A stretch of 64,000 bases of DNA from Syntrophales bacterium (GTDB lineage Bacteria > Desulfobacterota > Syntrophia > Syntrophales > UBA6807), in the NCBI GenBank assembly GCA_040767195.1, contig JAXGPA010000004.1, positions 1 through 64,000 on the forward strand, written 5' to 3'. How positions within the stretch are numbered: position 1 is the stretch's first letter; each line of letters begins with the position of its first letter. Below the pieces are notes generated by a model that had not been told where the DNA came from, did no database searches, and was given only the letters and a program-made list of their open reading frames with translations. The position numbers and the translations under genes were made by a program. This document shows, one piece after another, positions 1 to 64,000 of this stretch.

Positions 1-75
1 GGCGTCCCCACGGGGAGTCGAACCCCGGTCGTCGGCGTGAAAGGCCGATGTCCTAGGCCTCTAGACGATGGGGAC
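1..75 (-). tRNA. tRNA-Glu (anticodon UUC); the last A of the CCA end would fall just outside the window
   Basis: Reverse complement reads GTCCCCATCGTCTAGAGGCCTAGGACATCGGCCTTTCACGCCGACGACCGGGGTTCGACTCCCCGTGGGGACGCC. Acceptor stem, D loop, CT-TTC-AC anticodon loop and GTTCGA T loop are all visible. Confidence 0.96.
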
Positions 76-101
76 GCGCCATCGCGTAGCGTGAAGGGTT
101 G

Positions 102-130
102 CTTATATCGTTTAGCCCTTCTTCTGTCAA
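102..130 (-). promoter_or_regulatory. sigma70-type promoter of tRNA-Glu
   Basis: TTGACA-17 nt-TATAAG on the minus strand, about 26 nt upstream of the tRNA. Confidence 0.7.
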
Positions 131-179
131 CACAATTCTGCTTTTCCCGTTGACCTTCCGCCCGCTTGCGGCGCCCCGG

Positions 180-2267
180 TCACTCGAAGACCACCGGTTC
201 CCTGAGGACGGCCCGCCGTCCTTCCGCCGCCAGGATGGCCATGTCCGGGTGGCTTTCCCGGAGGGCCGCCACCTGGTGAAGGTTGTCCGCCGTCCGGGAG
301 ATGAGCATGGCCAGGTCCCCGTCGGAGATCCGCCACCGGGCGCGGACGTCCTCCCATTCCATTCCGCGGGCCCAGTCGTAGAGGATGACAGAGGTCCAGA
401 ACGGCAGCGGGCTGACATCGAACCCCGCTTCCCGCATCCTTTTCACCAGCGGGCCCAGGGACACGACCATGCGGTCGAAGGCCTGCCGGAGCTTCCGGGG
501 CGTCTCCTTCCGCTTCACGGGGATGTCCAGCTCGCGGTCGTAGACGAAGGGGGCGATCATGGCGCAGAGAAGGGCCATGTCCCGTTCCGGGAAAACTTTC
601 TTTTTCAGGCACTCGGCGATAAGAAGGGGCTGATCGAGCCGGAGCCGTGAGGCCCACATGCCGTCGTCGGTGAGGCGGTCCTTTTCGTCGACGAACCCCT
701 CCTGGCGGAGAAAGTCGAGATGCTTCCGGAAGTCTCTCCAGATGTCCGCTCTTCCTTTCTTACCCGCCCGGAGGTTCTGGAAGTCGGCGAAAGAGCGCTC
801 GAAGATGTCCCGGATCTCCTCGGGCCGGTGGGACAAAAGAAGGTTCAGGACCATGGAGAAGTCGTTCCCGATGCGGCTCTCTATTTTTTCCGGTTTCTTG
901 AAGTAAATCTTTCGGATTCGCTCGAGATCCATGAACCGGCCGGGCACGGCGACCATGAAACCGATGTTGTCCTCGCCCCGGCGGCCCGCCCTTCCGGTCA
1001 TCTGGTGCAGTTCCGTGGCGTTGAGGGGGACGCACTCGTGGCCGTTGTAACGGTCCGAGTTGAAGAGGACCACCGACCGGGCCGGGAAATTCACCCCCGC
1101 CGCCATGGTGGCCGTGGCGAACACGGCGTCCAGGTGACCTTTTTTCATCATCGTCTCCACGACGAACTTCCAGGCCGGGAGCTGGCCCCCGTGGTGGGCG
1201 CCCACGCGGAAGCGGCGCATGGATGCCAGCTGCTTGTGCTCGCGGATGTAAGGAAACCGTTCGAGGAGTTCGTCCAGGTCCCGCTGGAAGCTTTCCTCGT
1301 CCTTCCACCGGGAGGTGCCCCGGCGGACAATGCCGACGGCGGCGTCGCACTCGGACCGGGACTGGAGGAAGAAGAGGGCCGGGAGAAGATGGAACCTCCC
1401 CAGGGCCTGGAGGATTTCGTTGAAGCGGGTGAAGATCCGCTTCCGGGTGAAGCCGTTGATCCCCTCGTCGATGAAGGACCTCACCTTGGGGTACAGCCGC
1501 CTCTGGTGGAAGAGGGGCATGACCCGACCCGAGGGGTGGATGAAAAGGGGATAGAGGGGAACGGGACGCCCTTCCTCCCGGATAATGACGCACGCCTTGC
1601 CCCGGATCTCCTCCAGCCACGCGGCGATTTCCTCACCGTTGCCGATGGTGGCCGACAGCAGAAGAAGGTTCACCCGCCGGGGAAGGTACATCATGATCTC
1701 TTCCCAGACCACGCCCCGCTCGGGGTCGCCGAGAAAATGGGCCTCGTCGAGGATCACCAGGTCGCAGTCCAGGTTTTCCCCTTCGTGCATCACGTCGTAG
1801 AGCTGGTTTCTCAGGATTTCCGTGGTCCCCACGATAATGGGGGCCTCGGCGTTGTCTTTCGTGTCCCCCGTGAGAATGCCCACATTTTCCCGGCCGAAGC
1901 GCTGCCCGAATTCCACCCACTTGGAATTGGTCAGCGCCTTCAGGGGGGAGGCATACCAGATCTTCCCACCCCTCTCGAAGATGGTGTGAATCGCCTCCTC
2001 GGCGATCCACGTCTTTCCCGAACCGGTGGGCGCGATGACAATGCAGTCGGTCCTCCTGGCGGCCTCGAGGGCTTCGAGCTGGAAGGGATCCGGGCAAAAC
2101 GGCGCTTCCGGCGGTTTTCCGATCCTGTGGAAAACCTCTCCCAGGCAGGCCTCCGCCTCGGGTTTGAATCTGTCCGGCGGTTGGTCTTCCCGGTGTTTCT
2201 TTTTTCCGTCCCTGCGGCCCTTGAAAAACCGTTTTTTCCGGTACGCCGGGGGGTCAGGCCTTGTCAT
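180..2267 (-). CDS. Ski2/HelY-like DEAD/DEAH-box helicase
   Basis: Motifs APTGSGKT, SPLKALTNSK, TTEILRNQLY, DEAH, LSAT, HHGG, ATATMAAGVNFPA, QMTGRAGRRG. Confidence 0.9.
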   Translation of the reverse strand: MTRPDPPAYRKKRFFKGRRDGKKKHREDQPPDRFKPEAEACLGEVFHRIGKPPEAPFCPDPFQLEALEAARRTDCIVIAPTGSGKTWIAEEAIHTIFERGGKIWYASPLKALTNSKWVEFGQRFGRENVGILTGDTKDNAEAPIIVGTTEILRNQLYDVMHEGENLDCDLVILDEAHFLGDPERGVVWEEIMMYLPRRVNLLLLSATIGNGEEIAAWLEEIRGKACVIIREEGRPVPLYPLFIHPSGRVMPLFHQRRLYPKVRSFIDEGINGFTRKRIFTRFNEILQALGRFHLLPALFFLQSRSECDAAVGIVRRGTSRWKDEESFQRDLDELLERFPYIREHKQLASMRRFRVGAHHGGQLPAWKFVVETMMKKGHLDAVFATATMAAGVNFPARSVVLFNSDRYNGHECVPLNATELHQMTGRAGRRGEDNIGFMVAVPGRFMDLERIRKIYFKKPEKIESRIGNDFSMVLNLLLSHRPEEIRDIFERSFADFQNLRAGKKGRADIWRDFRKHLDFLRQEGFVDEKDRLTDDGMWASRLRLDQPLLIAECLKKKVFPERDMALLCAMIAPFVYDRELDIPVKRKETPRKLRQAFDRMVVSLGPLVKRMREAGFDVSPLPFWTSVILYDWARGMEWEDVRARWRISDGDLAMLISRTADNLHQVAALRESHPDMAILAAEGRRAVLREPVVFE

Positions 2268-2437
2268 CTGATCCGCATTCTCTCCGCTTGGGATTTTCCC
2301 TGTTTTCCTGCTGGGACATCACCCGGCCGCTTCATCTTTGAACGATTCGGGACGGCCCCGGCAGGCCGCGCGGTAAAGGGGACAGGGATATCGAATTCCT
2401 TGAATTCCGGTCGGTATTGCCCTATAAGGGGCTTTCA

Positions 2438-3739
2438 ATGATCCGCCAGGAGGATAGGTCGATTTCCCTTAAAAGTCAAGACAGGACCCCCGGGAGGGGC
2501 ATTTACTGGGGCTGGTTCGTCGTGGCCGGATCTTTCCTGATCCTGGCGATGAACTACGGATCACGGTACTGCTTCGGGGTCTTCATAAAGCCCATGTTCA
2601 GCGAATACGGCTGGACCATGGCCCTCCTGTCCCTGGGCGCCTCGCTGAACCTCTTCATGTACGCCGCCGGCGGCATCCTCTCGGGGAGCCTCCTCGACCG
2701 CCTCGCCCCGCGCTGGATCATGACCATCGGGGCCGTTCTCACCGGAGCGGGATTCATTCTCACCGGGTTTCTCCGATCTCCCCTGGAACTCTACCTCTAT
2801 TACGGGGTCCTTTGCGGCCTCGGATCGGCGGGGATCGGTGTCGTCGTGAGCAGCTCTTCCGTGGGAAAATGGTTCGAGAGGAAAAAGGGCCTCGCCGTGG
2901 GGATAACGACGACGGGCATCGGGTTCGGCACCCTCGCCCTGACCCCCCTGGCGGGTTACATGGTCGGTCACTTCGGGTGGCGGATGGGCTTCGTTCTCCT
3001 CGGGGGCCTCATCGCGATCATCGGCGTCACCCTGTCCCAGTTTTTCATGGGGAAAAGGACACCGGAAGACCACGGGTGGCTTCCCGACGGCCTCCCCCTC
3101 GCCATGGACGTGGGAAGCCGCCCTGCGGACCGGCCTGCCGGGAAAAACGGCCTTTTGTCCCAGCGGGCCTTTCGGACGGTCCCTTTCTGGGTCATGGTCC
3201 TGTGTTTCAGCATCGCCGTCATGGCGGAGATGACGGCTTTCGTGCACCAGGTTTCCTACGGGGAAAGCCTCGGGATCGACCGGATCATCGCCGCTTCCTC
3301 CATTGGCGTCATCGGCTTGACGAGTATCTTCGGCCGGTTTTTCTACGGATGGCTGAGCGACCGGCTGAAAGACCCCAAATACTCGGCTTCCCTCGGCTTC
3401 CTCGTCATGGCCCTGGGGATGATCCTCCTGATCCGCGTGAAGGGCCCTTCCGACCTCCTCGTCTACGCCGCCGTTTTCGGCTTCGGCTACGGGTCTCTCG
3501 CGCCGATGATGCCCATTCTCCTTTCCGACCGGTTCGGCCGGCAGATACTCGGTTCGACTTACGGGTTCCTCACGTTTTTCGTCGTCGGCATCGGAGGGAG
3601 CATCGGGCCGCTCCTGGGCGGCTGGCTCTTTGACCGGTTCGGGACCTACGCCTACGGGTGGGCGGTCAACCTGGCCCTTCTCTTCGCCGCCGCCGTCCTC
3701 ATGCTCTTCCTGCAGAAGGTGTCCGAGGCCGGCCGGTAA
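2438..3739 (+). CDS. MFS transporter (oxalate:formate antiporter/monocarboxylate-like)
   Basis: About 12 hydrophobic segments; GSLLDRLAPR and GWLSDRLK loop motifs; YWGWFVV N-terminus. ATG at 2438 chosen as start. Confidence 0.85.
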   Translation: MIRQEDRSISLKSQDRTPGRGIYWGWFVVAGSFLILAMNYGSRYCFGVFIKPMFSEYGWTMALLSLGASLNLFMYAAGGILSGSLLDRLAPRWIMTIGAVLTGAGFILTGFLRSPLELYLYYGVLCGLGSAGIGVVVSSSSVGKWFERKKGLAVGITTTGIGFGTLALTPLAGYMVGHFGWRMGFVLLGGLIAIIGVTLSQFFMGKRTPEDHGWLPDGLPLAMDVGSRPADRPAGKNGLLSQRAFRTVPFWVMVLCFSIAVMAEMTAFVHQVSYGESLGIDRIIAASSIGVIGLTSIFGRFFYGWLSDRLKDPKYSASLGFLVMALGMILLIRVKGPSDLLVYAAVFGFGYGSLAPMMPILLSDRFGRQILGSTYGFLTFFVVGIGGSIGPLLGGWLFDRFGTYAYGWAVNLALLFAAAVLMLFLQKVSEAGR

Positions 3740-3751
3740 AGGCGGCAGGGC

Positions 3752-3967
3752 TCAGTCGGGCCGCTTCCCGCCCCAGGGGTTCAGGTCGATGTCCTCGGCG
3801 CAGGCCGCACAGAAAACGAGCGGATCAACGCTGCCGCAGTCGTGGGCGAAGAGGTCGAGACGGCAGCACTCCCGGCAGAGGGCGGCACCGCAGCCGCCGC
3901 AGTACATGACGGCGGGCTCACGGCCGCAGATCCCGCAGGGGACCCTGTCGCGAACGATCTGAATCAT
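3752..3967 (-). CDS. small Cys-rich (B-box/zinc-finger-like) protein, paralog 2
   Basis: 71 aa; CxxC-x8-CxxC-x4-CxxC...HxC-x8-CxxC...NPW; paralog of 3972..4223. Confidence 0.75.
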   Translation of the reverse strand: MIQIVRDRVPCGICGREPAVMYCGGCGAALCRECCRLDLFAHDCGSVDPLVFCAACAEDIDLNPWGGKRPD

Positions 3968-3971
3968 GCCG

Positions 3972-4223
3972 TCACCTCTCGTCCCCGTGAGGACTTTCGG
4001 AACCCGAACCGGCCGGCCGCCTGCCCCCCCAGGGGTTCAGGTCGATGTCCTCGGCGCAGGCCGGGCAGAAAACCAGGGTGTTGACGCTGCCGCAGCCGTG
4101 GCCGAAGAGGTCGAACCGGTAACACGCCCGGCAGAGCGGAATCCGGCACCCCTTGCAGCGCATGACGGCGGTCCCGCCGCCGCAGATCCCGCAGGGAATC
4201 TTCTCGTGTATGACCTCGATCAT
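3972..4223 (-). CDS. small Cys-rich (B-box/zinc-finger-like) protein, paralog 1
   Basis: 83 aa; same Cys pattern as 3752..3967; GAGG RBS upstream; tightly spaced in the operon. Confidence 0.75.
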   Translation of the reverse strand: MIEVIHEKIPCGICGGGTAVMRCKGCRIPLCRACYRFDLFGHGCGSVNTLVFCPACAEDIDLNPWGGRRPAGSGSESPHGDER

Positions 4224-4233
4224 GCCGCGGTCC

Positions 4234-4818
4234 TCAGCCCGGGACGGTCCCGCGGAGCCCGATCCGGTCGGCCGCTTCCCGCATTCCCATGATGGTGTCC
4301 TCCATGACCTCCTCCAGGGGCACCCCCATCCTATCCGCCCCCTGCTGAATCACCTGCCGGTTCACCCCCGCCGCGAAGGCCGGGGATTTCCACTTTTTCT
4401 TCAGGGACTTGACATCCATGTCGAGAACGCTCTTGGACGGCCGGACCATGGCGTTGGCCGCCACGAGCCCCGTCAGTTCGTCGATGGTGTAAAGGGTCTT
4501 TTCCAGGGCGGTTTTCGGCTCCACGTCGGAGCAGATCCCCCAGCCGTGGGACACGGCCGCCCGGATGTACTCCTCCGGCCAGCCTTCCGCCTCCAGGAAC
4601 TCCCGGGTCTTCCGGCAGTGTTCCTCGGGATGGCGTTCGTAATCCAGGTCGTGGATGAGACCGACGACGCCCCACATTTCCTCGTCCTCCCCGCGCTTGC
4701 GGGCGATGTACCGCATGACGGCCTCCACGGCGAAGGCGTGTTTCAGGAGGGCGTCGTTCTCGTTGTATTTTTTCAGTATCCCCAGGGCCTCTTCCCGGGT
4801 CGGAATCTTCTTGTCCAT
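4234..4818 (-). CDS. HD/HDIG-domain metal-dependent phosphohydrolase
   Basis: KHAFAVEAVMR, GLIHDLDYE, SHG, DELTGL motifs; AAAGAGG RBS. Confidence 0.85.
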   Translation of the reverse strand: MDKKIPTREEALGILKKYNENDALLKHAFAVEAVMRYIARKRGEDEEMWGVVGLIHDLDYERHPEEHCRKTREFLEAEGWPEEYIRAAVSHGWGICSDVEPKTALEKTLYTIDELTGLVAANAMVRPSKSVLDMDVKSLKKKWKSPAFAAGVNRQVIQQGADRMGVPLEEVMEDTIMGMREAADRIGLRGTVPG

Positions 4819-4838
4819 CCTCTTTTTTCTCCTTTCCG

Positions 4839-6203
4839 TCAGGTTTTTTCAAGAACAACGGCCGAAAAGCCGTCCATGTCGTGCCTGTGGGGGAAGGTCC
4901 TGAAAACCGTTTTCCCCTCCAGGAGTTCCCCGGGCACGCGCCTGGTGAGATCGAGCCGCCGGAAATCCGGCCAGGCCTCGAGAAAGGCCGCCACGACGTC
5001 CTCGTTCTCCTCCCGGAGGAGGCTGCAGGTCCCGTAAACGATCCTTCCTTTCTCTTTCACGTAACGGGCCGCCGCCGAAAGAAGCCTTTTCTGCAGCAGC
5101 ACCAGGGAGGCCATCTCCCCTTCCCCCACCCGCCACCGGATTTCCGGCTTGCGCCGCACCGTCCCGGAACCGGTGCAGGGGGCGTCGAGAAGAACCCTGT
5201 CGAATTTCCCGTGCCAGCGGGGGGCCGGGTCGCCCGTCCCGTCGGCGGCCAGGGTGTCGACGATGGACCATCCCCGGTCCCTCGCCGCTTCCTTGAGCAT
5301 TTCCGCCTTTCTTTGGTGAATGTCCACGGCCAGGATATACCCCCTGTTTCCCATGTCCTCGGCCATCTGTAGCGTCTTTCGCCCCGTCCCGGCGCACAGG
5401 TCCAGGACGGCCTGTCCCGGAAGCGGGTCAACCAGTCCCGCCACGAGCTGGGAGGCCTCGTCCTGGAAGGTGACCCGGTCGCCCCGGGAAAGGACGTATT
5501 CCCGGACAGAGGCGCCCCGTCCCGGGCAGACGACGGCCCGGGGGGCGTAGCGGCCGCGCCGGGCCTCGATGCCCAGCGCCCGAAGCTCTTCCAGGACCCG
5601 GTCCGGGTTCACGGCGGGATGAACCCGGAGGGTCAAGGGGGGCGGAACGTTGTTCTTCCCGCAAAGAAGGGCCGTTTCTTCCGCCCCGTAATGTTCGAGC
5701 CACCGCTCGACAAGCCAGCGGGGATGGGAGTGGTAGACCGAAATGAACCCGGCCGGGTCTTCCCGCCTGTCGGGCCAGGGGATGTCCCCGGCTTTCCGGA
5801 GTGTGTTGCGAAGGACGGCATTGACCAGGCTTTCCCGGCCCGGGAGAACTTTTTTCGCCAGTTCCACCGTCTCGTGAACGGCGGCAAAACCGGGGACCCG
5901 GTCCTGTACCAGGACCTGGTAAAGGCCGAGCCTCAGCAGGTTTTTCAGAACCGCCTCCAGGCGATCCGGCCTTCCCCGGTAAAGATGCCCGATGATCCAG
6001 TCCAGGCGGTTCCGCATTCGGACCGTCCCGTAAACGAGGTCCGTGAGGAATCGCCGGTCCGGTTCCGCCAGGTCCGCCTGGCGGTTCAGGACGGTATCGA
6101 GAAGCGGCTCCAGGAAGGCGCCCTCGCTGTCGGCGCGGTTCAGTATGGAGAGGGCCAGGTACCGGGCCGACGGCGGGCCTGCGCTCCCCTGCCGTCCTCT
6201 CAT
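4839..6203 (-). CDS. rsmB: 16S rRNA m5C967 methyltransferase RsmB (NusB-like N-terminus)
   Basis: LRLGLYQ, SHPRWLV, FQDEASQLV, LDLCAGTGRKT, LLDAPCTG, YGTCS. The ATG overlaps the mutY stop (ATGA). Confidence 0.9.
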   Translation of the reverse strand: MRGRQGSAGPPSARYLALSILNRADSEGAFLEPLLDTVLNRQADLAEPDRRFLTDLVYGTVRMRNRLDWIIGHLYRGRPDRLEAVLKNLLRLGLYQVLVQDRVPGFAAVHETVELAKKVLPGRESLVNAVLRNTLRKAGDIPWPDRREDPAGFISVYHSHPRWLVERWLEHYGAEETALLCGKNNVPPPLTLRVHPAVNPDRVLEELRALGIEARRGRYAPRAVVCPGRGASVREYVLSRGDRVTFQDEASQLVAGLVDPLPGQAVLDLCAGTGRKTLQMAEDMGNRGYILAVDIHQRKAEMLKEAARDRGWSIVDTLAADGTGDPAPRWHGKFDRVLLDAPCTGSGTVRRKPEIRWRVGEGEMASLVLLQKRLLSAAARYVKEKGRIVYGTCSLLREENEDVVAAFLEAWPDFRRLDLTRRVPGELLEGKTVFRTFPHRHDMDGFSAVVLEKT

Positions 6204-7303
6204 GGTCCGCCGCTCCTTTCCGATGGCCTTTCCGTCCCGTTCTCCCATGGGAGGAGATTTTTCAAAAGCTTCCGGTCCAGGGCGGACAGGGCGTACCGGT
6301 CGAATTCCCGGAACCCGACCCAGGCACGCCCCTGCCGCGCCTCCATCTTCGGGGCGGCCTCGCCGAGGCGGCAGAGGAAGGGGTGGACCACGGCGCGAAA
6401 ATGGGTGTAGGTATGGCGAACGGCCGGAAGCGCCTCGATCTCCCGGACCGCCGCGGCCGCCTGCTCCTTCAGCCATGCTGCCGGGTCCGCGCCGTTCCAC
6501 GCCGTCGTGGGAAAGGCCCACAGGCCGCTCAAAAGCCCCTTTTCCGGCCGGCGGACAAGGAGGCAGCGGCCGTCGGCGCTCCGAAGGAGGGCCGTCACGA
6601 AGGTCCTTGTCGGCAGCGGCCCTTTCGGGGACGTCACGGGAAGGCTTTCCTCGATTCCCCGGCCCCTGCCTTCGCAGGAAGACGCGAGGGGACAGGAGGG
6701 GCATCGGGGAGTCCGGGGGAGGCACACCAGGGCCCCGAGTTCCATGAGAGACTGGTTGAAGGTCCCGGGGGTCTCTTCCGGCACGAGGTCCGCCGCCCGG
6801 GCTTCCAGGATCTTCGCCCCCGCGGGCCTGTCGACGGCCTCCGTCATGGCGAAGAGCCGGGAAAGGACCCGCCGGACGTTACCGTCCAGGGCGGGAACGG
6901 GTTTCCCGAAAGCCATGCTGAGAATCGCCCCGGCGGTGTATTTTCCGATTCCGGGAAGGGACAGGAGGGCGGAGAGGTCCGAAGGGAGCCGCCCCCCCAT
7001 TTCGATCACCACGATCCGGGCCGCCCGGTGGAGGTTCCGGGCCCTCCCGTAATACCCGAGGTTTTCCCAGGCCTTGAGAACGTCGTCGAGGGGAGCCGCG
7101 GCCAGGGCCTCGACGGTGGGAAAGCGGGCCATGAACCGCTCGTAGAAGGGGACGACCGTTTCCACCCCCGTCTGCTGGAGCATGATCTCGGAAACCCAGA
7201 TGGCATAGGGGTCCGTCGTCCGCCGCCAGGGGAGGTCACGCCTGTGGCGGCCGTACCATTCGGTGAGGCGGCGGGGGATGTCCCCCGGAGACGGCTTTTC
7301 CAT
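6200..7303 (-). CDS. mutY: A/G-specific adenine glycosylase MutY
   Basis: RDLPWR, WVSEIMLQQT, LGYYGRARNLH, LPGIGKYTAGAI, DGNVRRVLSR, C-x6-C-x2-C-x5-C Fe-S motif, C-terminal NUDIX-like domain. Confidence 0.93.
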   Translation of the reverse strand: MEKPSPGDIPRRLTEWYGRHRRDLPWRRTTDPYAIWVSEIMLQQTGVETVVPFYERFMARFPTVEALAAAPLDDVLKAWENLGYYGRARNLHRAARIVVIEMGGRLPSDLSALLSLPGIGKYTAGAILSMAFGKPVPALDGNVRRVLSRLFAMTEAVDRPAGAKILEARAADLVPEETPGTFNQSLMELGALVCLPRTPRCPSCPLASSCEGRGRGIEESLPVTSPKGPLPTRTFVTALLRSADGRCLLVRRPEKGLLSGLWAFPTTAWNGADPAAWLKEQAAAAVREIEALPAVRHTYTHFRAVVHPFLCRLGEAAPKMEARQGRAWVGFREFDRYALSALDRKLLKNLLPWENGTERPSERSGGP

Positions 7304-7437
7304 AGCTGACACGATAAAAAAAGGCGGTAGAAAGGTCAATAGCGAAATGGCCGGGGAAAAAAAGATGGGGGGCCCTCTTCACCTTCGAGGCGTCGTTGGG
7401 CCTTGATCCGGCGGCGGCAAACCCGTATCCTGAAACC

Positions 7438-7836
7438 ATGAAGCTCTTCCAGCGGCGTTTCAAGTACTCGGAGCATGACAAGGATCTTGGAAACCGGATC
7501 GCCGGAGATCACGGTCTTCCCGGGACGGTGGAGACCCTCCACCCGGGCGCCCATTCCGTCGAAAGGCGCTTCACCGTCTTTCGTTCCCGGGGGTACAAGG
7601 CGAATATCGACAGCGTCGACCCCTACCGTGTCATGGAAGAGGAACGGAAAGCCCTGGAGAAGCGCTGCGCCGAACTGGGGATCCGCCCCCTTTTCCGGGG
7701 GGACTACGTCACCCTCCACTCTTTTCCGAGAAGAAACATGGTCACCGTGGAAACCCTGGGCTCGTCCTTCCACGGCGGGGTGAAGCGCCTGGAGCAGAAG
7801 ACCTGGTTCGATGTCCTGGCCTATGTGAAAACTTGA
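7438..7836 (+). CDS. hypothetical protein (about 132 aa)
   Basis: Fills the gap between mutY and the enoyl-CoA hydratase gene with GC3-rich codons; no motif recognised; start uncertain. Confidence 0.55.
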   Translation: MKLFQRRFKYSEHDKDLGNRIAGDHGLPGTVETLHPGAHSVERRFTVFRSRGYKANIDSVDPYRVMEEERKALEKRCAELGIRPLFRGDYVTLHSFPRRNMVTVETLGSSFHGGVKRLEQKTWFDVLAYVKT

Positions 7837-7861
7837 CGAAACGCAGGCGCTCCCCTATACT
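7833..7861 (+). promoter_or_regulatory. putative sigma70 promoter of the enoyl-CoA hydratase gene
   Basis: TTGACG-17 nt-TATACT, 30 nt upstream of ATG 7892. Confidence 0.55.
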
Positions 7862-7891
7862 TGCCCAAAATTTCGGAGCAAAGGAGGGACC

Positions 7892-8611
7892 ATGGCCGTC
7901 CTTACGTGGAAAAAGGAAGAAAACGTCGCCGTCATCACCATGACCAACGGTGAAAACCGGCACAATCCCGTCTTCGTCGCGGAAATGCTCCAGGCCCTCG
8001 ATGAAATCGAGGCGGACCGGGAAGTGACCGCCCTCGTGATCACCTCCGGTGACGAGAAGAACTGGTCCCAGGGCATCGACCTGGCCTGGCTCGTCGGGCG
8101 GAAGAACGCCGGCGATCTCGACGCCATCCGGCAGTTCCTCTACGGCATGAACAAGGTGTTCCGAAGGCTTCTCCTCTACCCCGTGCCCGTCATCGCCAGC
8201 ATCAACGGGCACGCCGCGGCGAACGGCGCCATCCTGGCCTGCGCCTGCGATTTCCGGTTCATGCGGGCCGACCGGGGCTTCTTTTTCTTTCCCGAGGTCA
8301 ACATCGACATTCCCTTCTTCCCGGGAATGATCGCCTTCCTCAAGAAGGCGATCCCGGAATACAAGTTCAACGAGATGGCCCTCACGGGCAACCGTTACGG
8401 CGCCGCCGAAATGGCGGCCCACCACGTCTTCCTGAAGGCCAGCGCCGGCGCGGAAGAGCTGAAGGCGGACACCATGGCCTTCGCCAGGGCCATGACGAAA
8501 AAGCGGGGGGTCTTCGGCGAGATGAAGCGTCGGATGCACCGGCAGATCGTCGAGATCATGGAAAAGGAAGACCCGAAGATCCTGGAGCCGCTTGCCATCG
8601 TGACGGATTGA
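7892..8611 (+). CDS. enoyl-CoA hydratase/isomerase (crotonase) family protein
   Basis: WSQGIDL, PVIASINGHAAANG, ACDFRFM, FPEVNI; GGAGG RBS. Confidence 0.88.
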   Translation: MAVLTWKKEENVAVITMTNGENRHNPVFVAEMLQALDEIEADREVTALVITSGDEKNWSQGIDLAWLVGRKNAGDLDAIRQFLYGMNKVFRRLLLYPVPVIASINGHAAANGAILACACDFRFMRADRGFFFFPEVNIDIPFFPGMIAFLKKAIPEYKFNEMALTGNRYGAAEMAAHHVFLKASAGAEELKADTMAFARAMTKKRGVFGEMKRRMHRQIVEIMEKEDPKILEPLAIVTD

Positions 8612-8711
8612 AGGCCCGCGCCCCCCTGCGGGGCCCGGGAAAAGAAGAGGGAAAGGCGGAAACCGCGACGGGGCGGGGCCGGGCGGCCCCGCCCCGTTTT
8701 GGGCGGTCATT

Positions 8712-9749
8712 TCATGACAGGACCGTGTCGAGCCGGCTGCCCACCTCGCGGGCTTCCCTCACGATCCGTTCCACCAGTTCGGCCACCGTGGGCTCGTCGT
8801 GGAGGAGGCCCGTCACCTGGCCCACGGGCAGGACGCCCTTCTCCGTGTCCCCGTCTTCCGTGGCCATCTGAAAAATCTTGAAGGCGTTGGCCATGTAGGC
8901 CAGCTGGTAGGCGTTTTTCCATCCCGACGCGAGGACCCCGAAAAACATTTTCCAGTAAGGGAGCTTCATCTGGGCGGCGATGTCCCGGGAATTGACGAAA
9001 GCCCCGATGACGTCGAATCCCTTCTTCAGGGCCCGCTTCGCTCCCTCCGTCTTCATGACCCGGCAGTAAAGGCCGTCGAAACGCTTCGAGTAATAGGTGT
9101 CCGTCACGTCCTTTTCCAGGGAGAGCCTCTTGTAATTCCCGTGGAGGGGGCTTTCCTTCGTCGTCATGAAGCGGGTTCCCATGGCAATGCCCTCGGCGCC
9201 CAGGGCCAGGGCGGCCATGAGTCCCCGGCCGTCGGCGATCCCGCCGGCGGCGATGACCGGGATTTCGAGGGCATCCGCGAGGCTCGGGACGAGGACCATG
9301 GAACTCACCGCCTCCCCGTGGGCGGCGGCCTCGTATCCCGTGGCGATGACCGCGTCGGTCCCGAACTGCTGCGCCCGGAGGGCGTGGCGGGCGCTGACCA
9401 CCGTGGCCACCACCTTTCCGCCGTAGGCGTGGGCGGCCCGGACGATCCAGTCCCCCTTCCCCAGGGCGAAGTTGATGACGGGGACCTTTTCCTCCAGGAG
9501 GACCTGGGCGTTTTCCCGGGCCCCCGGGAAAAGAAGGGTGGCGTTGGCCCCGAAGGGCTTGTCCGTCAGTTCACGGATCCTGCGGACGGCCTGCCGCGTT
9601 TCCTTGTCGTTCAGGGGTCCCGTGGCGAGAATCCCGAGCCCGCCGGCATTGGAGACGGCGGCGACCATTTCCGGGGTGCTGATCCAGCTCATCCCCGACA
9701 GAACGATGGGGTATTGAATTCCGAAGAGTTCCGTAACGCGCGTTTTCAT
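8712..9749 (-). CDS. nitronate monooxygenase/FabK-like flavoenzyme
   Basis: YPIVLSGM, AVSNAGGLG, TDKPFGAN, GYEAAAHG, PVIAAGGIADGRG, MGTRF, GQVTGL. Confidence 0.87.
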   Translation of the reverse strand: MKTRVTELFGIQYPIVLSGMSWISTPEMVAAVSNAGGLGILATGPLNDKETRQAVRRIRELTDKPFGANATLLFPGARENAQVLLEEKVPVINFALGKGDWIVRAAHAYGGKVVATVVSARHALRAQQFGTDAVIATGYEAAAHGEAVSSMVLVPSLADALEIPVIAAGGIADGRGLMAALALGAEGIAMGTRFMTTKESPLHGNYKRLSLEKDVTDTYYSKRFDGLYCRVMKTEGAKRALKKGFDVIGAFVNSRDIAAQMKLPYWKMFFGVLASGWKNAYQLAYMANAFKIFQMATEDGDTEKGVLPVGQVTGLLHDEPTVAELVERIVREAREVGSRLDTVLS

Positions 9750-9868
9750 TCTCTTCTCCGTTTTTGTCAAGAAAAGACATCATTGAATGGGGGGCTGTCC
9801 CTCCTTACCCGGCCTTCCTTCGAAAGCCGCCGGGCGCGGCGCCGCCGTGCCCCGGACGGGCCGGCCTC

Positions 9869-11530
9869 CTAGTCCTTGAAGACCGCGCCGGTGCTGGCCG
9901 ACGTGACGAGCCTGGCGTAGCGGCCCAGGTAGCCTCCCCGGACGGGCGGTTCCCAGGGTTTCAGGGCCTTTTTCCGTTTTTCCATTTCCCTGGCCGTAAT
10001 TTTGAGGTCCAGCCGCCTTCCCGGAATGTCGATGGCGATCCGGTCCCCTTCCCGGACCAGGGCGAGGGGGCCCCCTTCCGCCGCTTCCGGCGAGATGTGG
10101 CCGATGGCCGCTCCCCGGGTGCCGCCGCTGAACCGCCCGTCGGTGAGAAGGGCCACCGAGGTGTCGAGCCCCATGCCGGCGATGGCCGACGTGGGGGCGA
10201 GCATCTCCCGCATCCCCGGGCCGCCCCTGGGGCCCTCGTAACGGATGACAATCACGTCCCCGGGCTTGATCTCCCCCCCGAGGATCGCCTGGATCGCCTT
10301 CTCCTCGCCGTCGAAGACCCGGGCCCGGCCCTCGTTGACCATCATTTCCGGGGCCACAGCGGACTGCTTCACCACCCCTCCGTCGGGTGCTAGATTACCC
10401 CGGAGAATGGCGATGCCGCCCTCGGGCGAGTAAGGGGTTTTCGGGCTTCGAATCACCTCGCGGTCCCGGACCGCCGCGTTTTTCAGGTTTCTTTTCACAG
10501 GCAAAGCCGTCGCGGTCAGGCAGTCCCCCCGGATCAGGCCCAGTGCCTCGATTTCCTTCATCACGGCGGGGATGCCGCCGGCCCGGTGAAGGTCCTCCAG
10601 GTGGTGGGGCCCGGCGGGGCTCAGGTGGCAGAGGTTGGGCGTCTTCGCGCTGATCTCGTTGAAAAGGTCGAGATCGAGGACGATACCCGCCTCCCGGGCG
10701 ATGGCGGGGAGGTGAAGAACCGTGTTGGTGGAGCACCCGAGGGCCATGTCCACGGCGATGGCATTCCGGAAAGCGTCGGGGGTGGCGATGTCCCGGGGGC
10801 GGATGTCCCTTTTCAGGAGCGTCATGACGGCCATCCCGGCCTGCTTCGCCAGGCGGCGCCGGGCCGCGTGAACGGCGGGAATGGTCCCGTTTCCCGGAAG
10901 GCCGAGGCCGATGGCCTCGGTGAGGCAGTTCATGGAATTGGCGGTGAACATGCCCGAACAGGACCCGCAGCCCGGGCAGGCCTCGTCTTCCAGGGCCGCC
11001 ATGTCCCGTTGCCGGAGCTTGCCCGCCTTGACCTTTCCCACGCCCTCGAAAACGCTGATGAGGTCCACCGTGGCGCCCCCGGCGAGACCGGCCATCATGG
11101 GGCCGCCGCTCACGACAACCGTCGGGATGTTGAGGCGGAGCGCCGCCATGAGCATGCCCGGGACGATCTTGTCGCAGTTGGTCACCATGACGAGGCCGTC
11201 GAAGGGGTGGGCCATGGCCATGATCTCGATGGAATCGGCGATGAGTTCCCGGCTCGCCAGGGAGTATTTCATGCCTTCGTGGCCCATGGCGATGCCGTCG
11301 CAGACGCCGATGGCGGGAAATTCCACGGGCGTGCCCCCGGCCATGCGGATGCCCGCCTTGGCATCCTGGGCCAGCAGGCCGAGGTGGACATGGCCGGGGA
11401 TGATCTCGTTGGCCGAGTTGACCACCCCGATGAGGGGTCTCCCCAGTTCCTCGTCGGTGTAGCCCATGGCCTTGAACAACGACCGGTGGGGGGCCCGCTC
11501 GAGGCCCTTTTTCATGATGTCGCTTCTCAT
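9869..11530 (-). CDS. ilvD: dihydroxy-acid dehydratase
   Basis: [84 protein letters not shown]. Confidence 0.96.
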
Positions 11531-11609
11531 GGTCCCTCCTGCAGTGCTTCCTCGTTTACCGCAATGGAAATCACGAAACTTGTAAATCGTCCGAGAAAAG
11601 ACTATTCCA

Positions 11610-11735
11610 GGCGGCTTTGTAAAAAGCGCCGGAGGCAAGGCGCCCGAAGCCCGAGGAATGAGGCGTACCTGTTGGTACGCCGCAATGACGAGGAAAGAAG
11701 GGCAACGCCGCCTGTGGACTTTTTACGAAGTCGTC
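11610..11735. repeat. intergenic palindromic-ended repeat (REP/MITE-like), copy 1
   Basis: Ends are GGCGGCTTTGTAAAAAG and CTTTTTACGAAGTCGTC; central GGCGTAC-N-GTACGCC hairpin; homologous to 33960..34084 and 52042..52094. Confidence 0.85.
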
Positions 11736-11738
11736 AAA

Positions 11739-12791
11739 CTATTTTTTCCGCCGTTCCGGTCTCAATTCCCGGAGAACCGCGCCGGCCTGCCACATCTCCA
11801 TGTTCCGCATCTCCGACAGTTCCCGGTCCAGGCGTTCCCGGTAGTCCGGGGCGCTGTTCGCTTCCAGGACGATGGCCGTCTCCTTCCCCGTTTTCACCCG
11901 GTCGTAGAGTTCGTCGAACACGGGGAGCACGGCCTCCCGGAACCGCCCCTTCCAGTCCAGGGCGCCCCGCTGGGCGGTGGTGCTGCAGTTGGCGTACATC
12001 CAGTCCATGCCGTTCTGGCCCACCAGGCCGATGAGGCTCTGGGTCAGTTCCTCCACCGTCTCGTTGAAGGCCTCGCTGGGGCTGTGCCCGTTCTTCCGGA
12101 GCGTCTGGTACTGGGCCTCCATGATGCCCGCCAGGGCCCCCATGAGAACGCCCCGCTCACCCGTCAGGTCGCTGTAGACCTCGTTCTCGAAGGTCGTCGG
12201 GAAGAGGTAACCGGAACCGATGGCGATGCCCAGGGCGACGGCCCGCTCCTTCGCCCGGCCCGTGGCGTCCTGAAAAACGGCGACGCTCGAGTTGATGCCG
12301 CTCCCGGCGATGAAGTTCGCCCGCACCGTCCGGCCCGCCCCCTTGGGGGCCACGAGAATGACGTCAACGTCCGCCGGGGGGACGACGCCCGTCAGTTCCT
12401 TGTAGGTGATGGAAAACCCGTGGGAGAAATAGAGGGCCTTCCCTCTCGTCAAAAAAGGCTTGACCTTCGGCCACAGGGCCTTCTGTCCCGCGTCGGAAAG
12501 CATGTACTGGAGGATGGTGCCCCGCTTCGCCGCCTCCTCGATGGGAAAAAGGGTCTCCCCGGGGACGAAGCCGTCATCGAGGGCCTTCTTCCAGGTGGCC
12601 CCGCCCTCGCGCTGGCCGATGATGACCCGGACCCCGTTGTCCCGGAGATTCTGGGCCTGTCCCTGCCCCTGGACGCCGTAACCCAGGACGGCCACCGTCT
12701 CGTCCTTCAGGACTTCCCGGGCCTTTTCAAGAGGAAACTCTTCCGCCGTGATGACTTCTTCCTCGATGCCGCCGATGGTGATTTTTGCCAT
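11739..12791 (-). CDS. ilvC: ketol-acid reductoisomerase
   Basis: LGYGVQGQGQAQNLRD, FSHGF, VAPKG, SDLTGERGVLMG, EAFNETVEE, MDWMYANCSTTAQRGALDW; AAGGAG RBS. Confidence 0.95.
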   Translation of the reverse strand: MAKITIGGIEEEVITAEEFPLEKAREVLKDETVAVLGYGVQGQGQAQNLRDNGVRVIIGQREGGATWKKALDDGFVPGETLFPIEEAAKRGTILQYMLSDAGQKALWPKVKPFLTRGKALYFSHGFSITYKELTGVVPPADVDVILVAPKGAGRTVRANFIAGSGINSSVAVFQDATGRAKERAVALGIAIGSGYLFPTTFENEVYSDLTGERGVLMGALAGIMEAQYQTLRKNGHSPSEAFNETVEELTQSLIGLVGQNGMDWMYANCSTTAQRGALDWKGRFREAVLPVFDELYDRVKTGKETAIVLEANSAPDYRERLDRELSEMRNMEMWQAGAVLRELRPERRKK

Positions 12792-12946
12792 GGATTTTCT
12801 CCTTTGTGAATGTCTTTGAATGCCTGTCCCGCGCACGTCAAAAAAGCGGGTCCGAAGGATCGGCCTGCGAGGTCCGCCGTCCCGGCGGTAACCCGAAGGG
12901 CCGGAGGGGACCCGACGGCCTGCCGGTGGAACCCTCGACCACCGCC

Positions 12947-13423
12947 CTACCTGAGAAAAATAACGCCGGACCGGCTCAAGTCCTCGATTCCCAGGGGCGT
13001 AAGCCCCTTCAGGACCCAGTCGATCTCCTCGAGGGTGCCGGTGACCTCGAGAATACAGTGATCCGGCTCCATCCGAAGGGTCCGGCAGTGAAAATTCTCG
13101 ATATCTTTCTTAATCTTTTCCCGGTTTTCCTCCCGGAAGGGGATCCGGACGAGGACCATTTCCCTGAGAATGGTCCTGTCGTTCCCGGCGATGTTGAATT
13201 CCAGCACATCGACGAGTTTCCGGAGCTGTTTTTCGATCTTGCTCACCGTGGCCGTGTTTCCCTTCGTCACCAGGGTGATCTTGGTCATGTCCGGGTTGAG
13301 GGTCACGTTGGCGCTGATGGATTCGATATTGAAGCCCCTGCCGCTGAAGATCCCGGCGATCCGGGCCAGCACGTCGGGCTTGTTGTTCACCAGAAGGGTC
13401 ATCTTGTGTTCTTTGATTTCCAT
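12947..13423 (-). CDS. ilvN: acetolactate synthase small (regulatory) subunit, copy 1, with Asp at the Gly14-equivalent site
   Basis: ACT domain NNKPDVLARIAGIFSGRGFNIESI, KQLRKLVDV, REMVLV, SRSG. Confidence 0.9.
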   Translation of the reverse strand: MEIKEHKMTLLVNNKPDVLARIAGIFSGRGFNIESISANVTLNPDMTKITLVTKGNTATVSKIEKQLRKLVDVLEFNIAGNDRTILREMVLVRIPFREENREKIKKDIENFHCRTLRMEPDHCILEVTGTLEEIDWVLKGLTPLGIEDLSRSGVIFLR

Positions 13424-13440
13424 TGTTTGTTCTCCCGCTC

Positions 13441-15144
13441 CTATCCTTTTTTACGTCCCAGGTCCATCTCCGTCAGGGAGGCACCGGGCCCCACCATGGG
13501 GTAGACCCCCTCCTCGGGGTCGACGGCCATGTCCATGAAGACCGGCCCCGGGGTTTCGAGCCCCTGTTTCAGGACCGCTTCCATCTCCTCCGGCCGGGTC
13601 GCCCGGAGCCCCGTGGCCCCGTAGGCCTGGGCGAGTTTCACGAAATCGGGGACCTGGCTGATGTTCGTGTGGGAATACCGCCGCCCGTAGAAGATCTCCT
13701 GCCATTGCCGGACCATGCCGAGGAACCCGTTGTTCAGGATGACGACCTTCACGGGAATGTTGTAGTTCACCACCGTGGCCAGCTCCTGGATGTTCATCTG
13801 GATGCTCCCGTCGCCGGCGATGTCCAGGACCGTCCGGTCCGGGCAGGCCACCTGGGCCCCGATGGCGGCGGGAAAGCCGTACCCCATGGTCCCCAGGCCC
13901 CCCGACGTGAGAAACTGGTTGGGCCGGTTGAAACGGTAGAACTGGGCCGCCCACATCTGGTTCTGCCCCACCTCGGTGGCCACCACGGCCTCGCCGCCGG
14001 TGAGCCGGTAAAGGGTTTCGATGACGCACTGGGGCTTGATCATGTCCCCGGAATCGTAGCAGAGCGGGGCGTATTCCCGCCACTTGTCGATCTGCCCGAG
14101 CCACGCGCCCAGATCATCCGCGGACAGGACGTTCTTCTCCTGCTCGAGCATCTGGGTCAGCTGGTGGAGGGCCGTCCGGCTGTCGCTCACGATGGGGAGG
14201 TCGACGAGGACGTTCTTGTTGATCGATGCGGGGTCGATGTCGATGTGAACGATTTTCGCCTGGGTGGCGAAATCGGAAAGCCGGCCCGTCACCCGGTCGT
14301 CGAACCGGACCCCGATGGCGATGATGAGATCGGCATGGCTCACGGCCATGTTGGCGTAGTAGGTTCCGTGCATCCCCGGCATGCCGAGCCACAGGGGGTC
14401 CGTTCCCGGGTAGGCCCCCAGCCCCATGAGGGTCGAGGTGATGGGAATGCCCGTGGCCCGGACGAATGTCCGGAGCTCCTCGGAGGCCCGCCCTAAAATG
14501 ATGCCCCCGCCGGTGAGAATGACGGGGCGCTTCGCTTTCCGGAGCATTCCGACGACCTGCTGCAGGGCCTCCGTGTCGGGAAGATAGGAGGGCTCCCGAA
14601 GGCAGGCTGAAGGGATTCCCGAGGGCTCGTAGACCGCCGTGCCCTGGGCGACGTCCTTGGGAAGGTCCACCAGGACCGGGCCGGGACGGCCGCACCGGGA
14701 GAGGTAGAAAGCCTCCTTGACAGTCCTGGCGAGGTCCGCCGTCCGCCGGACGATGTAGTTGTGCTTCGTGATGGGCCGCGTGATGCCCGTGATGTCCGCC
14801 TCCTGGAAGGCGTCGGACCCGATGAGGGCCGTGGAGACCTGGCCGGTGAAGACGACGATGGGGATGGAGTCCATGTAGGCCGTGGCGATGCCCGTGACCG
14901 TGTTGGTCGCCCCGGGACCGGATGTCACCAGGCAGACCCCCGTTTTACCCGACGCCCGGGCATACCCGTCCGCCGCGTGGGTGGCCCCCTGCTCGTGGCG
15001 GACAAGGATGTGCCGGATCTCGCCCTTGTGCAGCTCGTCGTAAATATCGAGAACGACACCGCCGGGATACCCGAAAATGGTGTCCACACCTTCCTCAAGA
15101 AGGGCCTTGATGAGTATCTGCGCTCCCTTCAGTTCCACGTTCAC
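13441..15144 (-). CDS. ilvB: acetolactate synthase large subunit, copy 1 (Ile-attenuated)
   Basis: FGYPGG, RHEQGATHAADGYAR, TSGPGATN, GRPGPVLVDLPKD, RFDDRVTG, SGGLGTMG, GDGS...NNGFLGMVRQWQ; GTG start after AGGAGG. Confidence 0.95.
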   Translation of the reverse strand: MNVELKGAQILIKALLEEGVDTIFGYPGGVVLDIYDELHKGEIRHILVRHEQGATHAADGYARASGKTGVCLVTSGPGATNTVTGIATAYMDSIPIVVFTGQVSTALIGSDAFQEADITGITRPITKHNYIVRRTADLARTVKEAFYLSRCGRPGPVLVDLPKDVAQGTAVYEPSGIPSACLREPSYLPDTEALQQVVGMLRKAKRPVILTGGGIILGRASEELRTFVRATGIPITSTLMGLGAYPGTDPLWLGMPGMHGTYYANMAVSHADLIIAIGVRFDDRVTGRLSDFATQAKIVHIDIDPASINKNVLVDLPIVSDSRTALHQLTQMLEQEKNVLSADDLGAWLGQIDKWREYAPLCYDSGDMIKPQCVIETLYRLTGGEAVVATEVGQNQMWAAQFYRFNRPNQFLTSGGLGTMGYGFPAAIGAQVACPDRTVLDIAGDGSIQMNIQELATVVNYNIPVKVVILNNGFLGMVRQWQEIFYGRRYSHTNISQVPDFVKLAQAYGATGLRATRPEEMEAVLKQGLETPGPVFMDMAVDPEEGVYPMVGPGASLTEMDLGRKKG

Positions 15145-15188
15145 ACCTCCTGATCGGATCCGCCGGGCTTGACAAGCCCGCTTTTCTC

Positions 15189-15220
15189 AAAAAAAAACCG
15201 CTACCCTCGGGGTAACGGTT
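15189..15220 (-). terminator. attenuator terminator upstream of ilvB copy 1
   Basis: AACCGTTACCC-CGA-GGGTAGCGGTT stem running into a 9-nt U tract. Confidence 0.88.
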
Positions 15221-15245
15221 CCTGTTTCGTCCTCTCGCCGGAAGG

Positions 15246-15335
15246 CTAAACCATCACCCCGCCCCTTCTGAAGGGAATAATTATACCGATGATCGCAATT
15301 TCCAACTGCTTCGGGGATGGGGAAAACACTGCCAT
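15246..15335 (-). CDS. Ile-rich attenuator leader peptide MAVFSPSPKQLEIAIIGIIIPFRRGGVMV
   Basis: 29 aa, absent from the ORF track; 6 Ile in 8 codons; its 3' end is complementary to the 5' arm of the downstream terminator. Confidence 0.85.
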   Translation of the reverse strand: MAVFSPSPKQLEIAIIGIIIPFRRGGVMV

Positions 15336-15364
15336 AGCCACCGGGAATCCTATTCGATTCCGGT

Positions 15365-15394
15365 ATCCCTAACAGCATCAGGCGGTCTTGTCAA
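15365..15394 (-). promoter_or_regulatory. putative internal promoter for the Ile leader/ilvB1
   Basis: Perfect TTGACA, 17 nt spacer, then TAGGGAT (weak -10, preceded by TG); about 30 nt upstream of the leader ATG. Confidence 0.5.
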
Positions 15395-15404
15395 GATGAT
15401 ATTT

Positions 15405-15905
15405 TCAGGCCGGGCCTCCCTTCTTTTCCTTGGGCAGTGCGATGATGCCCGTTCTCGCCGCTTCGCGGATGCCCAGGTCCCGAAAATACTGGAGAAGCGT
15501 TTCCGTTTCCTCGCTCGTCCCCACGGCCTGAAAAACGGCGTAATCGTCTTTCATGAAAATCAGCTTGCCGTTGAAAAGCTCCATGGCCTTGAGAATATCG
15601 GCCCGGCGCTCCTGGGGAAAATCCAGGCCCAGGAGGGCCACTTCCCGCTGCAGGGACCGGGACGGGGCGAGTTCCTCTACCTCGATGACGTCCACGAGCC
15701 TGTCCAGCTGCTTCCGGACCTTGTCGGTGAAATTCGAGTTGGCCCGGCTCATGAGGGTGATCCGGGACGTGTCCGGGTCGAGGGTGGGCGCCACGCAGAG
15801 GCTTTCGATGTTGTAACCGAGCCTTCCGAAAATCCCGGACACCCGGGAGAGAACGCCCGGCTTGTTCTGAACGAGGAGTGACAGGATGTGTTCTTCGCCA
15901 TTCAT
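15405..15905 (-). CDS. ilvN: acetolactate synthase small (regulatory) subunit, copy 2, with the canonical Gly
   Basis: QNKPGVLSRVSGIFGRLGYNIESL, KQLDRLVDVIEV, REVALL, ARTG. Confidence 0.9.
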   Translation of the reverse strand: MNGEEHILSLLVQNKPGVLSRVSGIFGRLGYNIESLCVAPTLDPDTSRITLMSRANSNFTDKVRKQLDRLVDVIEVEELAPSRSLQREVALLGLDFPQERRADILKAMELFNGKLIFMKDDYAVFQAVGTSEETETLLQYFRDLGIREAARTGIIALPKEKKGGPA

Positions 15906-16076
15906 TGTACTCGCGTCTCCTTTTGCTTGCTCATCGTCTTGTGATAGGGTCTTTTACCGCCCCCGCCATGGGGGGCGCGGCGACGCTTCGAAACCGGTGT
16001 TTCCACCGGTACGGACCCGGGACCGGTCCGCTCCCGCCCGGAACCCAAGGCGGGGCGGCCCTTCGGGCCGCCGCCG

Positions 16077-17753
16077 TCAGTCCGATCTCCCGTAGATCAT
16101 TTCCATGTTCGATTTTCCGGGCGGGATAATGGGATAGACATAGTCCCCGGGAGGGACCATGACTTCCAGGAGATAGGGCCCGTCACTTGCGGCGAGGCGC
16201 TCGATGGCCCCCTCGGGCTTTTCCGCCCCGACCCGCTCCGCTTCCAGGCCGAAGCCCCGGGCCACGGCGACGATGTCCGTTTTTTCCCCGAGCTGGCAGG
16301 CGCTGAGCCGGGACCCGTAAAAAAGGTCCTGGATCTGGCGGATCATCCCCAGGTGGCCATTGTTGAAGACGATGATCTTGACGGGCACCTGGTAATAGCT
16401 GATGGTGGCCAGCTCCTGGATGTTCATGAAAAACCCGCCGTCGCCGGTGAAAGACACGACGTTCCGCTTCGGGTTTCCCACCTTGGCCCCGATGGAGGCG
16501 GGAAGGCTGAAGCCCATGGTCCCCATGCCGCCGCTGGTGAGGAGCCCCCGGGGGGACTTCGATTTCCAGGACCGGACCGTCCAGATCTGGTTCAGTCCCA
16601 CGTCGGCGACGGCGATGGCCGTCGGGGACAGGGCCTCCTGGACCAGGCCGATGAGCCGCCCGGGCAGGCCGCAGCCGTTGTAGCTGTTCTTCGCCTCCAG
16701 GGACTCCCGCTCCTTCTGGATCCTGTCTTTCCAGTCGCCCCTTTCCTTTTCGTCGACGAGGCCGATGAGCCCGGAAAGGGCTTTCCGGATGTCGCAGACG
16801 AGAGCCAGGTCCGCCTTGATGTTCTTGCCGATGGACGTGGGGTCGATGTCGATCTGGGCGATCGTCGCCAGGGGAGCGAACTCCTCCACCTTGGAGGTGC
16901 TCCGGTCGGTGAAACGGGTCCCCACGGCGAGGATGAAGTCGGACTGGTGGATCATCCGGTTGGCCAGTTCGAACCCATGGGTGCCGATGAATCCCAGGTT
17001 GAGGCCGTTGGCGATGCACACGGCTCCCACGCCCATCATGGTGCTCACGAAGGGGATGTTCCCCCGTTCGATGAGTTCCGTGATGAGCTGGCAGGCACCG
17101 CTGAGCTTGACGCCCCCGCCGATGATGAGGATGGGCCTTTCCGCCTGGTTCAGGGCCTGGGCGATGCGGTTCAGGATGCCTTCGTCCAGGGCGTGGCCGT
17201 TCCCCGTCTTCTTCATGGCCGGTTCCTCCGGCCTGATTTCCGCCTCGGGGCAGCGGCCCGCCAGGACATTCCGCGGAAGGTCCACGAGGACCGGCCCCGG
17301 CCGGCCCTGCTTGGCCAGGGAAAAAGCCTGCTTGAGGGTCGTCCGCATGTCCCTGGGGTCCCGGACAAGGAAGCTGTGCTTCGTGATGGGCATGGTGATC
17401 CCGATGATGTCCGTCTCCTGGAAGGCGTCGGTCCCCAGGAGGTCCGTGGGAACCTGGCCCGTGAGGGCCACCACGGGGGAGGAGTCCATGTAGGCCGTGG
17501 CGATCCCCGTGACGAGGTTCGTCGCCCCCGGCCCCGAGGTAGCCAGGCAGACCCCCACCTTTCCCGTGGCCCGGGCGTAACCGTCGGCGGCATGGGCGGC
17601 GGCCTGCTCGTGACGCATCAGGTAATGCCGGATCGTGTGGTCGATGAGTCCGTCATGAATGGGCAGGGTATTTGCCCCGGGATAGCCGAAGATGGCGTCC
17701 ACCCCTTCTTCCTTCAACGTCTCCAGAAGGATCTGTGCACCGTTTCTTTCCAT
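16077..17753 (-). CDS. ilvB: acetolactate synthase large subunit, copy 2 (Val-attenuated)
   Basis: FGYPGA, RHEQAAAHAADGYAR, TSGPGATN, GRPGPVLVDLP, SGGMGTMG, GDGG...NNGHLGMIRQIQ; AGGAG RBS before ATG 17753. Confidence 0.94.
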   Translation of the reverse strand: MERNGAQILLETLKEEGVDAIFGYPGANTLPIHDGLIDHTIRHYLMRHEQAAAHAADGYARATGKVGVCLATSGPGATNLVTGIATAYMDSSPVVALTGQVPTDLLGTDAFQETDIIGITMPITKHSFLVRDPRDMRTTLKQAFSLAKQGRPGPVLVDLPRNVLAGRCPEAEIRPEEPAMKKTGNGHALDEGILNRIAQALNQAERPILIIGGGVKLSGACQLITELIERGNIPFVSTMMGVGAVCIANGLNLGFIGTHGFELANRMIHQSDFILAVGTRFTDRSTSKVEEFAPLATIAQIDIDPTSIGKNIKADLALVCDIRKALSGLIGLVDEKERGDWKDRIQKERESLEAKNSYNGCGLPGRLIGLVQEALSPTAIAVADVGLNQIWTVRSWKSKSPRGLLTSGGMGTMGFSLPASIGAKVGNPKRNVVSFTGDGGFFMNIQELATISYYQVPVKIIVFNNGHLGMIRQIQDLFYGSRLSACQLGEKTDIVAVARGFGLEAERVGAEKPEGAIERLAASDGPYLLEVMVPPGDYVYPIIPPGKSNMEMIYGRSD

Positions 17754-17784
17754 GTGTCTTCTCCTGTTTTTTGTATCCGCAATT

Positions 17785-17820
17785 AAAAAAGCCGCATCTT
17801 TCATCGAGGTGCGGCTTTTT
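17785..17820 (-). terminator. second (distal) terminator T2 of the Val attenuator
   Basis: AAAAAGCCGCACCT-CGATGAA-AGATGCGGCTTTTTT hairpin with U tract. Confidence 0.8.
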
Positions 17821-17823
17821 CCG

Positions 17824-17860
17824 AAATAAAAAAGCCGCGGGCCTTTCGGGGCCCGCGGCT
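17824..17860 (-). terminator. attenuator terminator T1 upstream of ilvB copy 2
   Basis: 11-bp stem AGCCGCGGGCC-CCGAAA-GGCCCGCGGCT followed by TTTTTATTT. Confidence 0.9.
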
Positions 17861-17880
17861 CCTTTTCGATCTAACGTTTT

Positions 17881-17967
17881 CTAAGGCAGAGCAGCGGTCC
17901 CCGTCTTTACGACGACTACGACTACAGCCACGGCTACCGTGCTTGCCAGGGAATGTCTGTCAGCCAT
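17881..17967 (-). CDS. Val-rich attenuator leader peptide MADRHSLASTVAVAVVVVVVKTGTAALP
   Basis: 28 aa, absent from the ORF track; 8 Val codons, 6 of them consecutive; AGGTG RBS; 3' part complementary to the T1 5' arm. Confidence 0.9.
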   Translation of the reverse strand: MADRHSLASTVAVAVVVVVVKTGTAALP

Positions 17968-18040
17968 TTTCACACCTGCCGGCGTTGGGAAACCCTTTCG
18001 AGGCCTTCCCGCCTGCCTCCCGTGTAATCTTGTGAGGGAA

Positions 18041-18070
18041 ATCACTACAGGACTTCTTTTTTTCTGTCAA
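18041..18070 (-). promoter_or_regulatory. putative promoter of the Val leader/ilvB2
   Basis: TTGACA-17 nt-TAGTGAT, the same layout as the promoter at 15365..15394. Confidence 0.55.
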
Positions 18071-18216
18071 GAAAAAAATGTCCGTCCCCCGGAAAAATTT
18101 CCCGGAACCATTCCGGGGTGATTTTCGGTCTCGAAAACGGCACCTCATGGGATCCCGATTCTAACCGGGGAACCTGTGACCGTCACCGGGGATTTTACGT
18201 TTCAAGAAACAGGGCC

Positions 18217-20688
18217 TCACAAGGGCGATTCGTCCGGCGTATCGTCCTCATCCTCTTCAGGTGAGAGGTCTTCCGCCCTGTTCATGTCGAGCCGGAAAAA
18301 GCTTCTTTTCCCTTCACGGTCCACGTCGGCGTACGCCGTGGGCTCCGTCCCTTCCAGGTAGCACGCGAAAACCCCGCTCTCCGAGGCCGGCGGCGCCAGG
18401 AGCCCCGTCTTGGGGTCGATCTTCACGAACACCAAGCCGGGCGGGGGGGAAAAGGATTCGACGGGACGGCCTTCCAGGACTTTTTCCATGAAATAGAGAA
18501 ATACGGGGCTCGCCGCCCTCGACCCGGTCTCGTACTTCCCCAGGGGCTTCAGATCGTCGAAACCCACCCAGACACCGGCGACGAGGGAGGGGGTGAACCC
18601 GACGAACCAGGCGTCGTTCAGGTCATTCGTCGTGCCCGTTTTTCCGGCCACGGGCCGGCCCAGGGCCCGGACGCGCCAGCCTGTTCCCCGATCCACCACG
18701 TCCTGCAGGATGTGGGTGGTCACGTAAGCGATCCGCGGGTCCATGACCTGCTCCGCCTCGGGTCCGTTTTCCTCGAAAACATGGCCCGTCCGGTCGACGA
18801 TTTTCCGGATCATGAAGGGTTTGACACGCTTCCCGTAGTTGGCCAGTACGCCGAAGCCCCGGACCATTTCCTCCAGGGTCACCCCGGAGCTGCCGAGGGC
18901 CATGGAAAGATCCCTGGCGAGGGGAGACTGAATGCCCATGTTGGCCACGTAATCGGCGGCGTAATCGATGCCGATGTCCTTCAGGACCTTGATGGTGACG
19001 AGATTTCGCGACCGGATGAGGGCCGTCCGGAGCGTCGTGGGACCGTAAAATTTTTCCTCGTAGTTGCGGGGTTTCCAGGTGCTGTCACGGAGGATGTCCC
19101 GGAAGATGATGGGCGTGTCCATGACGACGGTCGAGGGGGTGAGCCCGTTGTCGAAAGCGGCGGCGTAAATGAAGGGCTTGAAAGCCGACCCCGGCTGCCG
19201 CCTCGACTGGGTGGCCCGGTTGAACTCGCTTCTCCGGTAATCCCGCCCGCCCACGAGGGCCTTGATCTCCCCCGTCTCGGCGGACATGGCGAGAAGCGCC
19301 CCCTGGACTTCCGGTTCCTGCTCCAGGGCCACGGTGAACCGCGCTTTCCCGTCCTCTCCTACTTCCATGGAAAGGAGTCGGACCAGGATGACGTCACCTT
19401 CCTGGAGGACGTCCCCGGGGTCCCGGACCGTCGCCTGGCCGGACGCCACGGTGGGATCGGGCCTGCGCGCCCAGGCCATGTTTTTCAAGGGAAGGGTCCC
19501 CTCACATCGCCCGATCCGGACGGCAACCCGTTTTTCCCGGGAGTCGACGACGGTCACCAGTCCCCGGATCACATCCAGGCCGGCGGGAATCCCCTGGGAG
19601 AAATCGTCGGGAAGGTTCTCGTCCAAAGCGGCGAGAAAGGCCTCGTATTCTTCCGGTTTCAGTTTCCCCAGGGGGCCCCGGTACCCCTGCCTCTTGTCGA
19701 GTTCCCGCAACCCTCTCGCCACGGCGTCCCGGGCCGCTCCCTGCATGGCCGGGTCGAGGGTCGTGTACACCTCCAGGCCTTCCCGGTACAGAACCTCGCT
19801 TCCGTACTTTTCCTGGACATACCGCCGGACGAGTTCCGTGAAATAGGGAGCCAGCTTTTCCTTTTCCCGCGTTTTTCTGAGGACGACCCCGGCCGCCAGG
19901 GCCTCATCCCTCTCCGCCCCGGTAATGAATCCCTCTACGGCCATGCGGTTCAGGACGTATTCCATCCGGTTTCGGGCCCTTTCGGGGTGCAGGTACGGGG
20001 AATATCGGCTCGGCGCTTTCGGGAGACCGGCCAGGAGGGCCGACTCGCCCAGGGTCAATTCCCGGGCCTTCTTGCCGAAGTACCGCTCCGCCGCCGCCTC
20101 GACACCATAGGTTCCGTGGCCGAGATAGATCTGGTTGAGGTACAGGTGGAGAATTTCGTACTTGGTCAGGTAACGGTCGATCCGCCAGGCGAGAACGGCT
20201 TCCTTGAGTTTCCTGAGGTAACTTCTCTCGGGCGTCAGGAAGAGGGATTTGGCCACCTGCTGGGTGATGGTGCTGCCGCCCTGAACGATGGACCCCGCTT
20301 CGAGGTTCTTGAGAAATGCCCGGGCGATGCTCTGGACGTCCACCCCGCCGTGGCGGAAGAAACGGGAGTCCTCGGCGGCCACGAAGGCCTGGATCACCGA
20401 GCGGGGAAGCTCGGTGATGTCGATTACCTTGCGGTCTTCCAGGAAGAACTCGTCGATGAGTTCGTTCCCCTCGCCGTAAACCCGGGTGATGATGCTCGGC
20501 CGGTAATCCTTCAGGGAAGAAATGCTCGGCAACCCCTGGACGATGTAGTAAAAAAAGCCCCCCGCCAGGGCGGCGCCGGCCAGGGCCAGGAGAAAAAAGG
20601 CCACGAGAATCCTGGCAAGGACCCCTCCCCTCTCCCCGGGGAACCCCTTCCTTCCCCTTTCCTTAAGGGTGTCATTCCCGTGAATCAT
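18217..20688 (-). CDS. mrcA: penicillin-binding protein 1A (transglycosylase-transpeptidase)
   Basis: N-terminal TM anchor, AEDSRFF, GGSTITQQVAK, YLNQIYLG, QPGSAFKP (SxxK), SRN, GKTGT. Start taken at ATG 20688; exact start uncertain. Confidence 0.93.
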   Translation of the reverse strand: MIHGNDTLKERGRKGFPGERGGVLARILVAFFLLALAGAALAGGFFYYIVQGLPSISSLKDYRPSIITRVYGEGNELIDEFFLEDRKVIDITELPRSVIQAFVAAEDSRFFRHGGVDVQSIARAFLKNLEAGSIVQGGSTITQQVAKSLFLTPERSYLRKLKEAVLAWRIDRYLTKYEILHLYLNQIYLGHGTYGVEAAAERYFGKKARELTLGESALLAGLPKAPSRYSPYLHPERARNRMEYVLNRMAVEGFITGAERDEALAAGVVLRKTREKEKLAPYFTELVRRYVQEKYGSEVLYREGLEVYTTLDPAMQGAARDAVARGLRELDKRQGYRGPLGKLKPEEYEAFLAALDENLPDDFSQGIPAGLDVIRGLVTVVDSREKRVAVRIGRCEGTLPLKNMAWARRPDPTVASGQATVRDPGDVLQEGDVILVRLLSMEVGEDGKARFTVALEQEPEVQGALLAMSAETGEIKALVGGRDYRRSEFNRATQSRRQPGSAFKPFIYAAAFDNGLTPSTVVMDTPIIFRDILRDSTWKPRNYEEKFYGPTTLRTALIRSRNLVTIKVLKDIGIDYAADYVANMGIQSPLARDLSMALGSSGVTLEEMVRGFGVLANYGKRVKPFMIRKIVDRTGHVFEENGPEAEQVMDPRIAYVTTHILQDVVDRGTGWRVRALGRPVAGKTGTTNDLNDAWFVGFTPSLVAGVWVGFDDLKPLGKYETGSRAASPVFLYFMEKVLEGRPVESFSPPPGLVFVKIDPKTGLLAPPASESGVFACYLEGTEPTAYADVDREGKRSFFRLDMNRAEDLSPEEDEDDTPDESPL

Positions 20689-21574
20689 CCGATTCCGCCG
20701 CTTTCTCCGCCGTTCCGGTCTTTTCCGCCTCCCCCTGCCCTTCTTCCCCTTCCGTCTTCTTTTCCTCCTGTTCCGGTGCCGCCTCTTCCCCCGGTTCCCC
20801 CCCGGGGCGCTCCGGCGCGGCCTCTTCCGGTGAGCCGGCCTCTTCCTCTTTTTTCCCCTCGGCTTTCCGGACGATCCAGACGCTGATTTCAAATAGGATC
20901 ACGATGGGGATCGCCATGAGAACCTGGGTAACCACGTCGGGCGGGGTCAGGATGGCGGCACCGATGAAGGCCAGGAGGATGGCGTATTTCCTGTTCCTGA
21001 CAAGCTTGCGCGAGTCGACGAGACCGATCTTGGCCAGGAAGAACATGAAGATGGGAAGCTCGAAGACGATTCCGAAGGCCAGGAGGACTTTCATGGAAAA
21101 GGACAGAAACTCCCGCAGCGACAGCATGGGCCGGATGAACTCGGTGCCGAAGGCCAGAAAAAAGCGGAACCCGAAGGGAAAAACGACGAAGTAGGCGAAT
21201 ATGGCCCCCCCGACGAAGAAGGCCGTCGAGAAAATGACGAAGGGGATCATGTAGCGCTTCTCTTTTTCATAGAGCCCCGGGGAGATGAATTTCCACACCT
21301 GGTAAAGGATGTAGGGGCTGGAAACGAAAATGGCGGCGAAGAAGGAAACCTTCAGGTAGGTGAAAAAGGCCTCGGGAAGGCTCGTGAAGATCATGGACCC
21401 CTTGTCGGGAAGGATGTCCTTCAGGGGGAGGGTGAGAATCCCGAAAAGCCTTTCCTTGAAAAAATAACAGCCGACGAAGGAAACGGCGACGGCGGTGAAA
21501 ATCCGGATCAGCCGGGTCCTCAGTTCCTCCAGGTGAGAGGTGAACGGCATCTTTTCATTGTCGGGGTCTGTCAT
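20672..21574 (-). CDS. tatC: twin-arginine translocase subunit TatC
   Basis: HLEELRTRL, YQVWKFISPGLYEKEK, FGIVFELP, AILTPPD; acidic C-terminal tail. Confidence 0.95.
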   Translation of the reverse strand: MTDPDNEKMPFTSHLEELRTRLIRIFTAVAVSFVGCYFFKERLFGILTLPLKDILPDKGSMIFTSLPEAFFTYLKVSFFAAIFVSSPYILYQVWKFISPGLYEKEKRYMIPFVIFSTAFFVGGAIFAYFVVFPFGFRFFLAFGTEFIRPMLSLREFLSFSMKVLLAFGIVFELPIFMFFLAKIGLVDSRKLVRNRKYAILLAFIGAAILTPPDVVTQVLMAIPIVILFEISVWIVRKAEGKKEEEAGSPEEAAPERPGGEPGEEAAPEQEEKKTEGEEGQGEAEKTGTAEKAAESDDSRE

Positions 21575-21637
21575 GTTTCGCACGGAACAAAGGGGCTGGG
21601 TTCGATTCCGGGGAGCCGGGAGAGAATGCCCGATGCC

Positions 21638-21904
21638 CTATTTTTTCTCCTCTTTCCCCGGGTCTTGAGCGGATTGAGGGGGTTTCGCCGGCTTTCCGTC
21701 GGACAGGATGGAACTTTTCAGGTTCCGGGCCTCGTCTCGAAGGTCGTCGACCTTCAGCGTGTCCTTGACGTCATCGGTGGCCTTCCGGAACTCGGCGAGC
21801 CCCCGGCCCAGGGACCTGGCCAGATCGGGAAGGTTCTTGGGCCCGATGACGATGAGTGCCACGATCAGGATGATGATGAGTTCGGGCATGCCGATGCCGA
21901 ACAT
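21638..21904 (-). CDS. tatB: twin-arginine translocase subunit TatA/TatB family
   Basis: MFGIGMPELIIILIVALIVIGPKNLPDLARSLG; directly upstream of tatC. Confidence 0.88.
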   Translation of the reverse strand: MFGIGMPELIIILIVALIVIGPKNLPDLARSLGRGLAEFRKATDDVKDTLKVDDLRDEARNLKSSILSDGKPAKPPQSAQDPGKEEKK

Positions 21905-21937
21905 GGGTTCACCTTCGTTTTCGGTTTGAGACCAAAC

Positions 21938-21967
21938 AATATATATGCCAATGCCATTCATTGTCAA
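21938..21967 (-). promoter_or_regulatory. putative sigma70 promoter of tatB-tatC-mrcA
   Basis: TTGACA followed after 16-18 nt by TATATA/TATATT in an AT-rich intergenic stretch. Confidence 0.5.
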
Positions 21968-22060
21968 CGCATTTTGATTGTTTGCAATTTCGCCTGTTCT
22001 GTGGTAGTTCTTTCCCCGTCGGAAGAGGCATCCGAACCCCTTGCAAAAAGTGAAAAATCC

Positions 22061-23119
22061 ATGAAAACAGGAATCGTCAGGGACCTCCGTTATCTCGATC
22101 ACGTCATGGACCCCTTTCACCCCGAGTCCCCCGAGCGGCTTGTTTCCCTGTATGACATGCTCGACGAGCGGGACATGAGGGGCCAATACGTTCCTGTCGA
22201 AACCCGCCTCGCCTCCCACGACGAGATTTCCATGGTCCACGCCCGGCACTACATCGATCTCGTGGCGGCCACGGCAGGAAAGGTCCACACCTATCTCGAC
22301 CCCGACACCTCCACCTGTCCCGACTCCTACGAGACGGCCCTCCTCGCCGCCGGCGGGATGATGAACGCCGTGGACGCCGTCATGGAGGGGACCGCGAGAA
22401 ACGCCTTCGCCCTGGTGCGCCCGCCGGGGCACCACGCCGAGGCGGGACGGGCGGCGGGTTTCTGCATCTTCAACAACGTGGCCATCGGCGCGTGCCATGC
22501 CATGAAAAAATACGGCTTGCGAAGGATCCTCATCGTGGACTGGGACCTCCACCATGGAAACGGGACCCAGCGCACCTTTTACGACGACAGGCGGGTTCTT
22601 TACTTCTCCACCCACCAGTACCCCTTCTACCCGGGCACGGGAAGCCTCAACGAGATTGGGCGGGGCGAAGGGCTGGGATACACGGTCAACGTCCCCCTCC
22701 GGCGGGGACCGGGAGACGGCGAGTTCGTCAGGATCTTCCGAAAAATACTGGAACCGGTGGCGTCGGCCTACGAGCCCGAACTGGTCCTTCTGTCCGCCGG
22801 CTTCGACATCCACTTCCAGGATCCCCTGGGAGGGATGAATGTCCGCCCCTCGGGATTCGCCGCCCTGGCCCGCGTCCTCATGAACATCGCCGACCGCCAC
22901 TGCCGGGGGCGGTTCGCCGTGACCCTCGAGGGGGGTTACCACATCGATGGGATGACCCAGTCCGTCAAGGCGGTCCTCCGGGAGATGAAAGACGAAACGG
23001 TCAAGCCGGAAGCGGTCCTGGCAGAACTGGAGAACAAGGCCGACCCGTCCATCGACAAGATCATCCACGGGGTGATCCAGCAGATCAAGCCGGTCTGGAA
23101 CGTCTTCCACGGGAGTTGA
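22061..23119 (+). CDS. histone deacetylase family (Zn-dependent amidohydrolase)
   Basis: HPESPERL, RPPGHHA, GFCIFNNVA, DWDLHHGNGTQ, SAGFD, LEGGY. Confidence 0.93.
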   Translation: MKTGIVRDLRYLDHVMDPFHPESPERLVSLYDMLDERDMRGQYVPVETRLASHDEISMVHARHYIDLVAATAGKVHTYLDPDTSTCPDSYETALLAAGGMMNAVDAVMEGTARNAFALVRPPGHHAEAGRAAGFCIFNNVAIGACHAMKKYGLRRILIVDWDLHHGNGTQRTFYDDRRVLYFSTHQYPFYPGTGSLNEIGRGEGLGYTVNVPLRRGPGDGEFVRIFRKILEPVASAYEPELVLLSAGFDIHFQDPLGGMNVRPSGFAALARVLMNIADRHCRGRFAVTLEGGYHIDGMTQSVKAVLREMKDETVKPEAVLAELENKADPSIDKIIHGVIQQIKPVWNVFHGS

Positions 23120-23302
23120 GAAGCACCGCTTCGGGGGAAATGACCTCCCGTCAATTGTTCGGGCGCCTGCGTGGTAAGCCCCGCGGCGCGGCACCCGAAT
23201 CGCGAAATACAAAAGGGCCCGGCACGCCGCCCCATGATGAGGGGAAAGGGCCAAGCCTCACCGGGCTTGCGTGAAAAAACCGTTTTCATGAAGGAGAACC
23301 CT

Positions 23303-23590
23303 GTGAAAATAACCAAGGATCAGGTCGAATACGTGGCCCATCTCGCCCGCCTCGAATTCGACGAGTCGGAGAAGGAAAAGTTCACGTCTCAGCTGAACGA
23401 CATCCTCATGTACATGGATATCTTGAACCGCCTCGACACGGCCGGCGTGGAACCCATGTCCCACGCCACCCAGCTCGCCAATGCCTTCCGGGAGGACCGG
23501 GTCCTGCCCTCCATCGGCGTCGAAGAGGCGATGAAGAACGCCCCTGACGAAGCCCGGGAAAGCTTCCGGGTTCCCAAGGTCATTGAATAG
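23303..23590 (+). CDS. gatC: Asp/Glu-tRNA amidotransferase subunit C
   Basis: VAHLARL...LDTAGVEP...[11 protein letters not shown] start after AAGGAG. Confidence 0.93.
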
Positions 23591-23598
23591 AGGACTAT

Positions 23599-25056
23599 AT
23601 GGAACTTTGCGAACGGACCATCCATGAGCTTCTGAAAATGCTGGACACCGGGGAGACCACCTCCACGGAGATCACCGAGTCGGTCTTCCGCCGCATCGAC
23701 GCGGTGGAGGGCCGGATCCACTCCTACATCACCGTCCTTCGGGAATCGGCCCTGGAAAGGGCCGCCGAAAGCGACCGGGAAATCCGCCAGGGGGTCCGCA
23801 AACCCCTGGGGGGGATCCCCATCGCGCTCAAGGACATCCTGTGCACCCGGGGGACCCGCACGACCTGCGGTTCCCGGATCCTGGAAAATTTCATCCCCCC
23901 CTACGACGCCACGGTCGTCACGAAATTGCAGGACGCCGGCGCCGTGTTCGTGGGGAAAACGAACATGGACGAGTTCGCCATGGGCTCCTCCACGGAAACC
24001 TCCTATTTCGGCGTCACCCGGAATCCCTGGGACCTGGAGCGGACCCCCGGGGGCTCGAGCGGCGGCTCGGCCACGGCGGTGGCCGCCGGCCAGTGCATCG
24101 CCTCCATCGGCTCCGACACGGGCGGGTCGATCCGCCAGCCCGCGTCCCTCTGCGGGGTCGTGGGGATGAAGCCCACCTACGGCCGCGTGTCCCGGTTCGG
24201 CCTCATCGCTTTCGCCTCCTCCCTCGACCAGATCGGCCCGTTCACCCGGGACGTGGCGGACTGCGCCCTCATGATGAACGTCATCGCCGGCCACGACAGA
24301 AGGGAATCCACGTCGGTGCCCCGGGAGGTCCCGGACTACAGGGAATTCATCGGGAAGGACGTCCGGGGCTGGACGGTGGGCATCCCGAAGGAATACTTCA
24401 TCGAGGGCATCGACCCCGAAACCTCCTCGGCCGTCGAGGAGGTGATCCGGACCCTCAAAGACCTGGGGGTGAAGACGAAGGAGGTCTCCCTTCCCCACAC
24501 GGACTACTGCGTCGCCGTCTACTACATCGTCGCCCCGGCCGAGGCGAGCTCCAACCTGGCCCGTTACGACGGCGTCCGCTACGGGTACCGGTCCGGCGAA
24601 GGGCGGGACCTTCTCGACATGTACAAGAAAACCCGGTCCGCCGGCTTCGGGGCGGAGGTTAAGCGCCGAATCATGATCGGGACCTATGCCCTCTCCTCCG
24701 GGTACTACGACGCCTATTACAAGAAAGCCTCCCAGGTCCGGGCCCTCCTGAAGCGGGATTTCGACGAGGCCTTCCGGGAATGCGACGTCCTGCTCACGCC
24801 CACGACGCCCACGCCGGCCTTCCGGCTCGGCGAAAAGATGGACGACCCTCTGCAGATGTACCTGTCCGACATTTTCACCCTCTCGGTCAACCTGGCCGGC
24901 ATTCCCGGGATTTCCGTCCCCTGCGGCTTCACGAGGAGCGGCCTTCCCATCGGCGCCCAGTTCCTGGCGGGGCACTTCGACGAGGGCAAGATCCTCCAGG
25001 TCGCGTCGGCCTACGAAAAACACGCCAATTTAGAGAAAAGGAGACCGGCACTCTAA
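23599..25056 (+). CDS. gatA: Asp/Glu-tRNA amidotransferase subunit A
   Basis: Amidase signature [57 protein letters not shown]. Confidence 0.97.
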
Positions 25057-26489
25057 TGGAATACGAACCTGTCATCGGTCTTGAAGTTCACGCCCAGCTT
25101 CTCACGGAGAGCAAGATTTTCTGCGGCTGCTCCACCCGGTTCGGCGTCCCGCCGAACCACAACACCTGCTGCATCTGCCTGGGCATGCCCGGCGTTCTGC
25201 CCGTGCTGAACAAAAAGGTGGTCGACTACGCCATGAAAATGGCCCTGGCCACCCACTGCCGGATCAACCCGTACAACATCTTCGCCCGGAAGAACTACTT
25301 CTACCCCGATCTTCCCAAGGGGTACCAGATTTCACAGTACGCCGAACCGCTCGCCGAGGACGGGTACATCGACATGGACATGAACGGGACCCGCAAGCGG
25401 GTGGGCATCATCCGGATCCACCTGGAAGAGGACGCGGGCAAGCTTATCCACGACGAGCACTACCCCTCGAGTTACGTCGATTTCAACCGGACCGGCGTCC
25501 CCCTCATCGAGATCGTCAGCGCCCCGGACATGCGGAGCGCCGAAGAGGCGGAGGTCTACCTGAGGCGCCTTCACGAGATCCTCATCTACCTCGGCATCTG
25601 CGACGGCAACATGGAAGAGGGGAGCTTCCGTTGCGACGCCAACATCTCCATCCGGCCCCGGGGGGAGGAGACGTTCGGGACCCGGGCGGAGCTGAAAAAC
25701 ATGAACTCCTTCCGGAACGTCCGCCGGGCCCTGGAATATGAAATCAAAAGGCAGCAGTACGTCCTCGAGGGCGGCGGCCGGGTGGTCCAGGAAACCCGCC
25801 TGTGGAACGACCCCCAGGGGGTGACCCACTCCATGAGGGGCAAGGAGGAGGCCCACGATTACCGGTACTTTCCCGACCCCGACCTGATCCGCGTGGAAAT
25901 CTCCGACGCCTGGATCGACGATGTGCGCCGGAACCTTCCCGAGCTGCCCCTGGCGAAACGGGAGCGCTTTGTCGCCCAGTACGGCATTCCCCTCTACGAC
26001 GCCTCGGTGCTCACGTCCAGCCAGGCCCTGGCGGGCTTTTTCGAGGCCGTGGTGGCGGTCTGCGGGAAGCCCAAGACGGCGAGCAACTGGGTCATGGGGG
26101 ACCTCCTGGCCCACCTGAACCTGGAACGGAAAGATATCGCCGAAAGCCCCGTGACGCCGGGAACCCTCGCGGAGATGATCGGCATGATCGAGGACGGAAC
26201 CATCAGCGGCAAGATCGCCAAGGACGTCTTCGAGGAGATGTGGTCTTCGGGAAAGTCCCCCCGGCAGATCGTCGAGGAGAAAGGCCTCGTCCAGATCACC
26301 GACACGGCCTTCCTGGAAGAGGCCATCGACGAAGTCCTGAAGGCCAACCCCGTTCAGCTCGAGCAGTACCGCGGGGGCAAGGACAAGCTCTTCGGGTACT
26401 TCGTCGGCCAGACCATGAAGCTCACCAAGGGAAAGGCCAACCCGGCCCTCCTGAACGAGCTTCTCAGGAAGAAGCTGTCGGAAGGATGA
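25056..26489 (+). CDS. gatB: Asp/Glu-tRNA amidotransferase subunit B
   Basis: [59 protein letters not shown]. Confidence 0.97.
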
Positions 26490-27535
26490 TTCGACCCATC
26501 GCGTGGAACGGTGAAGGCGTCGTTCTTCTCGACCAGCGGGCCCTCCCGGGGGAGGAGCGGTACCTCACCCTCGGGGACTGGCGGGAGGTCGTCGAAGCCA
26601 TCCGGAACCTCACCGTCCGGGGCGCGCCGGCCATCGGCGTCACCGCCGCCCTGGGCATCGCCCAGGCCATGAGGACCCCCCTGTCCCGCGACCGTGACGG
26701 GATGACCGCTTTTTTCAGCGAGGTCTGCCGGGCCTTTGCCGCGAGCCGCCCGACGGCGGTGAACCTCTTCTGGGCCATCGACAGGATGACACGGCGCTTC
26801 GAGCGGGAGCGGGAGCGGGACCCCGGCGGCGTGGCCGACGGGCTCGTCAACGAGGCCCTGGCCATCTTCCGCGAGGACATCGAGGCGAACGAGGCCCTGG
26901 GTCGCCACGGCGCGGCCCTCGTCCCCGACGGCGCCCGCATCCTCACCCACTGCAACGCCGGGGCCCTTGCCACGGCGGGGTACGGCACCGCCCTCGGCGT
27001 CGTCCGGGCCGCCCGGGACGCCGGGAAAACCCTTCACGTTTTCATCGACGAAACCCGGCCCGTTCTCCAGGGCGCCCGCCTCACCGCCTGGGAGATGCAA
27101 AAAGAGAATATCCCCGCCACCCTCGTCACCGACGGCATGGCGGGGGCCCTCATGGCCCGGGGCAAGGTCGATCTCGTCATCACCGGTGCCGACCGGATCG
27201 CCGCCAACGGCGACACGGCCAATAAAATCGGGACCTACACGGTCGCCGTCCTCGCCCGGGAGCACGGCCTCCCCTTCTACGTCGCCGCCCCTCTCTCGAC
27301 GGTGGACCGGACCCTCGCCGGCGGCGCGGACATCCCCGTGGAAGAACGGGACCCCGGCGAGGTCACCTGTTTCGCCGGCCGTCTCATCGCGCCGGAAGGC
27401 ATCGCCGTGTGGAACCCCGCCTTCGACATCACCCCCGGCAGGCTCATCACGGCCATCGTCACGGAAAAGGGCATCCTCAAGCCGCCTTTCGACAAGGCGC
27501 TCAAGACCTGTTTCGACGAAGCGGGGGGGTCTTAG
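26486..27535 (+). CDS. mtnA: methylthioribose-1-phosphate isomerase
   Basis: [70 protein letters not shown]. Confidence 0.94.
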
Positions 27536-27541
27536 GCGGCC

Positions 27542-28159
27542 ATGCTCTACCTCTTCGATTTCGACGGCGTCCTGGTCGATTCCCTCGCCTTTTACGAGGA
27601 ACTTGTCCGGACCTCCCTGGAAGACATGGGACTTTTCATTGTCCGGGACCGGCAGGATTATCTCGACCTTTTCGAGGATAATTTTTATGAATCCCTGCGG
27701 GGCCGCGGCGTGGACGTGGAGACGTTCAACGCGCGCGCCCGGGCCCGGGCGGCCGCGGCCGACTACGGGAGAATCACCCCCGTCGCGGGAATGGCCGCCG
27801 TTCTGCCCGCCCTCCAAAGGAACGGGATCCGGAACGTCATCATCTCCTCCAACGCTTCCGGGGCCATCGAGACGGTCCTCGAGAGAAGCGGGTGGTCCCG
27901 CTTTTTCGAGGGCGTTCTCAGCGCCGACTTCATGCTCGAGAAGGTGGGTAAAATCCTTCATGCCCGGGAGCGATGGAACGAACAGGGCGGTCCCGTCTTT
28001 TACATCGGCGACACAGCCGGCGACATCCGGGAGGCCCGGGCCGCCGGCGCGAACACCGTGGCCGTGACCTGGGGCTGGCATTCGGAGGAACAGCTCCGTA
28101 AAGCCCGGCCCGACGCTGTCGTTCACCACCCTTCCGAACTGATCGGTCTCACCGGCTGA
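27542..28159 (+). CDS. HAD-IA family phosphatase (phosphoglycolate phosphatase-like)
   Basis: FDFDGVLVDS, ISSN, K, YIGDTAGDI, VTWGW. Confidence 0.88.
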   Translation: MLYLFDFDGVLVDSLAFYEELVRTSLEDMGLFIVRDRQDYLDLFEDNFYESLRGRGVDVETFNARARARAAAADYGRITPVAGMAAVLPALQRNGIRNVIISSNASGAIETVLERSGWSRFFEGVLSADFMLEKVGKILHARERWNEQGGPVFYIGDTAGDIREARAAGANTVAVTWGWHSEEQLRKARPDAVVHHPSELIGLTG

Positions 28160-28502
28160 CCCCCGAAGGGCCGCTTTCCGGGACGATCCTCCTCGCTCCG
28201 AAAAATGTCATCCCGTTTGACCCGCCCGTAATCGAAATCGGAGATCCCCCTTAACGGACATTAAAGAGGATTATGGAGATTTCCGGCGATCCCGCCGTTA
28301 ACGGAAAGATAGACTTTTATTTCAAAACCCAGTATATTGAATTCATAATAGGGAGTTTTGAAACATTCCTGGCTTTTTTTTCATAGTCCCGTGACGTCTC
28401 CCTGATCCTTTTCGGCCGAGAACCTGTCCCGACGGTGATGACCTTTAATCGTTCCCGATTCACAAGGATGTGAATCGAAAAAAAGCATAGGAGGTCAAGG
28501 CC

Positions 28503-29087
28503 ATGAAAACACGCAAGTCGGCAATCGTCACCCTGGTATGCCTGTTTCTTTTCGTTTTTTCGGGTATCGCGGCGGCGGACCAGTGCGTCCGGATTCCTTA
28601 CGCGGCCCACAACCCGACGGCGGGCTGGGCCGTGGGCGTCGCGATCACAAACTACGCGGGAACGGCCATCGAAGATCTCACCCTGGACGTCGTCACCAGC
28701 GAGGGGGAATATTACCTCGGCGGGGTCAGCGCGAAGGCCGTGGGAGATGATCGGGAAGATCTTGCAGCGCCATCTATTCCTATTGTTACGAACTACCGAA
28801 AGGACCTCGGAACACTGGATGAGTACGCCATGATGGTGAACACGCTGAACGGTCTTTACGGAAAGACACTGCCCTATGACGAGAAAGGGCGTTACTGGTG
28901 TGAAATATGGCACCCCGGATCGGAGAAATTCGGAGTCTGTGTCTTCGTCCTGAACACCAATTCGGGAGCCGGGGAAGGATTCGGATTCCAGACATACGAT
29001 TCCGCCTCCCGGGCTCATACATTCTCTGAACACATAGAGTATATCGGACCGATAGGACCGGAACCCCCTATTGAACCGCCATTTTAG
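28503..29087 (+). CDS. hypothetical exported protein (194 aa)
   Basis: GGAGG RBS; signal peptide MKTRKSAIVTLVCLFLFVFSGIAAA; Pro-rich C-terminus; no family recognised. Confidence 0.7.
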   Translation: MKTRKSAIVTLVCLFLFVFSGIAAADQCVRIPYAAHNPTAGWAVGVAITNYAGTAIEDLTLDVVTSEGEYYLGGVSAKAVGDDREDLAAPSIPIVTNYRKDLGTLDEYAMMVNTLNGLYGKTLPYDEKGRYWCEIWHPGSEKFGVCVFVLNTNSGAGEGFGFQTYDSASRAHTFSEHIEYIGPIGPEPPIEPPF

Positions 29088-29142
29088 CTTAGCCTGTCAA
29101 AAGCACGCTCCTGACCGGCAACGGTAACGCCAGGCGACGGTG

Positions 29143-29183
29143 AGGATGTTTTCGAGCAAGCCGTTCGAAAACATCCTTTTTTT
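29143..29183 (+). terminator. intrinsic terminator after the exported-protein gene
   Basis: AGGATGTTTTCGA-N9-TCGAAAACATCCT followed by a T tract. Confidence 0.75.
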
Positions 29184-29474
29184 GTAAAAAGGCCTCCCCT
29201 TCCTGGATCTAAACACGGTTTCGCGATGCTTCCTTCCCGGGCGACGGGGCCGCGCTTGACAATCACCCGTCTTTGAAGGCGGTGTCAGAACGGAAGTCAC
29301 GGCAAGCGAAAGCATGCTTCAAGAAGAATCGCAAATGCCCGCTTCCCCTTTCAGCACCCCTGGAAAACAGTATCCTGTTGAAATTGATGGCCCCAAGTGG
29401 TAAGGGAAAGGTCATCCGTCGCCGGTCTGGCGGAGACAGCCGGGACAACTCGGGGAGAAGCGGAAAAAAAGATC

Positions 29475-30500
29475 ATGAAAAAGGCCTTTATCACGGGAAT
29501 CACCGGCCAGGACGGATCCTACCTTGCCGAGCTCCTTCTGAACAAGGGGTACGAGGTACACGGCCTGATCCGCCGTTCGAGCACGTTCAACACCGACCGG
29601 ATCGACCACCTTTACCGGGATTTTCACGACCCCCGGGCGAAACTGTTTCTCCACTACGGAGACCTGTCCGTGTCGGGGCAGATGATGGACCTTCTCCATG
29701 ATCTTCAGCCCGACGAAATCTACCACCTGGGCGCCCAAAGCCATGTCCGCGTCAGTTTCGACATGCCCGAGTACACGGGGGACGTCACCGGCATGGGAAC
29801 CCTTCGGATCCTCGAAGCCATCCGGAAAACGGGCATCAGGACACGATTTTACCAGGCCTCGTCGAGCGAGATGTTCGGCGCCGCGCCGCCGCCCCAGAGC
29901 GAGAAGACACCGTTCCAGCCCCAGAGTCCCTACGCCGCCGCCAAGGTCTACGGCTACCACGTTACCGTCAACTACCGCCGGGCCTACGGCCTTTTCGCCT
30001 GCAACGGGATCCTCTTCAATCACGAATCCCCCCGGCGGGGAGAGACGTTCGTCACCCGGAAAATCACCCGGGCGGCCACGCGGATCAGCCTGGGGCTCCA
30101 GGAGAAGCTCTTCCTGGGGAACCTGGACGCCAGCCGGGACTGGGGTTTCGCCGGCGACTACGTGGAGGCCATGTGGCTCATGGTCCAGGCGGAAAAGCCG
30201 GACGATTACGTCATCGCCACGGGAGAAACCCACTCGGTCCGCGAATTCGTGGACCGGGTCTTCGCAAAGCTCGGCATGGACTACCGGGACCACGTGGAAA
30301 TCGACGAAAAGTACTTCCGGCCCACGGAAGTGGACATTCTCCTCGGGGACGCCGGAAAGGCGAAGCGGGACCTCGGATGGGTACCGAAAACCACCTTCGA
30401 GGGCCTCATCGACATGATGATCGAATCGGACCTGGACCTGGCGAAAAAGGAAAAAACCCTCATCGACGCCGGGTACGGACCGGGAAACCGAACCTCTTAA
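29475..30500 (+). CDS. gmd: GDP-mannose 4,6-dehydratase
   Basis: [59 protein letters not shown]. Confidence 0.97.
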
Positions 30501-30553
30501 GATCGGCGCCGGAGGCGGGGACGGCCGCAAAGAAACGAGACGGCAGGCAGAGG

Positions 30554-31552
30554 ATGGAACAAGACGAGAAGATCTACGTGGCCGGCCACCGGGGACTGGC
30601 CGGTTCGGCCATCCGCCGCTGCCTTGAAAAGCAGGGTTACCGGAATCTTGTCGTGAAGACCCGGGAGGAACTCGACCTGACCCGGCAGGCCGCCGTGGAG
30701 GCCTTCTTCGAAGAGGAACGGCCCCGGTTCGTTTTCCTCGCCGCGGCGAAGGTCGGAGGTATCCTGGCCAACAGCACCCGCCCCGCCGAATTCATCTATG
30801 AGAATCTGGCCATCGAGACAAACGTGATCCGTTCGGCCTGGGAAACGGGGGTGGAGCGGCTCCTTTTCCTGGGAAGCTCCTGCATCTACCCCCGGTCGGC
30901 CCCCCAGCCCCTGAAGGAAGAAGATCTTCTCACCGGGGAACTGGAAAGGACGAACGAGCCCTACGCCGTAGCCAAGATCGCCGGCATGAAGATGTGCGAG
31001 TCCTTCAGCCGCCAGCACGGGGCCCGCTTTTTTTCTGTCATGCCCACCAATCTCTACGGTCCGAACGACAACTTCGACCGGGAAAGTGCCCACGTGCTGC
31101 CCGCCCTGATCCGGCGTTTTCAGGAAGCGAAGGAAGCCGGGGCCGATTCGGTCACCGTCTGGGGAACGGGGACGCCGAGACGGGAATTCCTCCACTCCGA
31201 CGACATGGCCCGGGCCTGCTGCTTTCTCATGAACCTTCCCGACCCGGTCCTGGATGGCGAATTTTTCCGGTACCCCCGCCCTCCCTTCGTCAACATCGGC
31301 ACGGGGTCGGACATTTCCATCGGCGACCTGGCCGGCCTGATCCGGGACGTTACGGGGTTCGGTGGCCAGCTCCGGTTCGACCCGACGAAGCCAGACGGGA
31401 CGCCCCGGAAACTTCTCGACGTGTCCCGGATGAAACGACTCGGCTGGGCGGCCGAGATCGGCCTTCGGGAAGGCATCGAAAGCACCTGCCGGTGGTTCAG
31501 GGAAAACCGGGATCAGGGAAAAAAGGTTACGGAGAAAGAGAGCGTCCCATGA
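30554..31552 (+). CDS. fcl: GDP-L-fucose synthase
   Basis: [75 protein letters not shown]. Confidence 0.95.
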
Positions 31553-32595
31553 GGGGTTCATCGCACCGTCAACGTATTCTGGTGACCGGCGGCGCCGGTT
31601 TCCTCGGCTCCCACCTGTGCGAGAGGCTCCTCGGCGAGGGCCACGACGTCGTGTGCGTGGACAATTTCTTCACGGGATCGAAGGAAAACATCCTTCCCCT
31701 TCTCTCCCACCCCCGGTTCGAGCTGATCCGCCACGACATCACCATGCCCCTTTTCGTCGAGGTCGACCGGATCTACAATCTCGCCTGTCCCGCGTCGCCG
31801 GTGCACTACCAGTACAACGCCATCAAGACCGTCAAGACGAACGTCCTGGGAACCATTCATGTCCTCGGAATCGCCAAGCGGGTCCGCGCCCGGATCCTGC
31901 AGGCGTCCACCTCGGAGGTCTACGGGGACCCGGAAGTCCATCCCCAGAGGGAAACCTACTGGGGGCGGGTGAACCCCATCGGGATACGGAGCTGCTACGA
32001 CGAAGGCAAGAGAGCCGCCGAGTGCCTCATGATGGACTATCACCGCCAGAACGGCGTGGACGTCAAGATCGCTCGGATCTTCAACACCTACGGGCCGAGA
32101 ATGGCCCTCGACGACGGCCGGGTGGTGAGCAACTTTATCGTCCAGGCCCTGAGGGGGGAGGACATCACCGTCTACGGCGAGGGAACCCAGACCCGGTCCT
32201 TCTGTTACGTCGACGACATGATCGAGGGCCTCACGGCGATGATGGAATCGGAGAGCGGCTTTATCGGGCCGGTCAACCTGGGAAACCCGGAAGAGTTCAC
32301 CATCCGCCGGCTTGCGGAAACCGTTATCAAAATGACGGGATCATCATCGAAAATCGTTTACAGGCCCCTTCCCCCGGATGACCCCGTCCAGCGCCGCCCC
32401 GACATCACCCTGGCAAAGGAAAGGCTTGACTGGTCCCCCCGGGTCCCCCTGGAAAAGGGGCTGGCAAAGACGATCGACTATTTCAGCAAACTTCTCCCGG
32501 AAGTTGGAACCGGTCCACGGCCGGCCGGCCCGGGATCCGGGCGGAGGAAACCCGGTGTTTCGAAAAGAGGGGTCCGAGGAAAACATGACCGTTGA
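31549..32595 (+). CDS. uxs: UDP-glucuronate decarboxylase (UDP-xylose synthase)
   Basis: [70 protein letters not shown]. Confidence 0.92.
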
Positions 32596-33961
32596 AAAAC
32601 GTATTCTCTGCATCGGGGCCGGGTATGTCGGCGGCCCCACCATGGCGATGATCGCCCACAAGTGTCCCCAGTACCGGGTAACGGTCGTGGACATCAACGG
32701 GGAACGGATCGCCCGCTGGAATTCGGACAGGCTCCCCGTCTTCGAACCGGGTCTCGATGAAATCGTGAGAGACACCCGGGGCCGGAACCTGTTCTTCAGC
32801 ACCGACATCCCGAAAGGTATCGCGGAAAACGACATCATCTTCGTCAGCGTCAACACGCCCACGAAAACATTCGGCGTCGGCGCCGGCATGGCGGCGGATC
32901 TCCGGTACTGGGAAATGACGGCCCGGGAAATCCTGAAATACGCCAAGTCCCCGAAAATCGTCATTGAAAAGAGCACCCTCCCGGTCAAGACGGCCCTGGC
33001 CATGGAGCGCATCCTGAACAGCAATCATCACGGGATCGCTTTTGACGTCCTGTCGAACCCCGAGTTCCTGGCCGAGGGATCGGCCGTCCGGGACCTGGAA
33101 TCGCCGGACCGTATCCTCATCGGTTCGGAGCAGACCGAGGAGGGCCTCCGGGCCCGGGACACGCTGGTGGAAATTTACGCCAACTGGGTCCCCCGTGAAA
33201 AGATCCTGACGTCCAACATCTGGAGCAGCGAGCTTTCCAAGCTCGTGTCCAACGCCTTTCTCGCCCAGCGGATCTCCTCCATCAACGCCATTTCCGCCCT
33301 TTGCGAAAAAACGGATGCCGACGTCACCGAGGTTTCCCGGGCCGTGGGCATGGACAGCCGGATCGGTCCCAAATTCCTGAACGCCAGCATCGGCTTTGGC
33401 GGATCCTGCTTCAAGAAGGATATCCTGAACCTCGTTTACCTCTGTCAACACTACGGGCTCACGGAAGTGGCCGACTACTGGAACGCCGTTCTCCGGATCA
33501 ACGACTACCAGAAGGACCGGTTCATCCTGACGATGATTAACGCCATGTTCCACACCCTGTCGGACAAGAAGATCTGCCTGTGGGGCTTCGCCTTCAAGGC
33601 CGACACGGGAGACACCCGGGAAAGCCCCGCCATCTGCATCGCCAGAAGGCTTGTCGAGGAAAACGCCCGGGTGGTCGTTTCCGATCCCAGGGCCCTGGAA
33701 AACGCCCGGGCGGACCTACGGGACACGGGCGCGGACGTTTCCTACGTGGAGGACCCCGCGGAGGCGGCCCGGGGGTGCCACGCCCTGTGCGTTCTCACCG
33801 AGTGGGATCTTTACAGGCACCAGGATTTTGAAAAAATTTACCATTCCATGGAGAAACCGGCCTTTCTCTTTGACGGCCGGAACATCCTGGACCATGAAAT
33901 GTGCTTTGACATCGGGTTCAATGTGTATCCCATCGGGAAACCCCCCTTGACCCACTTCTGA
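32585..33961 (+). CDS. ugd: UDP-glucose 6-dehydrogenase
   Basis: [66 protein letters not shown]. Confidence 0.94.
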
Positions 33962-34084
33962 CGGCTTCGTCGTGAGTCCCTGTGCTGCGTTGCCCTTCAT
34001 CCCTCGTCACTGCGGCGTACCAACCCGAACGCCTCGCTCCCCGGGATTCAGGCGCCTTGCCTCCGGACTTATTACGACGCCGTC
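33960..34084. repeat. intergenic palindromic-ended repeat, copy 2 (inverted relative to copy 1)
   Basis: Runs GACGGCTTCGT...ACGACGCCGTC; aligns along its whole length with the reverse complement of 11610..11735; overlaps the ugd stop codon. Confidence 0.85.
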
Positions 34085-34142
34085 CTGAGATGATTTACTG
34101 GCTTCTTTCTATGAGCTTATTATCCATGACAAACGGGGGCCC

Positions 34143-35162
34143 ATGATACTCATCACCGGCGCCGCCGGTTTCATCGGGTTCCACCTCGCCCGGCGCCTGC
34201 TGGAGGACGGGGAAGCCGTCACCGGCCTGGACAACCTGAACGACTACTACGACGTGTCCCTCAAGGAGGCGCGGCTGGCCCTTCTCCGGGAACACCCCCG
34301 CTTCGTCTTCCACCGGATCGATCTTGGCGACCGCCCCGCCATGGAGAACCTTTTTGGCGTTCTCGGGGAATCCGGCGATCTTACCGTGGTTCATCTCGCC
34401 GCCCAGGCGGGCGTCCGCCACTCCCTCGTCAACCCCCATGTCTACACGGACAGCAATATTACGGGCTTTCTGAACATTCTCGAGGGCTGCCGGTCCATCC
34501 GTCCCCGTCACCTGGTCTTCGCCTCTTCCAGCTCCGTTTACGGGGGCAACACGAAAATGCCCTTCTCCGTCCACGACAACGTGGATCACCCCCTGAGCCT
34601 TTACGGGGCCACCAAGAAGGCGAACGAGCTCATGGCCCACGCCTACGCCGCCCTCTTCGGCATTCCCGTCACGGGTCTCCGGTTCTTCACCGTCTACGGC
34701 CCCTGGGGCCGCCCGGACATGGCCCTCTTTCTCTTCACCCGGGCCATCCTTGACGGGAAGCCCATCGACATTTACAATTACGGCCGCATGAGACGGGATT
34801 TCACGTACGTCGACGACATCATCGAGGGGGTTGTCCGGATCATGAAACGGGTCCCCGAAGGCGCGTCCCAGCCGCCGGAAAACAGGCCGGACCCGGGCTC
34901 CCCTTTCGCTCCTTACCGGATCTACAACATCGGCAACGGCAGGCCCGTCGATCTCCTCGAATTCGTCGGCATCCTGGAAAGGCACCTGGGCCGGGAGGCG
35001 AAGAAAAACCTGCTGCCGCTCCAGCCGGGCGATGTGGCGGCCACCTGGGCCGACGTGGAAGACCTGGCGGAAGCGACCGGTTTCCGTCCCCGGACGCCCG
35101 TCGAAGAGGGAATCGGCAGGTTCGTCGCGTGGTACCGTGATTACTACGGCGGCAAGAGGTGA
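34143..35162 (+). CDS. UDP-glucuronate 4-epimerase-like NAD-dependent epimerase
   Basis: ITGAAGFIGFH, DNLNDYYDVSLK, HLAAQAGVR, ASSSSVYG, SLYGATKKANE, RFFTVYGPWGRPDMA, QPGDV. Confidence 0.92.
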   Translation: MILITGAAGFIGFHLARRLLEDGEAVTGLDNLNDYYDVSLKEARLALLREHPRFVFHRIDLGDRPAMENLFGVLGESGDLTVVHLAAQAGVRHSLVNPHVYTDSNITGFLNILEGCRSIRPRHLVFASSSSVYGGNTKMPFSVHDNVDHPLSLYGATKKANELMAHAYAALFGIPVTGLRFFTVYGPWGRPDMALFLFTRAILDGKPIDIYNYGRMRRDFTYVDDIIEGVVRIMKRVPEGASQPPENRPDPGSPFAPYRIYNIGNGRPVDLLEFVGILERHLGREAKKNLLPLQPGDVAATWADVEDLAEATGFRPRTPVEEGIGRFVAWYRDYYGGKR

Positions 35163-35228
35163 CGGCCGCCTTTATTTTCTGACAGAACCGTCGTTGAGGC
35201 AAGTAACCGATCACACCAGGAGGTTTTC

Positions 35229-36104
35229 ATGAAAGGAATCATCCTCGCCGGGGGCGCGGGAACCCGGCTCTTCCCCATCACGAGAGTCGTCAGCAAGCAG
35301 CTTCTTCCCGTTTACGACAAGCCCATGATCTATTACCCCCTGTCCGTCCTCATGCTTTCGGGCATCCGGGAGATTCTCGTGATCAGCACGCCCCAGGATC
35401 TTCCCCGGTTCCGGGAGCTTCTCGGCGACGGGTCCCAGTGGGGGCTCCGGTTCGAATACGCCGAACAGCCCCGCCCGGAGGGTCTCGCCCAGGCCTTCAT
35501 CATCGGTAAAGATTTCGTCGGCCCGGACCCTTCCTGCCTTATCCTGGGGGACAACATCTTTTTCGGCCACGGGATCACGGAAAAGCTTCGAAGGGCCGCG
35601 GCCCTGGAAAAAGGGGCCACCGTGTTCGGGTACTGGGTCAAGGATCCGGAAAGATACGGCGTGGTAAGTTTCGACGATCAGGGCCGGGCCCTGGAAATCG
35701 TTGAAAAACCAAAAAAGCCCGCGTCCAACTGGGCGGTGACGGGACTTTATTTCTACGACAACGCGGTCGTGGAGATCGCGTCGAGCCTGAAACCCTCGGC
35801 CCGGGGGGAACTGGAAATCACCGACGTGAACCGGGCCTACCTGGAAAGGGGGGACCTGCAGGTGGAAAAGCTCGGCCGGGGTATCGCCTGGCTTGACACG
35901 GGGACCCACGAAACCCTGATGGAGGCGGCCAGTTTCATCGAGGCCATCGAGCGGCGACAGGGCCTCAAGGTCGCCTGCGTCGAGGAAATCGCCTACCGGA
36001 TGAAATTCATCACCGCCGAGGAACTGGAAAAACTGGCCCGTCCTTTCGGAAACAACGGGTACGGCCGGTATCTTCTCAGCGTTCTCGAGGGCGACCTCCC
36101 GTAG
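35229..36104 (+). CDS. rmlA: glucose-1-phosphate thymidylyltransferase
   Basis: [59 protein letters not shown]. Confidence 0.96.
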
Positions 36105-36323
36105 GAAAAACAGGTGCTTCCGGGGATTCTCGATCTTTGTTCCCCGGGCCGGTCCGCATCCCCGGTGATGTTGAAGCCTCTTTGGGCGCAGCCCTGACGG
36201 CTGGCAAGGGTTCCTGTATGCCGGGGAAAGTAAGGATTTATTGTAAAAAGGAAAACACAAAGTTTCAGATTTTTTTCTCGGAATTGTCAGGTTGAGTGGT
36301 CATTGATGGTCTTACGCATTGTA

Positions 36324-36364
36324 AAAAGAAAAAGGCCAGGACCGCTGGTCAGGTCCTGACCTTT
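36324..36364 (-). terminator. putative terminator of the IPTL-CTERM gene
   Basis: AAAGGTCAGGACC-N8-GGTCCTGGCCTTT hairpin followed by TTCTTTTT on the minus strand. Confidence 0.6.
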
Positions 36365-36388
36365 CCGGGTTACAGCTTACCACAATTC

Positions 36389-37138
36389 TTATGCACTCAT
36401 GTTTCTCCTTCTCAGGACCACGAGCGCTGTCACAACCGTCAGCAAGGCAAAAATGATCATGCCCCATTCGGACAGGGTGGGAATCGATGCCGACGAGGAA
36501 GTTTCTATGCTCACGGCATCGACGCCCCCTTGAAAAGATCCTTGGTTATTACATTGCGCAATACGTATACGGATCTCCTGGCCTGCGTATGGGGTCAAGT
36601 TTGCCGACATATTTTCATAGGGATAGCTTAGTGGATCTCCTTCTTCGGTAATGAACAAGTTTATAAGAATATCCTCTAGTTCTTGTGATTGTAAAGAAGC
36701 CGACGGTTTCATAATATCAACTCGCATAAACTGGCTGGCTACAGATCCGCGATAAAGACCATGATTGATGTAGAGAGGGCCTCTGTTTTCTGCATAGACA
36801 ATTGCTGAGAAATTTATCAGAGCGGCTTCAGGCAGAAGAACATCCTGAAAAATAATGTGGGTTCCATCCAGAGGGCCCGGATTACTTGGATCATAGCTTT
36901 GATCAGTCAGGGCAGCGTAAGTACCCTCTGGTGGTGCCGGGACAATACTTGCCGAACTCGGACTTGTCGTACCGCTGTATACGTAAAAATCGCCGCCGCT
37001 GCCGGGTTCATTCCAAACAGTCCATCCCGTAAAATCACCTGTTTCAAATCCACCATTTGTCACCAGTTCCGCACCCATAATCACCGTTGGAAAGGTCATA
37101 ACTGTCAGAACAACGATTAAACAAGAAAGTTTTTTCAT
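36389..37138 (-). CDS. secreted protein with IPTL-CTERM sorting signal
   Basis: Signal peptide; LVTNGGFETGDFTGWT (carbohydrate-binding-like beta-sandwich start); C-terminal IPTLSEWGMIIFALL, TM helix and RRR; low GC. Confidence 0.85.
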   Translation of the reverse strand: MKKLSCLIVVLTVMTFPTVIMGAELVTNGGFETGDFTGWTVWNEPGSGGDFYVYSGTTSPSSASIVPAPPEGTYAALTDQSYDPSNPGPLDGTHIIFQDVLLPEAALINFSAIVYAENRGPLYINHGLYRGSVASQFMRVDIMKPSASLQSQELEDILINLFITEEGDPLSYPYENMSANLTPYAGQEIRIRIAQCNNQGSFQGGVDAVSIETSSSASIPTLSEWGMIIFALLTVVTALVVLRRRNMSA

Positions 37139-37657
37139 AGACACCCCCGTATGCTGATTTTATTGCAAGTTTCGGCGTGATGACGGAAGAAAATCAAATG
37201 ATGGAACCGGCTTTTCACCTATACTGTTTCAAATAATAAGCTTATTATCGATCACGTAAGATATTTTAATATAATCCTTATTCATCCCTTTTAAATTGGT
37301 TTCGCAAACATCAGAAAGTATTTAAAAATGTATTAATTGAAATATAATTTGTCTTGTTTAGAGGGTGAACCGGTCGTGACATCTCACGTTTTTCTTAATG
37401 TTTAAACGACAAAAAATCAAGATGACATTTCACAGTGGTTCAAGAAAATATTTGCAATTACGCCATAAGACCGCATTGGAAATTAGTTGCAGGCCCCTTG
37501 CAACCGACCTTCATGAACAGGTTTTGAAAAGATTAAGCTACAGATATTATGAAATATATAATAAACTCAGCCTAAGTGCTCAGGCAGTTTTTATTCTAAT
37601 TCTAAAATTGTTTATGCCACTGGCGCCAAGGGGCGATAAATATATTTAAATAAGGCA

Positions 37658-38833
37658 TCAGATGCAGCCTCTTTGGCCGCGGGACCTCTCCAGCTCGGAG
37701 ATGCCCCGGAGTTTCGCCGTCACCTCCCGGAGCGCCGCGACGACGGCATCCATTTCCGCCACCGTGTTTTCCCGGCCCAGGCTGAAGCGGATGCTCCCGG
37801 CAGCCCATTCCCGGGGAACCCCCAGGGCCTCCATGACGTGGGAGATCACCACCGTCCCGGCGGTGCAGGCCGACCCGGCGGAGAGGGCGATTCCCCTCCT
37901 GTCCATTTCCACAAGGATTTTTTCCGCTTCGATGCCCCGGAAAGAGACGTTCAGGATGTGGGGCAGGCTTTCCCCGTCGCTCCCGTTCCGCCGGCACCCG
38001 TCGATTTCCTCGTCGATCTGCGAGGCCAGGTAATACCTGAGCTCGCCCAGGTGCTCCCCCTGGGAAGAAAGCTCCCTCCGGGCGATCTCGCACGCCTTTC
38101 CCAGGCCGGCGATCCCCGGGACGTTTTCCGTTCCCGGGCGGAACCCCCTTTCCTGCTTCCCGCCGTGGAAAAGGGGAACGACGGCAGTCCCCCGGCGGAT
38201 GTAAAGGGCCCCCACGCCCTTGGGGCCGTAAATCTTGTGACCGGACAGGGTGAGGAGATCCACCGGGAGCCTGCCCGCGTCCACCGGGACCTTCCCCACC
38301 GCCTGCACGGCATCGGTGTGGAAAAGGATGCCCCGGTCCCGGAGCAGGGGCCCGATTTCGTCGACAGGCTGAAGGGTACCTATCTCATTGTTCCCGAACA
38401 TGACGCTGACGAGGACGGTCCGGTCCGTCAGGGCGGCCTTGAGGGTTTCCGGGTCCAGGCGTCCAAAAGCGTCCACGGGCAGGACGGTGACCGAAAACCC
38501 CCGTCCTTCCAGGCCCCGGCAGGCGTCGAGGACGGCGTGGTGCTCCACTGCCGTGGTGATGACGTGATCCCCCGGGTTTCCGTGGGCCAGGGCGGCCCCC
38601 AGGACGGCCAGGTTGTCCCCTTCGGTACCCCCGCTCGTGAAAACGATCTCGTCCGGTTCCGCCCCGATGAGCGCCGCTGTTTGCCGCCGGGCCTCTTCGA
38701 CAGTCGCCTTCCCTTCCCTCCCGAAACCGTGGAGACTCGAAGGGTTCCCGAAATGCCCGCGGAAAAAAGGCATCATCGCCTCGAGCACCTCGGGATGAAC
38801 GGGGGTCGTCGCCCCGTGGTCGAGATAGATCAT
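37658..38833 (-). CDS. cysteine desulfurase (IscS/NifS class)
   Basis: MIYLDHGATTP, FGNPSSLH, FTSGGTEGDN, EHHAV, HTDAVQ, SGHKIYGPKG, RPGTEN, SAGSACT. Confidence 0.93.
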   Translation of the reverse strand: MIYLDHGATTPVHPEVLEAMMPFFRGHFGNPSSLHGFGREGKATVEEARRQTAALIGAEPDEIVFTSGGTEGDNLAVLGAALAHGNPGDHVITTAVEHHAVLDACRGLEGRGFSVTVLPVDAFGRLDPETLKAALTDRTVLVSVMFGNNEIGTLQPVDEIGPLLRDRGILFHTDAVQAVGKVPVDAGRLPVDLLTLSGHKIYGPKGVGALYIRRGTAVVPLFHGGKQERGFRPGTENVPGIAGLGKACEIARRELSSQGEHLGELRYYLASQIDEEIDGCRRNGSDGESLPHILNVSFRGIEAEKILVEMDRRGIALSAGSACTAGTVVISHVMEALGVPREWAAGSIRFSLGRENTVAEMDAVVAALREVTAKLRGISELERSRGQRGCI

Positions 38834-38842
38834 GAGACGGTC

Positions 38843-39646
38843 CTATTCCCCCTTGAAAGAGGGTTTCCTTTTCTCCGCGAAGGCCCGGACCGCTTCCCCC
38901 AGGTCTTTCGAATTGAGAAGGACCATGTTCCGGCTCATGGCCAGGTTCATCCCGTCCCCGACAGGGACGTGGCGGCTGAAATTCAGGACTTCCTTGGTGG
39001 CCCTGACGGCCAGGGGGGCGTTCTCGGCGATCTGCCGGGCAAGGTCCAGGGCCCCCGCCTCCAGGGACGCCCGGTCGGCGAAAACGGCGTTGACAAGCCC
39101 CATCCGCTCCGCTTCCCGGGCCGTGTAGAAACGGGCCGTGAAGGCCATTTCCCGGGCGAAACCCTGTCCGATGACAAGGGGCAGCCGCTGTAGAACACCC
39201 ATGTCCGCCACGAGGCCGATGGCCGTTTCCCGAAGGGAAAAAGAGGCGTCGGCGCTGCACAGGCGGATGTCGCAGGCCGAGATGATGTCGAGGCCGCCGC
39301 CGATGCACAGGCCGTTCACCGCTGCGATCACCGGCTTCGGGCAGGACTCGAGAAGATCGCAGCAGTCGAAGAGGACCCGGAGTTTTTCGGGGAAGTCCAG
39401 GCCGGCGCGGGCCGAGCCGTCCAGGCCGAGGGAAGCGAGGCTCTTGAGATCGAGGCCGGCGCAGAAGGCCTTGGCGTCGCTTCGAAGGAGGATCACCCGG
39501 ACATCCTCCCGGGCCGACAGTTCCCGGACGGCGCCGGCGATCTCGCCTGCCAGGGTGAGGTTCAGGGCGTTCAGGCTGTCCACCCGGGACAGGGAAAGGA
39601 CGGCAACCGCCCCATCAACCCGGAGATTCACGTTTTCGTAATTCAT
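38843..39646 (-). CDS. enoyl-CoA hydratase/isomerase family protein (dienoyl-CoA isomerase-like)
   Basis: LNAL, AFCAGLDL, KPVIAAVNGLCIGGG, CDIRLC, ADMGVLQRLP, EKRKPSFKG. Confidence 0.9.
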   Translation of the reverse strand: MNYENVNLRVDGAVAVLSLSRVDSLNALNLTLAGEIAGAVRELSAREDVRVILLRSDAKAFCAGLDLKSLASLGLDGSARAGLDFPEKLRVLFDCCDLLESCPKPVIAAVNGLCIGGGLDIISACDIRLCSADASFSLRETAIGLVADMGVLQRLPLVIGQGFAREMAFTARFYTAREAERMGLVNAVFADRASLEAGALDLARQIAENAPLAVRATKEVLNFSRHVPVGDGMNLAMSRNMVLLNSKDLGEAVRAFAEKRKPSFKGE

Positions 39647-39775
39647 TGCTTTGTCGCTCCCTTTTTGATCGTCTTCACGCCCTCTCGGCATGGTCGTGAT
39701 TTTGAACACCCCCGTTCCGCGTTTTCGCGCCCCGGGGGCGGTGAGCCCAAAAACCCCGCCCGGCAGGGCCTTTTC

Positions 39776-41041
39776 CTACCATCCCCGGGTCCACATGTCG
39801 TCGTCCTCGTAAACCATTTCATCCAGGGCATGGGATTCCTGGGCGTCGTCCTCGATCATCCGCCCCGGCGCCGGGTCTTTCAGGACCTCATCGTAATACG
39901 CGTGCTGGATGAGAAGGCTCATGATCTCGTTGGTCCCGGTCCAGATCTGGATGAGGCGGGCGTCCCGGACCATCTTCTCGATGGGGAAAACGTTCGTGTA
40001 GCCGATGCCGCCGACGATGCGCATGGCCCGGTTGCACACGTCCCAGGCCACGTCCGTGGCGAATTTTTTCGCCTCGCTGACGAGCCTTCGGGCTGAGGGA
40101 AGACCGGCGTCCACGGCCTTCCCGGCGGCGATGGTGAGGGCCCTGGCGGCGTCGAGCCGGGTGACCGCCTCGGCGACCTGGAAGCTCACCCCCTGGAAGC
40201 GGCGGATCTTCTGGCCAAAAGCCTTCCGCCGGTCGCTGTACCGGACGGCCACCTCCAGGGGCGCCCGGGCGATGCCCAGGGAGGCGCCGGCGGAGGTCAT
40301 TCTCTCGGGAACCATCATGGTGTCGAAAATGCGGGCGCCCTCGTTGAGTCCCCCGATGAGGTTCCCCTCGGGCACCTTGACGTCCCGGAAAAGGAGCCGT
40401 CCCGTCCCGCCTCCCCGGGTCCCGAGGAGGCCGTAGTGGTACCGGACTTCCACGCCGGGCCGGTCCGCCTCGACGAGAAGAAGGCTGATCCTCTCCCGGG
40501 GGTGCCCCTCCGGGTTGGTGTTGCAGTAAACGATGAAAAAATCCGCCCCGTCGGCGGCGACGACGAAACGCTTCTGGCCCCGGACGGTGAAGCAGCCGTC
40601 CTTGAGGACGGCCCGGGTGGTGGCGCCGAAAAAGTCGGACCCGCCCCTCGGCTCGGTGAGCGCCTCGGCGGAGACCAGGTCCCCCTTGAGCATGGGTTTC
40701 AGGAATTTTTCCTTCTGATCTTCCGTGCCGAAGACATGGAGGGCCTCGCCGACGATGGACGGCATGGCGAAAGCGCACCCCAGGGCGGTGCCCAGCACCC
40801 CGATTTCCTCCAGGGCTGCCACCTCCGCCGTCCAGCCCAGTCCCCGGCCCCCGTATTCCCGGGGAAAGCGCAAACCGAGGAGGTTCCGCTCCCCCAGGGC
40901 CTTGACGAATTCCCGGGGGTACCGGATTTCGTCACGGTCCATTTTTTTGACCAGGTCCGCCGGCACGCTGTTCTTGACGAATTGCCGGACTTCGTCCCGA
41001 AGGGCGATTTCCTCTTCCGTGAGCAGGATGTCCTGCAGCAT
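39776..41041 (-). CDS. acyl-CoA dehydrogenase
   Basis: FPREYGG, GTEDQKEKFL, ALTEPRGGSD, GQKRFV, RKAFGQKI, GGIGY, RDARLIQIWTGTNEI. Confidence 0.92.
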   Translation of the reverse strand: MLQDILLTEEEIALRDEVRQFVKNSVPADLVKKMDRDEIRYPREFVKALGERNLLGLRFPREYGGRGLGWTAEVAALEEIGVLGTALGCAFAMPSIVGEALHVFGTEDQKEKFLKPMLKGDLVSAEALTEPRGGSDFFGATTRAVLKDGCFTVRGQKRFVVAADGADFFIVYCNTNPEGHPRERISLLLVEADRPGVEVRYHYGLLGTRGGGTGRLLFRDVKVPEGNLIGGLNEGARIFDTMMVPERMTSAGASLGIARAPLEVAVRYSDRRKAFGQKIRRFQGVSFQVAEAVTRLDAARALTIAAGKAVDAGLPSARRLVSEAKKFATDVAWDVCNRAMRIVGGIGYTNVFPIEKMVRDARLIQIWTGTNEIMSLLIQHAYYDEVLKDPAPGRMIEDDAQESHALDEMVYEDDDMWTRGW

Positions 41042-41192
41042 TTTTCCCTCCCCTGCCCCGTTTCCTCGGCCCCTTTTCACCGGGCCCGGGCGGCGGGGCG
41101 CCCGCCGCTGTCCTTTTATGCCCCCGGCCGGAAGGATGTCAACGCATTTTTTCGACGCGTCCCCGGACCGTTCGCCCTCACCGGGCGCCGCG

Positions 41193-42146
41193 TCACCGCG
41201 CCACGAAGAACCGGCCGTCCTCTTCCCTCACCCGGCCCCGGGCCTCCAGCCTGCGCAGGTGTTTCTGGGTCATGAGACGGTTCCACATGGACACCCAGGC
41301 GTCCCCGTGAAACTTCCGGGGATAGATGATCCCGAGACAGGCCAGCTCGTCCAGGGTCATGGGGGTTTTCAGGGATTCGAGAAGGGCCCGGTCCCGGTCG
41401 TCGATTTTCGAGAGAAAGACCTTCATTCCGTCGCGAAAGGATTCTCCGTCCACGAGGCCCTTCTCGTGACCGGTGATGTACTGTCTCGCGCCCAGGGCCA
41501 CGGCTTCCTTGCAGGATCGCACCATGGCGTCGATGTCCCCGTCCGTGCCGCCGTACCAGGGGCCGAAAGGGGTGAGGTCCATGTCGGACACGTAGGCGAT
41601 GCCCTCGCCGGGGAAAAAGAGGCAGCAGAAACCTTCCGAGTGGCCCGGCGCGGCCAGAACGCGGGCCTTCGTCTTCCCGAAATCCAGGACGTCTCCCCAG
41701 GCATAGGTGCCGTCGATGCGCGCCGTGGAAAGCCACCACTTGTGGTCGTTCTGGGGGGACCAGGGGCTTTGCGGCGTCCGGGGATCGGCGATCCGCTCGA
41801 GCCAGCCTTCCACCCAGGACTCACCGTAAACTTCGGCCATCCCGAGAAACCTCCCGATGGCCCGGCGGTCCCGGAACGCTTCGGACTCCCGGCTGTTCAG
41901 GAGGATGCGGGATTTTTCGAAGAGGAAATTCCAGGCGATGTGGTCGAAGTGATAGTGGGTGTTGATGACCCAGTCGACGGGAACCCGCCGCTTCAGGTCC
42001 GACAGGGGCCCCTCCCCGGCGCCGGTGTCCACCACCGCCTTCACGTCGTCGTCGATGAAGAGGCTGTGACTGAAGGGAAACCTTCCGCCGTTCCCCCCGG
42101 GGATCACCTTTATTTTCGGGGAAATCGTCGGAATCCAGTCGCCCAT
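41193..42146 (-). CDS. metallo-beta-lactamase-fold hydrolase
   Basis: VDTGAG, THYHFDH, APGHSEG, SDMD, TGHE; C-terminal winged-helix-like segment. Confidence 0.87.
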   Translation of the reverse strand: MGDWIPTISPKIKVIPGGNGGRFPFSHSLFIDDDVKAVVDTGAGEGPLSDLKRRVPVDWVINTHYHFDHIAWNFLFEKSRILLNSRESEAFRDRRAIGRFLGMAEVYGESWVEGWLERIADPRTPQSPWSPQNDHKWWLSTARIDGTYAWGDVLDFGKTKARVLAAPGHSEGFCCLFFPGEGIAYVSDMDLTPFGPWYGGTDGDIDAMVRSCKEAVALGARQYITGHEKGLVDGESFRDGMKVFLSKIDDRDRALLESLKTPMTLDELACLGIIYPRKFHGDAWVSMWNRLMTQKHLRRLEARGRVREEDGRFFVAR

Positions 42147-42161
42147 GGCACAGTCTTCCCG

Positions 42162-43556
42162 TCAGATTTTCAGAAGGTAGTGAACGATCCCCTCCAGGTG
42201 CCCCAGGGTGTTGCACTCCTTGACGAGGCTGCACGAGGAAAGGTACGCCTTCATGGCCGAATCCCCGGTACCCCAGAAGGGTCTCGTTTCGGGGTTGAGC
42301 CAGATGAGGCGCTTCGCCCGGTCATGAATTTCCCTGAGAATGCCCGGTTCGGGGTCGTAAAAGTTGCTTCTCCCGTCGCCGAGGATGATCACCGTCGTCT
42401 TCCGCGTCACGGCGCCGAGTCCGCAGGCCTTGAAATCACGGAAGGCCTGGCCGTAGTCGGTGCGGCTGAGGCGGATGTCCAGGTCCTGCCCGGACTGGAT
42501 CCTGTCGACGGCCTCCTCGGGGGAACAGCGGTCGAAGACATGGCTGGCCTCCACCAGGTTGCTGCAGAAGACGAAGGTGCGGATCCTCACCAGTTCCTCG
42601 TTGAGGCTGTAGAGGAAAAGGAGAAAGAAGCGAACCACGGTCCTCACGGACTGGCTGATGTCGCAAAGGACCATCATGTCCGCCCTGTCCTTTTTTTTCC
42701 GCTTCCACGACACGTGGAAAGGGATACCGCCATAGGGAATGGACCGCCGCTGGGTTTTCCTGAAATCCAGGCGTCCCCGGCTCCACCCCCGGCGCCTTCT
42801 CCAGTAGATGTCGTTGAGACGCCGGACGATCCGGCGGACCACGGCCTTCAGCGTTTCGATCTCCCGCTCGTCAAGCCGGGTGAGCCCCACGGACCGGTAC
42901 CGGTTCAGGTCCTCCGCCGGGGTCGTGCCCGCGAATTGAAGAAGGGTTTTCACATAGTCCCGGGTGAAGGCGACGAGCTGCTCCCGGGACTCTTTCAGCC
43001 CTGTCGCCACGGACCCCGACAAGGGGGACCCGGCCATGGAAAGCATGTTGATGTCGCCGTCCAGTCCTTCCATCCCCAGGCCACTCAGGATCCGACGGAC
43101 CACGACGGCCTGGTTTACGGGATAACGGGCCCCGTCCAGGGACAGGGAGCGCGCCGTTTCCTGGAGCCGCCGGGCGAGAAGGCCTCCATCCCCTTCCAGG
43201 AGCATTCGTGAAAGGGGCGAGAGTCCTTCGACGCCCCTTCCGGGGGTGCCCGTCTTCACGGCGCCCGCCGGCGGGAAAACGGTGAGTCGGGAGAAATACC
43301 TGTCAAAACACACCTGGAAAACCGCCTCTTCGTCGGGGGATTTGGCCAGTGCGGCGGCGAGGGCGTACTTCAGGGTGTCCCGGTCGTCATACCCGGCAAA
43401 GGAGACCGCTTCCAGGGCATCCAGGGTTTCGGACAGGGAGATCCGGACGCCGCTTTTCCGGAGGAGGGAGATGAACCCCAGGAGCGTGTCCTCCGGTCCT
43501 CTCCCGGGCCCCTCAGGGAGGCCGGTGAAGCCGGCGGTCGGCGACTCACGATTCAT
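42162..43556 (-). CDS. VWA-domain CoxE-like protein
   Basis: LRKSGVRISLSE, GRLDFRKT, MIDAS-like CDISQSV, TDYG, ILGDGRSN, IWLNPE, WGTGDS. Confidence 0.88.
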   Translation of the reverse strand: MNRESPTAGFTGLPEGPGRGPEDTLLGFISLLRKSGVRISLSETLDALEAVSFAGYDDRDTLKYALAAALAKSPDEEAVFQVCFDRYFSRLTVFPPAGAVKTGTPGRGVEGLSPLSRMLLEGDGGLLARRLQETARSLSLDGARYPVNQAVVVRRILSGLGMEGLDGDINMLSMAGSPLSGSVATGLKESREQLVAFTRDYVKTLLQFAGTTPAEDLNRYRSVGLTRLDEREIETLKAVVRRIVRRLNDIYWRRRRGWSRGRLDFRKTQRRSIPYGGIPFHVSWKRKKKDRADMMVLCDISQSVRTVVRFFLLFLYSLNEELVRIRTFVFCSNLVEASHVFDRCSPEEAVDRIQSGQDLDIRLSRTDYGQAFRDFKACGLGAVTRKTTVIILGDGRSNFYDPEPGILREIHDRAKRLIWLNPETRPFWGTGDSAMKAYLSSCSLVKECNTLGHLEGIVHYLLKI

Positions 43557-43563
43557 GTCCCTT

Positions 43564-44502
43564 TCAGCCTCCCCGGACGCTTTTTCGCATGAGATCGGGA
43601 AGACTGTCCCGAAGGAGTTCCCCGTCCGACTCGAACTTTATGAAGACATTCATCGTTTCGTTGATGAGCTCGCTGGACAGGCACTCGGCGTGAAGAAAAA
43701 GCAGGGTCCTGGCCCAGTCGATGGCCTCGCTGATGGAGGGAACTTTTTTCAGCTGCAGCTTTCGCACTTCCTGGATGAAGGACACGAGCTGCCGTTTCAG
43801 AAGATCGGAGACACCGGGCGCCCGGACGGCGATGATTTTCGATTCCAGGGCGGCGTCGGGAAAGGGAATGTACAGGTGGAGGCACCGCCTCTTCAGGGCG
43901 TCCCCCAGTTCGCGGGTGTCGTTACTCGTCAGGAAAACGATGGGGTGGGACGTGGCCCGGACCGTCCCGATCTCCGGGATGGACACCTGGAAATCGGAGA
44001 GGATCTCCAGGAGAAACGCCTCGAATTCCTCGTCGGACTTGTCGATCTCGTCGATGAGAAGCACCGTTCCCCCGCTTCTCTGCAGGGCCTGGAGAAGCGG
44101 CCTCGGCTCCAGGAATTCGGGGGAGAAGAACAGGTCGTCGTACCGGTGCAGCGTCCGGACGGCATCGGTGAGGCTCGTCTCGCTGTTCACGATGTCGTTC
44201 AGCCTGTCCTTCAGGATCTGGGTGTAAAGAAGCTGCTTCCCGTATTTCCACTCGTAGAGGGCCTTCGATTCGTCCAGCCCTTCGTAGCACTGGAGCCGGA
44301 TGAAGGGGAGGCGGAAAATCTCCGCCGTCTTCTTGGCCAGCTCGGTCTTGCCGACACCGGCGGGACCTTCCACGAGAACGGGCTTTCCCAGGTGGAGGGC
44401 GATGAGCAGGGTCGTCGCGATCTTTCGGCTGCAGATGTACTGGACCCCTTCCAGGGCTTTCAGAAGGGTTTCCGGGGAATCAAAAAAAGCGGAACCGGTC
44501 AT
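43564..44502 (-). CDS. MoxR/CoxD-like AAA+ ATPase
   Basis: EGPAGVGKTELAK, RLQCYEGLD, RPLLQA, LLIDEIDK, FEAFLLE, LTSN, DALKRRC, PSISEAIDW. Confidence 0.9.
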   Translation of the reverse strand: MTGSAFFDSPETLLKALEGVQYICSRKIATTLLIALHLGKPVLVEGPAGVGKTELAKKTAEIFRLPFIRLQCYEGLDESKALYEWKYGKQLLYTQILKDRLNDIVNSETSLTDAVRTLHRYDDLFFSPEFLEPRPLLQALQRSGGTVLLIDEIDKSDEEFEAFLLEILSDFQVSIPEIGTVRATSHPIVFLTSNDTRELGDALKRRCLHLYIPFPDAALESKIIAVRAPGVSDLLKRQLVSFIQEVRKLQLKKVPSISEAIDWARTLLFLHAECLSSELINETMNVFIKFESDGELLRDSLPDLMRKSVRGG

Positions 44503-45640
44503 TTCTTTCCTCCTCCAAGAGGGCCGCGCCGATTTTTTCCTTCTTTTTTTCCTGAACCGCGTGGGCGATCCCGATCGCGGGAACAAGGTCTTTCATGAGC
44601 CGGGACCATTCCTCCCCCGGGGCCAGTCTCCTGGCGGCCACGAATTCATCCAGGTCTTTCAGGAGCCTTCGGATGTTTCTCCGGGCGAAGAGGACCATGG
44701 ACGTGACCTCCCCCCGGGCCTCGGGAACCTCCAGTTTCTTCGCCGCCTCCCGGGAAACGACCCGGATGCCCTCCAGGGAGGACCACGCCGAACCGAGGAA
44801 GGTCTTTACCTCCACCCCCGGACCGCCCCCGGGCCTTTTTCGCAGGGTGGACAGGAGAATCTGGAAGAGGCGGCCCGTGCCGCCCGAAACCAGGCCGGCG
44901 AGAAAGACGTCTTCCCAGGTTCGAAAAGGAATGGAGAGGGTTTCCCAGGCCCTGTTCTCCTCGCCGAAAAGAGCATCCCCTTCAAGACGGCAATTCTCGA
45001 GGCGGATCCCCTCGTGGGGGCACGGCCGAAGAAAGGACAGGAAAAAGGGCCCGGTCTTTCGGGCGCCCTTCGTCCCGTCGGGAACCAGGAAAGCGCTGAA
45101 GTTTTTCCGTCCGTTCTGTTCCCCCGTCACGGCGAAAACGAGAAAGAAAGAGGCGAGCGGACCATTGGTGAGGAAGTTCTTTTCCCCGTCCAGGATGTAT
45201 GCGTCCCCGTTTTTCCGGGCCCGGGTCGTCATGTCCTTCGGCCTCGCCCCGGCGTCCGGCTCGGAGATGGCCAGGGAACCGGTGAGCGCCCCCCGGGCCA
45301 TGCCGGGAAGATAGGCCGCCTTCTGATCGTCCCTTCCGAAGCGGGAAAGAAAGAAAAGGCCCATGACCTGGTGAATCAGCCAGGACAGGACGATTCCGGG
45401 ATTGTGTCCGTGACGGACCAGGGTCTCCCCTGCCAGGTGGACCGTCAGGGGGTCCGCGCCCGCTCCGCCGACGTCCCGGGGATACCCCACCCCGAGGAGA
45501 CCCTCGGAGGCCATCTCCCCCCAGAGATCGAGGGGAAAACGATCCATCCTCCCAAGATTCCTTCTCGACGCGATGCGGCTCTCGGCGAAGGCCGCCGCCC
45601 GTTCCAGGATCGTCTCACGAATTTCCAGATTCATGGCCAT
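44480..45640 (-). CDS. divergent acyl-CoA dehydrogenase family protein
   Basis: FPLDLW, YPRDVGG, AISEPDAG, LDGEKNFLTNG; the C-terminal GGxG/RD/EG motifs are not recognisable. Confidence 0.75.
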   Translation of the reverse strand: MAMNLEIRETILERAAAFAESRIASRRNLGRMDRFPLDLWGEMASEGLLGVGYPRDVGGAGADPLTVHLAGETLVRHGHNPGIVLSWLIHQVMGLFFLSRFGRDDQKAAYLPGMARGALTGSLAISEPDAGARPKDMTTRARKNGDAYILDGEKNFLTNGPLASFFLVFAVTGEQNGRKNFSAFLVPDGTKGARKTGPFFLSFLRPCPHEGIRLENCRLEGDALFGEENRAWETLSIPFRTWEDVFLAGLVSGGTGRLFQILLSTLRKRPGGGPGVEVKTFLGSAWSSLEGIRVVSREAAKKLEVPEARGEVTSMVLFARRNIRRLLKDLDEFVAARRLAPGEEWSRLMKDLVPAIGIAHAVQEKKKEKIGAALLEEERNDRFRFF

Positions 45641-45660
45641 TCACCGGGAACGCATCCCTT

Positions 45661-46089
45661 TCAATTGAATTTACGAAAGAACGCCTTGAGGATTTTCCGG
45701 AAACACGCCACGTCTTCCTCGGAAAAATCCGATTTGATCGCCTCGTTCACGTCTCTCAAGACCCGCTTCGCCCTATCGGCCTCTTCGTGCCCCGACGCCG
45801 TGATCTCGATGCGATAGGCCCTGCGGTCCGACGGGTGCGCTGCCCGGGCGGCGAACCCCATCTTTTCCAGCCGGTCGATCATGCCCGTGAGGGTGGAATT
45901 GTCCACCAGGAGCGCCTGGCTCAACTCGGACATGGTCTGCCCGTTGTTGCCCCGGAGAAGGAAAAGGAGAGCGGCCTGGGCGGCGGTGATGCGAAGCCCC
46001 TCGTCCCGAAACTTCTTCTTGAGGTAAGTCCTGAGGCGTTGCTGGGCCGTGAACACGAGATAAATGAGGCGGTCGTCCTGAACCGTCAT
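45661..46089 (-). CDS. MarR family transcriptional regulator
   Basis: ITAAQ, TMSELSQAL, STLTGMIDRLEKMG, DRRAYRIEITASG. Confidence 0.92.
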   Translation of the reverse strand: MTVQDDRLIYLVFTAQQRLRTYLKKKFRDEGLRITAAQAALLFLLRGNNGQTMSELSQALLVDNSTLTGMIDRLEKMGFAARAAHPSDRRAYRIEITASGHEEADRAKRVLRDVNEAIKSDFSEEDVACFRKILKAFFRKFN

Positions 46090-46114
46090 GGCCTTCAATC
46101 CTTTTTTACTTTTC

Positions 46115-46146
46115 CAAATATTGGCATATAAAATATTTGCTGTCAA
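46115..46146 (-). promoter_or_regulatory. MarR gene promoter overlapped by a candidate operator
   Basis: TTGACA-17 nt-CAATAT; inverted repeat CAAATATT-N9-AATATTTG at 46115..46139. Confidence 0.6.
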
Positions 46147-46216
46147 GACATTTTCCCATGCCATTCACGCTGACAGGAACAAAGACGTAAGCCGCCGGGA
46201 AATGGTCTTCTTCCGA

Positions 46217-47077
46217 TTACCAGTGGGGCTGGTTTCCGATGCGGTGTCCCATGACCTCCAGGGTCTCCGAGACGACAACGAAGGCCTCCGGGTCGAGGCG
46301 CCGGATGATCCGCTTCAGGCGGGAAAGCTCCTGAAAGGTGATGACCGTGTACAGGAGGGCGCCCTTCTGGCCGGTGAACCCGCCCCGGCCTTCGATGATG
46401 GTCACACCCCGGTTCAGGTCCTCGAGGATTTTCCGGTTGATCTCCTCCCAGGCCCGGGAAACGATCCAGACGGCTTTTCTCTGGCTCAAGCCCGTGACCA
46501 CGACGTTCAGGACCTTTGACGAAACATACAGGAATATGAGCGTGTACAGGGCTCCCTGAAGGGAAAAGAGGAGGGCCGCCAGGGCGAGAACGGCGGTGTT
46601 GAAAACGAGAACCGTCGTTCCCAGGCGGACGGAATAGTGCTTCAGGAGGATGACCGCCAGGATGTCCGTACCGCCCCCTGATCCGGCGGACTTGAGCGTG
46701 ATGCCCGTGCCGATTCCCATGATGATCCCCGCGAGAAGGGCGCCGAGAATCCGGTCCTCCACGGGGATCGTGACATGGATCCACTGGAGGGCCGCTGAAA
46801 AAAGAATCATTCCCGCCAGGCTGTAAAGGAAAAACCGCCTGCCGACAAACCGCCACCCGACGAGAAAAAGGGGCACATTGAGACACAGATAGATGCCGCC
46901 CAGGGGCAGCGAGGGAAAAAGATGCTTCACCACGAGGGTCAGCCCGGTGACGCCCCCGCTCACAAATTCCATGGGAACGAGGATGCCGTTCACGGCGGCG
47001 CCGCAAAAAACGGCGCCCACGGACAGAAGAACGACGTTCCAGAAAACCTCGCCGGCAATTTTTAATCTTTTACGCAT
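46217..47077 (-). CDS. YitT/UPF0750 family membrane protein
   Basis: SGGVTGL, LNVPLF, SGGGTD, LNRGVT, DPEAFV. Confidence 0.9.
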   Translation of the reverse strand: MRKRLKIAGEVFWNVVLLSVGAVFCGAAVNGILVPMEFVSGGVTGLTLVVKHLFPSLPLGGIYLCLNVPLFLVGWRFVGRRFFLYSLAGMILFSAALQWIHVTIPVEDRILGALLAGIIMGIGTGITLKSAGSGGGTDILAVILLKHYSVRLGTTVLVFNTAVLALAALLFSLQGALYTLIFLYVSSKVLNVVVTGLSQRKAVWIVSRAWEEINRKILEDLNRGVTIIEGRGGFTGQKGALLYTVITFQELSRLKRIIRRLDPEAFVVVSETLEVMGHRIGNQPHW

Positions 47078-47472
47078 GGGATATGACTCTCCCCGTTCGA
47101 CAATCGGAAAACCCTTCTTACCGGGATCATCGGAAAAAAGCAACGCCGCCCCGCTTCGGACCGCCTCCCGGGGAAGATCGGGTTCCGTCGGCTCTCCATG
47201 GGCTCTATTGACAGATCTCCGACAAAATGAGATAAAAAAACAAGAAAAAAGAGGTAATTTTCCCATGTTTCTCGTCGGGTTCGATCCGATCAACTATTAT
47301 TTCCCATGACTGTTCCCTGGAATCCAGCCCGCCGGAGACGCTGAATCCCCGTTTATCCCATCCCTGCAGCAAAAGGGCGCCGGGCGAGGTGAAAACCGCC
47401 ATTTCAGGGACTGATTGTCAAGCCGGTCGGTTCCGATGAGCCGCCCACCGGATCCAAGAAAGGACACAGGTC

Positions 47473-48738
47473 ATGGAAAACGAAAAAACGAGCGAAACAG
47501 AATCAACGCCATTCTGCGTGGACGTTCGAGGCCTCTGGAAAATCTTCGGCGACCGTTCCAGGGAAATCCTCGAATCGGATCTCCGGAAAGAAAGCCGGGC
47601 ATCCATCCTTGAAAAGACCGGGTCGGTGGTGGCGGTCCGGGACGTGTCCTTCCAGGTCCGAAAGGGGGAGTTTTTCGTCATCATGGGCCTGTCCGGAAGC
47701 GGAAAGTCCACCCTGATCCGGCTTCTCATGAGGCTCATCGAACCGACGACGGGAGAGGTCGACTTCAACGGGGAAAACATTCTCGCCTACGACGAGCAAC
47801 AACTCAATCATTTCCGACGCTACACCACGGGCATGGTTTTCCAGCACTTCGGCCTCTTTCCGCACCGGACGGTCATCGACAACGTAGCCTACGGGCTGAA
47901 GGTCCGGGGTGTCGGGGGAGAGGAGCGGCAGGCAAAGGCCATGGAGGCCATCGAAACGGTGGGACTGAAAGGGTGGGAAAATTACCTCCCCGGGGCGTTG
48001 AGCGGGGGGATGCAGCAGCGGGTCGGCATCGCCCGGGCCCTGGCCACCGAACCGGAAATCCTCTTCATGGATGAACCCTTCAGTGGCCTCGACCCCCTCA
48101 TACGAAGGGAGATGCAGGACGAACTGATCGAGCTTCAGTCCCGGCTGCAGAAAACCATCCTCTTCGTCACCCACGATCTTCACGAGGCCCTGAAGCTCGG
48201 GGACCGCATCGTGATCCTGAAAGACGGGGAAATCGTCCAGGTCGGCCCCCCCGAGGAAGTGGTCATTTCCCCGGCCAACGACTATGTCCGCGAATTCGTC
48301 TACGACGCCTCCATCCAGAGGGTCCTCACCGCGGGCAGAATCATGGAGGACCCGGACGCCCTGATCTACGACTGGCAGGGCCCCAAGGCCGCCCTCCACA
48401 TTCTCAGGACATCCAAGGAGGACCACGCCTTCGTGGTGGACCGGAAGAAGAAGCTCGTCGGTCTCATCACCATGGAAAGAATGAAAAAACTTATCGAAAA
48501 CCGCGGGGTCGCCCTGAGCGAGGTGATGGACCACGCACCGGTCACGACAAGCCCGGAAACGATTCTCGAGGATCTTTTCCCCCTCGCCGCAGGGGCGGAA
48601 TACCCCATTGCCGTGGTGGACGAGAACAACCGGTTTCTCGGCGAGATCCAGATCAGCTCGATCTTCGAAAACCTGATCCAGAGCGGCGGCGCAAAAGAGG
48701 AAGACAAAGAGGAAAAAGAGGAGGAAACCCATGACTGA
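47473..48738 (+). CDS. proV: glycine betaine/proline ABC transporter ATPase with CBS domains
   Basis: [64 protein letters not shown]. Confidence 0.92.
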
Positions 48739-49585
48739 TTTTCCCCGCCATCTCAGAATCCCGCTCGCCGACTGGGTCGACACGTTCATGTCCTGGCTTC
48801 TCGACAATTTCGCGGGCTTTTTCGACGCCCTGGGAGAACTCCTTCTCACCATTCTCGTCACCATCGAAAAGTTTTTCCTGTGGGTTCCCTGGTGGGCCAT
48901 GATCGCCGTTGCCGGCCTCGCCGGGTGGAAGGTCCTGGGACGGTGGTGGGCGGGAGCGGTCCTCGCGGGCCTCCTCTTTCTCATAGGGACCTTCGGGTAC
49001 TGGAAGCTCGCCATGATGACCCTCGCCCTGACCACCTCGGCGGTGATCATTTCCATTATCATCGGCATCCCCATGGGGATCCTCATGGCCCGAAGCGACC
49101 TTTTCGAGGCGGTCAACCGGCCGCTCCTCGATGCCATGCAGACCATGCCCAGTTTCGTGTATCTCATCCCCGCCCTCATGTTCTTCGGCCTCGGCAAGGT
49201 GCCCGCCCTGATCGCCACGCTGATCTACGCCGTCCCGCCGGTGATCCGGCTCACCAACGTGGGAATCCGCCAGGTGCCGAAGGAAACCCTCGAGGCGGCA
49301 AAGGCCTTCGGGGCCAACCCGCGGCAGATCCTCTTCGATGTCCAGCTTCCCCTGGCCATTCCGTCCATCATGGTGGGAATCAACCAGACCACCATGATGG
49401 CCCTCGCCATGGTCGTCATCGCCTCCATGATCGGGGCCCGGGGGCTGGGGCTCGAGGTTCTGCTCGCCATCAACCGCATCGAGGTCGGTCGGGGGTTCGA
49501 AGCGGGTTTGTGCATCGTCATCCTGGCCATCGTCATCGACCGGATCACCCACGGCCTCGCCGTGGCAAGGCAAAAGCGCCTGTGA
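48731..49585 (+). CDS. proW: glycine betaine/proline ABC transporter permease
   Basis: PLLDAMQTMPSFVYLIP, PPVIRLT, EAAKAFG, VQLPLA, GINQTTMMAL, ASMIGARGLG. Confidence 0.92.
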   Translation: MTDFPRHLRIPLADWVDTFMSWLLDNFAGFFDALGELLLTILVTIEKFFLWVPWWAMIAVAGLAGWKVLGRWWAGAVLAGLLFLIGTFGYWKLAMMTLALTTSAVIISIIIGIPMGILMARSDLFEAVNRPLLDAMQTMPSFVYLIPALMFFGLGKVPALIATLIYAVPPVIRLTNVGIRQVPKETLEAAKAFGANPRQILFDVQLPLAIPSIMVGINQTTMMALAMVVIASMIGARGLGLEVLLAINRIEVGRGFEAGLCIVILAIVIDRITHGLAVARQKRL

Positions 49586-49738
49586 CGGACAGGGAGGGCG
49601 AAAAGGACGCCGTCCCTGTTCGACATTCCGAAAGCCCCTGGCGGCGGAAAACCCGCCACGGGGCGTACACCGGTTCGGTTCCGTTCCCGGGAAATTTCGC
49701 GCCCCATGCCGAACCGCGGGAAAGGCAAGCGTGACGCC

Positions 49739-51652
49739 ATGAAGAAGGGGACAGTCAGGAAAGAGGCGACACCGCCCGCCCGGGGTGTTGCCGACGAAAT
49801 CCGGAAAATCTCCGGGGGAGAGGCCGTTATCTTTCCCCTCATCCTGGAAGGTCTTTCCATTCCCACTTTCGTCATCGGCCAGGACCACCGCGTCCTCTAC
49901 TGGAACAGGGCTCTCCAGGAGCTCAGCGGCATCCGGGCCGAAAGGATCATCGGAACGAAGGAGCACTGGCGGGCGTTCTACAGCAGGGAAAGGCCCTGCA
50001 TGGCCGACCTCATCGCCGACGGGCTGCAGGACGAAATTCCCCAGTGGTACGCCGGCAAATACCGGAAATCGAAACTTCTCAAGGAAGCCTACGAGGCCAC
50101 GGACTTCTTTCCCGACCTCGGGAAAGAAGGAAAGTGGCTTCGCTTCACCGCTTCCGCCCTCCGGGACCCCGGCGGGAACCTGATCGGCGCACTGGAAACC
50201 CTGGAGGACGTCACGGAAGGGAAACAGGCGGAAACGGCCCTCCGGGAAAGCGAGAAACGGCTGAAACGGATCCTCGAGGGGTCCCCCATCCCGGCCTTTC
50301 TCATCGACAGGGACCATCGGATCCTGCACTGGAACCGGGCCCTGGAAGAATTGAGCGGTATCAAGGCGGAGGTCATCGTCGGAACGGACAAGCACTGGAA
50401 GGCTTTTTACCGGAAGAAAAGGCCGTGCATGGCCGATCTCCTGGCGGACGGGAAGACGGACGCGTTCCCCCGTTGGTATGACGGGAAAATCCAGAAATCG
50501 AAGCTTCTCGACGAAGCCTACGAGGCGACGGCCTTTTTCCCCGATCTCGGGGAGAGCGGAAAATGGCTCCGCATCACCGCTGCCGTGCTCCGGGACTCCC
50601 AGGGCCGTTTTTTCGCCTCCATCGAAACGCTTCAGGACATCACGGAAACCATCCTCGCCGAGGAAGCCCTCAAGGAAAGCGAGCAGCGCTTCAAGTCCGT
50701 TCTCGAGGGATCCCCCATACCGACTTTCGTCATCAACCGGGACCACGAGATCGTGTGCTGGAACCGGGCCCTGGAGGAGCTCAGCGAAATCAGCCGGGAT
50801 AAAATCGTGGGGACGAAACAGCACTGGAAGGCCTTCTATGACAAGGCCCGCCCCTGCATGGCCGACCTCCTCGTGGACAGTCTCCTCGACGAGATCCCCC
50901 GGTGGTACGTGGGCAAGTATCACAAGTCCAAGCTCATCGAGGAGGCTTACGAGGCCACCGACTTCTTCCCCGCCCTGGGTGACGGCGGGAAATGGCTCCG
51001 GTTCACCGCGGCGGCCCTCAGGGATTCACGGGGGGTCCTTTTCGGGGCCATGGAAACGCTCGAAGACATCACGGCGCGGAAAATCGCCGAAGAAGCCCTC
51101 CGGGAGAGCGAAAAGAGATACATGGAGCTGAGCATCACCGACGGTCTCACGAAACTCTTCAACTCGAGGCACTTTTACGACCAGCTCAAATCGGAGATCA
51201 ACCGGGCCAAGCGATACGGACACCCGCTCTCCCTTCTCCTTCTCGACATCGATGATTTCAAGAACTACAACGACACTTACGGCCACGTGGAAGGGGACAA
51301 GGTGCTCGTCCGTCTCGGCCAGGTCATTCGAAGATGCCTGCGGAAGACCGACTCGGCTTACCGGTACGGGGGCGAGGAGTTCACGGTCATCCTTCCCGAA
51401 ACGACGGGCGACGCCGCCGTGGCCCTGGCGGAAAGAATCCGGCGGGAGTTTTCAAACGAGACCTTCTCGACCTGGTCCATCACGCCCGTTCGAAAAACGG
51501 TGAGCGTCGGCGTGGCCGAGTATTTTCCGAAAGAAGAACTTTCTTTTTTCCTGAAGCGGACCGACGAAAGCATGTACACGGCAAAGAAGGAGGGGAAAAA
51601 CAGGGTCTTCTACGGCAGGCGGGAAGACCCCACGAGCGAGAGCGCCGATTGA
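49739..51652 (+). CDS. diguanylate cyclase with three tandem PAS-like domains
   Basis: Three 143-aa repeats, then TDGLTKLFN, LLDIDDFKNYNDTYGH, RKTD I-site, RYGGEEF. Confidence 0.93.
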   Translation: MKKGTVRKEATPPARGVADEIRKISGGEAVIFPLILEGLSIPTFVIGQDHRVLYWNRALQELSGIRAERIIGTKEHWRAFYSRERPCMADLIADGLQDEIPQWYAGKYRKSKLLKEAYEATDFFPDLGKEGKWLRFTASALRDPGGNLIGALETLEDVTEGKQAETALRESEKRLKRILEGSPIPAFLIDRDHRILHWNRALEELSGIKAEVIVGTDKHWKAFYRKKRPCMADLLADGKTDAFPRWYDGKIQKSKLLDEAYEATAFFPDLGESGKWLRITAAVLRDSQGRFFASIETLQDITETILAEEALKESEQRFKSVLEGSPIPTFVINRDHEIVCWNRALEELSEISRDKIVGTKQHWKAFYDKARPCMADLLVDSLLDEIPRWYVGKYHKSKLIEEAYEATDFFPALGDGGKWLRFTAAALRDSRGVLFGAMETLEDITARKIAEEALRESEKRYMELSITDGLTKLFNSRHFYDQLKSEINRAKRYGHPLSLLLLDIDDFKNYNDTYGHVEGDKVLVRLGQVIRRCLRKTDSAYRYGGEEFTVILPETTGDAAVALAERIRREFSNETFSTWSITPVRKTVSVGVAEYFPKEELSFFLKRTDESMYTAKKEGKNRVFYGRREDPTSESAD

Positions 51653-51663
51653 AAGACGGGGTT

Positions 51664-51999
51664 TCAACGGTCCCGGTCTTCCTCTCTTTCTCTCTCCAGT
51701 TCCTCCCTGATCTTGACGGCCAGGTCTTCCAGGATGGCGTCGAACTGTTTTCTCGCGGAAATCATGTCCCGCCTCATTCGGAGGATGATGTCGACGCCCG
51801 GCAGGTTCACCCCCAGTTCCTCCACGAGGATTTTCGCGATCCGGAGTTTCTCGAGCTCGCTGAAAGCATAAACCCGCCTTCCCGGCCTCTCCTCCCTGAG
51901 GCAGCAGACGATCTCCTCCTCTTCAAGGTCGAGGAGGAACGTTTCGTCCAGGTCGAAGATCCGGAGAACCTCTTCCCTTGTCCAGCGTTCCTTCATCAT
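51664..51999 (-). CDS. CbpM/HspR-like MerR-type protein
   Basis: ELEKLRIAKILVEELGVNLPGVDIILRM; downstream of dnaJ. Confidence 0.8.
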   Translation of the reverse strand: MMKERWTREEVLRIFDLDETFLLDLEEEEIVCCLREERPGRRVYAFSELEKLRIAKILVEELGVNLPGVDIILRMRRDMISARKQFDAILEDLAVKIREELEREREEDRDR

Positions 52000-52041
52000 C
52001 GTTCGATAAACCCTTAAAAACTCGAAAAATCTTCTGTTACC

Positions 52042-52094
52042 GACGGCTTTGTAAAAAGATCCAGAGGCAAGGCGCCCAGATTCCGGGGAATGAG
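52042..52094. repeat. intergenic repeat, truncated copy 3
   Basis: GACGGCTTTGTAAAAAGATCCAGAGGCAAGGCGCCCAGATTCCGGGGAATGAG matches the left half of copy 1. Confidence 0.8.
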
Positions 52095-52099
52095 AAGGT

Positions 52100-53242
52100 T
52101 CAGAGCCTGATGTCCTTTCTCACGTCATCCCCGTAGAACGTCTCGAGCTTCCGGGCGGCCTCCACAGCTTCCCGGTCTTTCGATGGGGGGAGCACGACGG
52201 CCAGCCTGACCATGAAATCCCCCCGTTTCTTCGTTTTCATGTTCACCGCCCCTTTCCCTTTCAGCCTGAGGACCTGGCCGTTCTGGCTTCCCGGCGGAAC
52301 CTTCACGTTCACCGACCCTTCCACCGTGGGGACGCGGACCTGCCCGCCCTCCAGGGCCTCGAGCACCGTCACGGGCACGTCCAGGTACAGGTCATCCCCT
52401 TTCCGCGTGAGAAAACGATGGGGTTCGACCCGTATCCGGAGATACAGGTCCCCGGCGCCGGCGCCGGCCGCTCCCGGTTCTCCCTTGCCGGCAACCCGTA
52501 TTCTCGCGCCGTCATGGACGCCGGGCGGAATCTTGACGCGGATCCGCTCCCGGCCTGGAACCTGCCCGGCTCCGCGGCACGCCCCGCAGGGCGTCCCGAC
52601 CCGGCCGTGGCCGCCGCACTGGGGACAGACCTGGGTGAACGGAACGGGGCCGTCAGCGACGTTCAGCCTCCCTGACCCCCCGCAGGTGGGACAGGGATTG
52701 AGCTTCGTCCCCGGTTCCGTCCCCGACCCCCCGCACCGGGAGCAGGGAACCTGTTTTTCCATGACCAGTTCCGTCTCCAGTCCCCGCAGGGCGGACAGAA
52801 AATCGACGGTCATCTCATGCTCCAGGTCACGGCCCCGGACGGCGCGGGATCCCCGGGGAGATCTCCCGGCGCCCCCGCTAAATCCGAAAAGATCGCCGAA
52901 AAGATCTTCGTAGTTTTCATAACGGCCGCCGAAAGACTCCTCCGCCGCGCCCCCCCTCTCCCGCCGCCAGGATGACTGCCAGTCCCGGTACTGTCTCGCC
53001 TTTTCAGGGTCGAACCCGGACTGGAGGCCTTCCTCCCCGAATTCGTCGTAGAGTTTTCTCTTTTCCTCCGACCCCAGGGCTTCATACGCCCGGGAAATTT
53101 CCTTGAACCGCTGTTCCGCCTCCCTGTTGCCGGGGTTCACGTCGGGGTGCCACTTCCGGGCGAGCTTCCGGTACGCCTTCTTGACGGCCTCCTGGGGAGC
53201 GTCCCGGGAAATGCCGAGGGTTTCGTAATAGTCTTTCGCCAT
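52100..53242 (-). CDS. dnaJ: DnaJ chaperone (J domain, zinc-finger repeats, C-terminal domain)
   Basis: KDYYETLG, KWHPDVN (HPD), four CxxCxGxG repeats, GDLYL, VLRLKGKG. Confidence 0.92.
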   Translation of the reverse strand: MAKDYYETLGISRDAPQEAVKKAYRKLARKWHPDVNPGNREAEQRFKEISRAYEALGSEEKRKLYDEFGEEGLQSGFDPEKARQYRDWQSSWRRERGGAAEESFGGRYENYEDLFGDLFGFSGGAGRSPRGSRAVRGRDLEHEMTVDFLSALRGLETELVMEKQVPCSRCGGSGTEPGTKLNPCPTCGGSGRLNVADGPVPFTQVCPQCGGHGRVGTPCGACRGAGQVPGRERIRVKIPPGVHDGARIRVAGKGEPGAAGAGAGDLYLRIRVEPHRFLTRKGDDLYLDVPVTVLEALEGGQVRVPTVEGSVNVKVPPGSQNGQVLRLKGKGAVNMKTKKRGDFMVRLAVVLPPSKDREAVEAARKLETFYGDDVRKDIRL

Positions 53243-53566
53243 GTTCGGAAAGCCCGTCTCCATTTATTCGGATGTGTTTTTTTACCACTGCCGGCTTCAC
53301 CGTGGCAAGCCTTTTCCTGTCGATTTTCCTGGCAGGCGGTTCTGGGCTACCGCCTCCCGGCTTCCTGTCACGGGAAAGTCGAAGCACCGTCGCAAAAAAA
53401 AAGCGTGACGATGCGTGAAATAATTATTTTTTGGGTTGAAACGGGAACGGCGAGGCGGGGTAAAAAAGATTTCCCGCGACGTCTCTGCGGAGCCTTCCCC
53501 CGGCGGCGACGGTTCGCCGCGTAAAAAGAAGGGCACCGCAGGGACACGGGTTTTCAGGACGCCCCT

Positions 53567-53911
53567 TTACTGGGGAAGGTCATACCTCAAGGTTCCCCAT
53601 TCCCACAGATAGGGGTCATAGGGCCGGTCCCACGGGACCGGCTTCCGGACGAACCGGGCACCGCTCCGCTCGGATGAAAAGAAAGGGAGCATGCCGGGAA
53701 AACCGGCGTCGAGAGTGAACCAGCCCATGATGTCATAGTAGTCCCCGAAAACATCTCCTTCCAGGGCGAGGGGAGAGGTGTCGGTCATCTGATCTTCCTG
53801 GATCTCGAAAAAATCCTCCAGGATTTCCTTCCATCGGTCCCGCTCCCCGTTTTCAGCCACGGTCAGCCAGGGGCCGGCGGCGGAGGTCCTGTCCATCTCC
53901 CTTATCTTCAT
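53567..53911 (-). CDS. hypothetical protein (114 aa)
   Basis: AGGAG/AGGA RBS, and a sigma54-type promoter about 40 nt upstream; acidic and aromatic composition; no family recognised. Confidence 0.6.
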   Translation of the reverse strand: MKIREMDRTSAAGPWLTVAENGERDRWKEILEDFFEIQEDQMTDTSPLALEGDVFGDYYDIMGWFTLDAGFPGMLPFFSSERSGARFVRKPVPWDRPYDPYLWEWGTLRYDLPQ

Positions 53912-53952
53912 GGTTTCCTGTCTCCTTTCTCTGCTTCCTTTCCCTCATTCAA

Positions 53953-53968
53953 AGCAGGGATCATGCCA
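53953..53968 (-). promoter_or_regulatory. sigma54 (-24/-12) promoter
   Basis: TGGCATGATCCCTGCT: GG-N10-GC, close to the consensus TGGCAC-N5-TTGCW. Confidence 0.7.
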
Positions 53969-54051
53969 CCGCTGTTAAAAATCAATCTGCTGAATATACT
54001 AGTAAATATTCAGACGGCCCTCCCGGGACGGGCGCTCCCCTGAAAAGAAGG

Positions 54052-54085
54052 GTTCACAGTGCGTAAGGCCATACGCACCGTGAAC
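54052..54085. promoter_or_regulatory. inverted repeat, candidate enhancer (UAS) or operator
   Basis: GTTCACAGTGCGTA-N6-TACGCACCGTGAAC, symmetric at 13 of 14 positions. Confidence 0.55.
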
Positions 54086-54150
54086 AAATTGCAATCCCCG
54101 GCCAGTTCTGTTAGAGAATAGAAAATTTCACGGCAGGGGGGCTCCCGGCC

Positions 54151-54999
54151 ATGGGCCGTTCAAGACAGGTTTTTTTTAGCTTGACCCTTCCCGCGGTCCT
54201 CGTGGTCCTGGTGACGATCGGCTGCGGCGGGCCCACACCCGGCACCGGAAGCCCCATCCCGGTGAAAAAAGCGCCCCCATCGGCGAAGGAGCTCCTGGAG
54301 CGGGGAAACAGGCTTTACGAAGCGGGCCGGTACGACGAAGCCCGGGCCTGTTACGGCGAGATCATAAAAGCCGCTGGAAATGGCGTCGATTGCGATGTGT
54401 ACGCGGCCCGCTTCAACCGCGGACTCGCGTTCCAGGCAGAGGGCCGCTTCCGGGAGGCCGCCGCCGACTTCACGGCGGTCGTCGACGGAAACGAGCGGGA
54501 CGGCGCGGCCCTTTTCCGGCGGGGGCAGTGCCACGAAGGAAACAGGGAGTATGAAAAAGCCGTGGCGGACTACTCGAAAGCCCTCTCCATCGATTCCAAG
54601 GACACCCGCCTGTACCTCGTCCGGGGCCACGCCTACCGGAAATGGGGAAGGCGCTACGACGCGGCCGTCACCGATTTTCTTTGCGCCGTCAGCCTCGATC
54701 CCATGAGCGGCGAGGCCTATTACGCCCTGGGGATGACCTATTTCATGAAGGCTGACTACCAGAAGGCCGTGGAAAGCCTTTCCAGGGCCATTCTCATCGA
54801 TCCCGAAGACGGAAAGAGCTACAATGGCCGCGGCCAGTCCCTGCTCCAGCAGGGCCGGCGGACGAAAGCCCTGGCGGACTTCCGGAAAGCCTGCGAGCTC
54901 CGGGAGAAAGCGGGCTGCATCATGCTGACCTACCTGAACGGCCAGGGGAAAAAAACGGGAAACCGTGACGGGGGGAAAGCCTTTGACGCCCGCCCGTGA
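54151..54999 (+). CDS. TPR-repeat lipoprotein
   Basis: Hydrophobic leader ending in a lipobox-like TIGC; repeated (F/Y)NRG...A..DF..A TPR units; C-terminal KACEL. Confidence 0.85.
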   Translation: MGRSRQVFFSLTLPAVLVVLVTIGCGGPTPGTGSPIPVKKAPPSAKELLERGNRLYEAGRYDEARACYGEIIKAAGNGVDCDVYAARFNRGLAFQAEGRFREAAADFTAVVDGNERDGAALFRRGQCHEGNREYEKAVADYSKALSIDSKDTRLYLVRGHAYRKWGRRYDAAVTDFLCAVSLDPMSGEAYYALGMTYFMKADYQKAVESLSRAILIDPEDGKSYNGRGQSLLQQGRRTKALADFRKACELREKAGCIMLTYLNGQGKKTGNRDGGKAFDARP

Positions 55000-55012
55000 G
55001 AAACAGGGAACC

Positions 55013-55678
55013 ATGGAAAACGGCGGCGCCGGGCACCTGGAGGATAAACGGGTGTTTCTCGAACCCACGTATTTCGTCGACAGCGACGACGAGTCGGTGA
55101 TCGACTTTGCCCGGGAGGCCGCATGGCCGGGAAAAACCGCCGCAGACCGGGCGGCGCGCCTCTATTATGCCGTCCGGGACGGCATCCGTTACGACCCCTT
55201 TCACATCGACCTGGGACGGGAGGGCTTCAAGGCCAGCCGGGTATTGGCAAAAAAATCCGGCTTCTGCGTCCCCAAGGCGGTCCTCCTCGCCGCGGCGGCC
55301 CGGGCCCTCGGCATTCCCAGCCGCCTCCGGTTCGCCGATGTGCGGAACCACCTGACCACGGAGCGCCTGAAAAAGAAAATGGGGACCGATTTGTTCATGT
55401 TTCACGGGTACACGGAACTTTTCGTCGACCGCCGATGGGTCCGGGCCACCCCCACGTTCAACATCGACCTGTGTGAAAAATTCGGTGTTCCCACCCTGGA
55501 ATTCGATGGCACCCACGACGCCGTATTCCACGCCTATGACCGGGAAGGCCGGAAATACATGGAATACGTCGTAGACCGCGGAGCCTTCCACGATCTTCCC
55601 TATGACCTCATGATGGCCGTCTTCAGGGCCCACTATCCCCTCTTCTTTTCCGGCGGGCCCGATCCCTCGACCTTCTGA
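55013..55678 (+). CDS. transglutaminase-like family protein
   Basis: YYAVRDGIRYDP, GFCVPKA (Cys), GIPSRLRFADVRNHL, FHGY (His), WVRATP. Confidence 0.85.
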   Translation: MENGGAGHLEDKRVFLEPTYFVDSDDESVIDFAREAAWPGKTAADRAARLYYAVRDGIRYDPFHIDLGREGFKASRVLAKKSGFCVPKAVLLAAAARALGIPSRLRFADVRNHLTTERLKKKMGTDLFMFHGYTELFVDRRWVRATPTFNIDLCEKFGVPTLEFDGTHDAVFHAYDREGRKYMEYVVDRGAFHDLPYDLMMAVFRAHYPLFFSGGPDPSTF

Positions 55679-55696
55679 AAAACAGGAGTTTCGGCC

Positions 55697-57268
55697 ATGA
55701 CCCTTTCCAGGATTGCGGCATTCATGACGGACCCGGCGTCCTACCCCCACCGCCCCCCGTCGGTGGAAATGGTGGAAACCCACATTTCCCTCGTCTTCAT
55801 CGCCGGCCATCTCGTCTACAAAATCAAAAAACCGGTGGATTTCGGCTTTCTCGACTTCACGACCCTCGAAAAAAGGGCTTTCTTCTGCCGGGAGGAGATC
55901 CGGCTCAACCGGCGCCTCGCCGAGGACATTTACCTGGACGTCGTTCCCATTCACCAGGACGAGACGGGAACCCTGAACTTTCTTGGCAGGGGGGAGGCGG
56001 TGGAATATGCCGTCCTCATGAAACGAATCCCCGAAGACCGCATGCTTGGAACCCTCCTCGAGAACAATATCGCCCGGAAACGGGACATGGAAACCCTGGC
56101 CGGGAGAATCTGCGCGTTTCACGACGGGGCGGCCACGGGCGGGGAAATTGACGAAATCGGCGGGTTTGAGACGATCCGGAAAAACCACGAGGAAAATTTC
56201 GAGCAGACGGAACCCTACGTGGGGACAACGATTTCCCGGCCCGAATTCGAGTTTATCCGCTCGTGGGCCCTCGGTTTTCTCGAAAACCGGGAAGCCCTGT
56301 TCCGCCGGCGGGTGGCGACGCACAAGATCCGGGAGTGCCACGGCGACCTGCACCTCCAGCACATCTGCTTCATCAACGGCATCGTCGTCTTCGACTGCAT
56401 CGAGTTCAACAAGCGCTTCCGGTATCTCGACCGGGCCGCCGAGGTCGCCTTCCTGTCCATGGATCTCGACTTCCACGGCTACGGCGATTACGGAGACGCC
56501 TTTGTCCGGGCCTACATCGAAGAATCCGGGGACGAGGAAATAAATACCCTCCTCCCCTTCTACAAGTGCTATTTCGCCTACGTCCGGGGCAAGGTCACCG
56601 GCTTCCGCCTCCAGGAACCGGGCCTGGGCGGGAAGGAAAAGGACCGAGTCACTGCCGAGGCCGGGAAATACTTCCGTCTCGCATACCGCTGCGCCGCCCG
56701 GCTCGACAGGCCGGCGCTCCTCGTCATGAGCGGGTGGATGGGAACGGGTAAATCATTCCTGGCGGCCGCCCTCGCCCCCCTCATCGGGGCCGGGGTCATC
56801 CGCATGGACGTCCTCCGGAAGGAGCTTTCCCGTATTTCCACCGCGGAACACCGCTACGAGGACTTCGGCGAGGGAATCTACGGCGAGGAGATGAACCGCC
56901 GGACTTACGAGGCGGCCTTTGAAAAAGCAGGGAAACGGCTGGGAGAGGGAAAGCCGGTCATCCTGGACGGGTCCTTCAGGGACCGGAGGGACCGCGCCGC
57001 CGCCATGGCGGTCGCCCGTTCCCACGGGGCCGACTTCTTCGCGGTCCACTGTGTCTGTCCCGACGACGTCCTCCGTCAAAGGCTCGAAAAAAGGGAACGG
57101 AAGGGCACGGACGTTTCTGACGGCCGGCTGGCCCTTCTCGACGCCCAGAAGAAAGCCTTCCATCCCCTGGAAGACGTTCCCGGGGAAAATCTCATAACCA
57201 TCGACACCTCGGGGAGCCTGGAGGGGATGGTGGCGAAAATCCTTTCCCGGATCCGCCTGGGCCGGTGA
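55697..57268 (+). CDS. bifunctional aminoglycoside-phosphotransferase-like/P-loop (AAA_33) kinase protein
   Basis: ETHIS, YKIKKPV, EEIRLNRRLA, ECHGDLH, FDCIEFN, GWMGTGKS, DVLRK, LDGSF, SDG. Confidence 0.88.
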   Translation: MTLSRIAAFMTDPASYPHRPPSVEMVETHISLVFIAGHLVYKIKKPVDFGFLDFTTLEKRAFFCREEIRLNRRLAEDIYLDVVPIHQDETGTLNFLGRGEAVEYAVLMKRIPEDRMLGTLLENNIARKRDMETLAGRICAFHDGAATGGEIDEIGGFETIRKNHEENFEQTEPYVGTTISRPEFEFIRSWALGFLENREALFRRRVATHKIRECHGDLHLQHICFINGIVVFDCIEFNKRFRYLDRAAEVAFLSMDLDFHGYGDYGDAFVRAYIEESGDEEINTLLPFYKCYFAYVRGKVTGFRLQEPGLGGKEKDRVTAEAGKYFRLAYRCAARLDRPALLVMSGWMGTGKSFLAAALAPLIGAGVIRMDVLRKELSRISTAEHRYEDFGEGIYGEEMNRRTYEAAFEKAGKRLGEGKPVILDGSFRDRRDRAAAMAVARSHGADFFAVHCVCPDDVLRQRLEKRERKGTDVSDGRLALLDAQKKAFHPLEDVPGENLITIDTSGSLEGMVAKILSRIRLGR

Positions 57269-57284
57269 CCCTTTTCCGGCGCTT

Positions 57285-58064
57285 TTACCCCTCCGCGGCG
57301 GCACCGCCGGAGGGAGCACCTTCCTCTGTTACGGCCCCCCGGCTCTTTTCCTCTTCCTCCGCCATCCGCCGCCGGGTCTCATCGATGAGGTACCCCACCT
57401 TGTAGTCCATGGAAACGAGAGGATAGTCTACGAGGATTCCCTGAAAACGCTCCAGGGCCGCCCGGTAGTGCCTGGTTCTGAAGTAGAAATACCCCACGTA
57501 GAACTCGTGATCGGCAAGGCGCTGCTCGCATTCCCGAAGCCTTTTGAGGGCCATGAAGGAGAAAGGGGAATCGGGAAACCGGGAAACCACTTTTTCAAAG
57601 GATTCCCGGGCCCGCCGGGTTTCCGTCTGGTCCCGGTCCAGGGTGTTCATCTGCCGGAAGTGGCACATGCCCGCCTGGTAGAGGGCGTAAGGGACATTTT
57701 CATTGGTCGGGTGAAGGTTCACGAAATCCAGGTAGGTCATTTCCGCTTCCATGTAATCGCCGGCACTGTAGTGAGAATCGGCAATCCCCAGTTCCGCCTT
57801 CAGGGCCAGGTCGCTCAGGGGGTACTGTTCCTGGAGACGCTGAAAAGCCTCGATGGCCCTGTCGAAATCCCCGTCGTGGTAGTTCATGTAGCCGCTCTGG
57901 TAAAGCCGTTCCGCCGAGCCTCCTCGAACGGGGGAACCCTTCCACCAGCCGCACCCGGCCGTTACCGAGAGGAAAAAAAGGACCGCGAGGACGCCCATGA
58001 AGGAGCGTTTCACGACAGCGGCAAAACAGTGACCGCAGAAGGGTCGGGTGACGGGCGTTCTCAT
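57285..58064 (-). CDS. bamD: outer membrane protein assembly factor BamD
   Basis: Lipobox TAGC, AERLY, QYPLS, LHPTNENVPYALY, DRDQTET, LADHEFYVGYFY; true start may be ATG 57999. Confidence 0.88.
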   Translation of the reverse strand: MRTPVTRPFCGHCFAAVVKRSFMGVLAVLFFLSVTAGCGWWKGSPVRGGSAERLYQSGYMNYHDGDFDRAIEAFQRLQEQYPLSDLALKAELGIADSHYSAGDYMEAEMTYLDFVNLHPTNENVPYALYQAGMCHFRQMNTLDRDQTETRRARESFEKVVSRFPDSPFSFMALKRLRECEQRLADHEFYVGYFYFRTRHYRAALERFQGILVDYPLVSMDYKVGYLIDETRRRMAEEEEKSRGAVTEEGAPSGGAAAEG

Positions 58065-58396
58065 CAGAGGACCTTTTTCAGGAATTCTTCAAGCCGGTTT
58101 TTCGGGACGAGGCCGATAAGCTTCTCCTCCATTTTGCCGCCCTTGAAGAGCATGAGCGTCGGAATGCTCTGGATCCCGTATCTTCCCGTCGTCTCGGGAC
58201 ACTCGTCCACGTTGACTTTCGCAACCTTTACCCGGTCCCCGTATGTTTCCGCCAGTTCCTCCACCATGGGCCCGATGGCTTTGCAGGGACCGCACCAGGG
58301 AGCCCAGAAATCCACCAGGGCCGGTTTGTCCGATTTCAGAATTTCAGCGTCGAAGGTCTGATCCGAGGCGTGAATGACCTTGTCTTCTTTTCCCAT
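58064..58396 (-). CDS. trxA: thioredoxin
   Basis: DFWAPWCGPCK, VNVDE, SIPTL; AAGGAGG RBS. Confidence 0.96.
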   Translation of the reverse strand: MGKEDKVIHASDQTFDAEILKSDKPALVDFWAPWCGPCKAIGPMVEELAETYGDRVKVAKVNVDECPETTGRYGIQSIPTLMLFKGGKMEEKLIGLVPKNRLEEFLKKVL

Positions 58397-58425
58397 GACG
58401 CGCAGCCTCCTTTCTTTTACGTCAC

Positions 58426-58498
58426 ATTATGCTCACGAAAGGGGGGATGTCAAACAAAAATGATCCCTTTTGACAGGTCTTCGGGGATCTGTTATAAA
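58426..58498. promoter_or_regulatory. back-to-back sigma70 promoters for trxA (-) and mtnP (+)
   Basis: Minus strand: TTGACA-16-CATAAT at 58453..58426. Plus strand: TTGACA-17-TATAAA at 58470..58498. Confidence 0.65.
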
Positions 58499-58692
58499 CC
58501 GGGCACACCGTGTAAAATTTCCCCGGGCGTCCTGTTGTGGCGTTGCCGCGAAAAGATACGGGGGCCGGGCGGCCCGGTCCCTGGAAAAGGGGCGGACGGG
58601 CCGGCGTGCCGTCATGACCGGGGGTGGCGGGCGGCGCGGCAGGGGAACCCGGCGCAGACGTCAGAAGGACGGGCGGAAAAAAAGGAGGAACT

Positions 58693-59406
58693 GTGGCGCG
58701 CCTCGGCATTCTATCGGGAACCATCCTTCTCCAGAAGACGTCCTTCTTCGGCGGCCTGAAAAAAACGAATGTGGCGACGGACTTCGGCGAGGTCTCCCTT
58801 TTTCTCTCTCCCCGCGCCGCCTTCATACCCCGGCACGGAACGGACCCGAAACACCACATCCTGCCCCACCGGATCAACCACCAGGCCAATCTCCTCGCCC
58901 TTCGGCAGTCGGGCGTCCGGGAGGTCATCGCCGTCAACTCCACGGGATCGCTGAAGCGGTATCTTCCGCCGGGCACCCTCGTCGTACCCGACGACTTCCT
59001 CGATCTCACGGGGGGGCCGACGATCTTCGAGGACAGGCCCGTCCACGTCACCCCGGTCATCTCGCAGAGGGTCCGCAAAAACTGGATCGACGCGGCCCGA
59101 CGGTGCGCCTTCGACGTGGTCAACGGGGGCGTTTACTGGCAGACCCGGGGTCCCCGGCTCGAAACCCGGGCGGAAATCACCATGATGTCCCAATTCGCCG
59201 ACGTGGTGGGCATGACCATGGCCAGCGAGGCCGTCATCGCCCGGGAACTCGGCCTCGACTACGGCTCCCTGTGCTCCGTGGACAATTACGCCCACGGCAT
59301 CGGCGAGCGGGAGCTCACCATGGAGGAAATCCTGGAACACGCTCGGATGAACGAAGGCAAGATCGTCAAGATCCTGGAAACATACATGGAAGGGAGAAGC
59401 CCATGA
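58693..59406 (+). CDS. mtnP: MTA/purine nucleoside phosphorylase (MTAP family)
   Basis: FIPRHG, PHRINHQAN, NSTGSL, PDDFLD, GPRLETRAE, VVGMT, VDN; GTG start after AGGAGG; substrate could be MTA or methylthioinosine. Confidence 0.85.
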   Translation: MARLGILSGTILLQKTSFFGGLKKTNVATDFGEVSLFLSPRAAFIPRHGTDPKHHILPHRINHQANLLALRQSGVREVIAVNSTGSLKRYLPPGTLVVPDDFLDLTGGPTIFEDRPVHVTPVISQRVRKNWIDAARRCAFDVVNGGVYWQTRGPRLETRAEITMMSQFADVVGMTMASEAVIARELGLDYGSLCSVDNYAHGIGERELTMEEILEHARMNEGKIVKILETYMEGRSP

Positions 59407-59924
59407 AATTCTCAAAAAAAGGGGACCAGGGAGAAACGAGCCTTCTCGGCGGTCAGCGGATCCCGAAATACGACCTGAGGCCCGAAACCTACGGGACTCT
59501 CGACGAGGCCAGTTCCGTTCTCGGCGTCGCCCGGGCGATGACAGACCGTGAGGAGATCGGCGCCATTCTCCTGTCGGTTCAGAAAGATCTCCTGGTCCTG
59601 GGGGCGGAGCTCTCGGCTCTTCCCGACGTTTACGGGAAGCTCACCCGGACCATTACCGACGAAGACATCGCCCGCCTGGAAAAATGGATCGACGAGCTTC
59701 AGGAAGACGTTCCCCTGAAAAACGAATTCATCTACCCCGGCGGGACCGTTGTCTCGTCCCAGATCGACGTGGGCCGGACGGTTGTCCGGCGGGCCGAAAG
59801 GTGGGCCGCCCGGATGAAGAGCGAGGGCATGATCCCCAACGAGCGGATCAACCGGTACCTGAACCGCCTGGCGGATATGCTTTTCACCCTCGCCCGGTAC
59901 GAAGAGGGGAAGGCCGGCCGGTAA
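59403..59924 (+). CDS. pduO: PduO-type ATP:cob(I)alamin adenosyltransferase
   Basis: KKGDQGETSL, YGTLDEASS, QKDL, FIYPGG, RTVVRRAER, YLNRLAD, LAR. Confidence 0.9.
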   Translation: MKFSKKGDQGETSLLGGQRIPKYDLRPETYGTLDEASSVLGVARAMTDREEIGAILLSVQKDLLVLGAELSALPDVYGKLTRTITDEDIARLEKWIDELQEDVPLKNEFIYPGGTVVSSQIDVGRTVVRRAERWAARMKSEGMIPNERINRYLNRLADMLFTLARYEEGKAGR

Positions 59925-59927
59925 CCC

Positions 59928-60365
59928 TTACCGGAAAGCCCCGAGCTGGCAGCGGGACAGCCTGATTCCCAGAGTCTCGCAGGCCGAGGCCACGGCCATC
60001 CGCGAAACACGGAGCCGCCTGGCGATCTCCCAGGCGGAAGCGCAGGGAAGCCTCCCGTCGACGAGGGAAGCCTCGACGGCCTCCGTCATCCTCGGGGAAA
60101 CCTCGGCGGCCGGTTCCACGAGCCTCTTTCCCGTTTCGTAGCCGAACAGGCCTAGCTGGCACTTCTCGAGGGAAATCTCCTCAAAATCGATGGCCGCCCC
60201 GACCTGGTCAGGGGACATCCCCGTCTTCGCCGCTACCCGAAAGGCGCCGGCGCACGAAATTCTGTTTTCCCGGGCGATCTTCCTCACTTCCACGATGAGG
60301 GCCGGCGGAAGGCTCTTCTCCGGGGGGTGCTTTTTCCTGTAGTGCCCCTTGTCTTCGCGGGTCAT
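59928..60365 (-). CDS. hypothetical protein with a duplicated C...CQLGxF domain
   Basis: Two units: ISCAGAF...KCQLGLF and LPCASAW...RCQLGAF. Confidence 0.75.
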   Translation of the reverse strand: MTREDKGHYRKKHPPEKSLPPALIVEVRKIARENRISCAGAFRVAAKTGMSPDQVGAAIDFEEISLEKCQLGLFGYETGKRLVEPAAEVSPRMTEAVEASLVDGRLPCASAWEIARRLRVSRMAVASACETLGIRLSRCQLGAFR

Positions 60366-60375
60366 GGCTCTCCTC

Positions 60376-60831
60376 TCAATACTTCATGTAGTGGAAGGGC
60401 TCAACCGCCGACAGGGCCTCGGCGCTCAGCGTTTCGAACCCCCCCTTTTTGAGGACGTCCTGGGTTTTTTCCATCTGGTCCACGTCGACGACGAAAACGG
60501 CCCGTTTCCAGCTCTCCAGGACGAACCCGTAAGCATTTTCCACGTTGATCCCCTCCCTCGCCAGAAGCTGGATCAGCTTGTCGAGGCCCCCGGGTCGGTC
60601 ATCGATGAGAACGGCCACGACCTCCTTGAGGCTCACCGTCAGGCCTTCCTTCTCAAGGGCCCGAAGGGCGCCCCGGGGATCATCCACGAGGAGGTTCACC
60701 ACCCCGAAAGCATCGGACGTGGCGATGGTGATGGCCCGGATGTTGATCTTCTCCCGGGCCAGGATTCCCGTGACCTTGGCGATTCGCCCCGGCTTGTTTT
60801 CGGCGAAGACGGACAGCTGATAGGCGATCAT
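60376..60831 (-). CDS. ACT-domain protein (PaaK-associated)
   Basis: QLSVFAENKPGR, INIRA, DRPGGL, GINVENAY. Confidence 0.9.
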   Translation of the reverse strand: MIAYQLSVFAENKPGRIAKVTGILAREKINIRAITIATSDAFGVVNLLVDDPRGALRALEKEGLTVSLKEVVAVLIDDRPGGLDKLIQLLAREGINVENAYGFVLESWKRAVFVVDVDQMEKTQDVLKKGGFETLSAEALSAVEPFHYMKY

Positions 60832-60890
60832 CTTCTTAAGACCTCCTTCCCCGGCTTGTTCTTGGAACGGCTCGTTTCAAGGCTGCCCCC

Positions 60891-62192
60891 TCAGTCGTCT
60901 TTCCGGTTGTCCAGGACCCGGACCGCCTTCCCTTCCGTTTTGGGGAGGCTGTGAGGCTCGACAAGAATCACCCTGGGCGTGATGAGAATGTCGCTTTTCA
61001 GCTCCTCCACCACTTTCCGGCGAAGGCTTTCAAGCTTTTTCAGGTCCCCCGTAAAATAATCCTTCTGGACTTCCACCTTGACGATCATGTGGTCGTTGAA
61101 GCCCTCCCTTTCCAGGATGATCTGGAAATCGGTGCCCACGCCGGGAATCTCCATGAGCTTCTTTTCGATCTGGAGGGGGAAGATGTTGACCCCCTTGATG
61201 ATCATCATGTCGTCGGTGCGGCCGGTGATCCTCTCGATCTTCCGGTGCGTTCTCCCGCAGGGGCAGGGTTCGGAAATGATCCGGGTCAGGTCTTTCGTCC
61301 GGTAGCGGATGAGCGGCATCCCCCGGCGGACCAGGGTCGTCATGACGAGCTCGCCCTCTTCACCATCGGGAACCGGTTCCAGGGTGCGCGGGTCGATGAT
61401 CTCGACGAGAAAATTGTCCTCCCAGACGTGCAGCCCCTTCTGGAAAGGGCACTCGAAAGCAACGCCGGGGCCGTTCATTTCCGAAAGCCCGTAGGAATTG
61501 AAAGCCTTGACGCCATAGAGCTCCTCGATTTTAAGGCGGGTTTTCTCCGAATGGGGCTCCGCCCCGATAAAGGCGATTTTCAGTTTCGTGTCCCCCCTCG
61601 GGTCCACGCCCATTTCCTCGAAAACGAGATACAGGTGGAGGGCGTAGCTCGGGATGATGTGAACGACCGTGGTCTCGAAATCCTGCATGAGCTGTATCTG
61701 GCGCTTGCTGTTCCCGGCACCGGCGGGAATGACCAGGGCCCCGAGCTTCTCCGCCCCGTAGTGGAAACCGAGGCCGCCCGTGAAAAGACCGTAGGTCATC
61801 ATGTTCTGAAAGACGTCGCCCTTGCGCATGCCCGTCATGTACATGGACCGCGCCAGGAGATCGGTCCACGCGGCGATGTCGTCGGCGGTGTGAAAAACCA
61901 CCGTGGCCCGCCCCGTGGTGCCCGAGGAGGAGTGCATCCTGACGAGTTCCTCCCGGGGTACGGCGATGAACCCGTAGGGCCAGTGCTCCCGAAGGTCGTC
62001 CTTCGTGGTGAAGGGAAATCTCCGGATGTCCCCGGTGGATCGGATCGCCTCCGCACCAAGCCCCGGGGATGCCCAGGAAGACCCGTAATAGGGCGAGCGG
62101 GCGGCTCTTTCCACGGTCTCGCGGAGGCGCCGGGACTGGAGGGACTCGAGATCGTCCCGGGGAATGGTTTCCAGTTCTTTCTGCCAATACAT
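60891..62192 (-). CDS. paaK: phenylacetate-CoA ligase family protein
   Basis: PFTTKDDLR, HSSSGTTG, YGLFTGGLG, GAEP, YGLSEMNGPGV, PLIRYRT, GRTDDMMIIKGVN. Confidence 0.92.
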   Translation of the reverse strand: MYWQKELETIPRDDLESLQSRRLRETVERAARSPYYGSSWASPGLGAEAIRSTGDIRRFPFTTKDDLREHWPYGFIAVPREELVRMHSSSGTTGRATVVFHTADDIAAWTDLLARSMYMTGMRKGDVFQNMMTYGLFTGGLGFHYGAEKLGALVIPAGAGNSKRQIQLMQDFETTVVHIIPSYALHLYLVFEEMGVDPRGDTKLKIAFIGAEPHSEKTRLKIEELYGVKAFNSYGLSEMNGPGVAFECPFQKGLHVWEDNFLVEIIDPRTLEPVPDGEEGELVMTTLVRRGMPLIRYRTKDLTRIISEPCPCGRTHRKIERITGRTDDMMIIKGVNIFPLQIEKKLMEIPGVGTDFQIILEREGFNDHMIVKVEVQKDYFTGDLKKLESLRRKVVEELKSDILITPRVILVEPHSLPKTEGKAVRVLDNRKDD

Positions 62193-62250
62193 GATATATC
62201 CTCCTGTCAAAAAGGCGCTTTCCGTATATACGCCAGCGGGGGAAGAATGA

Positions 62251-62481
62251 TCAAGCCAAACTTTCCTCCCACCCGCCCAGGTCCTCCGGGGCCGTGACGT
62301 CCTCCCGGCGGTCCCAGTCGGCCCAGCCCGTCCGTTTCTCGCAAACGGCCCGGGCCGCCTCCTCCTCCGTCTCGAAGGACTGGAGCCACAGGCCCCCGAC
62401 ACAGAGCTGATACAGGAAGAGATCCGCCTCGTCGGGCATGATGGAGAAGGTCCCCGCCGGGGATCGAAAAAAATAGGCCAT
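62251..62481 (-). CDS. small hypothetical protein (76 aa)
   Basis: Trp- and acid-rich ORF with GAAGG upstream; sits codirectionally before paaK. Confidence 0.6.
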   Translation of the reverse strand: MAYFFRSPAGTFSIMPDEADLFLYQLCVGGLWLQSFETEEEAARAVCEKRTGWADWDRREDVTAPEDLGGWEESLA

Positions 62482-62646
62482 GGTTATTTCACTTCCTTCT
62501 TGAGATGACAGGGGACTTTCGTGTTCCCTACGAGCTCTTCATTACTTGAATGAACGGGATAAATCAAGAAGGACGGAAAAGATCGCGGCTCTTTCAGGCG
62601 GTTTTCACCCCCGGGGAAAACATGAACGAAACGGGCTCTTTTTGCC

Positions 62647-62675
62647 TTGACAAGGATTACACACAATGCTATGTA
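62647..62675 (+). promoter_or_regulatory. putative sigma70 promoter
   Basis: TTGACA-17 nt-TATGTA with TG extension, in an AT-rich intergenic region. Confidence 0.5.
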
Positions 62676-62807
62676 ATTACAAACATTTACACTTAAGAAC
62701 CACGGCCGTAACGGCAGGCACCGCAATTTCCAGAGGATAGGGCCGGGATTATCAAGAGCCCGGCGTCAGGCAGTGAACGTCTCCGCAGCCCCGGAACAGG
62801 GTTTTTT

Positions 62808-63443
62808 ATGGCCAACATTATCACCCTTTCCCGATTTCTCCTTCTCTTCGTCCTCGTGGTCATCGCCTACCAGGCCCCGCCGGCCCTCCAGCTCCTGAAC
62901 GTTCCCCTTCTCGGTGCGATCTTCCTCATGGACGCCTTCGACGGCTACGTCGCCCGCCTCCGCAACGAGACATCCCAGTTCGGGGCGCTTTTCGACATCG
63001 CCGTGGACCGCGTCGTCGAAAACGTCCTGTGGGTGGTCATGGCCGATCTCGACCTGGTCCCCGTCTGGGTCACCATCCTGTTCATCACGAGAAGCTTTCT
63101 CGTGGACACCATCCGGAGCTACGGGGCCTCCCGGGGCCAGACACCCTTCGGAATGATGTCGTCCGGCCTCGGACGCTTCCTCGTGGCGGGGAGAACCCTC
63201 AGGTTCCTCTACGGGGCCGCCAAGGCCCTGGCCTTCGGGTATCTTCTCCTCATCTACCCGCTTCCCGCCATCGCCCCCGGTTTTTACGACACCTGGATGC
63301 GGGAAATCGAGTGGATCAAGGGTCTTCTGGTCTACACGGCGGTCGTCCTGTGCGTCCTTCGAGCCCTTCCCGTTCTCGTCGAATTCCTTCTCCGGGAAGA
63401 CGGGCCCTTCAGGCTTTCCATAAAACAAGGACCACCCCGGTAA
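62808..63443 (+). CDS. CDP-alcohol phosphatidyltransferase family protein
   Basis: ANIITLSR; DAFDGYVAR...SQFGALFDIAVD signature. Confidence 0.92.
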   Translation: MANIITLSRFLLLFVLVVIAYQAPPALQLLNVPLLGAIFLMDAFDGYVARLRNETSQFGALFDIAVDRVVENVLWVVMADLDLVPVWVTILFITRSFLVDTIRSYGASRGQTPFGMMSSGLGRFLVAGRTLRFLYGAAKALAFGYLLLIYPLPAIAPGFYDTWMREIEWIKGLLVYTAVVLCVLRALPVLVEFLLREDGPFRLSIKQGPPR

Positions 63444-63449
63444 AGCGCC

Positions 63450-64000
63450 ATGGCCCTCGTATTCATCGATCTCGACGGGACGCTCATCGAGGGGACGGGC
63501 TCGGAGCGCCTCTTCTTTCGCTTCCTCCTGAAAAAGCGGCTTCTCGGGCCCCTCCAGGCGGTTTCTTTCCTTTCATTCGCCGTACGGTATCTTCCCCGGT
63601 TCGGGGCGGACGTCTGGAAAAAAAACAAGGCCTATCTGGCCGGCCTTCAAGAGCGGGACGTCCATGAAGCGGCACGGGTCTTCGCGGGAGAACGCCTGTC
63701 GAAGTCGATCCGCCGGGAAATGAAAGAAAGGATCGCCCGGCATCGTCACGAGGGAGATGAAACCATCCTCCTCACGGGGTCGCTTCTCGCCCTGGCGCAG
63801 CCCCTGGCCCGTCACGCCGGCATCGACCGGGTCGCCGCAACCATCTGCGCCGTCGCAAACGGGCGGTTCGAGGCCCTGCCCCCTCTCGTCCACCCCTTCC
63901 AGGACGAGAAGCGGCACATCGCCGAATCGCTGTGCCGGGAAAAAGGCGTCGCCCTTCGGGAATGCGCGGCTTACGGAGACTCGATCCACGACCTGCCCCT
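63450..64000 (+). CDS. HAD-IB family hydrolase (partial, runs off the window)
   Basis: MALVFIDLDGTL, LLTGS, K, AYGDSIHDLP; open to the window end, so absent from the ORF track. Confidence 0.85.
   Translation, partial: MALVFIDLDGTLIEGTGSERLFFRFLLKKRLLGPLQAVSFLSFAVRYLPRFGADVWKKNKAYLAGLQERDVHEAARVFAGERLSKSIRREMKERIARHRHEGDETILLTGSLLALAQPLARHAGIDRVAATICAVANGRFEALPPLVHPFQDEKRHIAESLCREKGVALRECAAYGDSIHDLP

What the first reader, a model, noticed from the sequence alone, without database searches (positions are those of the whole stretch)
12947..18070. Two tandem AHAS isozymes split by amino acid: a Val-controlled ilvBN and an Ile-controlled ilvBN, with matching enzyme residues
Seen in sequence: the minus-strand order is promoter, Val leader, T1/T2, ilvB2, ilvN2, promoter, Ile leader, terminator, ilvB1, ilvN1, ilvC, ilvD. 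The Val-gated pair has IlvB MIRQIQ and IlvN NKPG. The Ile-gated pair has IlvB MVRQWQ and IlvN NKPD. Established: in E. coli AHAS II, Trp464 confers the preference for 2-ketobutyrate (Ile branch), and AHAS I has Gln there. IlvH G14D removes valine feedback. Enterobacterial ilv leaders sense mixed amino acids (Leu/Val or Leu/Ile/Val). Inference: one isozyme makes acetolactate and is shut off by valine at both transcription and enzyme level, while the other makes the Ile precursor, ignores valine and is induced by Ile shortage. Three independent layers agree, which makes coincidence unlikely. I do not know of this arrangement being described for this lineage, but I cannot check the literature.
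Basis: partly seen in the sequence, partly recalled or inferred. Interest (0 to 1): 0.92.

Follow-up and report, generated by a model that had tools for sequence, protein, structure and literature searches.

The report
Valine- and isoleucine-gated AHAS isozymes
This bacterium and many of its relatives carry two versions of the first shared enzyme of branched-chain amino-acid synthesis, one probably switched on by valine shortage and one by isoleucine shortage, a division of labour like that of the E. coli isozymes but apparently evolved separately.

Summary
Observation confirmed. The minus strand carries a Val leader with two terminators, ilvB2N2, an Ile leader with one terminator, then ilvB1N1CD. 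The pattern recurs across Syntrophales. B2 lacks the Trp464-equivalent (94 of 94) and its small subunit keeps Gly14 (89 of 89). B1 has Trp (100 of 100) and Asp14 (98 of 98). Both attenuators have conserved, covarying antiterminators.

The "three independent layers" claim is overstated. B1/N1 and B2/N2 are each one clade, so the residues count as one event each. Where B2 was not found, the Trp/Asp14 enzyme sits under a Val-rich leader (47 of 50), and two genomes have B2 alone. Neither enzyme is therefore branch-exclusive.

Leader codons do follow gene content. Ile codons appear in the Val leader when B2 is absent (48 of 52 against 4 of 24). Two or more Leu codons occur only with leuA (31 of 54 against 0 of 26). 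Few independent events underlie these counts.

Best reading: a convergent, sharper version of E. coli AHAS I/II. Enzyme properties are inferred, not measured. No paper was found in five searches. This scan reported the same system earlier on other genomes (e1-7445193, e1-7676330).

The parts
18041..18070 (-). Probable sigma70-type promoter of the Val leader (TTGACA at 18070-18065; -10 weak in this genome)
   Evidence: Sequence; promoter-like site in 79 of 91 B2 leaders against 20.1 expected from shuffles; not listed by the generic scan
17881..17967 (-). Val leader peptide ORF, 28 aa; 8 Val codons at 17937-17908; 5' arm of the antiterminator at 17902-17889
   Evidence: antiterminator helix of 12 pairs, 97.2% of cells paired in 36 sequences
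17828..17861 (-). Terminator T1 of the Val attenuator; its 5' arm pairs alternatively with the leader
   Evidence: (duplex -28.1 against antiterminator -25.6 kcal/mol)
17785..17820 (-). Second terminator T2; its 5' arm can pair with the freed 3' arm of T1, so one switch can disable both terminators
   Evidence: adjacent T2 in 77 of 91 B2 leaders; relay helix 98.3% of cells paired
16077..17753 (-). ilvB2, AHAS large subunit, 558 aa; Ile474 at the Trp464-equivalent site, Thr258 at the conserved Met of GMHG
   Evidence: TIGR00118 634.8 bits over cut-off 538.35
15405..15905 (-). ilvN2, AHAS small subunit, 166 aa; Gly17 and Ala39 (IlvH Gly14, Ala36) kept
   Evidence: TIGR00119
15365..15394 (-). Probable internal promoter of the Ile leader (TTGACA at 15394-15389; -10 weak in this genome)
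   Evidence: Promoter-like site in 27 of 32 tandem Ile leaders against 3.8 expected
15246..15335 (-). Ile leader peptide ORF, 29 aa; 6 Ile codons at 15299-15276; 5' arm of the antiterminator at 15260-15249
   Evidence: antiterminator 92.0% of cells paired in 31 sequences, 4 pairs with changes on both sides
15189..15221 (-). Intrinsic terminator of the Ile attenuator
   Evidence: terminator helix 99.4% of cells paired
13441..15144 (-). ilvB1, AHAS large subunit, 567 aa; Trp479 at the Trp464-equivalent site
   Evidence: TIGR00118 821 bits
12947..13423 (-). ilvN1, AHAS small subunit, 158 aa; Asp17 and Asn39 in place of IlvH Gly14 and Ala36
   Evidence: TIGR00119
11739..12791 (-). ilvC, ketol-acid reductoisomerase (serves both branches)
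   Evidence: TIGR00465
9869..11533 (-). ilvD, dihydroxy-acid dehydratase (serves both branches)
   Evidence: TIGR00110

Best explanation
Two AHAS isozymes share the first common step with a quantitative, not absolute, bias. Each has its own ribosome-stalling transcription attenuator. When Val-tRNA is short (Leu-tRNA too in leucine-making relatives), the ribosome stalls on the Val run. The 3' part of the leader then pairs with the 5' arm of T1, the freed 3' arm of T1 captures the 5' arm of T2, and ilvB2N2 is transcribed. B2 lacks the Trp that favours 2-ketobutyrate, so it makes mostly acetolactate, and N2 keeps it valine-inhibited. When Ile-tRNA is short, the second attenuator opens ilvB1N1CD from an internal promoter. 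B1 keeps the Trp and prefers 2-ketobutyrate. N1 (Asp14, Asn/Asp36) should not bind valine, so Ile synthesis continues when valine is plentiful. Where one isozyme or one leader was lost, the remaining leader usually came to sense the other amino acids too. Shown from sequence: anatomy, conservation, alternative helices, residue states and trees. Inferred from homologues: substrate bias, valine sensitivity and the response to starvation.
For: Residues: B1 Trp 100 of 100 and B2 non-Trp 94 of 94 scored; N1 Asp 98 of 98, N2 Gly 89 of 89, outgroups Gly 45 of 45. N1 also has Asn/Asp at Ala36 (98 of 98) while N2 keeps Ala (86 of 86). Leaders: B2 Val>Ile in 87 of 91; B1 Ile>Val in 46 of 47 leaders from B2-bearing genomes. 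The four B2 exceptions are family f21, where B1 has no leader of its own (gap 41-73 nt) and the one leader is Ile+Val. At least one Ile codon in the Val-type leader: 4 of 24 with B2 (f21 left out) against 48 of 52 without. At least 2 Leu codons: 31 of 54 with leuA against 0 of 26 without. Terminators follow 91 of 91, 48 of 49 and 48 of 48 leaders, against 5 of 60 shuffles. Antiterminator and terminator helices pair in 92-98% of cells and beat slid controls. Control codons are enriched in GTA (539 of 775) and ATA (91 of 331), against 0 of 147 and 1 of 141 in this window's ilv genes. PMC5727371 (passages): Trp is the 2-ketobutyrate site, Trp to Leu loses the preference, and changing the small-subunit Gly gives valine insensitivity. 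PMC8709942 (passages): C. glutamicum G20D/I21D/I22F and A42V/A89V are listed among changes made to relieve feedback.
Against: No enzyme or expression measurement exists. B1N1 with Trp and Asp14 is the only biosynthetic AHAS found in 50 genomes, and G016 and G037 have only B2 under a leader without Ile codons, so each enzyme probably serves both branches. G010, G012 and G031 have an Ile leader on B1 with no B2 found, and G053 has B2 plus a B1 under a Val-rich leader. Only 2 Ile-to-Val leader changes occur on the B1 tree, too few for a test; the leuA link gives 4.7 pairs the same way and 0 opposite of 12, median p 0.06. The published G14D and G20D variants that I saw carry further changes. Equilibrium folding with the ribosome masked still favours the terminators, so antitermination needs co-transcriptional kinetics. 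ilvC and ilvD lie behind the Ile attenuator in tandem loci. No 2-ketobutyrate source was found in this assembly.
Confidence: 0.68

Rival explanations
1. Only transcription is divided. The two attenuators sense different amino acids, but the enzymes are near-equivalent. Trp loss and Asp14 are clade-level traits with little effect on flux, and the pair simply acts as an OR gate that raises total AHAS under either shortage.
For: Each residue state is one event per clade. Each enzyme occurs alone in some genomes. Asp14 is kept under Val leaders.
Against: Non-Trp is fixed in 94 of 94 B2 although the residue itself varies (Ile 58, Met 24, Leu 10, Tyr 1, Val 1), which fits selection against Trp. N1 carries two substitutions at feedback sites. 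One mixed leader would give an OR gate without a second enzyme, as in f21 and the B1-only lineages.
Confidence: 0.2
2. B2 has a changed role beyond the loss of 2-ketobutyrate preference, for example low activity, another acceptor, or an AHAS I-like advantage at low pyruvate. The Val leader controls it for that reason.
For: B2 sits on a long branch (0.81) and has further fixed changes near the cofactor and substrate sites: Gly27 to Ala 85 of 91, Met256 to Thr 83 of 91, Gln392 to Leu, Met395 to Ile and Ser445 to Gly each 91 of 91 (B1 numbering). PMC5727371 reports AHAS I as most useful when pyruvate is low.
Against: The catalytic motifs (RHE, FQE, DR, DVG, GDG, NN) are kept in 91 of 91 B2. B2 passes TIGR00118, has a canonical small subunit, and lies directly before ilvC in 23 loci.
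Confidence: 0.08
3. Asp14 does not abolish feedback but changes the ligand, so that B1N1 is inhibited by isoleucine (or by another effector) instead of being unregulated.
For: An unregulated sole AHAS in 50 genomes would be unusual. N1 keeps Asn11, Asn29 and Ile30 in 98 of 98.
Against: The C. glutamicum G20D/I21D/I22F variant resists Val, Ile and Leu alike (PMC8709942). E. coli IlvM has Glu at this place and AHAS II is valine-insensitive.
Confidence: 0.1

Closest known systems
E. coli AHAS I (ilvBN) with the ivbL attenuator
   Same: Non-Trp large subunit (LVHQQQ), small subunit with Gly (NHPG) and a Val/Leu leader with 9 Val (read from NC_000913.3). Valine-inhibited and without 2-ketobutyrate preference. 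B2N2 works like this.
   Different: B2 is not in the AHAS I clade, which forms a separate group. N2 is a long IlvH-type subunit of about 165 aa, not about 96 aa. The residue is Ile/Met/Leu, not Gln. The attenuator has two relayed terminators.
E. coli AHAS II (ilvGM) with the ilvL attenuator of ilvGMEDA
   Same: Trp large subunit (MVRQWQ), small subunit without the Gly (FNPE), a leader with Ile codons, and shared downstream ilv genes in the same unit. Valine-insensitive with the highest 2-ketobutyrate preference.
   Different: ilvL mixes Leu, Val and Ile codons, while the B1 leader is almost Ile-only (mean Ile 6.7, Val 0.8, Leu 0.3 in 10 codons). N1 is a full-length IlvH-type subunit with point changes, not the short IlvM. 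B1 nests among the vertically inherited enzymes of the phylum. An intact IlvG was not in my trees.
Single-operon ilvB leader-peptide attenuators (Corynebacterium glutamicum ilvBNC)
   Same: Short leader with branched-chain codons controlling ilvBN(C) by attenuation (PMC8709942 passages). The B1-only Syntrophales resemble this.
   Different: One enzyme and one mixed leader, with feedback kept. No Rfam family matched the leaders here at a meaningful score.
Engineered feedback-resistant small subunits (E. coli IlvH G14D/S17F; C. glutamicum IlvN G20D/I21D/I22F and A42V/A89V)
   Same: Asp at the Gly14 site and a change at the Ala36 site.
   Different: Here the changes are natural and fixed across an order (98 of 98), and their effect is untested.

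Membership tests
Biosynthetic AHAS (large + small subunit) | Large subunit over the TIGR00118 cut-off with catalytic and ThDP motifs | tested here: met
   634.8 and 821 bits against 538.35; motifs in 91 of 91 B2 and 99-101 of 101 B1
Biosynthetic AHAS (large + small subunit) | Adjacent ACT-domain small subunit | tested here: met
   TIGR00119 144.8 and 129.9 bits against 56.9
Biosynthetic AHAS (large + small subunit) | Forms acetolactate and acetohydroxybutyrate | not testable with these tools
   Needs an enzyme assay
Ribosome-mediated (leader-peptide) transcription attenuator | Short ORF with a run of cognate codons upstream of the biosynthetic gene | tested here: met
Ribosome-mediated (leader-peptide) transcription attenuator | Intrinsic terminator and a mutually exclusive antiterminator that overlaps the leader's 3' part | tested here: met
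   equilibrium folds still favour the terminator
Ribosome-mediated (leader-peptide) transcription attenuator | Read-through rises on starvation for the cognate amino acid | not testable with these tools
   Only assembled RNA contigs were available
E. coli-type AHAS I (IlvBN) clade | Large subunit groups with E. coli IlvB and has Gln at the Trp site | tested here: not met
   B2 lies outside the LVHQQQ/LVQQQQ clade and has Ile/Met/Leu
E. coli-type AHAS I (IlvBN) clade | Short single-ACT small subunit (about 96 aa) | tested here: not met
   N2 is 166 aa; scores 51.2 on NF006036 (cut-off 128) and 156.8 on NF008864 (cut-off 119)
E. coli-type AHAS II (IlvGM) | Short IlvM-type small subunit and large subunit over the PRK08978 cut-off | tested here: not met
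   N1 is 158 aa, 37.8 bits on NF008362 (cut-off 68); B1 676.8 on NF006524 (cut-off 738)
E. coli-type AHAS II (IlvGM) | Valine insensitivity and high 2-ketobutyrate preference | not testable with these tools
   Only the residue markers could be read

The most novel reading that the evidence does not exclude
Syntrophales split the Val and Ile pathways almost completely at their first shared step: B2N2 is a nearly pyruvate-exclusive, valine-inhibited acetolactate synthase and B1N1 a feedback-free enzyme with strong 2-ketobutyrate preference under Ile-only control. The leaders are re-tuned codon by codon as genes are gained or lost (Ile codons added when B2 or the second leader is lost; Leu codons kept only with leuA), so a leader's codon make-up reads out the pathway demand on its enzyme. 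A weaker side possibility for this genome, where no 2-ketobutyrate source was found: B1 makes 2-ketobutyrate itself, as reported for E. coli AHAS II (10.1101/2025.08.26.672309, abstract only); I put that part below 0.1.
Probability: 0.3. Interest if true: 0.72.

Novelty: new variant of a known kind. Interest (0 to 1): 0.52.

Why it matters
Why bacteria keep several AHAS isozymes has been argued almost entirely from enterobacteria. This order offers an independent case with natural controls: genomes with both isozymes, with either one alone, and with one merged leader. That makes the branch-balancing idea testable by comparison and by a few assays. It also supplies natural candidates of practical use: a non-Trp AHAS family that may make valine or leucine precursors with little isoleucine by-product, and a full-length small subunit that may be naturally feedback-resistant. 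The link between leader codons and gene content, if it holds, is a clear example of an RNA switch evolving to match metabolic demand. The basic logic is textbook E. coli, which limits the surprise.

Tried and rejected
Rfam scan of 9000-19000: 5 matches, all far below gathering score, taken as chance. Generic promoter scan: did not list either promoter. Equilibrium folding with ribosome masks: gave terminators in every case, so it could not show the switch. RNA data: all 17 listed runs are assembled contigs; the 4 laid cover intergenic and neighbouring DNA too, so depths and contig ends say nothing usable about read-through. First terminator test was too permissive and had no control; replaced. 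Idea that B2 is a recent duplicate of B1 within the order: the tree holding them together was rejected (p-AU 0.005, 43 rows, quick tree, long-branch caveat). Idea that B2 came from the AHAS I clade: not seen. Idea that Asp14 marks Ile-gated copies: rejected. Independent-pairs test for B2 presence against leader type: 5 pairs, cannot reach significance. leuB search (TIGR00169 at E 1e-90) was patchy, missing in many genomes that have leuA, and was not used. Homologue search with B2 listed only close relatives (63% identity or more) and gave no donor. Paper search for point-mutant names returned mostly unrelated papers. No structure or complex prediction was run.
Full report
OBSERVATION. The minus strand reads: TTGACA box at 18070, a 28-codon leader with 8 Val in 10 codons (17967-17881), two terminator hairpins (17861-17828, 17820-17785), ilvB2, ilvN2, a second TTGACA box at 15394, a 29-codon leader with 6 Ile in 8 codons (15335-15246), one terminator (15221-15189), ilvB1, ilvN1, ilvC, ilvD. 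All six genes pass their NCBIfam cut-offs. The two large subunits are 45% identical, the small ones 39%, and the assembly (98.8% complete, 13 contigs) holds no other copy. A genome-wide scan found no other short ORF with at least 6 Val or 5 Ile in 10 codons before a terminator. B2 Ile474 aligns with the Gln of E. coli AHAS I and with the Leu of PDB 7STQ (that this entry is the plant Trp574Leu mutant is recalled). N1 Asp17 aligns with IlvH Gly14.

DISTRIBUTION. All 80 loci kept by a search with B2 over one genome per species are 62-74% identical to it; most titles name Syntrophales, Syntrophaceae or Syntrophus, and others are broader or differ (Deltaproteobacteria, Proteobacteria, one Caldisericales). 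Their B2 proteins fall in one clade with those of the order. I combined these loci with regions from G-handle genomes of the order and 49 large subunits from the rest of the phylum. Identical proteins were counted once. At the Trp site, B1 has Trp in 100 of 100 scored and B2 has a non-Trp residue in 94 of 94 (Ile 58, Met 24, Leu 10, Tyr 1, Val 1); 9 and 2 partial proteins could not be scored. At Gly14, N1 has Asp in 98 of 98, N2 Gly in 89 of 89 and outgroup subunits Gly in 45 of 45 scored. N1 also replaces Ala36 with Asn or Asp in 98 of 98, while N2 keeps Ala in 86 of 86. By the offset of six it matches C. glutamicum Ala42, which appears as A42V/A89V among feedback-relieving changes in PMC8709942 (passages). 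One foreign-looking ilvB of G136 (L155) was left out of the leader counts.

LEADERS. B2 has a leader in 91 of 92 cases with enough upstream DNA (the miss, L147, has one further upstream), and Val exceeds Ile in 87 of 91. The four exceptions are family f21, where B1 follows N2 after only 41-73 nt with no leader and the single upstream leader mixes Ile and Val. In genomes that have B2, B1 has a leader in 47 of 55 cases, and Ile exceeds Val in 46 of 47. The eight misses are four f21 genes, one degenerate leader (G030), two loci where none was found (L074, L124) and one piece of a fragmented gene. The one exception is G053. A whole-genome search with B2 over 62 chosen genomes found only B1-type copies in 50, among them assemblies of 2 to 10 contigs (G021, G050, G061, G113, G121, G157). 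There the Trp/Asp14 enzyme lies under a Val-rich leader in 47 of 50 leaders; G010, G012 and G031 keep an Ile leader. G016 and G037 (96-98% complete) have B2 alone before ilvC and ilvD, under a leader without Ile codons.

RNA SWITCHES. A terminator follows the leader in 91 of 91 B2 leaders, 48 of 49 Ile leaders and 48 of 48 Val-type B1 leaders, against 5 of 60 shuffled controls. A second adjacent terminator occurs in 77 of 91, 0 of 48 and 34 of 48. That shared feature, and the shared 3' peptide motif, suggest that most Val leaders on B1 are the B2 attenuator left behind after loss of B2N2 and the Ile leader (inference). In the window the leader-T1 duplex is -25.6 against -28.1 kcal/mol for T1, the T1-T2 relay -17.5 against -19.2 for T2, and the Ile antiterminator -25.1 against -16.9. 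On 36 of the Val regions, the antiterminator plus relay pair in 97.6% of cells with 9 two-sided changes (0 of 500 shuffles; slid controls 44-59%), and the terminators in 96.3%. On 31 of the Ile regions the figures are 92.0% with 10 two-sided changes and 95.9%. These structures were drawn from the same sequences and the rows are related, so the shuffles overstate. Per-leader, the antiterminator duplex beat 95% of shuffles in only 51 of 91, 36 of 48 and 32 of 48. Equilibrium folding with the ribosome masked still gave terminators. Control codons favour GTA (539 of 775) and ATA (91 of 331), which the window's ilv genes avoid (0 of 147, 1 of 141).

INDEPENDENCE. B2 (91 rows) and B1 (101 rows) are each one clade, as are N1 and, weakly (81), N2. 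The residue layers therefore reflect one event each, and Asp14 travels with B1 whatever its leader. B1 nests among the phylum's ordinary Trp/Gly14 enzymes, which mostly show no branched-chain leader. B2 lies outside on a long branch, apart from the AHAS I clade, and a tree joining B1 and B2 is rejected (p-AU 0.005; long-branch caveat). On the B1 tree the leader changes from Ile to Val twice, both times where B2 was not found; f21 is a third rearrangement.

CODONS FOLLOW GENE CONTENT. In 80 genomes searched for leuA (11 further handles left out), I counted codons in a 12-codon control window of the Val-type leader. Two or more Leu codons occur in 31 of 54 genomes with leuA and 0 of 26 without. 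At least one Ile codon occurs in 4 of 24 B2-bearing genomes (f21 left out) and 48 of 52 B1-only genomes. Kinship inflates these counts. Tree-independent pairs for the Leu link gave 4.7 the same way, 0 opposite and 7.3 unchanged of 12, median p 0.06; with a threshold of one Leu, 5.8 against 1.1, median p 0.125. The window's own pure-Val leader fits, as leuA was not found in its genome. This is the best new evidence that the leaders are working sensors, but it is suggestive rather than proven.

MECHANISM. Val shortage stalls the ribosome on the Val run and frees the leader's 3' part, which takes T1's 5' arm; T1's 3' arm then takes T2's 5' arm, and ilvB2N2 is read. Ile shortage opens ilvB1N1CD from the internal promoter. 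PMC5727371 (passages) states that the Trp is the 2-ketobutyrate site, that Trp to Leu loses the preference, that AHAS I has Gln, and that changing the small-subunit Gly gives valine insensitivity. G14D with S17F is used as a feedback-resistant IlvH (10.1101/2020.12.01.406439, one passage), and PMC13158618 (passages) names the three residues from Gly14 as the most important. So B2N2 should favour acetolactate and be valine-inhibited, and B1N1 should favour the Ile precursor and ignore valine. Both steps are inferences from homologues. Since each enzyme also occurs alone, the bias cannot be absolute. B2 has further fixed changes, among them Thr for the Met of GMHG in 83 of 91 (that this is AHAS II Met250, a substrate-site residue, is recalled).

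OPEN POINTS. ilvC and ilvD serve both branches yet lie behind the Ile attenuator in tandem loci; the N1-ilvC gap is 40 nt or less in 41 of 97 loci, while ilvC follows N2 in 23. No ilvA, cimA, leuA, leuB, leuC or methionine gamma-lyase was found in this assembly, although cimA passes its cut-off in 67 of 71 genomes of the order. This may be an assembly gap or another route to 2-ketobutyrate.

KNOWN SYSTEMS. Read from E. coli K-12: ilvBN has a Val/Leu leader, Gln and Gly; ilvGM has a Leu/Val/Ile leader, Trp and no Gly. PMC8896088 (passages) confirms attenuation of both operons and their opposite substrate preferences. The Syntrophales pair works like AHAS I and II but belongs to neither by tree, small-subunit type or profile score. 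What differs is the Ile-only leader, feedback loss by point changes in a full-length subunit, the relayed double terminator and the tandem layout. Five literature searches (listings only) showed no paper on this arrangement. The library lacks most subscription journals, including the comparative attenuation surveys (Vitreschak et al. 2004, seen only as a reference entry), so absence from print is not established. No supplements were read. Earlier notes of this scan describe the same system (e1-7445193, e1-7676330), the double terminator (e1-2313892) and the Ile leader (e1-2138363) on other genomes; they are unchecked and not counted as support.

VERDICT. Real, conserved and coherent; a new variant of a known kind. 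Interest 0.52.

Noticed in passing
G000 whole assembly: No ilvA, cimA, leuA, leuB, leuC or methionine gamma-lyase found, so the source of 2-ketobutyrate and of leucine is open. The same-genus genome G001 shows the reverse: cimA present, no ilvB found.
   Followed up: partly
G000:C6:53790 (minus strand): Short ORF with three Trp codons in a row followed by a terminator, a likely Trp leader-peptide attenuator. The downstream gene was not checked.
   Followed up: no
window 12791-12947: The 155-nt gap between ilvN1 and ilvC is GC-rich, with a T run and a TTGACG hexamer; one RNA contig of a related strain lacks most of it. A separate ilvCD promoter or processing site is possible.
   Followed up: no
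L222-L225, L230-L231 (other families of the phylum): Extra AHAS copies, AHAS I-like in L222-L225, also carry Val/Leu-rich leaders, while the ordinary Trp copies mostly show none. Val/Leu leaders on second copies seem to recur.
   Followed up: partly
L264-L266, L063, L070, L158-L159 (family f13): Several B1-only genomes have leaders whose 3' peptide ending resembles the Ile-type leaders but whose control codons are Val-rich, suggesting recoding of the Ile attenuator instead of inheritance of the Val one. The RNA was not aligned.
   Followed up: partly
L116: ilvB1 is in pieces behind an intact Ile leader while ilvB2N2 is whole; assembly error or decay was not told apart.
   Followed up: no
L221 (G178): Tandem ilvBN-ilvBN outside the order, both copies with Trp and near-identical small subunits and no leader seen: a plain duplication without this division.
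   Followed up: no
window 7892-9770 and 18217-21583: Flanking genes look unrelated: an enoyl-CoA hydratase-like and a nitronate monooxygenase-like ORF downstream, a penicillin-binding protein 1A-like and a TatC-like ORF upstream (names from my reading of the translations, not from a search).
   Followed up: no

Follow-up and report, generated by a model that had tools for sequence, protein, structure and literature searches.

A fixed aspartate in the valine-site glycine column of a Syntrophales AHAS regulatory subunit, part of a predicted isoleucine-dedicated isozyme

Introduction

In E. coli IlvH, which is AHAS III's regulatory subunit, the substitution G14D alone suffices for feedback loss. 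Mutations of Gly14, and likewise Ala36Val, are described in the accessible part of PMC6883840 as abolishing the valine feedback of IlvH, and Gly-to-Asp alleles are in use according to the available parts of PMC13158618 and 10.1101/2020.12.01.406439 (G14D together with S17F). The window (the whole stretch of 64,000 nucleotides of Syntrophales DNA that was analysed) includes an AHAS regulatory gene, ilvN1, in which aspartate occupies this column naturally. The original prediction took the residue as the sign of a naturally feedback-resistant subunit that may be useful for strain engineering. The locus thus raises the question of whether the Asp is genuine and inherited, and whether the subunit that carries it has lost feedback or is tuned to an amino acid other than valine.

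Results

The locus and its genes

Six genes of branched-chain amino acid synthesis follow one another on the minus strand in the order ilvB2, ilvN2, ilvB1, ilvN1, ilvC, ilvD. The genes and the codons discussed below are:

16077..17753, minus strand: ilvB2, AHAS catalytic subunit in which Ile474 (codon 16332-16334) replaces Trp; predicted acetolactate (Val/Leu) isozyme
15405..15905, minus strand: ilvN2, regulatory subunit whose valine pocket is canonical (Gly17, Val38, Ala39, Ser47)
13441..15144, minus strand: ilvB1, AHAS catalytic subunit with Trp481 kept (codon 13702-13704); predicted acetohydroxybutyrate (Ile) isozyme
12947..13423, minus strand: ilvN1, two-ACT regulatory subunit of the Asp type, 158 aa, assigned by profile score and fold match
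13373..13375, minus strand: Asp17 codon (GAC, gtc on the plus strand) of ilvN1, IlvH Gly14 column by alignment
13307..13312, minus strand: Ala38-Asn39 of ilvN1, IlvH Val35-Ala36 columns
13283..13285, minus strand: Thr47 of ilvN1, IlvH Ser44 column, the second leader-tracking column
11739..12791, minus strand: ilvC, ketol-acid reductoisomerase, the shared downstream enzyme
9869..11530, minus strand: ilvD, dihydroxy-acid dehydratase, named by sequence motifs and position

The genome is 98.8% complete and has exactly two catalytic and two regulatory AHAS subunits above the family cut-offs. The product of ilvB1 scores 820.6 bits (cut-off 538.35), and the gene ends 17 bases upstream of ilvN1, just as E. 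coli ilvH lies directly 3' of the gene for a Trp-type catalytic subunit. IlvN1 itself scores 129.8 bits against TIGR00119 (cut-off 56.9), and its predicted model (pLDDT 88) consists of an N-terminal ACT domain and a C-terminal ACT-like fold with E. coli IlvH as the best fold match (2f1f, TM 0.86, 34% identity). Judged by profile and modelled fold, IlvN1 is an AHAS regulatory subunit of the IlvH/IlvN family. It keeps Asn11, Leu16, Asn29 and Ile30 of the canonical pocket (IlvH numbering) and lacks the valine-sensing set Gly14/Val35/Ala36, in place of which it has Asp17, Ala38 and Asn39; Thr stands for Ser44. IlvN1 thus differs from IlvH at both the Gly14 and the Ala36 columns and, again unlike IlvH, belongs to a unit with its own isoleucine-run leader.

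Several further features of the window and its genes were recorded. IlvB2 lies on a long branch and deviates where IlvB1 and both E. coli enzymes agree (Met260 to Thr, Gln394 to Leu, Met397 to Ile and Asp282 to Thr, IlvB1 numbering), and its substrate range may differ from that of a standard AHAS. IlvC is much closer to a mitochondrial ketol-acid reductoisomerase of a fungus (7toc, E 4e-138) than to the bacterial enzymes (best 2e-60). IlvC identity is 60-84% within the order and 33-43% to most outgroup IlvC, and a few outgroup loci (family f40, L317, L359) share this IlvC type at about 72% identity. GC-rich inverted repeats occupy the ilvB2/ilvN2 gap (15906-16076) and the ilvN1/ilvC gap (12792-12946, ending in a T-run), read on the minus strand, and both are possible processing or termination sites. 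Elsewhere, a 151-aa stand-alone ACT-type protein with a weak TIGR00119 match is encoded at 60376-60831 (minus strand), directly downstream of a 503-aa ORF that, by its motifs, presumably encodes a phenylacetate-CoA ligase.

The Asp17 codon and its distribution

Asp17 is residue 17 of the ilvN1 reading frame and, when aligned, falls opposite E. coli IlvH Gly14 (2f1f; NC_000913.3 ilvH); the minus-strand codon and this alignment bear out the original assignment of an Asp, encoded by GAC, to the Gly14-equivalent position. The paralogue IlvN2 has Gly17 in the same column (GGC, 15855-15857), and the single base that parts GAC from GGC is what would favour a sequencing error or a strain singleton. 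Contigs from six of eight runs (X1, X3, X7, X4, X6 and X13), belonging to four studies of which one is possibly the source of the assembly, span the codon with no variant letter; in run X5 no long piece lies over the codon, and the piece from X9 has one differing letter whose position is not given. Asp is also present in every one of the 119 proteins that cover the site within the top 120 of 2842 homologues (50-99% identity); the one excluded protein is missing the region. The agreement of the contigs and the homologue survey together refute the error or singleton reading, to which we leave a negligible probability.

A degenerate Asp pattern matched at least 119 stretches in the species collection, 118 of them ilvN and one a chance match; the labels among the matches listed are Syntrophales (78), Syntrophobacterales (2), no order (38) and Rhodobacterales (1, the chance match). 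Across the phylum sample the pattern was found in 15 of 15 Syntrophales genomes and in 0 of 386 others. As a control, 62 of 70 outgroup loci matched the Gly pattern and none matched the Asp pattern, and outgroup proteins with a direct reading have Gly in 72 of 72 cases. Among the best 150 representatives (50% identity; 179 domains), 172 domains cover the site and have Gly (154), Asp (11), Asn (5), Arg (1) or Ser (1), and all 11 Asp domains bear the motif of the Syntrophales clade.

In a small-subunit tree of 72 of 168 thinned rows, from which two divergent outgroup rows were barred, the Asp-type proteins form a single clade (99/99). This clade is likely sister to the Gly-type paralogues of the order, a placement whose support of 91/81 is rough and whose bootstrap is unsettled; an earlier small-subunit tree gave a support of 0.98 to duplication within the order. 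A 60-row catalytic tree with a midpoint root does not place IlvB2, with its long branch, beside IlvB1, so the within-order duplication rests on the small-subunit trees. On the sequences surveyed, the Asp is no strain variant; it is an ancient state fixed across the order, found here in the isoleucine-led isozyme of a pair.

Pairing with catalytic subunits and copy states

The column of Trp481 in IlvB1 holds Ile in IlvB2, Trp in E. coli IlvI and Gln in E. coli IlvB. In the part of PMC5727371 available, this Trp is reported to give preference for 2-ketobutyrate, which a Trp-to-Leu change abolishes. Across the order, all 129 Asp-type subunits for which the pairing could be determined stand behind a Trp-type ilvB (33 more are undeterminable), and all 59 such Gly-type subunits stand behind a non-Trp ilvB (one more is undeterminable). 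In outgroups Gly is paired with Trp in 60 of 65 determinable cases. The outgroup sequences make Gly with Trp the likely ancestral state, and the pairing of Asp with Trp and Gly with non-Trp traces to one ancestral split, not to independent events. A division of labour, in which IlvB1 would serve the isoleucine route and IlvB2 would supply acetolactate, is very probable.

ilvN is present in 113 of the 121 genomes of the order. Single-copy genomes number 57, and the 53 with a readable type comprise 47 with Asp/Val38, three with Asp/Ala38 (G010, G011, G103) and three with Gly only (G015, G033, G108). Among 54 multi-copy genomes with loci, both copies could be typed in 35, of which 34 combine Asp/Ala38 with Gly/Val38 and one (G049) combines Asp/Val38 with Gly. 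An RpoB tree of 30 genomes requires six changes for the Asp-only state and rejects it as a single clade (p-AU 3e-5). Genomes with two copies occur on either side of its deepest resolved split, and the simplest reading would be that the Gly-type pair was repeatedly lost or replaced.

Other arrangements were also seen. Four genomes that are 92-100% complete, G009 (same genus), G017, G035 and G051 (family f9), have no ilvN match and do have citramalate synthase. In family f28 (L324-L326, L439-L441, L451-L453) two ilvN genes, of the Val35 and Gly35 types, lie behind a non-Trp ilvB, and a separate Trp-type ilvB adjoins ilvC without an ilvN of its own. In outgroup genome G140 a Trp-type ilvB-ilvN pair has recently been duplicated in tandem (loci L349 and L449), and its two ilvN copies score alike.

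Citramalate synthase is an upstream step inhibited by isoleucine. It scores above its cut-off in 112 of the 121 genomes of the order, the same genus included, whatever the isozyme state; a family match is found in 119 of 121, and IlvA in 9 of 121. Isoleucine sensing at AHAS would be unnecessary because of this distribution. In the source genome no citramalate synthase, isopropylmalate synthase homologue or threonine dehydratase was found. These absences may reflect an assembly gap or a real loss. They suggested that isoleucine control might begin only at AHAS, an idea rejected as a general reason by the 112 genomes with citramalate synthase.

Leader peptides and predicted attenuators

Each ilvB-ilvN pair is preceded by a short reading frame rich in codons for one amino acid and by a predicted terminator:

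17881..17967, minus strand: Val leader ORF of 28 aa with 8 Val codons within a stretch of 11; predicted to be the attenuator leader of ilvB2-ilvN2
17826..17865, minus strand: predicted terminator, GC-rich hairpin and U-run, -30.6 kcal/mol; the 5' arm alternatively pairs with the Val-leader end, -24.2 kcal/mol
15246..15335, minus strand: Ile leader ORF of 29 aa with 6 Ile codons within a stretch of 8; predicted to be the attenuator leader of ilvB1-ilvN1
15190..15223, minus strand: predicted terminator, hairpin and U-run, -19.1 kcal/mol; the 5' arm alternatively pairs with the Ile-leader end, -24.0 kcal/mol

At both places a small ORF containing consecutive pathway codons precedes a hairpin and a U-run, as in leader-peptide transcription attenuators. 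Of 23401 short ATG ORFs in the whole genome, 14 have at least six of one branched-chain residue in ten, and these two leaders are the sole Ile-run and the sole Val-run ORFs with a T-run behind. The leaders recur in relatives, and a hairpin with a T-run lies behind 95 of 95 distinct leaders of the order, a count made without a null control. The duplex between leader end and terminator arm has a mean of -17.0 kcal/mol for 35 Ile leaders (shuffled, -9.8) and -18.0 kcal/mol for 60 Val leaders (shuffled, -11.8). The folding of the Val leader region stands apart from its shuffles (z -2.5), and that of the Ile leader region is no better than its shuffles (z -0.18). Equilibrium folds with the ribosome-covered part removed kept the terminator and gave no switch to an antiterminator, a simple terminator scan did not report the Ile terminator, and a search of Rfam returned five weak matches, none at the gathering score. 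RNA contig X4 terminates at 15216, within the Ile terminator, which as a single contig is no evidence for termination.

No Ile-run leader was found upstream of 20 outgroup regions or at 10 further loci, and in family f18 one mixed Ile and Val leader precedes the whole tandem with no leader ahead of ilvB1. The ilv attenuators ilvL and ivbL likewise combine a short control-codon ORF with a terminator and U-run, and they have an alternative pairing of the kind predicted here; the present locus is set apart from them by having one leader for Ile alone and another for Val alone, on two neighbouring paralogues. If the leaders attenuate transcription as predicted, ilvB1 would respond to Ile-tRNA and ilvB2 to Val-tRNA.

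Pocket residues and the leader amino acid

The valine-binding residues of IlvH are given in the part of PMC11893703 available, which cites Kaplun 2006, as N11, N29, L9, L16 and V35. In 162 of 162 Asp-type proteins the IlvH-numbered residues N11, P13, D14, V15, R18, N29 and I30 are invariant, and the IlvH-36 column is always Asn or Asp. In a 152-sequence alignment with a mean identity of 51%, 9 of the 12 invariant columns lie at 11-30 or 46.

Variation within the pocket was compared with the leaders at 70 Asp-type loci, of which 31 were assigned to Ile and 39 to Val solely from their leader codons, omitting loci with short upstream DNA, nine with weak or absent leaders (five in family f18) and one tie. 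Only 2 of the 158 IlvN columns, 38 (IlvH-35) and 47 (IlvH-44), and no catalytic column, split perfectly by leader type: Ala38 and Thr47 accompany Ile leaders, and Val38 and Ser47 accompany Val leaders. On a 33-row catalytic tree, which holds none of these columns, a single origin is rejected for both the Ile and the Val group (p-AU 4e-5 and 0.0014, one-clade tests), and the switch at 38 and 47 needs two to three changes; an earlier one-clade test on the 60-row tree had given p-AU 0.047. Family f20, single-copy and with Val leaders, is nested in an Ile-type clade of the catalytic tree (100/100). Of 30 conserved columns, only 19 (IlvH L16), 38 and 47 set it apart from the Ile-led consensus. Gene conversion from ilvN2 as the origin of Val38/Ser47 in this family was considered and rejected, the Asp-type residues being kept between and around these columns.

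Related residues also occur outside the Asp type. Two genomes of family f47, outside the order, have an unrelated Gly-type paralogue with I33/A35/T44 beside a Trp-type ilvB, the twin having Phe. A Gly35 subunit is found in genomes of families f44 and f28 with both a Trp and a non-Trp ilvB. Ala35 with Thr44 is present in 13 Gly-type and 3 other domains of the 150 best representatives, so that the two residues may be a packing pair or mark a broad-specificity pocket.

Discussion

The feedback resistance originally proposed for IlvN1 stands in part. Loss of valine inhibition is quite likely, going by the pocket sequence; that the subunit is simply feedback-dead is doubtful, because the pocket is fully conserved and its size-determining residue follows the amino acid of the leader. 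We consider it an even chance that IlvB1-IlvN1 is an isoleucine-dedicated AHAS whose remodelled pocket ignores valine and is, as predicted from these residues, retuned to isoleucine and not dead. Under this proposal IlvB1 would prefer 2-ketobutyrate and IlvB2 pyruvate. Asn or Asp at position 39 would compensate for Asp17 so that the pocket could still bind an amino acid, and the change from Val to Ala at position 38 would enlarge the side-chain pocket for isoleucine. The IlvB1-IlvN1 enzyme would then make acetohydroxybutyrate for isoleucine, being induced by Ile-tRNA shortage, escaping valine and being inhibited by isoleucine, and IlvB2-IlvN2 would make acetolactate under valine control at both levels. 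In genomes without the Gly-type twin, the Asp-type enzyme with a Val leader and Val38/Ser47 would be a valine sensor. The wider form of the proposal, that Syntrophales subunits bind amino acids despite the Asp and that Ala35/Thr44 versus Val35/Ser44 acts as a two-residue toggle between isoleucine and valine, flipped more than once together with the attenuator and giving isoleucine- and valine-feedback AHAS in parallel, is put forward on the sequence pattern at slightly less than even odds. Counting against the isoleucine-sensing proposal are the small number of events behind the 38/47 switch, the non-Asp domains with Ala35 and Thr44, the citramalate synthase of most genomes in the order, the genomes that depart from the usual pair of copies, and the f40 enzymes with Ala35 and a mixed leader. 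The folding results for the Ile leader region and for the equilibrium switch likewise speak against it.

A blocked pocket, the original idea placed in the two-isozyme setting, is the main rival. Asp17 and Asn39 would close the site as in IlvH G14D/S17F and IlvN G20D/V21D/M22F, which have Asp in the same column, leaving an isoleucine-route enzyme that has no allosteric feedback and is controlled by nothing but attenuation and upstream citramalate synthase, in convergence with AHAS II. We take Gly323 of aspartokinase III to occupy the same column as IlvH Gly14. A table in the accessible part of PMC10464499 gives G323D as a desensitising change in this E. coli enzyme, and AHAS II is described in the available part of PMC5727371 as valine-insensitive and preferring 2-ketobutyrate. 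The desensitising alleles cited in the Introduction, the Glu that IlvM has in the Gly14 column, the Gly of most representative domains and of every outgroup protein read, and the prevalence of citramalate synthase all fit this reading. It is opposed by the invariance of the ligand residues in Asp-type proteins, by columns 38 and 47, which follow the leader type through repeated switches, and by the 47 of 53 single-copy genomes that have only the Asp/Val38 type and would be left with no AHAS feedback. Unlike the engineered alleles, moreover, the Asp is natural, fixed in 162 of 162 proteins of the clade and accompanied by Asn or Asp at IlvH-36, with the rest of the pocket conserved. We judge a blocked pocket unlikely, at somewhat under one chance in three.

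The remaining readings keep a working pocket and differ in what it binds. It is improbable that the ligand is still valine, or the branched-chain amino acids as a group, at a raised threshold, with Asp17 compensated and Ala38/Thr47 broadening the specificity, not switching it. The C. glutamicum enzyme responds to all three branched-chain amino acids. Its subunit has Ser at the IlvH-35 column according to the available part of PMC11893703; the many Gly-type representatives with Ala35/Thr44 and the single-copy enzymes of family f40, which have Ala35 and a mixed leader, also agree with a broadened pocket. Such a pocket fits poorly with the tracking, which is strictly two-state at all 70 loci, and a valine-inhibited enzyme behind an Ile-only leader would, we infer, recreate valine-induced isoleucine starvation. 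Less probable still is a polar or acidic site that Asp17 would form with the Asn or Asp of column 39 to bind another effector, possibly a cation. A second Asp occurs at IlvH-36 in 40 of 162 Asp-type proteins, and aspartokinase ACT domains, aligned by eye, have Gln-Asn at about the columns of Asp17 and Asn39; against this, the way column 38 follows Ile or Val leaders points to branched-chain ligands.

The isoleucine-dedicated reading has a partial parallel in E. coli, where AHAS I (IlvBN) and AHAS II (IlvGM) likewise combine a Trp-type and a non-Trp catalytic subunit, each with a leader peptide, and where IlvM shares with IlvN1 an acidic residue in the Gly14 column and a partner that keeps Trp. 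The parts differ. E. coli IlvM and IlvN each have one ACT domain, and N11, N29 and I30 are lost in IlvM, while IlvN1, with 158 aa, two domains, the Asn residues kept and 26% identity to IlvM, is not of the IlvM type. In the present locus both regulatory subunits are full IlvH-type tandem paralogues, and the leaders are for single amino acids. As read from its sequence, the combination is a system that works like AHAS I plus AHAS II and is built from two IlvH-type paralogues. No account of a two-isozyme Asp-type system was found in the literature accessible, and earlier comparative work on attenuators may note the leaders.

The suggested use in strain engineering is of small value because strains with Gly-to-Asp alleles exist already and isoleucine may inhibit the native enzyme; as a valine-resistant part for production strains IlvN1 adds little. 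What the locus offers lies in the biology of the family. Gly-to-Asp is the standard way to remove AHAS feedback, yet a whole order has fixed it while keeping and tuning the pocket. Either there is a natural suppressor, the candidate being the Asn or Asp at IlvH-36, or roughly half of the genomes would be without AHAS feedback. If the isoleucine-selective AHAS subunit proposed here is real, it would provide a two-residue rule for valine or isoleucine in ACT domains, which would be useful for biosensors and for annotating ilvN paralogues.

Follow-up and report, generated by a model that had tools for sequence, protein, structure and literature searches.

A candidate isoleucine-sensing attenuator before one of two AHAS gene pairs in Syntrophales

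In the ilv cluster of a Syntrophales bacterium, an isoleucine-rich leader peptide gene lies between two pairs of AHAS genes. We propose that it belongs to a ribosome-mediated attenuator that senses isoleucine and controls the downstream enzyme, IlvB1N1, which is predicted to be dedicated to isoleucine; the partner enzyme, IlvB2N2, made behind a Val-rich leader, would supply valine and leucine. We give this reading, drawn from sequence, folding models and analogy with E. coli enzymes, a probability of roughly 0.7. As to its parts, the attenuator itself is almost certainly real, and sequence and analogy make it probable that the two enzymes form a product-dedicated pair.

AHAS serves both valine/leucine and isoleucine synthesis. 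Balancing the two is an old problem, and E. coli keeps three isozymes. The sequence points to a tidier arrangement, in which each branch would have its own enzyme and its own attenuator for a single amino acid, with active-site and feedback residues to match. For Syntrophales at large we lean towards a wider model, in which a valine-deaf, 2-ketobutyrate-selective AHAS and citramalate synthase would share an Ile-only attenuator regulon, a valine-inhibited acetolactate-maker would stand under a Val(+Leu) leader, and leaders would be retuned codon by codon upon loss of ilvB2 or leuA, so that codon content reads out the enzyme's job. Such a system would offer repeated natural reversions on loss of one AHAS copy. 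For strain engineering it would supply two natural candidates, an AHAS biased to isoleucine and insensitive to valine and an AHAS biased to acetolactate, and in uncultured syntrophs the codons of a leader would tell, by rule, the function of the enzyme behind it.

The ilv cluster and its internal leader

The window (the whole stretch of 64,000 nucleotides analysed) carries on its minus strand, in this order, a Val leader and terminator (17967..17833), ilvB2, ilvN2, the Ile element, ilvB1, ilvN1, ilvC and ilvD. Both large subunits score above the cut-off of TIGR00118 and both small subunits above that of TIGR00119, which marks the two pairs as biosynthetic AHAS (IlvB/IlvN). IlvB1 and IlvB2 are 45% identical. 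The start of ilvB1 is a GTG at 15138, 7 nt past AGGAGG.

17881..17967, minus strand: partner Val leader MADRHSLASTVAVAVVVVVVKTGTAALP, an open reading frame; its RNA family is other than that of the Ile element, whose model has no match there
17833..17860, minus strand: terminator of the Val attenuator, from folding
16077..17753, minus strand: ilvB2, AHAS large subunit, Ile474 replacing Trp (GMIRQIQ); TIGR00118
15405..15905, minus strand: ilvN2, AHAS small subunit retaining Gly17; TIGR00119; stop at 15405
15389..15394, minus strand: -35 box TTGACA of the internal promoter
15365..15374, minus strand: extended -10, TG-T-TAGGGAT, 17 nt past the -35 box
15348..15351, minus strand: AGGA, likely ribosome-binding site of the leader
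15246..15335, minus strand: leader ORF MAVFSPSPKQLEIAIIGIIIPFRRGGVMV, 29 aa, ATG at 15335 to TAG at 15246
15276..15299, minus strand: control codons 13-20, six Ile in eight (ATT, ATC, ATC, ATA, ATT, ATT)
15273..15281, minus strand: segment 1, the last two Ile codons plus CCC, pairing with segment 2 in the protector hairpin
15249..15261, minus strand: segment 2, the antiterminator strand CGGGGUGAUGGUU
15189..15221, minus strand: intrinsic terminator, comprising segment 3 (15220..15208), loop, segment 4 and U9
13441..15138, minus strand: ilvB1, AHAS large subunit with Trp479 (GMVRQWQ); TIGR00118, 821 bits
12947..13423, minus strand: ilvN1, AHAS small subunit with Asp17 at the valine-site glycine of E. 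coli IlvH; TIGR00119, alignment to 2f1f
11739..12791, minus strand: ilvC, downstream in the ilvB1 unit; profile match
9869..11530, minus strand: ilvD; profile match

To collect homologues of the element, each species was represented by one genome and scanned with a pattern, which gave 87 stretches. By reading, 72 of them immediately precede an orthologue of ilvB1, and their records are mostly labelled Syntrophales, Syntrophaceae or Deltaproteobacteria; the remaining 15 are unrelated chance matches. Together with loci from 41 relatives, the pattern loci make up 80 distinct Syntrophales elements before ilvB1.

An earlier sequence-only reading of this DNA had described a 29-residue leader with six Ile in eight codons, and that frame is present at 15335..15246; an in-frame GTG at 15341 is an alternative start that would give 31 residues. 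The same reading held that the Ile codons stand out by ending in A or T. The bias is real and modest: Ile codon usage in the genome is ATC 0.78, ATT 0.16 and ATA 0.06, and only four of the six codons end in A or T. In a loose genome-wide scan for short ORFs followed by a terminator, which returned 156 candidates, an Ile run occurs only in this leader, and the adjoining Val leader is the only one with at least six Val.

The proposed promoter, TTGACA-17-TAGGGAT, is also present, and its conservation is strong. TTGAC[AT] precedes the leader in 79 of 80 homologues, against 36 of 808 background windows, and TG-n-TA follows at the 17-nt spacing (T63 G61 n T70 A69 of 79), although a consensus promoter scan of the window did not list the site. 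This conservation backs the suggestion that ilvB1 may be transcribed independently of the Val unit. The ribosome site named in the same reading, GGTGG, exists 2 nt from the ATG; AGGA at 15351..15348, which is 6 nt before the in-frame GTG and 12 nt before the ATG, is the likelier one, and by eye similar AGGA or GGAT motifs precede the leader ATGs of relatives.

Downstream of the control codons lie the strands of three competing hairpins. The pairing claimed between 15261..15249 and 15220..15208 is exact, all 13 pairs being standard, two of them G-U. The terminator (15221..15196, with nine U at 15197..15189) has a folding energy of -19.1 kcal/mol (z -4.4, matched by 1 of 200 shuffles) and the antiterminator region one of -25.6 kcal/mol (z -2.5, matched by 3 of 200). 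The whole leader-to-terminator stretch folds no better than shuffles (z -1.0 and -1.6).

How would the ribosome set the choice between these helices? Stalled on codons 13-20, it would cover segment 1, leaving segment 2 free to capture the 5' arm of the terminator; with the antiterminator formed, RNA polymerase would read into ilvB1-ilvN1-ilvC-ilvD. With a ribosome past codon 22, or with none, the terminator would form. A masking model, in which the ribosome covers about 12 nt beyond the A site, behaves in this way. For RNA out to 15198, the modelled probability of the antiterminator is 0.97-1.00 with the ribosome at codons 9-21. That of the terminator is 1.00 with the ribosome at codon 22 or any later codon up to the stop, and 0.98 when the RNA carries no ribosome. 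Once the RNA reaches 15196, with the 3' arm of the terminator fully out, the antiterminator holds only 0.42-0.90 with the ribosome on the Ile codons; the switch would therefore be partly kinetic, and timing would matter.

The arrangement of the cluster bears on what the switch would control. Of 27 tandem loci, 25 lack a U-run terminator in the stretch from ilvN2 to the internal promoter, so transcripts of the Val unit likely also enter the Ile attenuator. A TTGAC promoter before ilvC is absent from all 67 loci examined, and a hairpin with a U-run precedes ilvC in only 4 of 67. With no separating terminator and no ilvC promoter, ilvC and ilvD would depend on read-through of the Ile attenuator, and valine starvation would raise their expression only by feeding more transcripts into it. 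In one clade ilvC is placed after ilvB2N2 instead.

Several other structured stretches were seen in the cluster. On the minus strand, a second hairpin with a U-run follows the Val terminator at about 17815..17785 and recurs in many relatives; the Ile element has a single terminator. On the same strand, GC-rich structured spacers lie between ilvN1 and ilvC (12950..12835, six T after) and between ilvB2 and ilvN2 (16080..15905). The ilvC-ilvD intergenic region (11745..11620) is repeat-like and by eye resembles a stretch upstream of ilvB2 in another locus, L045. Past the Ile terminator, 15180..15164 forms a palindromic hairpin that, read on the plus strand, is a terminator-like site containing TTGACA; the alignment of relatives gave no sign of its conservation.

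Residues and leader codons of the two AHAS copies

In a 143-row FastTree tree the large subunits form two clades, B1 and B2. The Trp of IlvB1, which aligns with the plant AHAS Trp, is present in all 82 distinct large subunits of the B1 clade and in none of 60 of the B2 clade, where the site holds Ile (34), Met (17), Leu (7), Tyr (1) or Val (1). The small subunits differ at one site as sharply. Asp17 of IlvN1 aligns with the valine-site Gly of E. coli IlvH, and IlvN2 keeps the Gly; across loci, the subunit beside B1 has Asp in 72 of 73 cases (the exception, L168, is a distant outlier) and all 59 subunits beside B2 have Gly. The change to Asp seems to have arisen within the order, because in a sample of 151 genomes of the phylum the 25 small subunits from outside the order that are closest to IlvN1 all carry Gly. 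A restriction of Asp17 to genomes with two AHAS was considered and rejected, Asp being found in all B1-clade small subunits, including those of single-AHAS genomes.

These residues can be read against E. coli enzymology. In the portion of PMC5727371 on which we draw, the Trp of AHAS binds 2-ketobutyrate and its replacement by Leu loses the preference; AHAS I has Gln at the site and no such preference; and changing the conserved small-subunit Gly makes AHAS III valine-insensitive. Part of a preprint (bioRxiv 10.1101/2020.12.01.406439) lists ilvH G14D,S17F as a feedback-resistant allele. In our alignment the Gln of E. coli AHAS I falls at the site of IlvB2 Ile474. At the level of residues only, IlvB1N1 resembles AHAS II, having the second-substrate Trp and having lost the small-subunit Gly.

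By this analogy IlvB1N1 is predicted to prefer 2-ketobutyrate and to be insensitive to valine, which would leave its control to isoleucine at transcription. IlvB2, lacking the Trp, would make mostly acetolactate (the effect of Ile, Met or Leu at this site in Syntrophales IlvB2 is extrapolated), and IlvN2, with its Gly, would keep valine feedback. Val would be counted by the leader of ilvB2, and Leu as well in genomes that make leucine by that route. Isoleucine alone is likely what the internal leader senses, since IlvB1N1 is predicted to be isoleucine-dedicated and its residues for substrate choice and feedback are opposite to those of its partner; the sequence-only reading gave no reason for this restriction to one amino acid.

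If leader codons follow the enzyme's job, they should depend on gene content. We sought ilvB2 in the 41 relatives and in 44 genomes behind pattern loci (the other pattern loci mostly carry ilvB2 on the same stretch) and counted leader codons in a fixed span of control codons; in all these counts, related genomes are not independent of one another. The counts leave out seven duplicates, one outlier, two ambiguous genomes, five ilvB2 loci missed by the pattern and the ilvB1 of genome G029. That genome is without the internal attenuator, and the one leader it has, upstream, is mixed. Where ilvB2 is present, ilvB1 leaders have a median of 7 Ile and 1 Val, with at least three Val in 1 of 60. Where ilvB2 was not found, the medians are 2.5 Ile and 5 Val, with at least three Val in 18 of 26. 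Nine of these 18 Val-rich leaders use the Val-type RNA, and eight of the nine have an Ile codon in the counted span. On the tree the 18 comprise one 15-row clade, one pair and single lineages, or about 3-5 independent events. The 56 ilvB2 leaders have medians of 0 Ile, 6 Val and 2.5 Leu. Leu codons in Val-sensing leaders, in turn, follow leuA: among 33 leaders of the 41-genome set they are present in 20 of 23 genomes that have leuA and in 0 of 10 that lack it, and the genome of the window is one of these ten.

The same scaffold reaches beyond the cluster. A covariance model of the Ile element finds one site in the genome of the window and sites in 16 of 151 phylum genomes; three of the sites lie directly before cimA, and three weak matches look like unrelated terminators. 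Of 31 further cimA upstream regions 30 match the scaffold, the one miss being a contig end, and the cimA leaders on it have a median of 7 Ile and 0 Val. None of nine leuA loci has the scaffold upstream. Outside the order it precedes ilvD, ilvB or leuA operons, and also cimA-like genes assigned by N-terminal sequence only. Five genomes there that share the RNA scaffold have one AHAS each, and in four of them (G124, G161, G226, G118) the leaders ahead of the AHAS operon mix Ile, Leu and Val.

The most serious alternative accepts an attenuator that is real and senses isoleucine and holds that the AHAS copies are largely redundant, the two leaders acting as an OR gate that responds when valine or isoleucine is short, without product specialisation. 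We consider it unlikely, though it has facts on its side. Many genomes have IlvB1N1 as their sole AHAS, covering every need with its Asp and Trp unchanged; 8 of 26 ilvB1 leaders are Ile-only though ilvB2 was not found, including those of G010 (100% complete) and G012 (97%); and ilvC and ilvD, needed for valine too, sit behind the Ile attenuator, which speaks against the split. Against redundancy, the loss of Trp in 60 of 60 B2 subunits and the Asp in 72 of 73 IlvN1 subunits match the leader split as E. coli enzymology, in the part of PMC5727371 cited above, predicts. Gain of Val by B1 leaders is confined to genomes that lack B2; the counter-case is G070, which has both ilvB2 and a Val-rich ilvB1 leader, and whose ilvB2 locus is 97% identical to that of G037. 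Moreover, the same Ile-only scaffold marks cimA. We therefore prefer the product-dedicated pair.

Other observations concern gene content. In G016 and G037 (98% and 96% complete) only a Trp-less B2-type AHAS with a Val-only leader was found, yet both have cimA with an Ile leader. G001, of the same genus as the window's genome and 100% complete, has no match to ilvB or ilvD but does have cimA with an Ile leader (L211), the reverse of the window's genome; in the latter, a 98.8% complete assembly without Ns, ilvA, cimA, leuA and leuC found no match. A LeuB-like gene in that genome (C1:861540) is 42% identical to the genus mate's leuB and, by eye, follows a malic-enzyme-like gene. We rejected the idea that Ile control moved to AHAS for want of threonine deaminase or citramalate synthase, as 35 of 41 relatives have cimA over the cut-off. 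Carboxylation of propionyl-CoA is described, in the part of PMC7476758 consulted, as another route to 2-ketobutyrate.

Conservation of the element

The central proposal of the sequence-only reading, ribosome-mediated attenuation specific to isoleucine, gains support from the conserved promoter, start, Ile run with synonymous variation, stop and helices, together with the masking model. The element has a leader ORF with a run of product codons, an intrinsic terminator between that leader and the first gene, an antiterminator that in silico excludes the terminator according to ribosome position on the control codons and, by conservation, a promoter upstream of the leader.

The helices are conserved to different degrees. 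In the terminator 100% of cells are paired and four pairs show two-sided change, a result reached by 0 of 500 shuffles in sets of 20 and of 41 sequences; the pattern by which the latter were partly chosen includes both arms. The protector helix (segments 1:2) is paired in 87.7% of cells in 41 sequences, and its covariation score was reached by 2 of 500 shuffles. For the antiterminator 93-97% of cells are paired (96.7% in one of the alignments), with no covariation within the ilvB1 family; one pair, considered in register only, differs between ilv loci (G-C in 33 of 44) and cimA loci (A-U in 19 of 32).

Might the Ile-rich frame be a by-product of an AU-rich helix strand, before a terminator that is constitutive or controlled by a protein or ligand? 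The last Ile codons do double as segment 1 of the protector helix, and the ribosome site of the window's leader is weak. This explanation is nevertheless very improbable. An in-frame ATG is kept in 80 of 80 homologues, and in 65 of 80 the leader stops at one position, a TGA inside TGATGG in the antiterminator strand. All three Ile codons interchange across the 80 (ATT 209, ATC 148, ATA 113), in genomes lacking ilvB2 this scaffold carries a run of Val codons instead, and none of the riboswitch or T-box models of Rfam matches the element.

The leader in the window is one base shorter than those of relatives and reads on through VMV past the TGATGG-type stop, which places Val-Met-Val inside segment 2; that it senses Ile and Val together through V27 and V29 is the most far-fetched reading of all, as segment 2 is masked when the ribosome stands at codons 27-29, where the modelled terminator probability is 0.97-1.00, and 65 of 80 relatives stop before these codons.

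Relation to known attenuators and to other leaders

Attenuation is a textbook mechanism, and the one proposed here is that of a classical attenuator; what is new is the system, an Ile/Val leader split matched to a pair of AHAS enzymes. Lopatovskaya, Seliverstov and Lyubetsky reportedly predicted, in 2010, that attenuators precede ilvB and leuA in a number of groups, delta-proteobacteria among them, and the bare element may already be among their predictions.

The closest likeness is to E. coli ilvL, which precedes ilvGMEDA and its AHAS II (attenuation at ilvL and ivbL is treated in the part of PMC6123439 consulted). Both have a leader peptide, the 1:2 / 2:3 / 3:4 logic and an IIP motif before a G-rich segment, and both control a Trp-bearing AHAS (GMVRQWQ in ilvG). 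They differ in that ilvL is mixed in Ile, Val and Leu (MTALLRVISLVVISVVVIIIPPCG...) and the Syntrophales control region is Ile-only; the Syntrophales model matches ilvL weakly (17.4 bits, E 0.17). AHAS II is likewise described as valine-insensitive (PMC5727371, in part), but for the Syntrophales enzyme insensitivity is predicted from Gly-to-Asp in a small subunit of the two-ACT type (158 aa), not from an IlvM-type subunit. The Val unit has a functional analogue in E. coli ivbL, a Val-rich leader without Ile before the Trp-less (Gln) AHAS I of ilvBN, so that half of the logic is already present in E. coli; the Ile model has no match to ivbL. Descent of IlvB2 from an E. coli-type AHAS I is unsupported. 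AHAS I is 40% identical to IlvB2 and 42% to IlvB1, and the AHAS split therefore looks independently evolved.

For neither leader did the family collections yield a family: Rfam gave no match at gathering, only sub-threshold unrelated ones, and Pfam and NCBIfam gave none at E 10. The element lies outside the curated ilvL and ivbL families, though it would work like ilvL. Three other motifs, the Corynebacterium ilvB-II uORF, ilvB-OMG and the Leptospira ilvB motif (PMC10272879, PMC11109978, PMC8632094), resemble it in placing a uORF-controlled terminator/antiterminator before ilvB; unlike it, they are said to be rich in several branched-chain amino acids and come from other taxa. The portions of these three papers' text consulted mention neither Syntrophus nor paired isozymes. 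A literature search that covered main texts brought up neither this element nor a division into Ile and Val leaders in Syntrophales; the supplements of the Breaker surveys may list further uORF candidates.

Further amino-acid leaders were seen along the way. The upstream regions of leuA (L240-L248) carry Leu-rich leader ORFs in an RNA family distinct from the Ile element. In the genome of the window, a Trp leader (..MSWWWRSH..) with a terminator and a second hairpin lies before trpE (Pfam Anth_synt_I_N, Chorismate_bind) at C6:53790-53707 on the minus strand. On the same strand of another contig (C7:about 139300-139239), a Phe-rich leader, MKRSRLSGIFCFFFSFRRRSA, with a terminator like that of the Val attenuator, precedes a Peripla_BP_6 ABC binding protein and is likely a Phe-sensing attenuator on a transporter.

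Follow-up and report, generated by a model that had tools for sequence, protein, structure and literature searches.

The ilvBN/ivbL system is a classical ribosome-mediated attenuator, and tandem riboswitches and T-boxes have two checkpoints, each provided with its own sensor. For the delta-proteobacteria, attenuators were reportedly predicted by Lopatovskaya in 2010. The Corynebacterium ilvBNC leader consists of three hairpins (PMC11857589), and two further papers were used for comparison (PMC5794164, involving a single terminator, and PMC4833913). According to a citing paper (PMC4335068, citing Kwak, Choi, Weisblum 1991), the erm(K) leader of Bacillus licheniformis encodes a single leader peptide, behind which two intrinsic terminators are formed next to each other in the absence of induction, and the opening of two terminators by one stall therefore has a precedent. 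Leader terminators of Syntrophus aciditrophicus were listed before an ABC branched-chain binding protein gene and trpB, and, among 30 of the 36 table rows for this species, none is annotated as leader-peptide or tandem (PMC2965389).

The locus compared here with these systems is located on the minus strand of a 64-kb window (being the whole stretch of DNA from a Syntrophales bacterium that was analysed), between a penicillin-binding protein gene and ilvB2-ilvH2, which are followed by ilvB1-ilvH1-ilvC-ilvD. The site 17785..17860 forms the 3' half of an attenuator with a Val-rich leader peptide ahead of ilvB2 (Table 1), and Val and Ile seem to control the two acetolactate synthases of the window separately. 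The antiterminator assumed in the original prediction was identified: codons 22-27 of the uORF (17902..17889, strand 1) pair over 14 nt with the 5' arm and loop of the first terminator (named T1), and a run of six consecutive Val codons (codons 15-20, 17925..17908) lies directly upstream of these codons. The TTGACA element is also found upstream of most of the homologous leaders displayed, and the probable promoter is absent from the output of a consensus promoter scan. An Rfam scan of the 64-kb window returned only a tRNA at or above gathering score, and no aptamer, T-box or leader model. A role of the second terminator (named T2) as a translation switch was ruled out, the Shine-Dalgarno sequence being located 20 nt beyond T2 and outside its hairpin. 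Two observations concern the neighbouring genes: in several families that have only a single ilvB, it is an ilvB1-type gene that follows the Val leader, and the ilvB2-ilvH2 gap (window 15900-16080, minus strand) contains a GC-rich hairpin-like stretch of approximately 170 nt, longer than in relatives.

Table 1. Features of the ilvB2 leader and adjacent genes (positions in the window)
Feature	Position	Strand	Remarks
Probable sigma-70 promoter	18042..18070	-	TTGACA 18070..18065; weak -10 near 18047..18042; inferred
Leader uORF, 28 aa, MADRHSLASTVAVAVVVVVVKTGTAALP	17881..17967	-	Val run and GTAA-like tail kept in relatives
Strand 1, antiterminator strand, codons 22-27	17889..17902	-	pairs with T1 5' arm
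Strand 2, T1 5' arm and part of T1 loop	17848..17861	-	sequence, folding
Strand 3, T1 3' arm and six-U tract	17828..17843	-	alternative partner: T2 5' arm
Strand 4, A run and T2 5' arm, core GCCGC	17810..17820	-	sequence, folding, conservation
Strand 5, T2 3' arm and six-U tract	17785..17796	-	sequence
Shine-Dalgarno AGGAG of ilvB2	17761..17765	-	about 20 nt past T2 U tract
ilvB2, acetolactate synthase large subunit, first gene behind leader	16077..17753	-	TIGR00118 above cut-off
ilvH2, downstream of ilvB2	15405..15905	-	TIGR00119 above cut-off
Ile-rich leader MAVFSPSPKQLEIAIIGIIIPFRRGGVMV, single terminator, ahead of ilvB1-ilvH1-ilvC-ilvD	15180..15335	-	internal control

The original prediction placed a second terminator 8 nt beyond T1 and held its 5' arm to be exactly complementary to the T1 3' arm, and both statements are borne out: a spacer (17828..17821) separates T1 from T2 (17820..17785), which ends in six T, and 17838..17829 (GCGGCTTTTT) and 17820..17811 (AAAAAGCCGC) are exact reverse complements. 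The T1 U run is also six nucleotides long (17833..17828), the first spacer base still being U. T2 is predicted by folding to be weaker than T1 (-9.7 vs -23.8 kcal/mol), with a stem of a 6-bp GC core and two weak upper pairs. The alternative hairpin that could form between the two terminators (the cross-pair), for which a length of 10 bp had been claimed, is extended to 11 bp by one U-G pair. This complementarity arises because T2 repeats the T1 stem core (GCCGC/GCGGC). Among 766 terminator-like sites in the same genome, the ilvB2 leader is the only one with an exact 10-mer complement just downstream (5 stem and 5 tail bases). Considering that loose downstream complements are frequent in this genome (60% GC), where a complement of -10 kcal/mol or better accompanies 60 of 225 strong sites, the single ilvB2 locus proves little, and the case for the cross-pair rests on conservation instead.

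The best explanation of this arrangement is probably a relay of five strands acting as a ribosome-stalling transcription attenuator (a "domino" relay), as suggested by the sequence, the pairings, their conservation, the compensatory changes and the computed energies, which are themselves shown here. The uORF is presumably translated, and with ample Val-tRNA the ribosome would reach its stop codon and cover strand 1, strands 2 and 3 then pairing to form T1; a polymerase slipping past T1 would meet T2 (strands 4 and 5), folding unopposed. When Val is scarce, the ribosome would stall in the Val run, and strand 1 would capture strand 2 while strand 3 is still to be transcribed. Strand 3 would be left free and the polymerase would pass the T1 U tract without a hairpin; strand 3 would then pair with the emerging strand 4, T2 would be left without a net folding gain, and the polymerase would enter ilvB2. 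One stall would thus open both terminators, and the off state would consist of two terminators in series, presumably with reduced leak. RNA-library contigs bridge both terminators into ilvB2 in two of four runs (17000-17967 and 17000-17870), which is compatible with read-through and is no proof of it, such contigs showing neither strand nor ends; no meaning attaches to stretches that the contigs leave uncovered.

Leaders were collected from 233 ilvB upstream regions by means of a peptide rule and, following removal of identical leaders, comprised 102 Val and 32 Ile leaders; L139 was a false call as Val leader, leaving 101 Val leaders, and 10 of 129 order-level ilvB upstream regions fell in neither final set. 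Hairpins were assigned by a fold-based parser without a family motif, the register rule using the shared GG[CT] stem end, and five leaders set in the wrong register were left out (L093, L098, L107, L315 and L316, three of them from the Val set); by eye, four of the five keep the cross-pair core, L107 having one mismatch at core position 1. T2 was found in 99/101 Val leaders vs 0/31 Ile leaders, and a downstream complement of the T1 3' arm of -8 kcal/mol or better in 100/101 Val and 1/31 Ile leaders (156/505 and 10/155, respectively, in shuffled controls). The cross-complementarity that the original prediction expected in homologous leaders is there, the core being intact in all 96 Val leaders analysed and family-specific cores being present in the paralogous leader families described below. 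In the same 96 leaders, the five core columns of the T2 5' arm are 98-100% conserved, and the upper stem columns of T2 are 45-70% conserved with 5-6 pair types each. The T1 core is constrained by the coding antiterminator strand, and for the T2 core the cross-pair is the only such constraint. Two Val leaders (L018, and L038 from a Syntrophus sp.) are without T2, which is therefore dispensable in some lineages; L018 keeps a wobble-rich complement of the T1 3' arm where T2 would be. A DNA alignment of eight leaders yielded nothing additional. Permutation of T2 5' arms within the Val family was not significant (771/5000), the core being invariant, and the Val family alone thus offers conservation without covariation.

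A scan of the same genome yielded 13 tandem terminator-like pairs, four of which, besides the ilvB2 leader, are located behind leader peptides: a Trp-rich peptide before trpE, a Trp+Phe+Tyr-rich peptide before a DAHP synthase gene, a Phe-rich peptide before a gene for an ABC periplasmic binding protein, and an Ala-rich peptide before an aminotransferase gene. Two further tandem hairpins (C1:+488624 and C10:-31098) were set aside as copies of one palindrome without cognate leader peptides; this tandem repeated palindrome with U tracts resembles a small repeated element. In relatives, T2 was found in 81/84 Trp leaders (from a set of 85 leaders in 89 regions, trpE being present in 96/121 genomes), 29/30 aromatic leaders (30 loci among 110 genomes), 21/25 Phe leaders (25 loci among 74 genomes) and 11/11 Ala leaders (13 loci among 121 genomes, two of which failed the T1 U rule). 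The cores are family-specific, being GCCGC in Val, mostly GCCGT in Trp and Phe, and GCCAT in aromatic leaders, on a GCC/GGC stem base shared by all families; in four of the five families the T2 core repeats the T1 core of its own family, Ala being the exception, and when arms are swapped between families, a Val or Trp T1 3' arm finds full pairing with an aromatic T2 5' arm in only 0-1% of cases. An unbroken cross-pair core is present in 79/79 Trp, 23/29 aromatic and 2/11 Ala leaders, and the 21 Phe leaders contain no broken cell. The Ala cross-pair has a conserved mismatch at core position 4, positions 6-10 being paired in 82-91%. In the antiterminator, core position 3 is mismatched, being paired in 5% of Val (101 leaders), 27% of Trp and 3% of aromatic leaders; in Ala leaders the antiterminator is matched, the mismatch being found in the cross-pair.

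Several of these leaders deserve separate description. The Ala leader (own genome C1:- near 916536; L221, L256-L268) occurs in 13/121 genomes with an alanine-transaminase-like aminotransferase gene downstream, for which alanine transaminase is the best family, below cut-off. This Ala-rich double leader is a probable alanine-sensing attenuator, and no earlier report of an alanine-sensing leader-peptide attenuator was retrieved in a literature search. The aromatic leader (own genome C6:- near 48610; L222, L269-L298) precedes DAHP synthase as the first gene of an apparent aromatic-pathway operon. The Phe leader (own genome C7:- near 139206; L223, L358-L382) is located ahead of the ABC periplasmic binding protein gene, and two other genomes have a related Phe double-terminator leader ahead of an acyl-CoA-synthetase-like gene (L398, L402). 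A Leu-rich leader with a single strong terminator (own genome C6:+ near 176766, L224) is located before a 2-oxoacid:ferredoxin oxidoreductase gamma-subunit gene, and may possibly represent attenuation of a central-metabolism operon.

Covariation in homologous leaders, proposed in the original prediction as a check, is seen as compensatory changes in Trp and Phe leaders and not in Val leaders, where the core is invariant. At core position 5 of the Trp leaders, the pairs between T1 3' arm and T2 5' arm are A-U in 55, G-U in 15, G-C in 9 and A-C in 0. The G-C cases belong to two genera in two families; a third family with this G-C pair was recognised by eye (L255, in which T2's own pair is broken), and an independent case is provided by Phe leaders (L365, L377, own T2 pair C-C). 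These data bear on the alternative that T2 is a duplicate of T1 serving as an independent, partly leaky damper; the cross-complementarity would then be incidental to their common descent, and template switching at inverted repeats may have renewed it. The repeated core in four of five families and the common GCC/GGC stem base would agree with such a duplicate, as would a reciprocal duplex (T1 5':T2 3') that matches or exceeds the cross-pair in strength in Val and Trp. However, in four of the nine Trp G-C cases the T1 5' arm is still U, and T2 therefore follows the T1 3' arm and is no copy of the T1 5' arm. Moreover, eight Trp leaders from six families have G in the T2 3' arm and A in the T1 3' arm, and all keep U in the T2 5' arm opposite this A though C would be possible with the T2 3' G.

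The T2 5' arm also tracks the T1 3' arm against its own 3' arm in ten cells, the counts of cells with cross-pair held and T2's own pair broken, as opposed to the reverse, being 2/0 in Val, 2/0 in Trp and 6/0 in Phe; the same counts are 0/6 in aromatic and 1/12 in Ala leaders. Within-family permutation of T2 5' arms, in which kinship is ignored, reached the observed pairing in 0/5000 for Trp, 4/5000 for aromatic, 9/5000 for Phe and 115/5000 for Ala. The T2 U-to-C changes amount to only about four lineage-level events, all within a background to which 30-38% of leaders belong, and the Fisher value calculated for them is too favourable, related leaders not being independent. Cross-pair and reciprocal duplex were the stronger in 28 and 67 Val (n=96), 32 and 39 Trp (n=79), 24 and 5 aromatic (n=29), 8 and 3 Ala (n=11), and 12 and 9 Phe leaders (n=21), respectively; this test of selection versus duplication is mixed across families, and no support is drawn from it. 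As the upper stem, loop and spacer of T2 have diverged freely while its core is frozen across the order, and as an unregulated terminator would cap the induced level, we regard the duplicate as distinctly unlikely.

A further alternative, which we consider highly improbable, is that the T2 core is kept for another partner, such as the leader strand itself, a protein or nuclease reading GCC-based stems, antisense termination or RNA stability. In Val leaders the duplex of leader strand and T2 5' arm is close in energy to the cross-pair (-11.6 vs -12.1 kcal/mol), T1 scores as a plus-strand terminator too, and a conserved stem motif of the rimP leader has been read as a protein site (PMC2965389). 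The T1 5' arm, however, is the preferred partner of the leader strand in 94/96 Val and 79/79 Trp leaders, and is also the one encountered first. A run of at least 5 A before T2 is absent from 29/29 aromatic and 21/21 Phe leaders, and two-way termination is therefore not conserved; nor does a single protein motif explain family-specific cores that track the T1 3' arm.

Computed folding is in agreement with the five-strand relay. Before the T1 3' arm exists, the antiterminator has P=1.00 with the ribosome absent or stalled at V15-V20, its duplex having a median of -21.1 vs -15.2 kcal/mol in shuffled sequences (101 leaders), and in the window leader stalled at V18 a barrier of 17.4 kcal/mol separates it from T1. 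Once the T2 5' arm has emerged, antiterminator plus cross hairpin make up 0.69-0.99 of the ensemble for stalls at V15-V19 and 0.09 for V20. With all strands out, antiterminator plus cross-pair and antiterminator plus T2 are nearly equal (-44.1 and -43.4 kcal/mol, barrier 10.6 kcal/mol), which is in support of the earlier proposal that T2 would be disabled when the T1 3' arm is freed. Even with a stalled ribosome, T1 plus T2 is the global minimum (-48.0 kcal/mol, barrier 17.3 kcal/mol), so that read-through would depend on kinetics, namely on the trapping of the 1:2 and 3:4 pairings; a kinetically held read-through state is usual for attenuators. With the ribosome at the uORF stop the antiterminator is absent and T1 and T2 form together, as had been supposed. 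A separate anti-antiterminator (1:2) hairpin was not found, and without a ribosome the antiterminator still forms first (equilibrium model, from the uORF start).

Across families, the median folding gain of T2 is -13.9 to -17.6 kcal/mol with T1 formed, vs +2.5 to -0.6 kcal/mol with the T1 3' arm free, and P(T2), which is 0.95-1.00 for T2 by itself, is lowered to 0.30-0.55 when the free T1 arm of the same leader is present. Suppression of T2 by foreign T1 arms is in most cases weaker, with exceptions among core-sharing families: that by the Trp arm is stronger for Phe T2 (0.22) than for Trp T2 (0.34), and the Ala arm acts on Phe T2 about as on its own. These chimera controls are partly muddied because the GCC core is shared.

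Both U tracts have at least 6 U in 91/96 Val, 74/79 Trp, 27/29 aromatic, 21/21 Phe and 8/11 Ala leaders, counts which lean high as the parser demanded at least 5 U. This retention in most leaders of all five families argues against a variant of the five-strand relay in which a single terminator works, T1 being mainly a protector while T2 terminates, or T1 being dominant and T2 minor, with no multiplicative gain. Such a variant, which we judge unlikely, would nevertheless account for L255, L261 and L376, where all five strands are kept, the T1 U tract is degraded and the T2 tract is intact, and where the cross-pair is therefore the only route from ribosome to T2. It would also suit the weaker T1 tracts outside the order (L405, L407, L408, L410), the leaders without T2 by rule (2/101 Val, 3/84 Trp, 1/30 aromatic), and the formal identity of the T1 3':T2 5' pair with the classical 2:3 pairing (PMC4615214).

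Outside the order but within the phylum, 25 trpE loci inspected by eye comprised 7 double leaders, 4 single leaders, one spurious peptide and 13 in which the query detected no leader; these counts were made by eye as the automated five-strand scan missed five double leaders and mis-set L405. The query used for ilvB revealed no Val double terminator in the upstream regions of this gene at 25 loci from the phylum beyond the order. Four leaders from another family of the phylum (L420, L423, L428, L429) carry a different Trp attenuator, in which the stop is followed by an additional hairpin and only one terminator is present. Cross-wired double-terminator attenuators constitute a family for at least five amino-acid signals. 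Whether this modular "domino" attenuator is the standard amino-acid switch of the Syntrophales and some other lineages in the phylum seems to us about evenly balanced; on that view, serial terminators would give a leak of about the product of two leaks with full induction kept, the module would have been re-aimed at Val, Trp, Trp/Phe/Tyr, Phe and Ala, and one conserved mismatch per module (in the antiterminator in Val, Trp and aromatic leaders, in the cross-pair in Ala leaders) would set the pairing order.

The arrangement in the ilvB2 leader is real and conserved and, as judged from sequence and modelling, most likely functions as a domino relay, two cross-wired serial terminators being added to the scheme of classical attenuation. 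A search of largely open-access literature returned no account of such an architecture, nor of leader peptides in the Syntrophales. Stacked terminators normally cost induction unless each has its own sensor, and the architecture suggests a natural way round this. It would be a compact case (approximately 120 nt) of a co-transcriptional strand-exchange relay, with compensatory changes across paralogous leaders, and a candidate design part for low-leak synthetic switches. The leaders also provide an initial survey of amino-acid-dependent control in syntrophs, which are starved of energy, with probable Ala- and pan-aromatic-sensing leaders and a putative Phe control of an uptake protein.

With the exception of a separate 1:2 protector, the ilvB2 leader has the testable marks of a ribosome-mediated attenuator: six cognate Val codons before ilvB2, kept in 101 leaders; an antiterminator exclusive with the terminator and exposed by the stall, as it forms at V15-V20 and not with the ribosome at the stop; and an intrinsic terminator between uORF and first gene. 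It shares with E. coli trpL-type attenuators the cognate-codon uORF, the alternative antiterminator and terminator, and the GC stem with U tract. In its topology, the T1 3':T2 5' pair corresponds to the classical 2:3 antiterminator (PMC4615214). Compared to the classical four strands, five strands are present here (1:2 and 3:4 against 2:3 and 4:5), adding one more relay step; the position of the protector is taken by a hairpin that is a terminator in its own right, and it would be the ribosome, in place of a 1:2 hairpin, that hides the antiterminator strand. The two adjacent intrinsic terminators behind one leader peptide are shared with erm(K), which differs by its drug-induced stall, long Firmicute leader and single gene family; the leader described here is Val-rich and precedes ilvB, with no MRLR-type drug-dependent stall motif or erm gene. 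The rimP leader of some Gammaproteobacteria likewise has tandem terminators with a conserved stem motif, yet it is without a leader peptide, its motifs are inverse and not copies, and protein control is proposed (PMC2965389). Unlike tandem riboswitches, T-boxes or Rfam-type elements, one uORF serves both terminators. In the same manner, the mgtCBR tandem attenuators (PMC3641672) have two termination checkpoints in one leader with a sensor for each checkpoint, whereas in the ilvB2 leader a single uORF would drive both through a shared strand.

Follow-up and report, generated by a model that had tools for sequence, protein, structure and literature searches.

Predicted valine and isoleucine leader attenuators before two AHAS gene pairs in a Syntrophales bacterium

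The window analyzed here, a stretch of 64,000 nucleotides, carries on its minus strand the genes ilvB1-ilvN1-ilvB2-ilvN2-ilvC-ilvD, in this order, behind a short Val-rich ORF (leader 1; Table 1). A second, Ile-only candidate attenuator with its own predicted promoter (15335-15189) is located between ilvN1 and ilvB2, i.e., in front of ilvB2-ilvN2-ilvC-ilvD. A first-pass annotation of this DNA had described a 28-aa ORF with a ribosome-binding site and six consecutive Val codons, and we found this ORF, preceded by an SD-like AGGTG. That description is extended here by the second terminator-like hairpin (T2), the TTGACA promoter (18070), ilvB1 downstream of the leader, and the second attenuator. 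The promoter assigned to leader 1 (P1) is not among the sites listed by a simple promoter scan. In silico, core features of a classical attenuator are present: a short ORF, codons for the product (eight for Val, six for Ile), a terminator, and an antiterminator that excludes it.

Table 1. Features of the ilv locus in the window
Feature	Position	Strand	Details
Predicted sigma70-type promoter P1	18042..18070	-	TTGACA, 17 nt spacer, TAGTGA; -10 imperfect
SD-like AGGTG of leader 1	17973..17977	-	spacing to ATG 5 nt
Leader ORF 1, 28 aa, Val-rich	17967 (ATG) to 17881 (TAG)	-	peptide MADRHSLASTVAVAVVVVVVKTGTAALP
Leader 1 control codons Val11, Val13, Val15-20	17908..17937	-	run Val15-20 = 17925-17908
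Leader 1 antiterminator strand, Gly-Thr-Ala-Ala codons	17889..17903	-	pairs with T1 5' arm; one mismatch, always kept
Terminator T1 (predicted structure)	17824..17861	-	12-bp stem 17860-17833 and U tract; -27.4 kcal/mol
Relay helix (predicted) joining the 3' arm of T1 to the 5' arm of T2	17811..17838	-	11 bp, -16.2 kcal/mol
Second terminator-like hairpin T2	17785..17821	-	U tract
ilvB1, AHAS large subunit	16077..17753	-	Ile at the 2-ketobutyrate Trp position
ilvN1, regulatory subunit	15405..15905	-	valine-feedback Gly kept
Predicted internal promoter P2	15366..15394	-	TTGACA, 17 nt, TAGGGA
Leader ORF 2, 29 aa	15246..15335	-	six Ile codons 15299-15276; alternative GTG start 15341
Attenuator 2 antiterminator strand	15249..15260	-	12/12 pairs with 15220-15209, two of them G-U; -19.0 kcal/mol
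Attenuator 2 single terminator (predicted structure)	15189..15220	-	
ilvB2, AHAS large subunit	13441..15144	-	with Trp
ilvN2, regulatory subunit	12947..13423	-	Asp at the feedback Gly position
ilvC	12791-11739	-	
ilvD	11530-9869	-	

Several other elements were seen on the minus strand of this region. The 5' UTR of about 65 nt before the leader 1 start (18040-17975) can form hairpins, is longer than in most relatives, and in a full fold may pair with the antiterminator strand. A further promoter-like site (18186-18158; GTGACG, 17 nt, TAGAAT) follows the PBP1A gene. GC-rich palindromes lie between ilvN2 and ilvC (12930-12838) and between ilvC and ilvD (11740-11600); the former has a U tract at its end and might reduce read-through into ilvCD.

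The leader 1 peptide was said to be free of Ile and to contain two scattered Leu; indeed, Ile is absent, and Leu occurs only at positions 7 and 27. Half of the control Val codons (4/8) are GTA. The pairing that had been claimed between 17903-17889 and 17861-17847, at 13 of 15 positions, was recomputed as a Watson-Crick duplex of -24.2 kcal/mol, and 13 pairs were never obtained when the upstream 125 nt were dinucleotide-shuffled (0/3000; best, 12). Genome-wide, a loose filter for a residue run plus a terminator retained 78 of 18,166 short SD-preceded ORFs, and Val or Ile was the top residue in leader 1 and the Ile leader (15341/15335) only. A chance ORF was rejected on the basis of this filter and the shuffles. 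A T-box or riboswitch identity was also rejected, as no family reached its gathering score in an Rfam search (the best match, Thr_leader, had 22.6 of 55 bits).

To describe conservation of this layout, we used 94 unique ilvB1 loci, of which 91 have at least 250 nt of upstream sequence. Automatic picking gave a leader ORF in 77 of the 91, and visual inspection showed the other 14 to be laid out alike. When a strict antiterminator-T1-T2 pattern was applied, 81 of the 91 loci matched, the 10 misses retaining the leader and T1; 34 of 50 ilvB2 loci in genomes lacking ilvB1 matched as well. In a 115-row alignment of the pattern-matched ilvB1 and ilvB2 loci, whose rows are kin and whose stem cores are part of the search pattern, two-sided changes numbered 37 in the antiterminator helix (18.9 in shuffled alignments; 0/500), 30 in T1 (8.4) and 36 in T2 (20.9). 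The invariant mismatch of the antiterminator falls on the wobble position of an Ala codon, where T, C or A occurs and the pairing G is found in none of the 115 rows; since GCG accounts for 26% of this genome's Ala codons, we infer selection for a weak antiterminator. GTA makes up 342 of 450 Val codons in the homologous control windows, compared with 2.9% of genomic Val codons. Upstream of the leader, TTGAC is present in all 81 pattern-matched homologs, and 78 of them have an in-frame start with an SD-like 3-mer.

It had been proposed that a ribosome stalled on the Val run frees the antiterminator strand, and that one reaching the stop codon masks it. This behavior was reproduced in silico by footprint-constrained folding of RNA extended to the T1 5' arm. 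With a footprint of 7 nt, the antiterminator is predicted to form with the A site at any of codons 8-21, including Val11-Val20; with 12 nt, it forms with the A site up to Val17, and also at Val19. With either footprint, it is masked by a ribosome located anywhere from Thr22 to the stop. Footprint dependence of the antiterminator was also seen for leader 2. In the window, and likewise in 70 of 81 homologs, the complete T1 outcompetes the antiterminator at equilibrium despite the stall. The switch must therefore be kinetic, set by the order of folding. RNA contigs from four sequencing runs cover ilvB1 and the surroundings of leader 2; positions 17875-18005 are blank in three of them, which makes these contigs uninformative on termination. 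A 1:2 pause or protector hairpin is a feature of E. coli trpL. Across the 81 homologs, no such protector helix emerged as conserved. Their control region folds at -17.7 kcal/mol on average, with no gain in stability over codon-shuffled versions (mean z -0.45), and in 69 of the 81 the antiterminator forms even with no ribosome present.

An unmasked T2 would halt read-through, and T2 must also be passed. In folds of the window in which the antiterminator is held, the 3' arm of T1 pairs with the 5' arm of T2 until the T2 3' arm emerges; once this arm is present, T2 outcompetes the relay at equilibrium (P=0.98). The latter result would fit an alternative in which only T1 acts as a switch, T2 being a hairpin that is duplicated, bidirectional, or active in RNA stabilization or translation, and the relay following incidentally from sequence that the stems share. 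We regard this alternative as possible but rather unlikely. Against it stands the need to pass T2; moreover, the relay duplex averages -14.6 kcal/mol over 91 ilvB1 loci, compared with -7.2 kcal/mol for shuffled sequences, and is at or below -10 in 89 of them, although T1 was picked without T2 as a requirement. The 5' core of T2 is fixed beside an inner pair that varies freely, which argues in the same direction; invariance of the cores in this alignment (A1) is, however, partly imposed by the search pattern, and T2 is degenerate in two loci (L025 and L038). Among 45 ilv, trp, aro and leu leaders (4 further leaders failed detection), the relay dG was -13.6 for matched and -11.5 for swapped arms (0/20000). 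For the trp set alone, relay base pairs per 7 nt were 6.2 versus 6.09 for swapped arms, a non-significant difference (1569/20000) that is again consistent with T1 acting alone, as is the occurrence of one terminator in the Ile attenuator (repeated arm in 1 of 32). A further point against it comes from 39 of the 45 rows compared by eye, 6 mis-registered or divergent rows being omitted: A in T1 faces T in T2 in 22 of 23 cases, and G in T1 faces C 10 times and T 6 times, an asymmetry that wobble pairing predicts.

The arrangement that we favor, a leader followed by two terminators with a predicted relay, is found beyond ilvB1. A model of this element matched 43 of 141 genomes of the phylum, and most of 24 model loci that were inspected have a recognizable leader and two hairpins. 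The genes behind two-hairpin leaders include trpE, trpB-like, DAHP synthase, ADH synthase, leuA, leuB and ilvB. Leader codons fit the downstream pathway across these operons (Val, Ile, Trp, Phe/Tyr and Leu), and stem cores of the GCCGY type are common to different operons. When 90 trpE loci were picked without the model and judged by eye, 27 had two terminators and 13 had one, the remainder having no clear Trp leader.

Additional leaders of this kind were noted on the minus strand in the genome under study (G000). A Trp leader with two relayed terminators precedes trpE (L229, G000:C6:53590-53718), and a Tyr/Phe/Trp leader, likewise with two relayed terminators, precedes DAHP synthase (L231, G000:C6:48521-48675). 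A Phe-rich leader with two terminators (L227, G000:C7:139135-139258) is located upstream of a 408-aa protein that has no NCBIfam match at 1e-60 and, in our estimation, resembles an ABC substrate-binding protein; L227 is possibly a Phe-controlled transporter leader. In another order, three loci (L206, L207 and L211) have a two-terminator scaffold like that of leader 1. L206 and L207 precede a more distant ilvB (54% to IlvB2), and the leaders of L207 and L211 are of Val/Ile/Leu composition.

The amino acid sensed by leader 1 was examined through its control codons. With the 7-nt footprint, a ribosome anywhere on codons 8-21 frees the antiterminator, and leader 1 holds Ala8, Ala12, Ala14, Ser9, Thr10 and Leu7, so that a ribosome stalled at Ala, Thr, Ser or Leu might also allow read-through. 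Such a broader sensor is improbable, as Val (5.6 per 10 control codons) and Leu (1.9) are the only residues found consistently in the 81 homologs, compared with means of 0.4 for Ala, 0.07 for Thr and 0.56 for Ser, and as Leu content tracks leuA. The first-pass label "valine-specific" thus fits this genome, whose control window has no Leu; it does not extend to the family, in which 67 of 81 homologous windows contain Leu and which by its codons is of the Val/Leu type.

Among the genomes compared, which are kin and partly incomplete drafts in which absence of a gene is not proven, so that Fisher p-values overstate the contrast, the 10-codon window contains Leu in 52 of 63 genomes with leuA and in 2 of 27 without it (17 rows with no detected scaffold were dropped). 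The exceptions are 11 leuA-containing genomes with no Leu in the window and two genomes lacking leuA that have Leu (G112 and G119). The contrast recurs within families between near-identical sister leaders (G002 and G006 versus G003; G110 versus G018). Leaders of ilvB2 differ in a similar manner. When ilvB1 is present, Ile exceeds Val in 38 of 39 rows, including two genomes (G029 and G048) that have no real second leader and a first leader of mixed Val/Ile/Leu composition; in one genome (G055), the ilvB2 leader is Val-rich despite ilvB1. When ilvB1 was not found, Val exceeds Ile in 42 of 50 rows, with 4 rows showing the reverse and 4 ties (G090 was left out because it has too little upstream DNA). 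Within the two-terminator scaffold, Ile occurs in 24 of 34 leaders serving ilvB2 versus 17 of 56 serving ilvB1, and 7 of these 17 come from a family without leader 2. In a FastTree phylogeny of 103 IlvB2 sequences, in which some nodes are weak, lineages lacking ilvB1 are nested several times within lineages that have it, and G055 groups with a family lacking ilvB1. Judged from these sequences, it is likely that leader codons have been retuned upon pathway loss, with Leu lost in the absence of leuA and the ilvB2 leader becoming Val-rich in the absence of ilvB1.

In G000 itself, which is 98.8% complete, no leuA, cimA, leuC-type or ilvA gene was found; pathway searches gave only thrC, HMG-CoA lyase, an aconitase-length match and a 45% LeuB-like match (C1:861528). 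The genome nonetheless keeps a putatively Ile-controlled ilv operon.

We consider it very improbable that the leader is translated yet exerts no control through Val stalling, with T1 and T2 being basal or opened by a trans-acting factor: the shared GCCGY-type cores could be a protein-recognized motif, and similar ilvB leaders were unaffected by codon replacement in Streptomyces coelicolor (PMC1262725, excerpt) and unresponsive when a single Val was changed in Corynebacterium (PMC10272879, excerpt), but the codons of the present leaders match downstream pathways and track gene loss, and the rare GTA codon is used.

The two AHAS enzymes differ at the residues associated with substrate preference and feedback. 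Trp of the large subunit directs preference for 2-ketobutyrate, and AHAS I has Gln in its place (PMC5727371, excerpt). The best PDB sequence match of IlvB1 is E. coli IlvB, whose Gln aligns with Ile of IlvB1. This position is Ile, Met, Leu, Tyr or Val in IlvB1 proteins (non-Trp in all 90 covered), and IlvB2 proteins have Trp in 89 of 90. The feedback position is Gly in all 90 detected IlvN1 and Asp in all 86 detected IlvN2 proteins, with 4 undetected in each case. Outside the order, Trp is present in 24 of 27 IlvB (3 have Phe) and Gly in all 20 detected IlvN, and no convincing leader was found directly upstream of these 27 ilvB loci. Asp17 of IlvN2 aligns with a Gly of E. coli IlvH (chain residue 15 of 2f1f). 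We take this Gly to be G14 by numbering, and G14D to be a resistance allele. Changing a conserved small-subunit Gly, presumably the same residue, renders AHAS III valine-insensitive (PMC5727371, excerpt), and G20D is among resistant variants (PMC8406616, excerpt). On the strength of these single residues, we predict that IlvB1N1 serves the valine branch as an AHAS that prefers pyruvate and is inhibited by valine, and that IlvB2N2 serves the isoleucine branch, preferring 2-ketobutyrate and resisting valine. IlvB1 orthologs were detected in 57 of 121 genomes of the order and in 2 of 301 genomes of the phylum, both of them Syntrophales. Two genomes stood out in these searches: G001, of the same genus, had no AHAS match with either query although it is rated 100% complete, and G058 has two Trp-type ilvB copies (L134 and L186), both with a Val-rich leader and a single-terminator layout.

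Taken together, leader 1, its antiterminator and the two terminators probably constitute a ribosome-stalling valine attenuator of ilvB1N1, paired with an attenuator of ilvB2N2CD that probably senses isoleucine. When Val-tRNA is ample, the ribosome would cover 17903-17889, T1 would form, and transcription would end near 17828, with T2 catching transcripts that leak through T1. When valine is scarce, the ribosome would stall on codons 11-20, and the antiterminator would take the 5' arm of T1 before the 3' arm exists; the freed 3' arm could then sequester the 5' arm of T2, allowing ilvB1N1 to be transcribed. Each end product would in this way control its own enzyme, valine acting on IlvB1N1 and isoleucine on IlvB2N2. 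With less assurance, though we lean toward it, we further propose that Syntrophales have two closed loops of branched-chain amino acid control, matched in sensor codon, substrate residue and feedback residue (with a natural Gly-to-Asp valine-resistant subunit), and that leader codons have been rewritten repeatedly within lineages to list the end products still fed. If this is true, the leader is a readable record of pathway content, and valine-only control together with an Ile loop for which neither ilvA nor cimA was found would point to another source of 2-ketobutyrate in this organism.

Leader-peptide attenuation is well known, as is the E. coli Val/Leu leader in front of a non-Trp AHAS. In the his leader of Salmonella and E. 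coli, freed arms relay the decision through alternative helices; here, the predicted chain is placed behind the first terminator and would govern a second one, and an upstream protector was not found. A literature search found no paper on these leaders, although the surveys Lopatovskaya 2010 and Vitreschak 2004 may predict deltaproteobacterial ilvB attenuators; excerpts of PMC4833913, PMC2965389, PMC3082878 and PMC1183508 contain nothing on this system. Like leader 1, ivbL controls E. coli ilvBN by leader-peptide attenuation, in that case by Val and Leu (PMC8406616, excerpt), and AHAS I, like IlvB1, lacks the Trp, having Gln, and is valine-inhibited (PMC5727371, excerpt). However, IlvN1 is a 166-aa, IlvH-like protein (PRK11895 and TIGR00119 above cut-off, PRK08178 below) and not a short single-ACT IlvN, two terminators are present, and control codons are Val-only where leuA is missing; the system is not a member of the ivbL/AHAS I type. 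The ilvB2 part resembles ilvGMEDA of E. coli, in which a valine-resistant, Trp-bearing AHAS (AHAS II) heads common-pathway genes under an attenuator, ilvL (PMC8406616, excerpt). In contrast to ilvL, which senses all three amino acids, leader 2 is Ile-only in the presence of ilvB1 and Val-rich in its absence, and the predicted valine resistance of IlvB2N2 is based on Asp in a regulatory subunit of full length. The ilvB-II, ilvB-OMG and Leptospira ilvB uORF motifs also consist of uORFs rich in branched-chain codons and terminators before ilvB; their codons are mixed Ile, Leu and Val, no enzyme-matched pair of sensors is described for them in the excerpt of PMC10272879, and the present leaders have no Rfam match. 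What these data add is a Val-versus-Ile leader pair matched to the predicted specificity and feedback of two AHAS enzymes, and a natural experiment in sensor evolution, loss of leuA or ilvB1 being followed in several lineages by swaps of single codons. The system also offers single-amino-acid sensors, a candidate natural valine-resistant AHAS, and a route to reading amino acid needs of uncultured syntrophs from their leaders.
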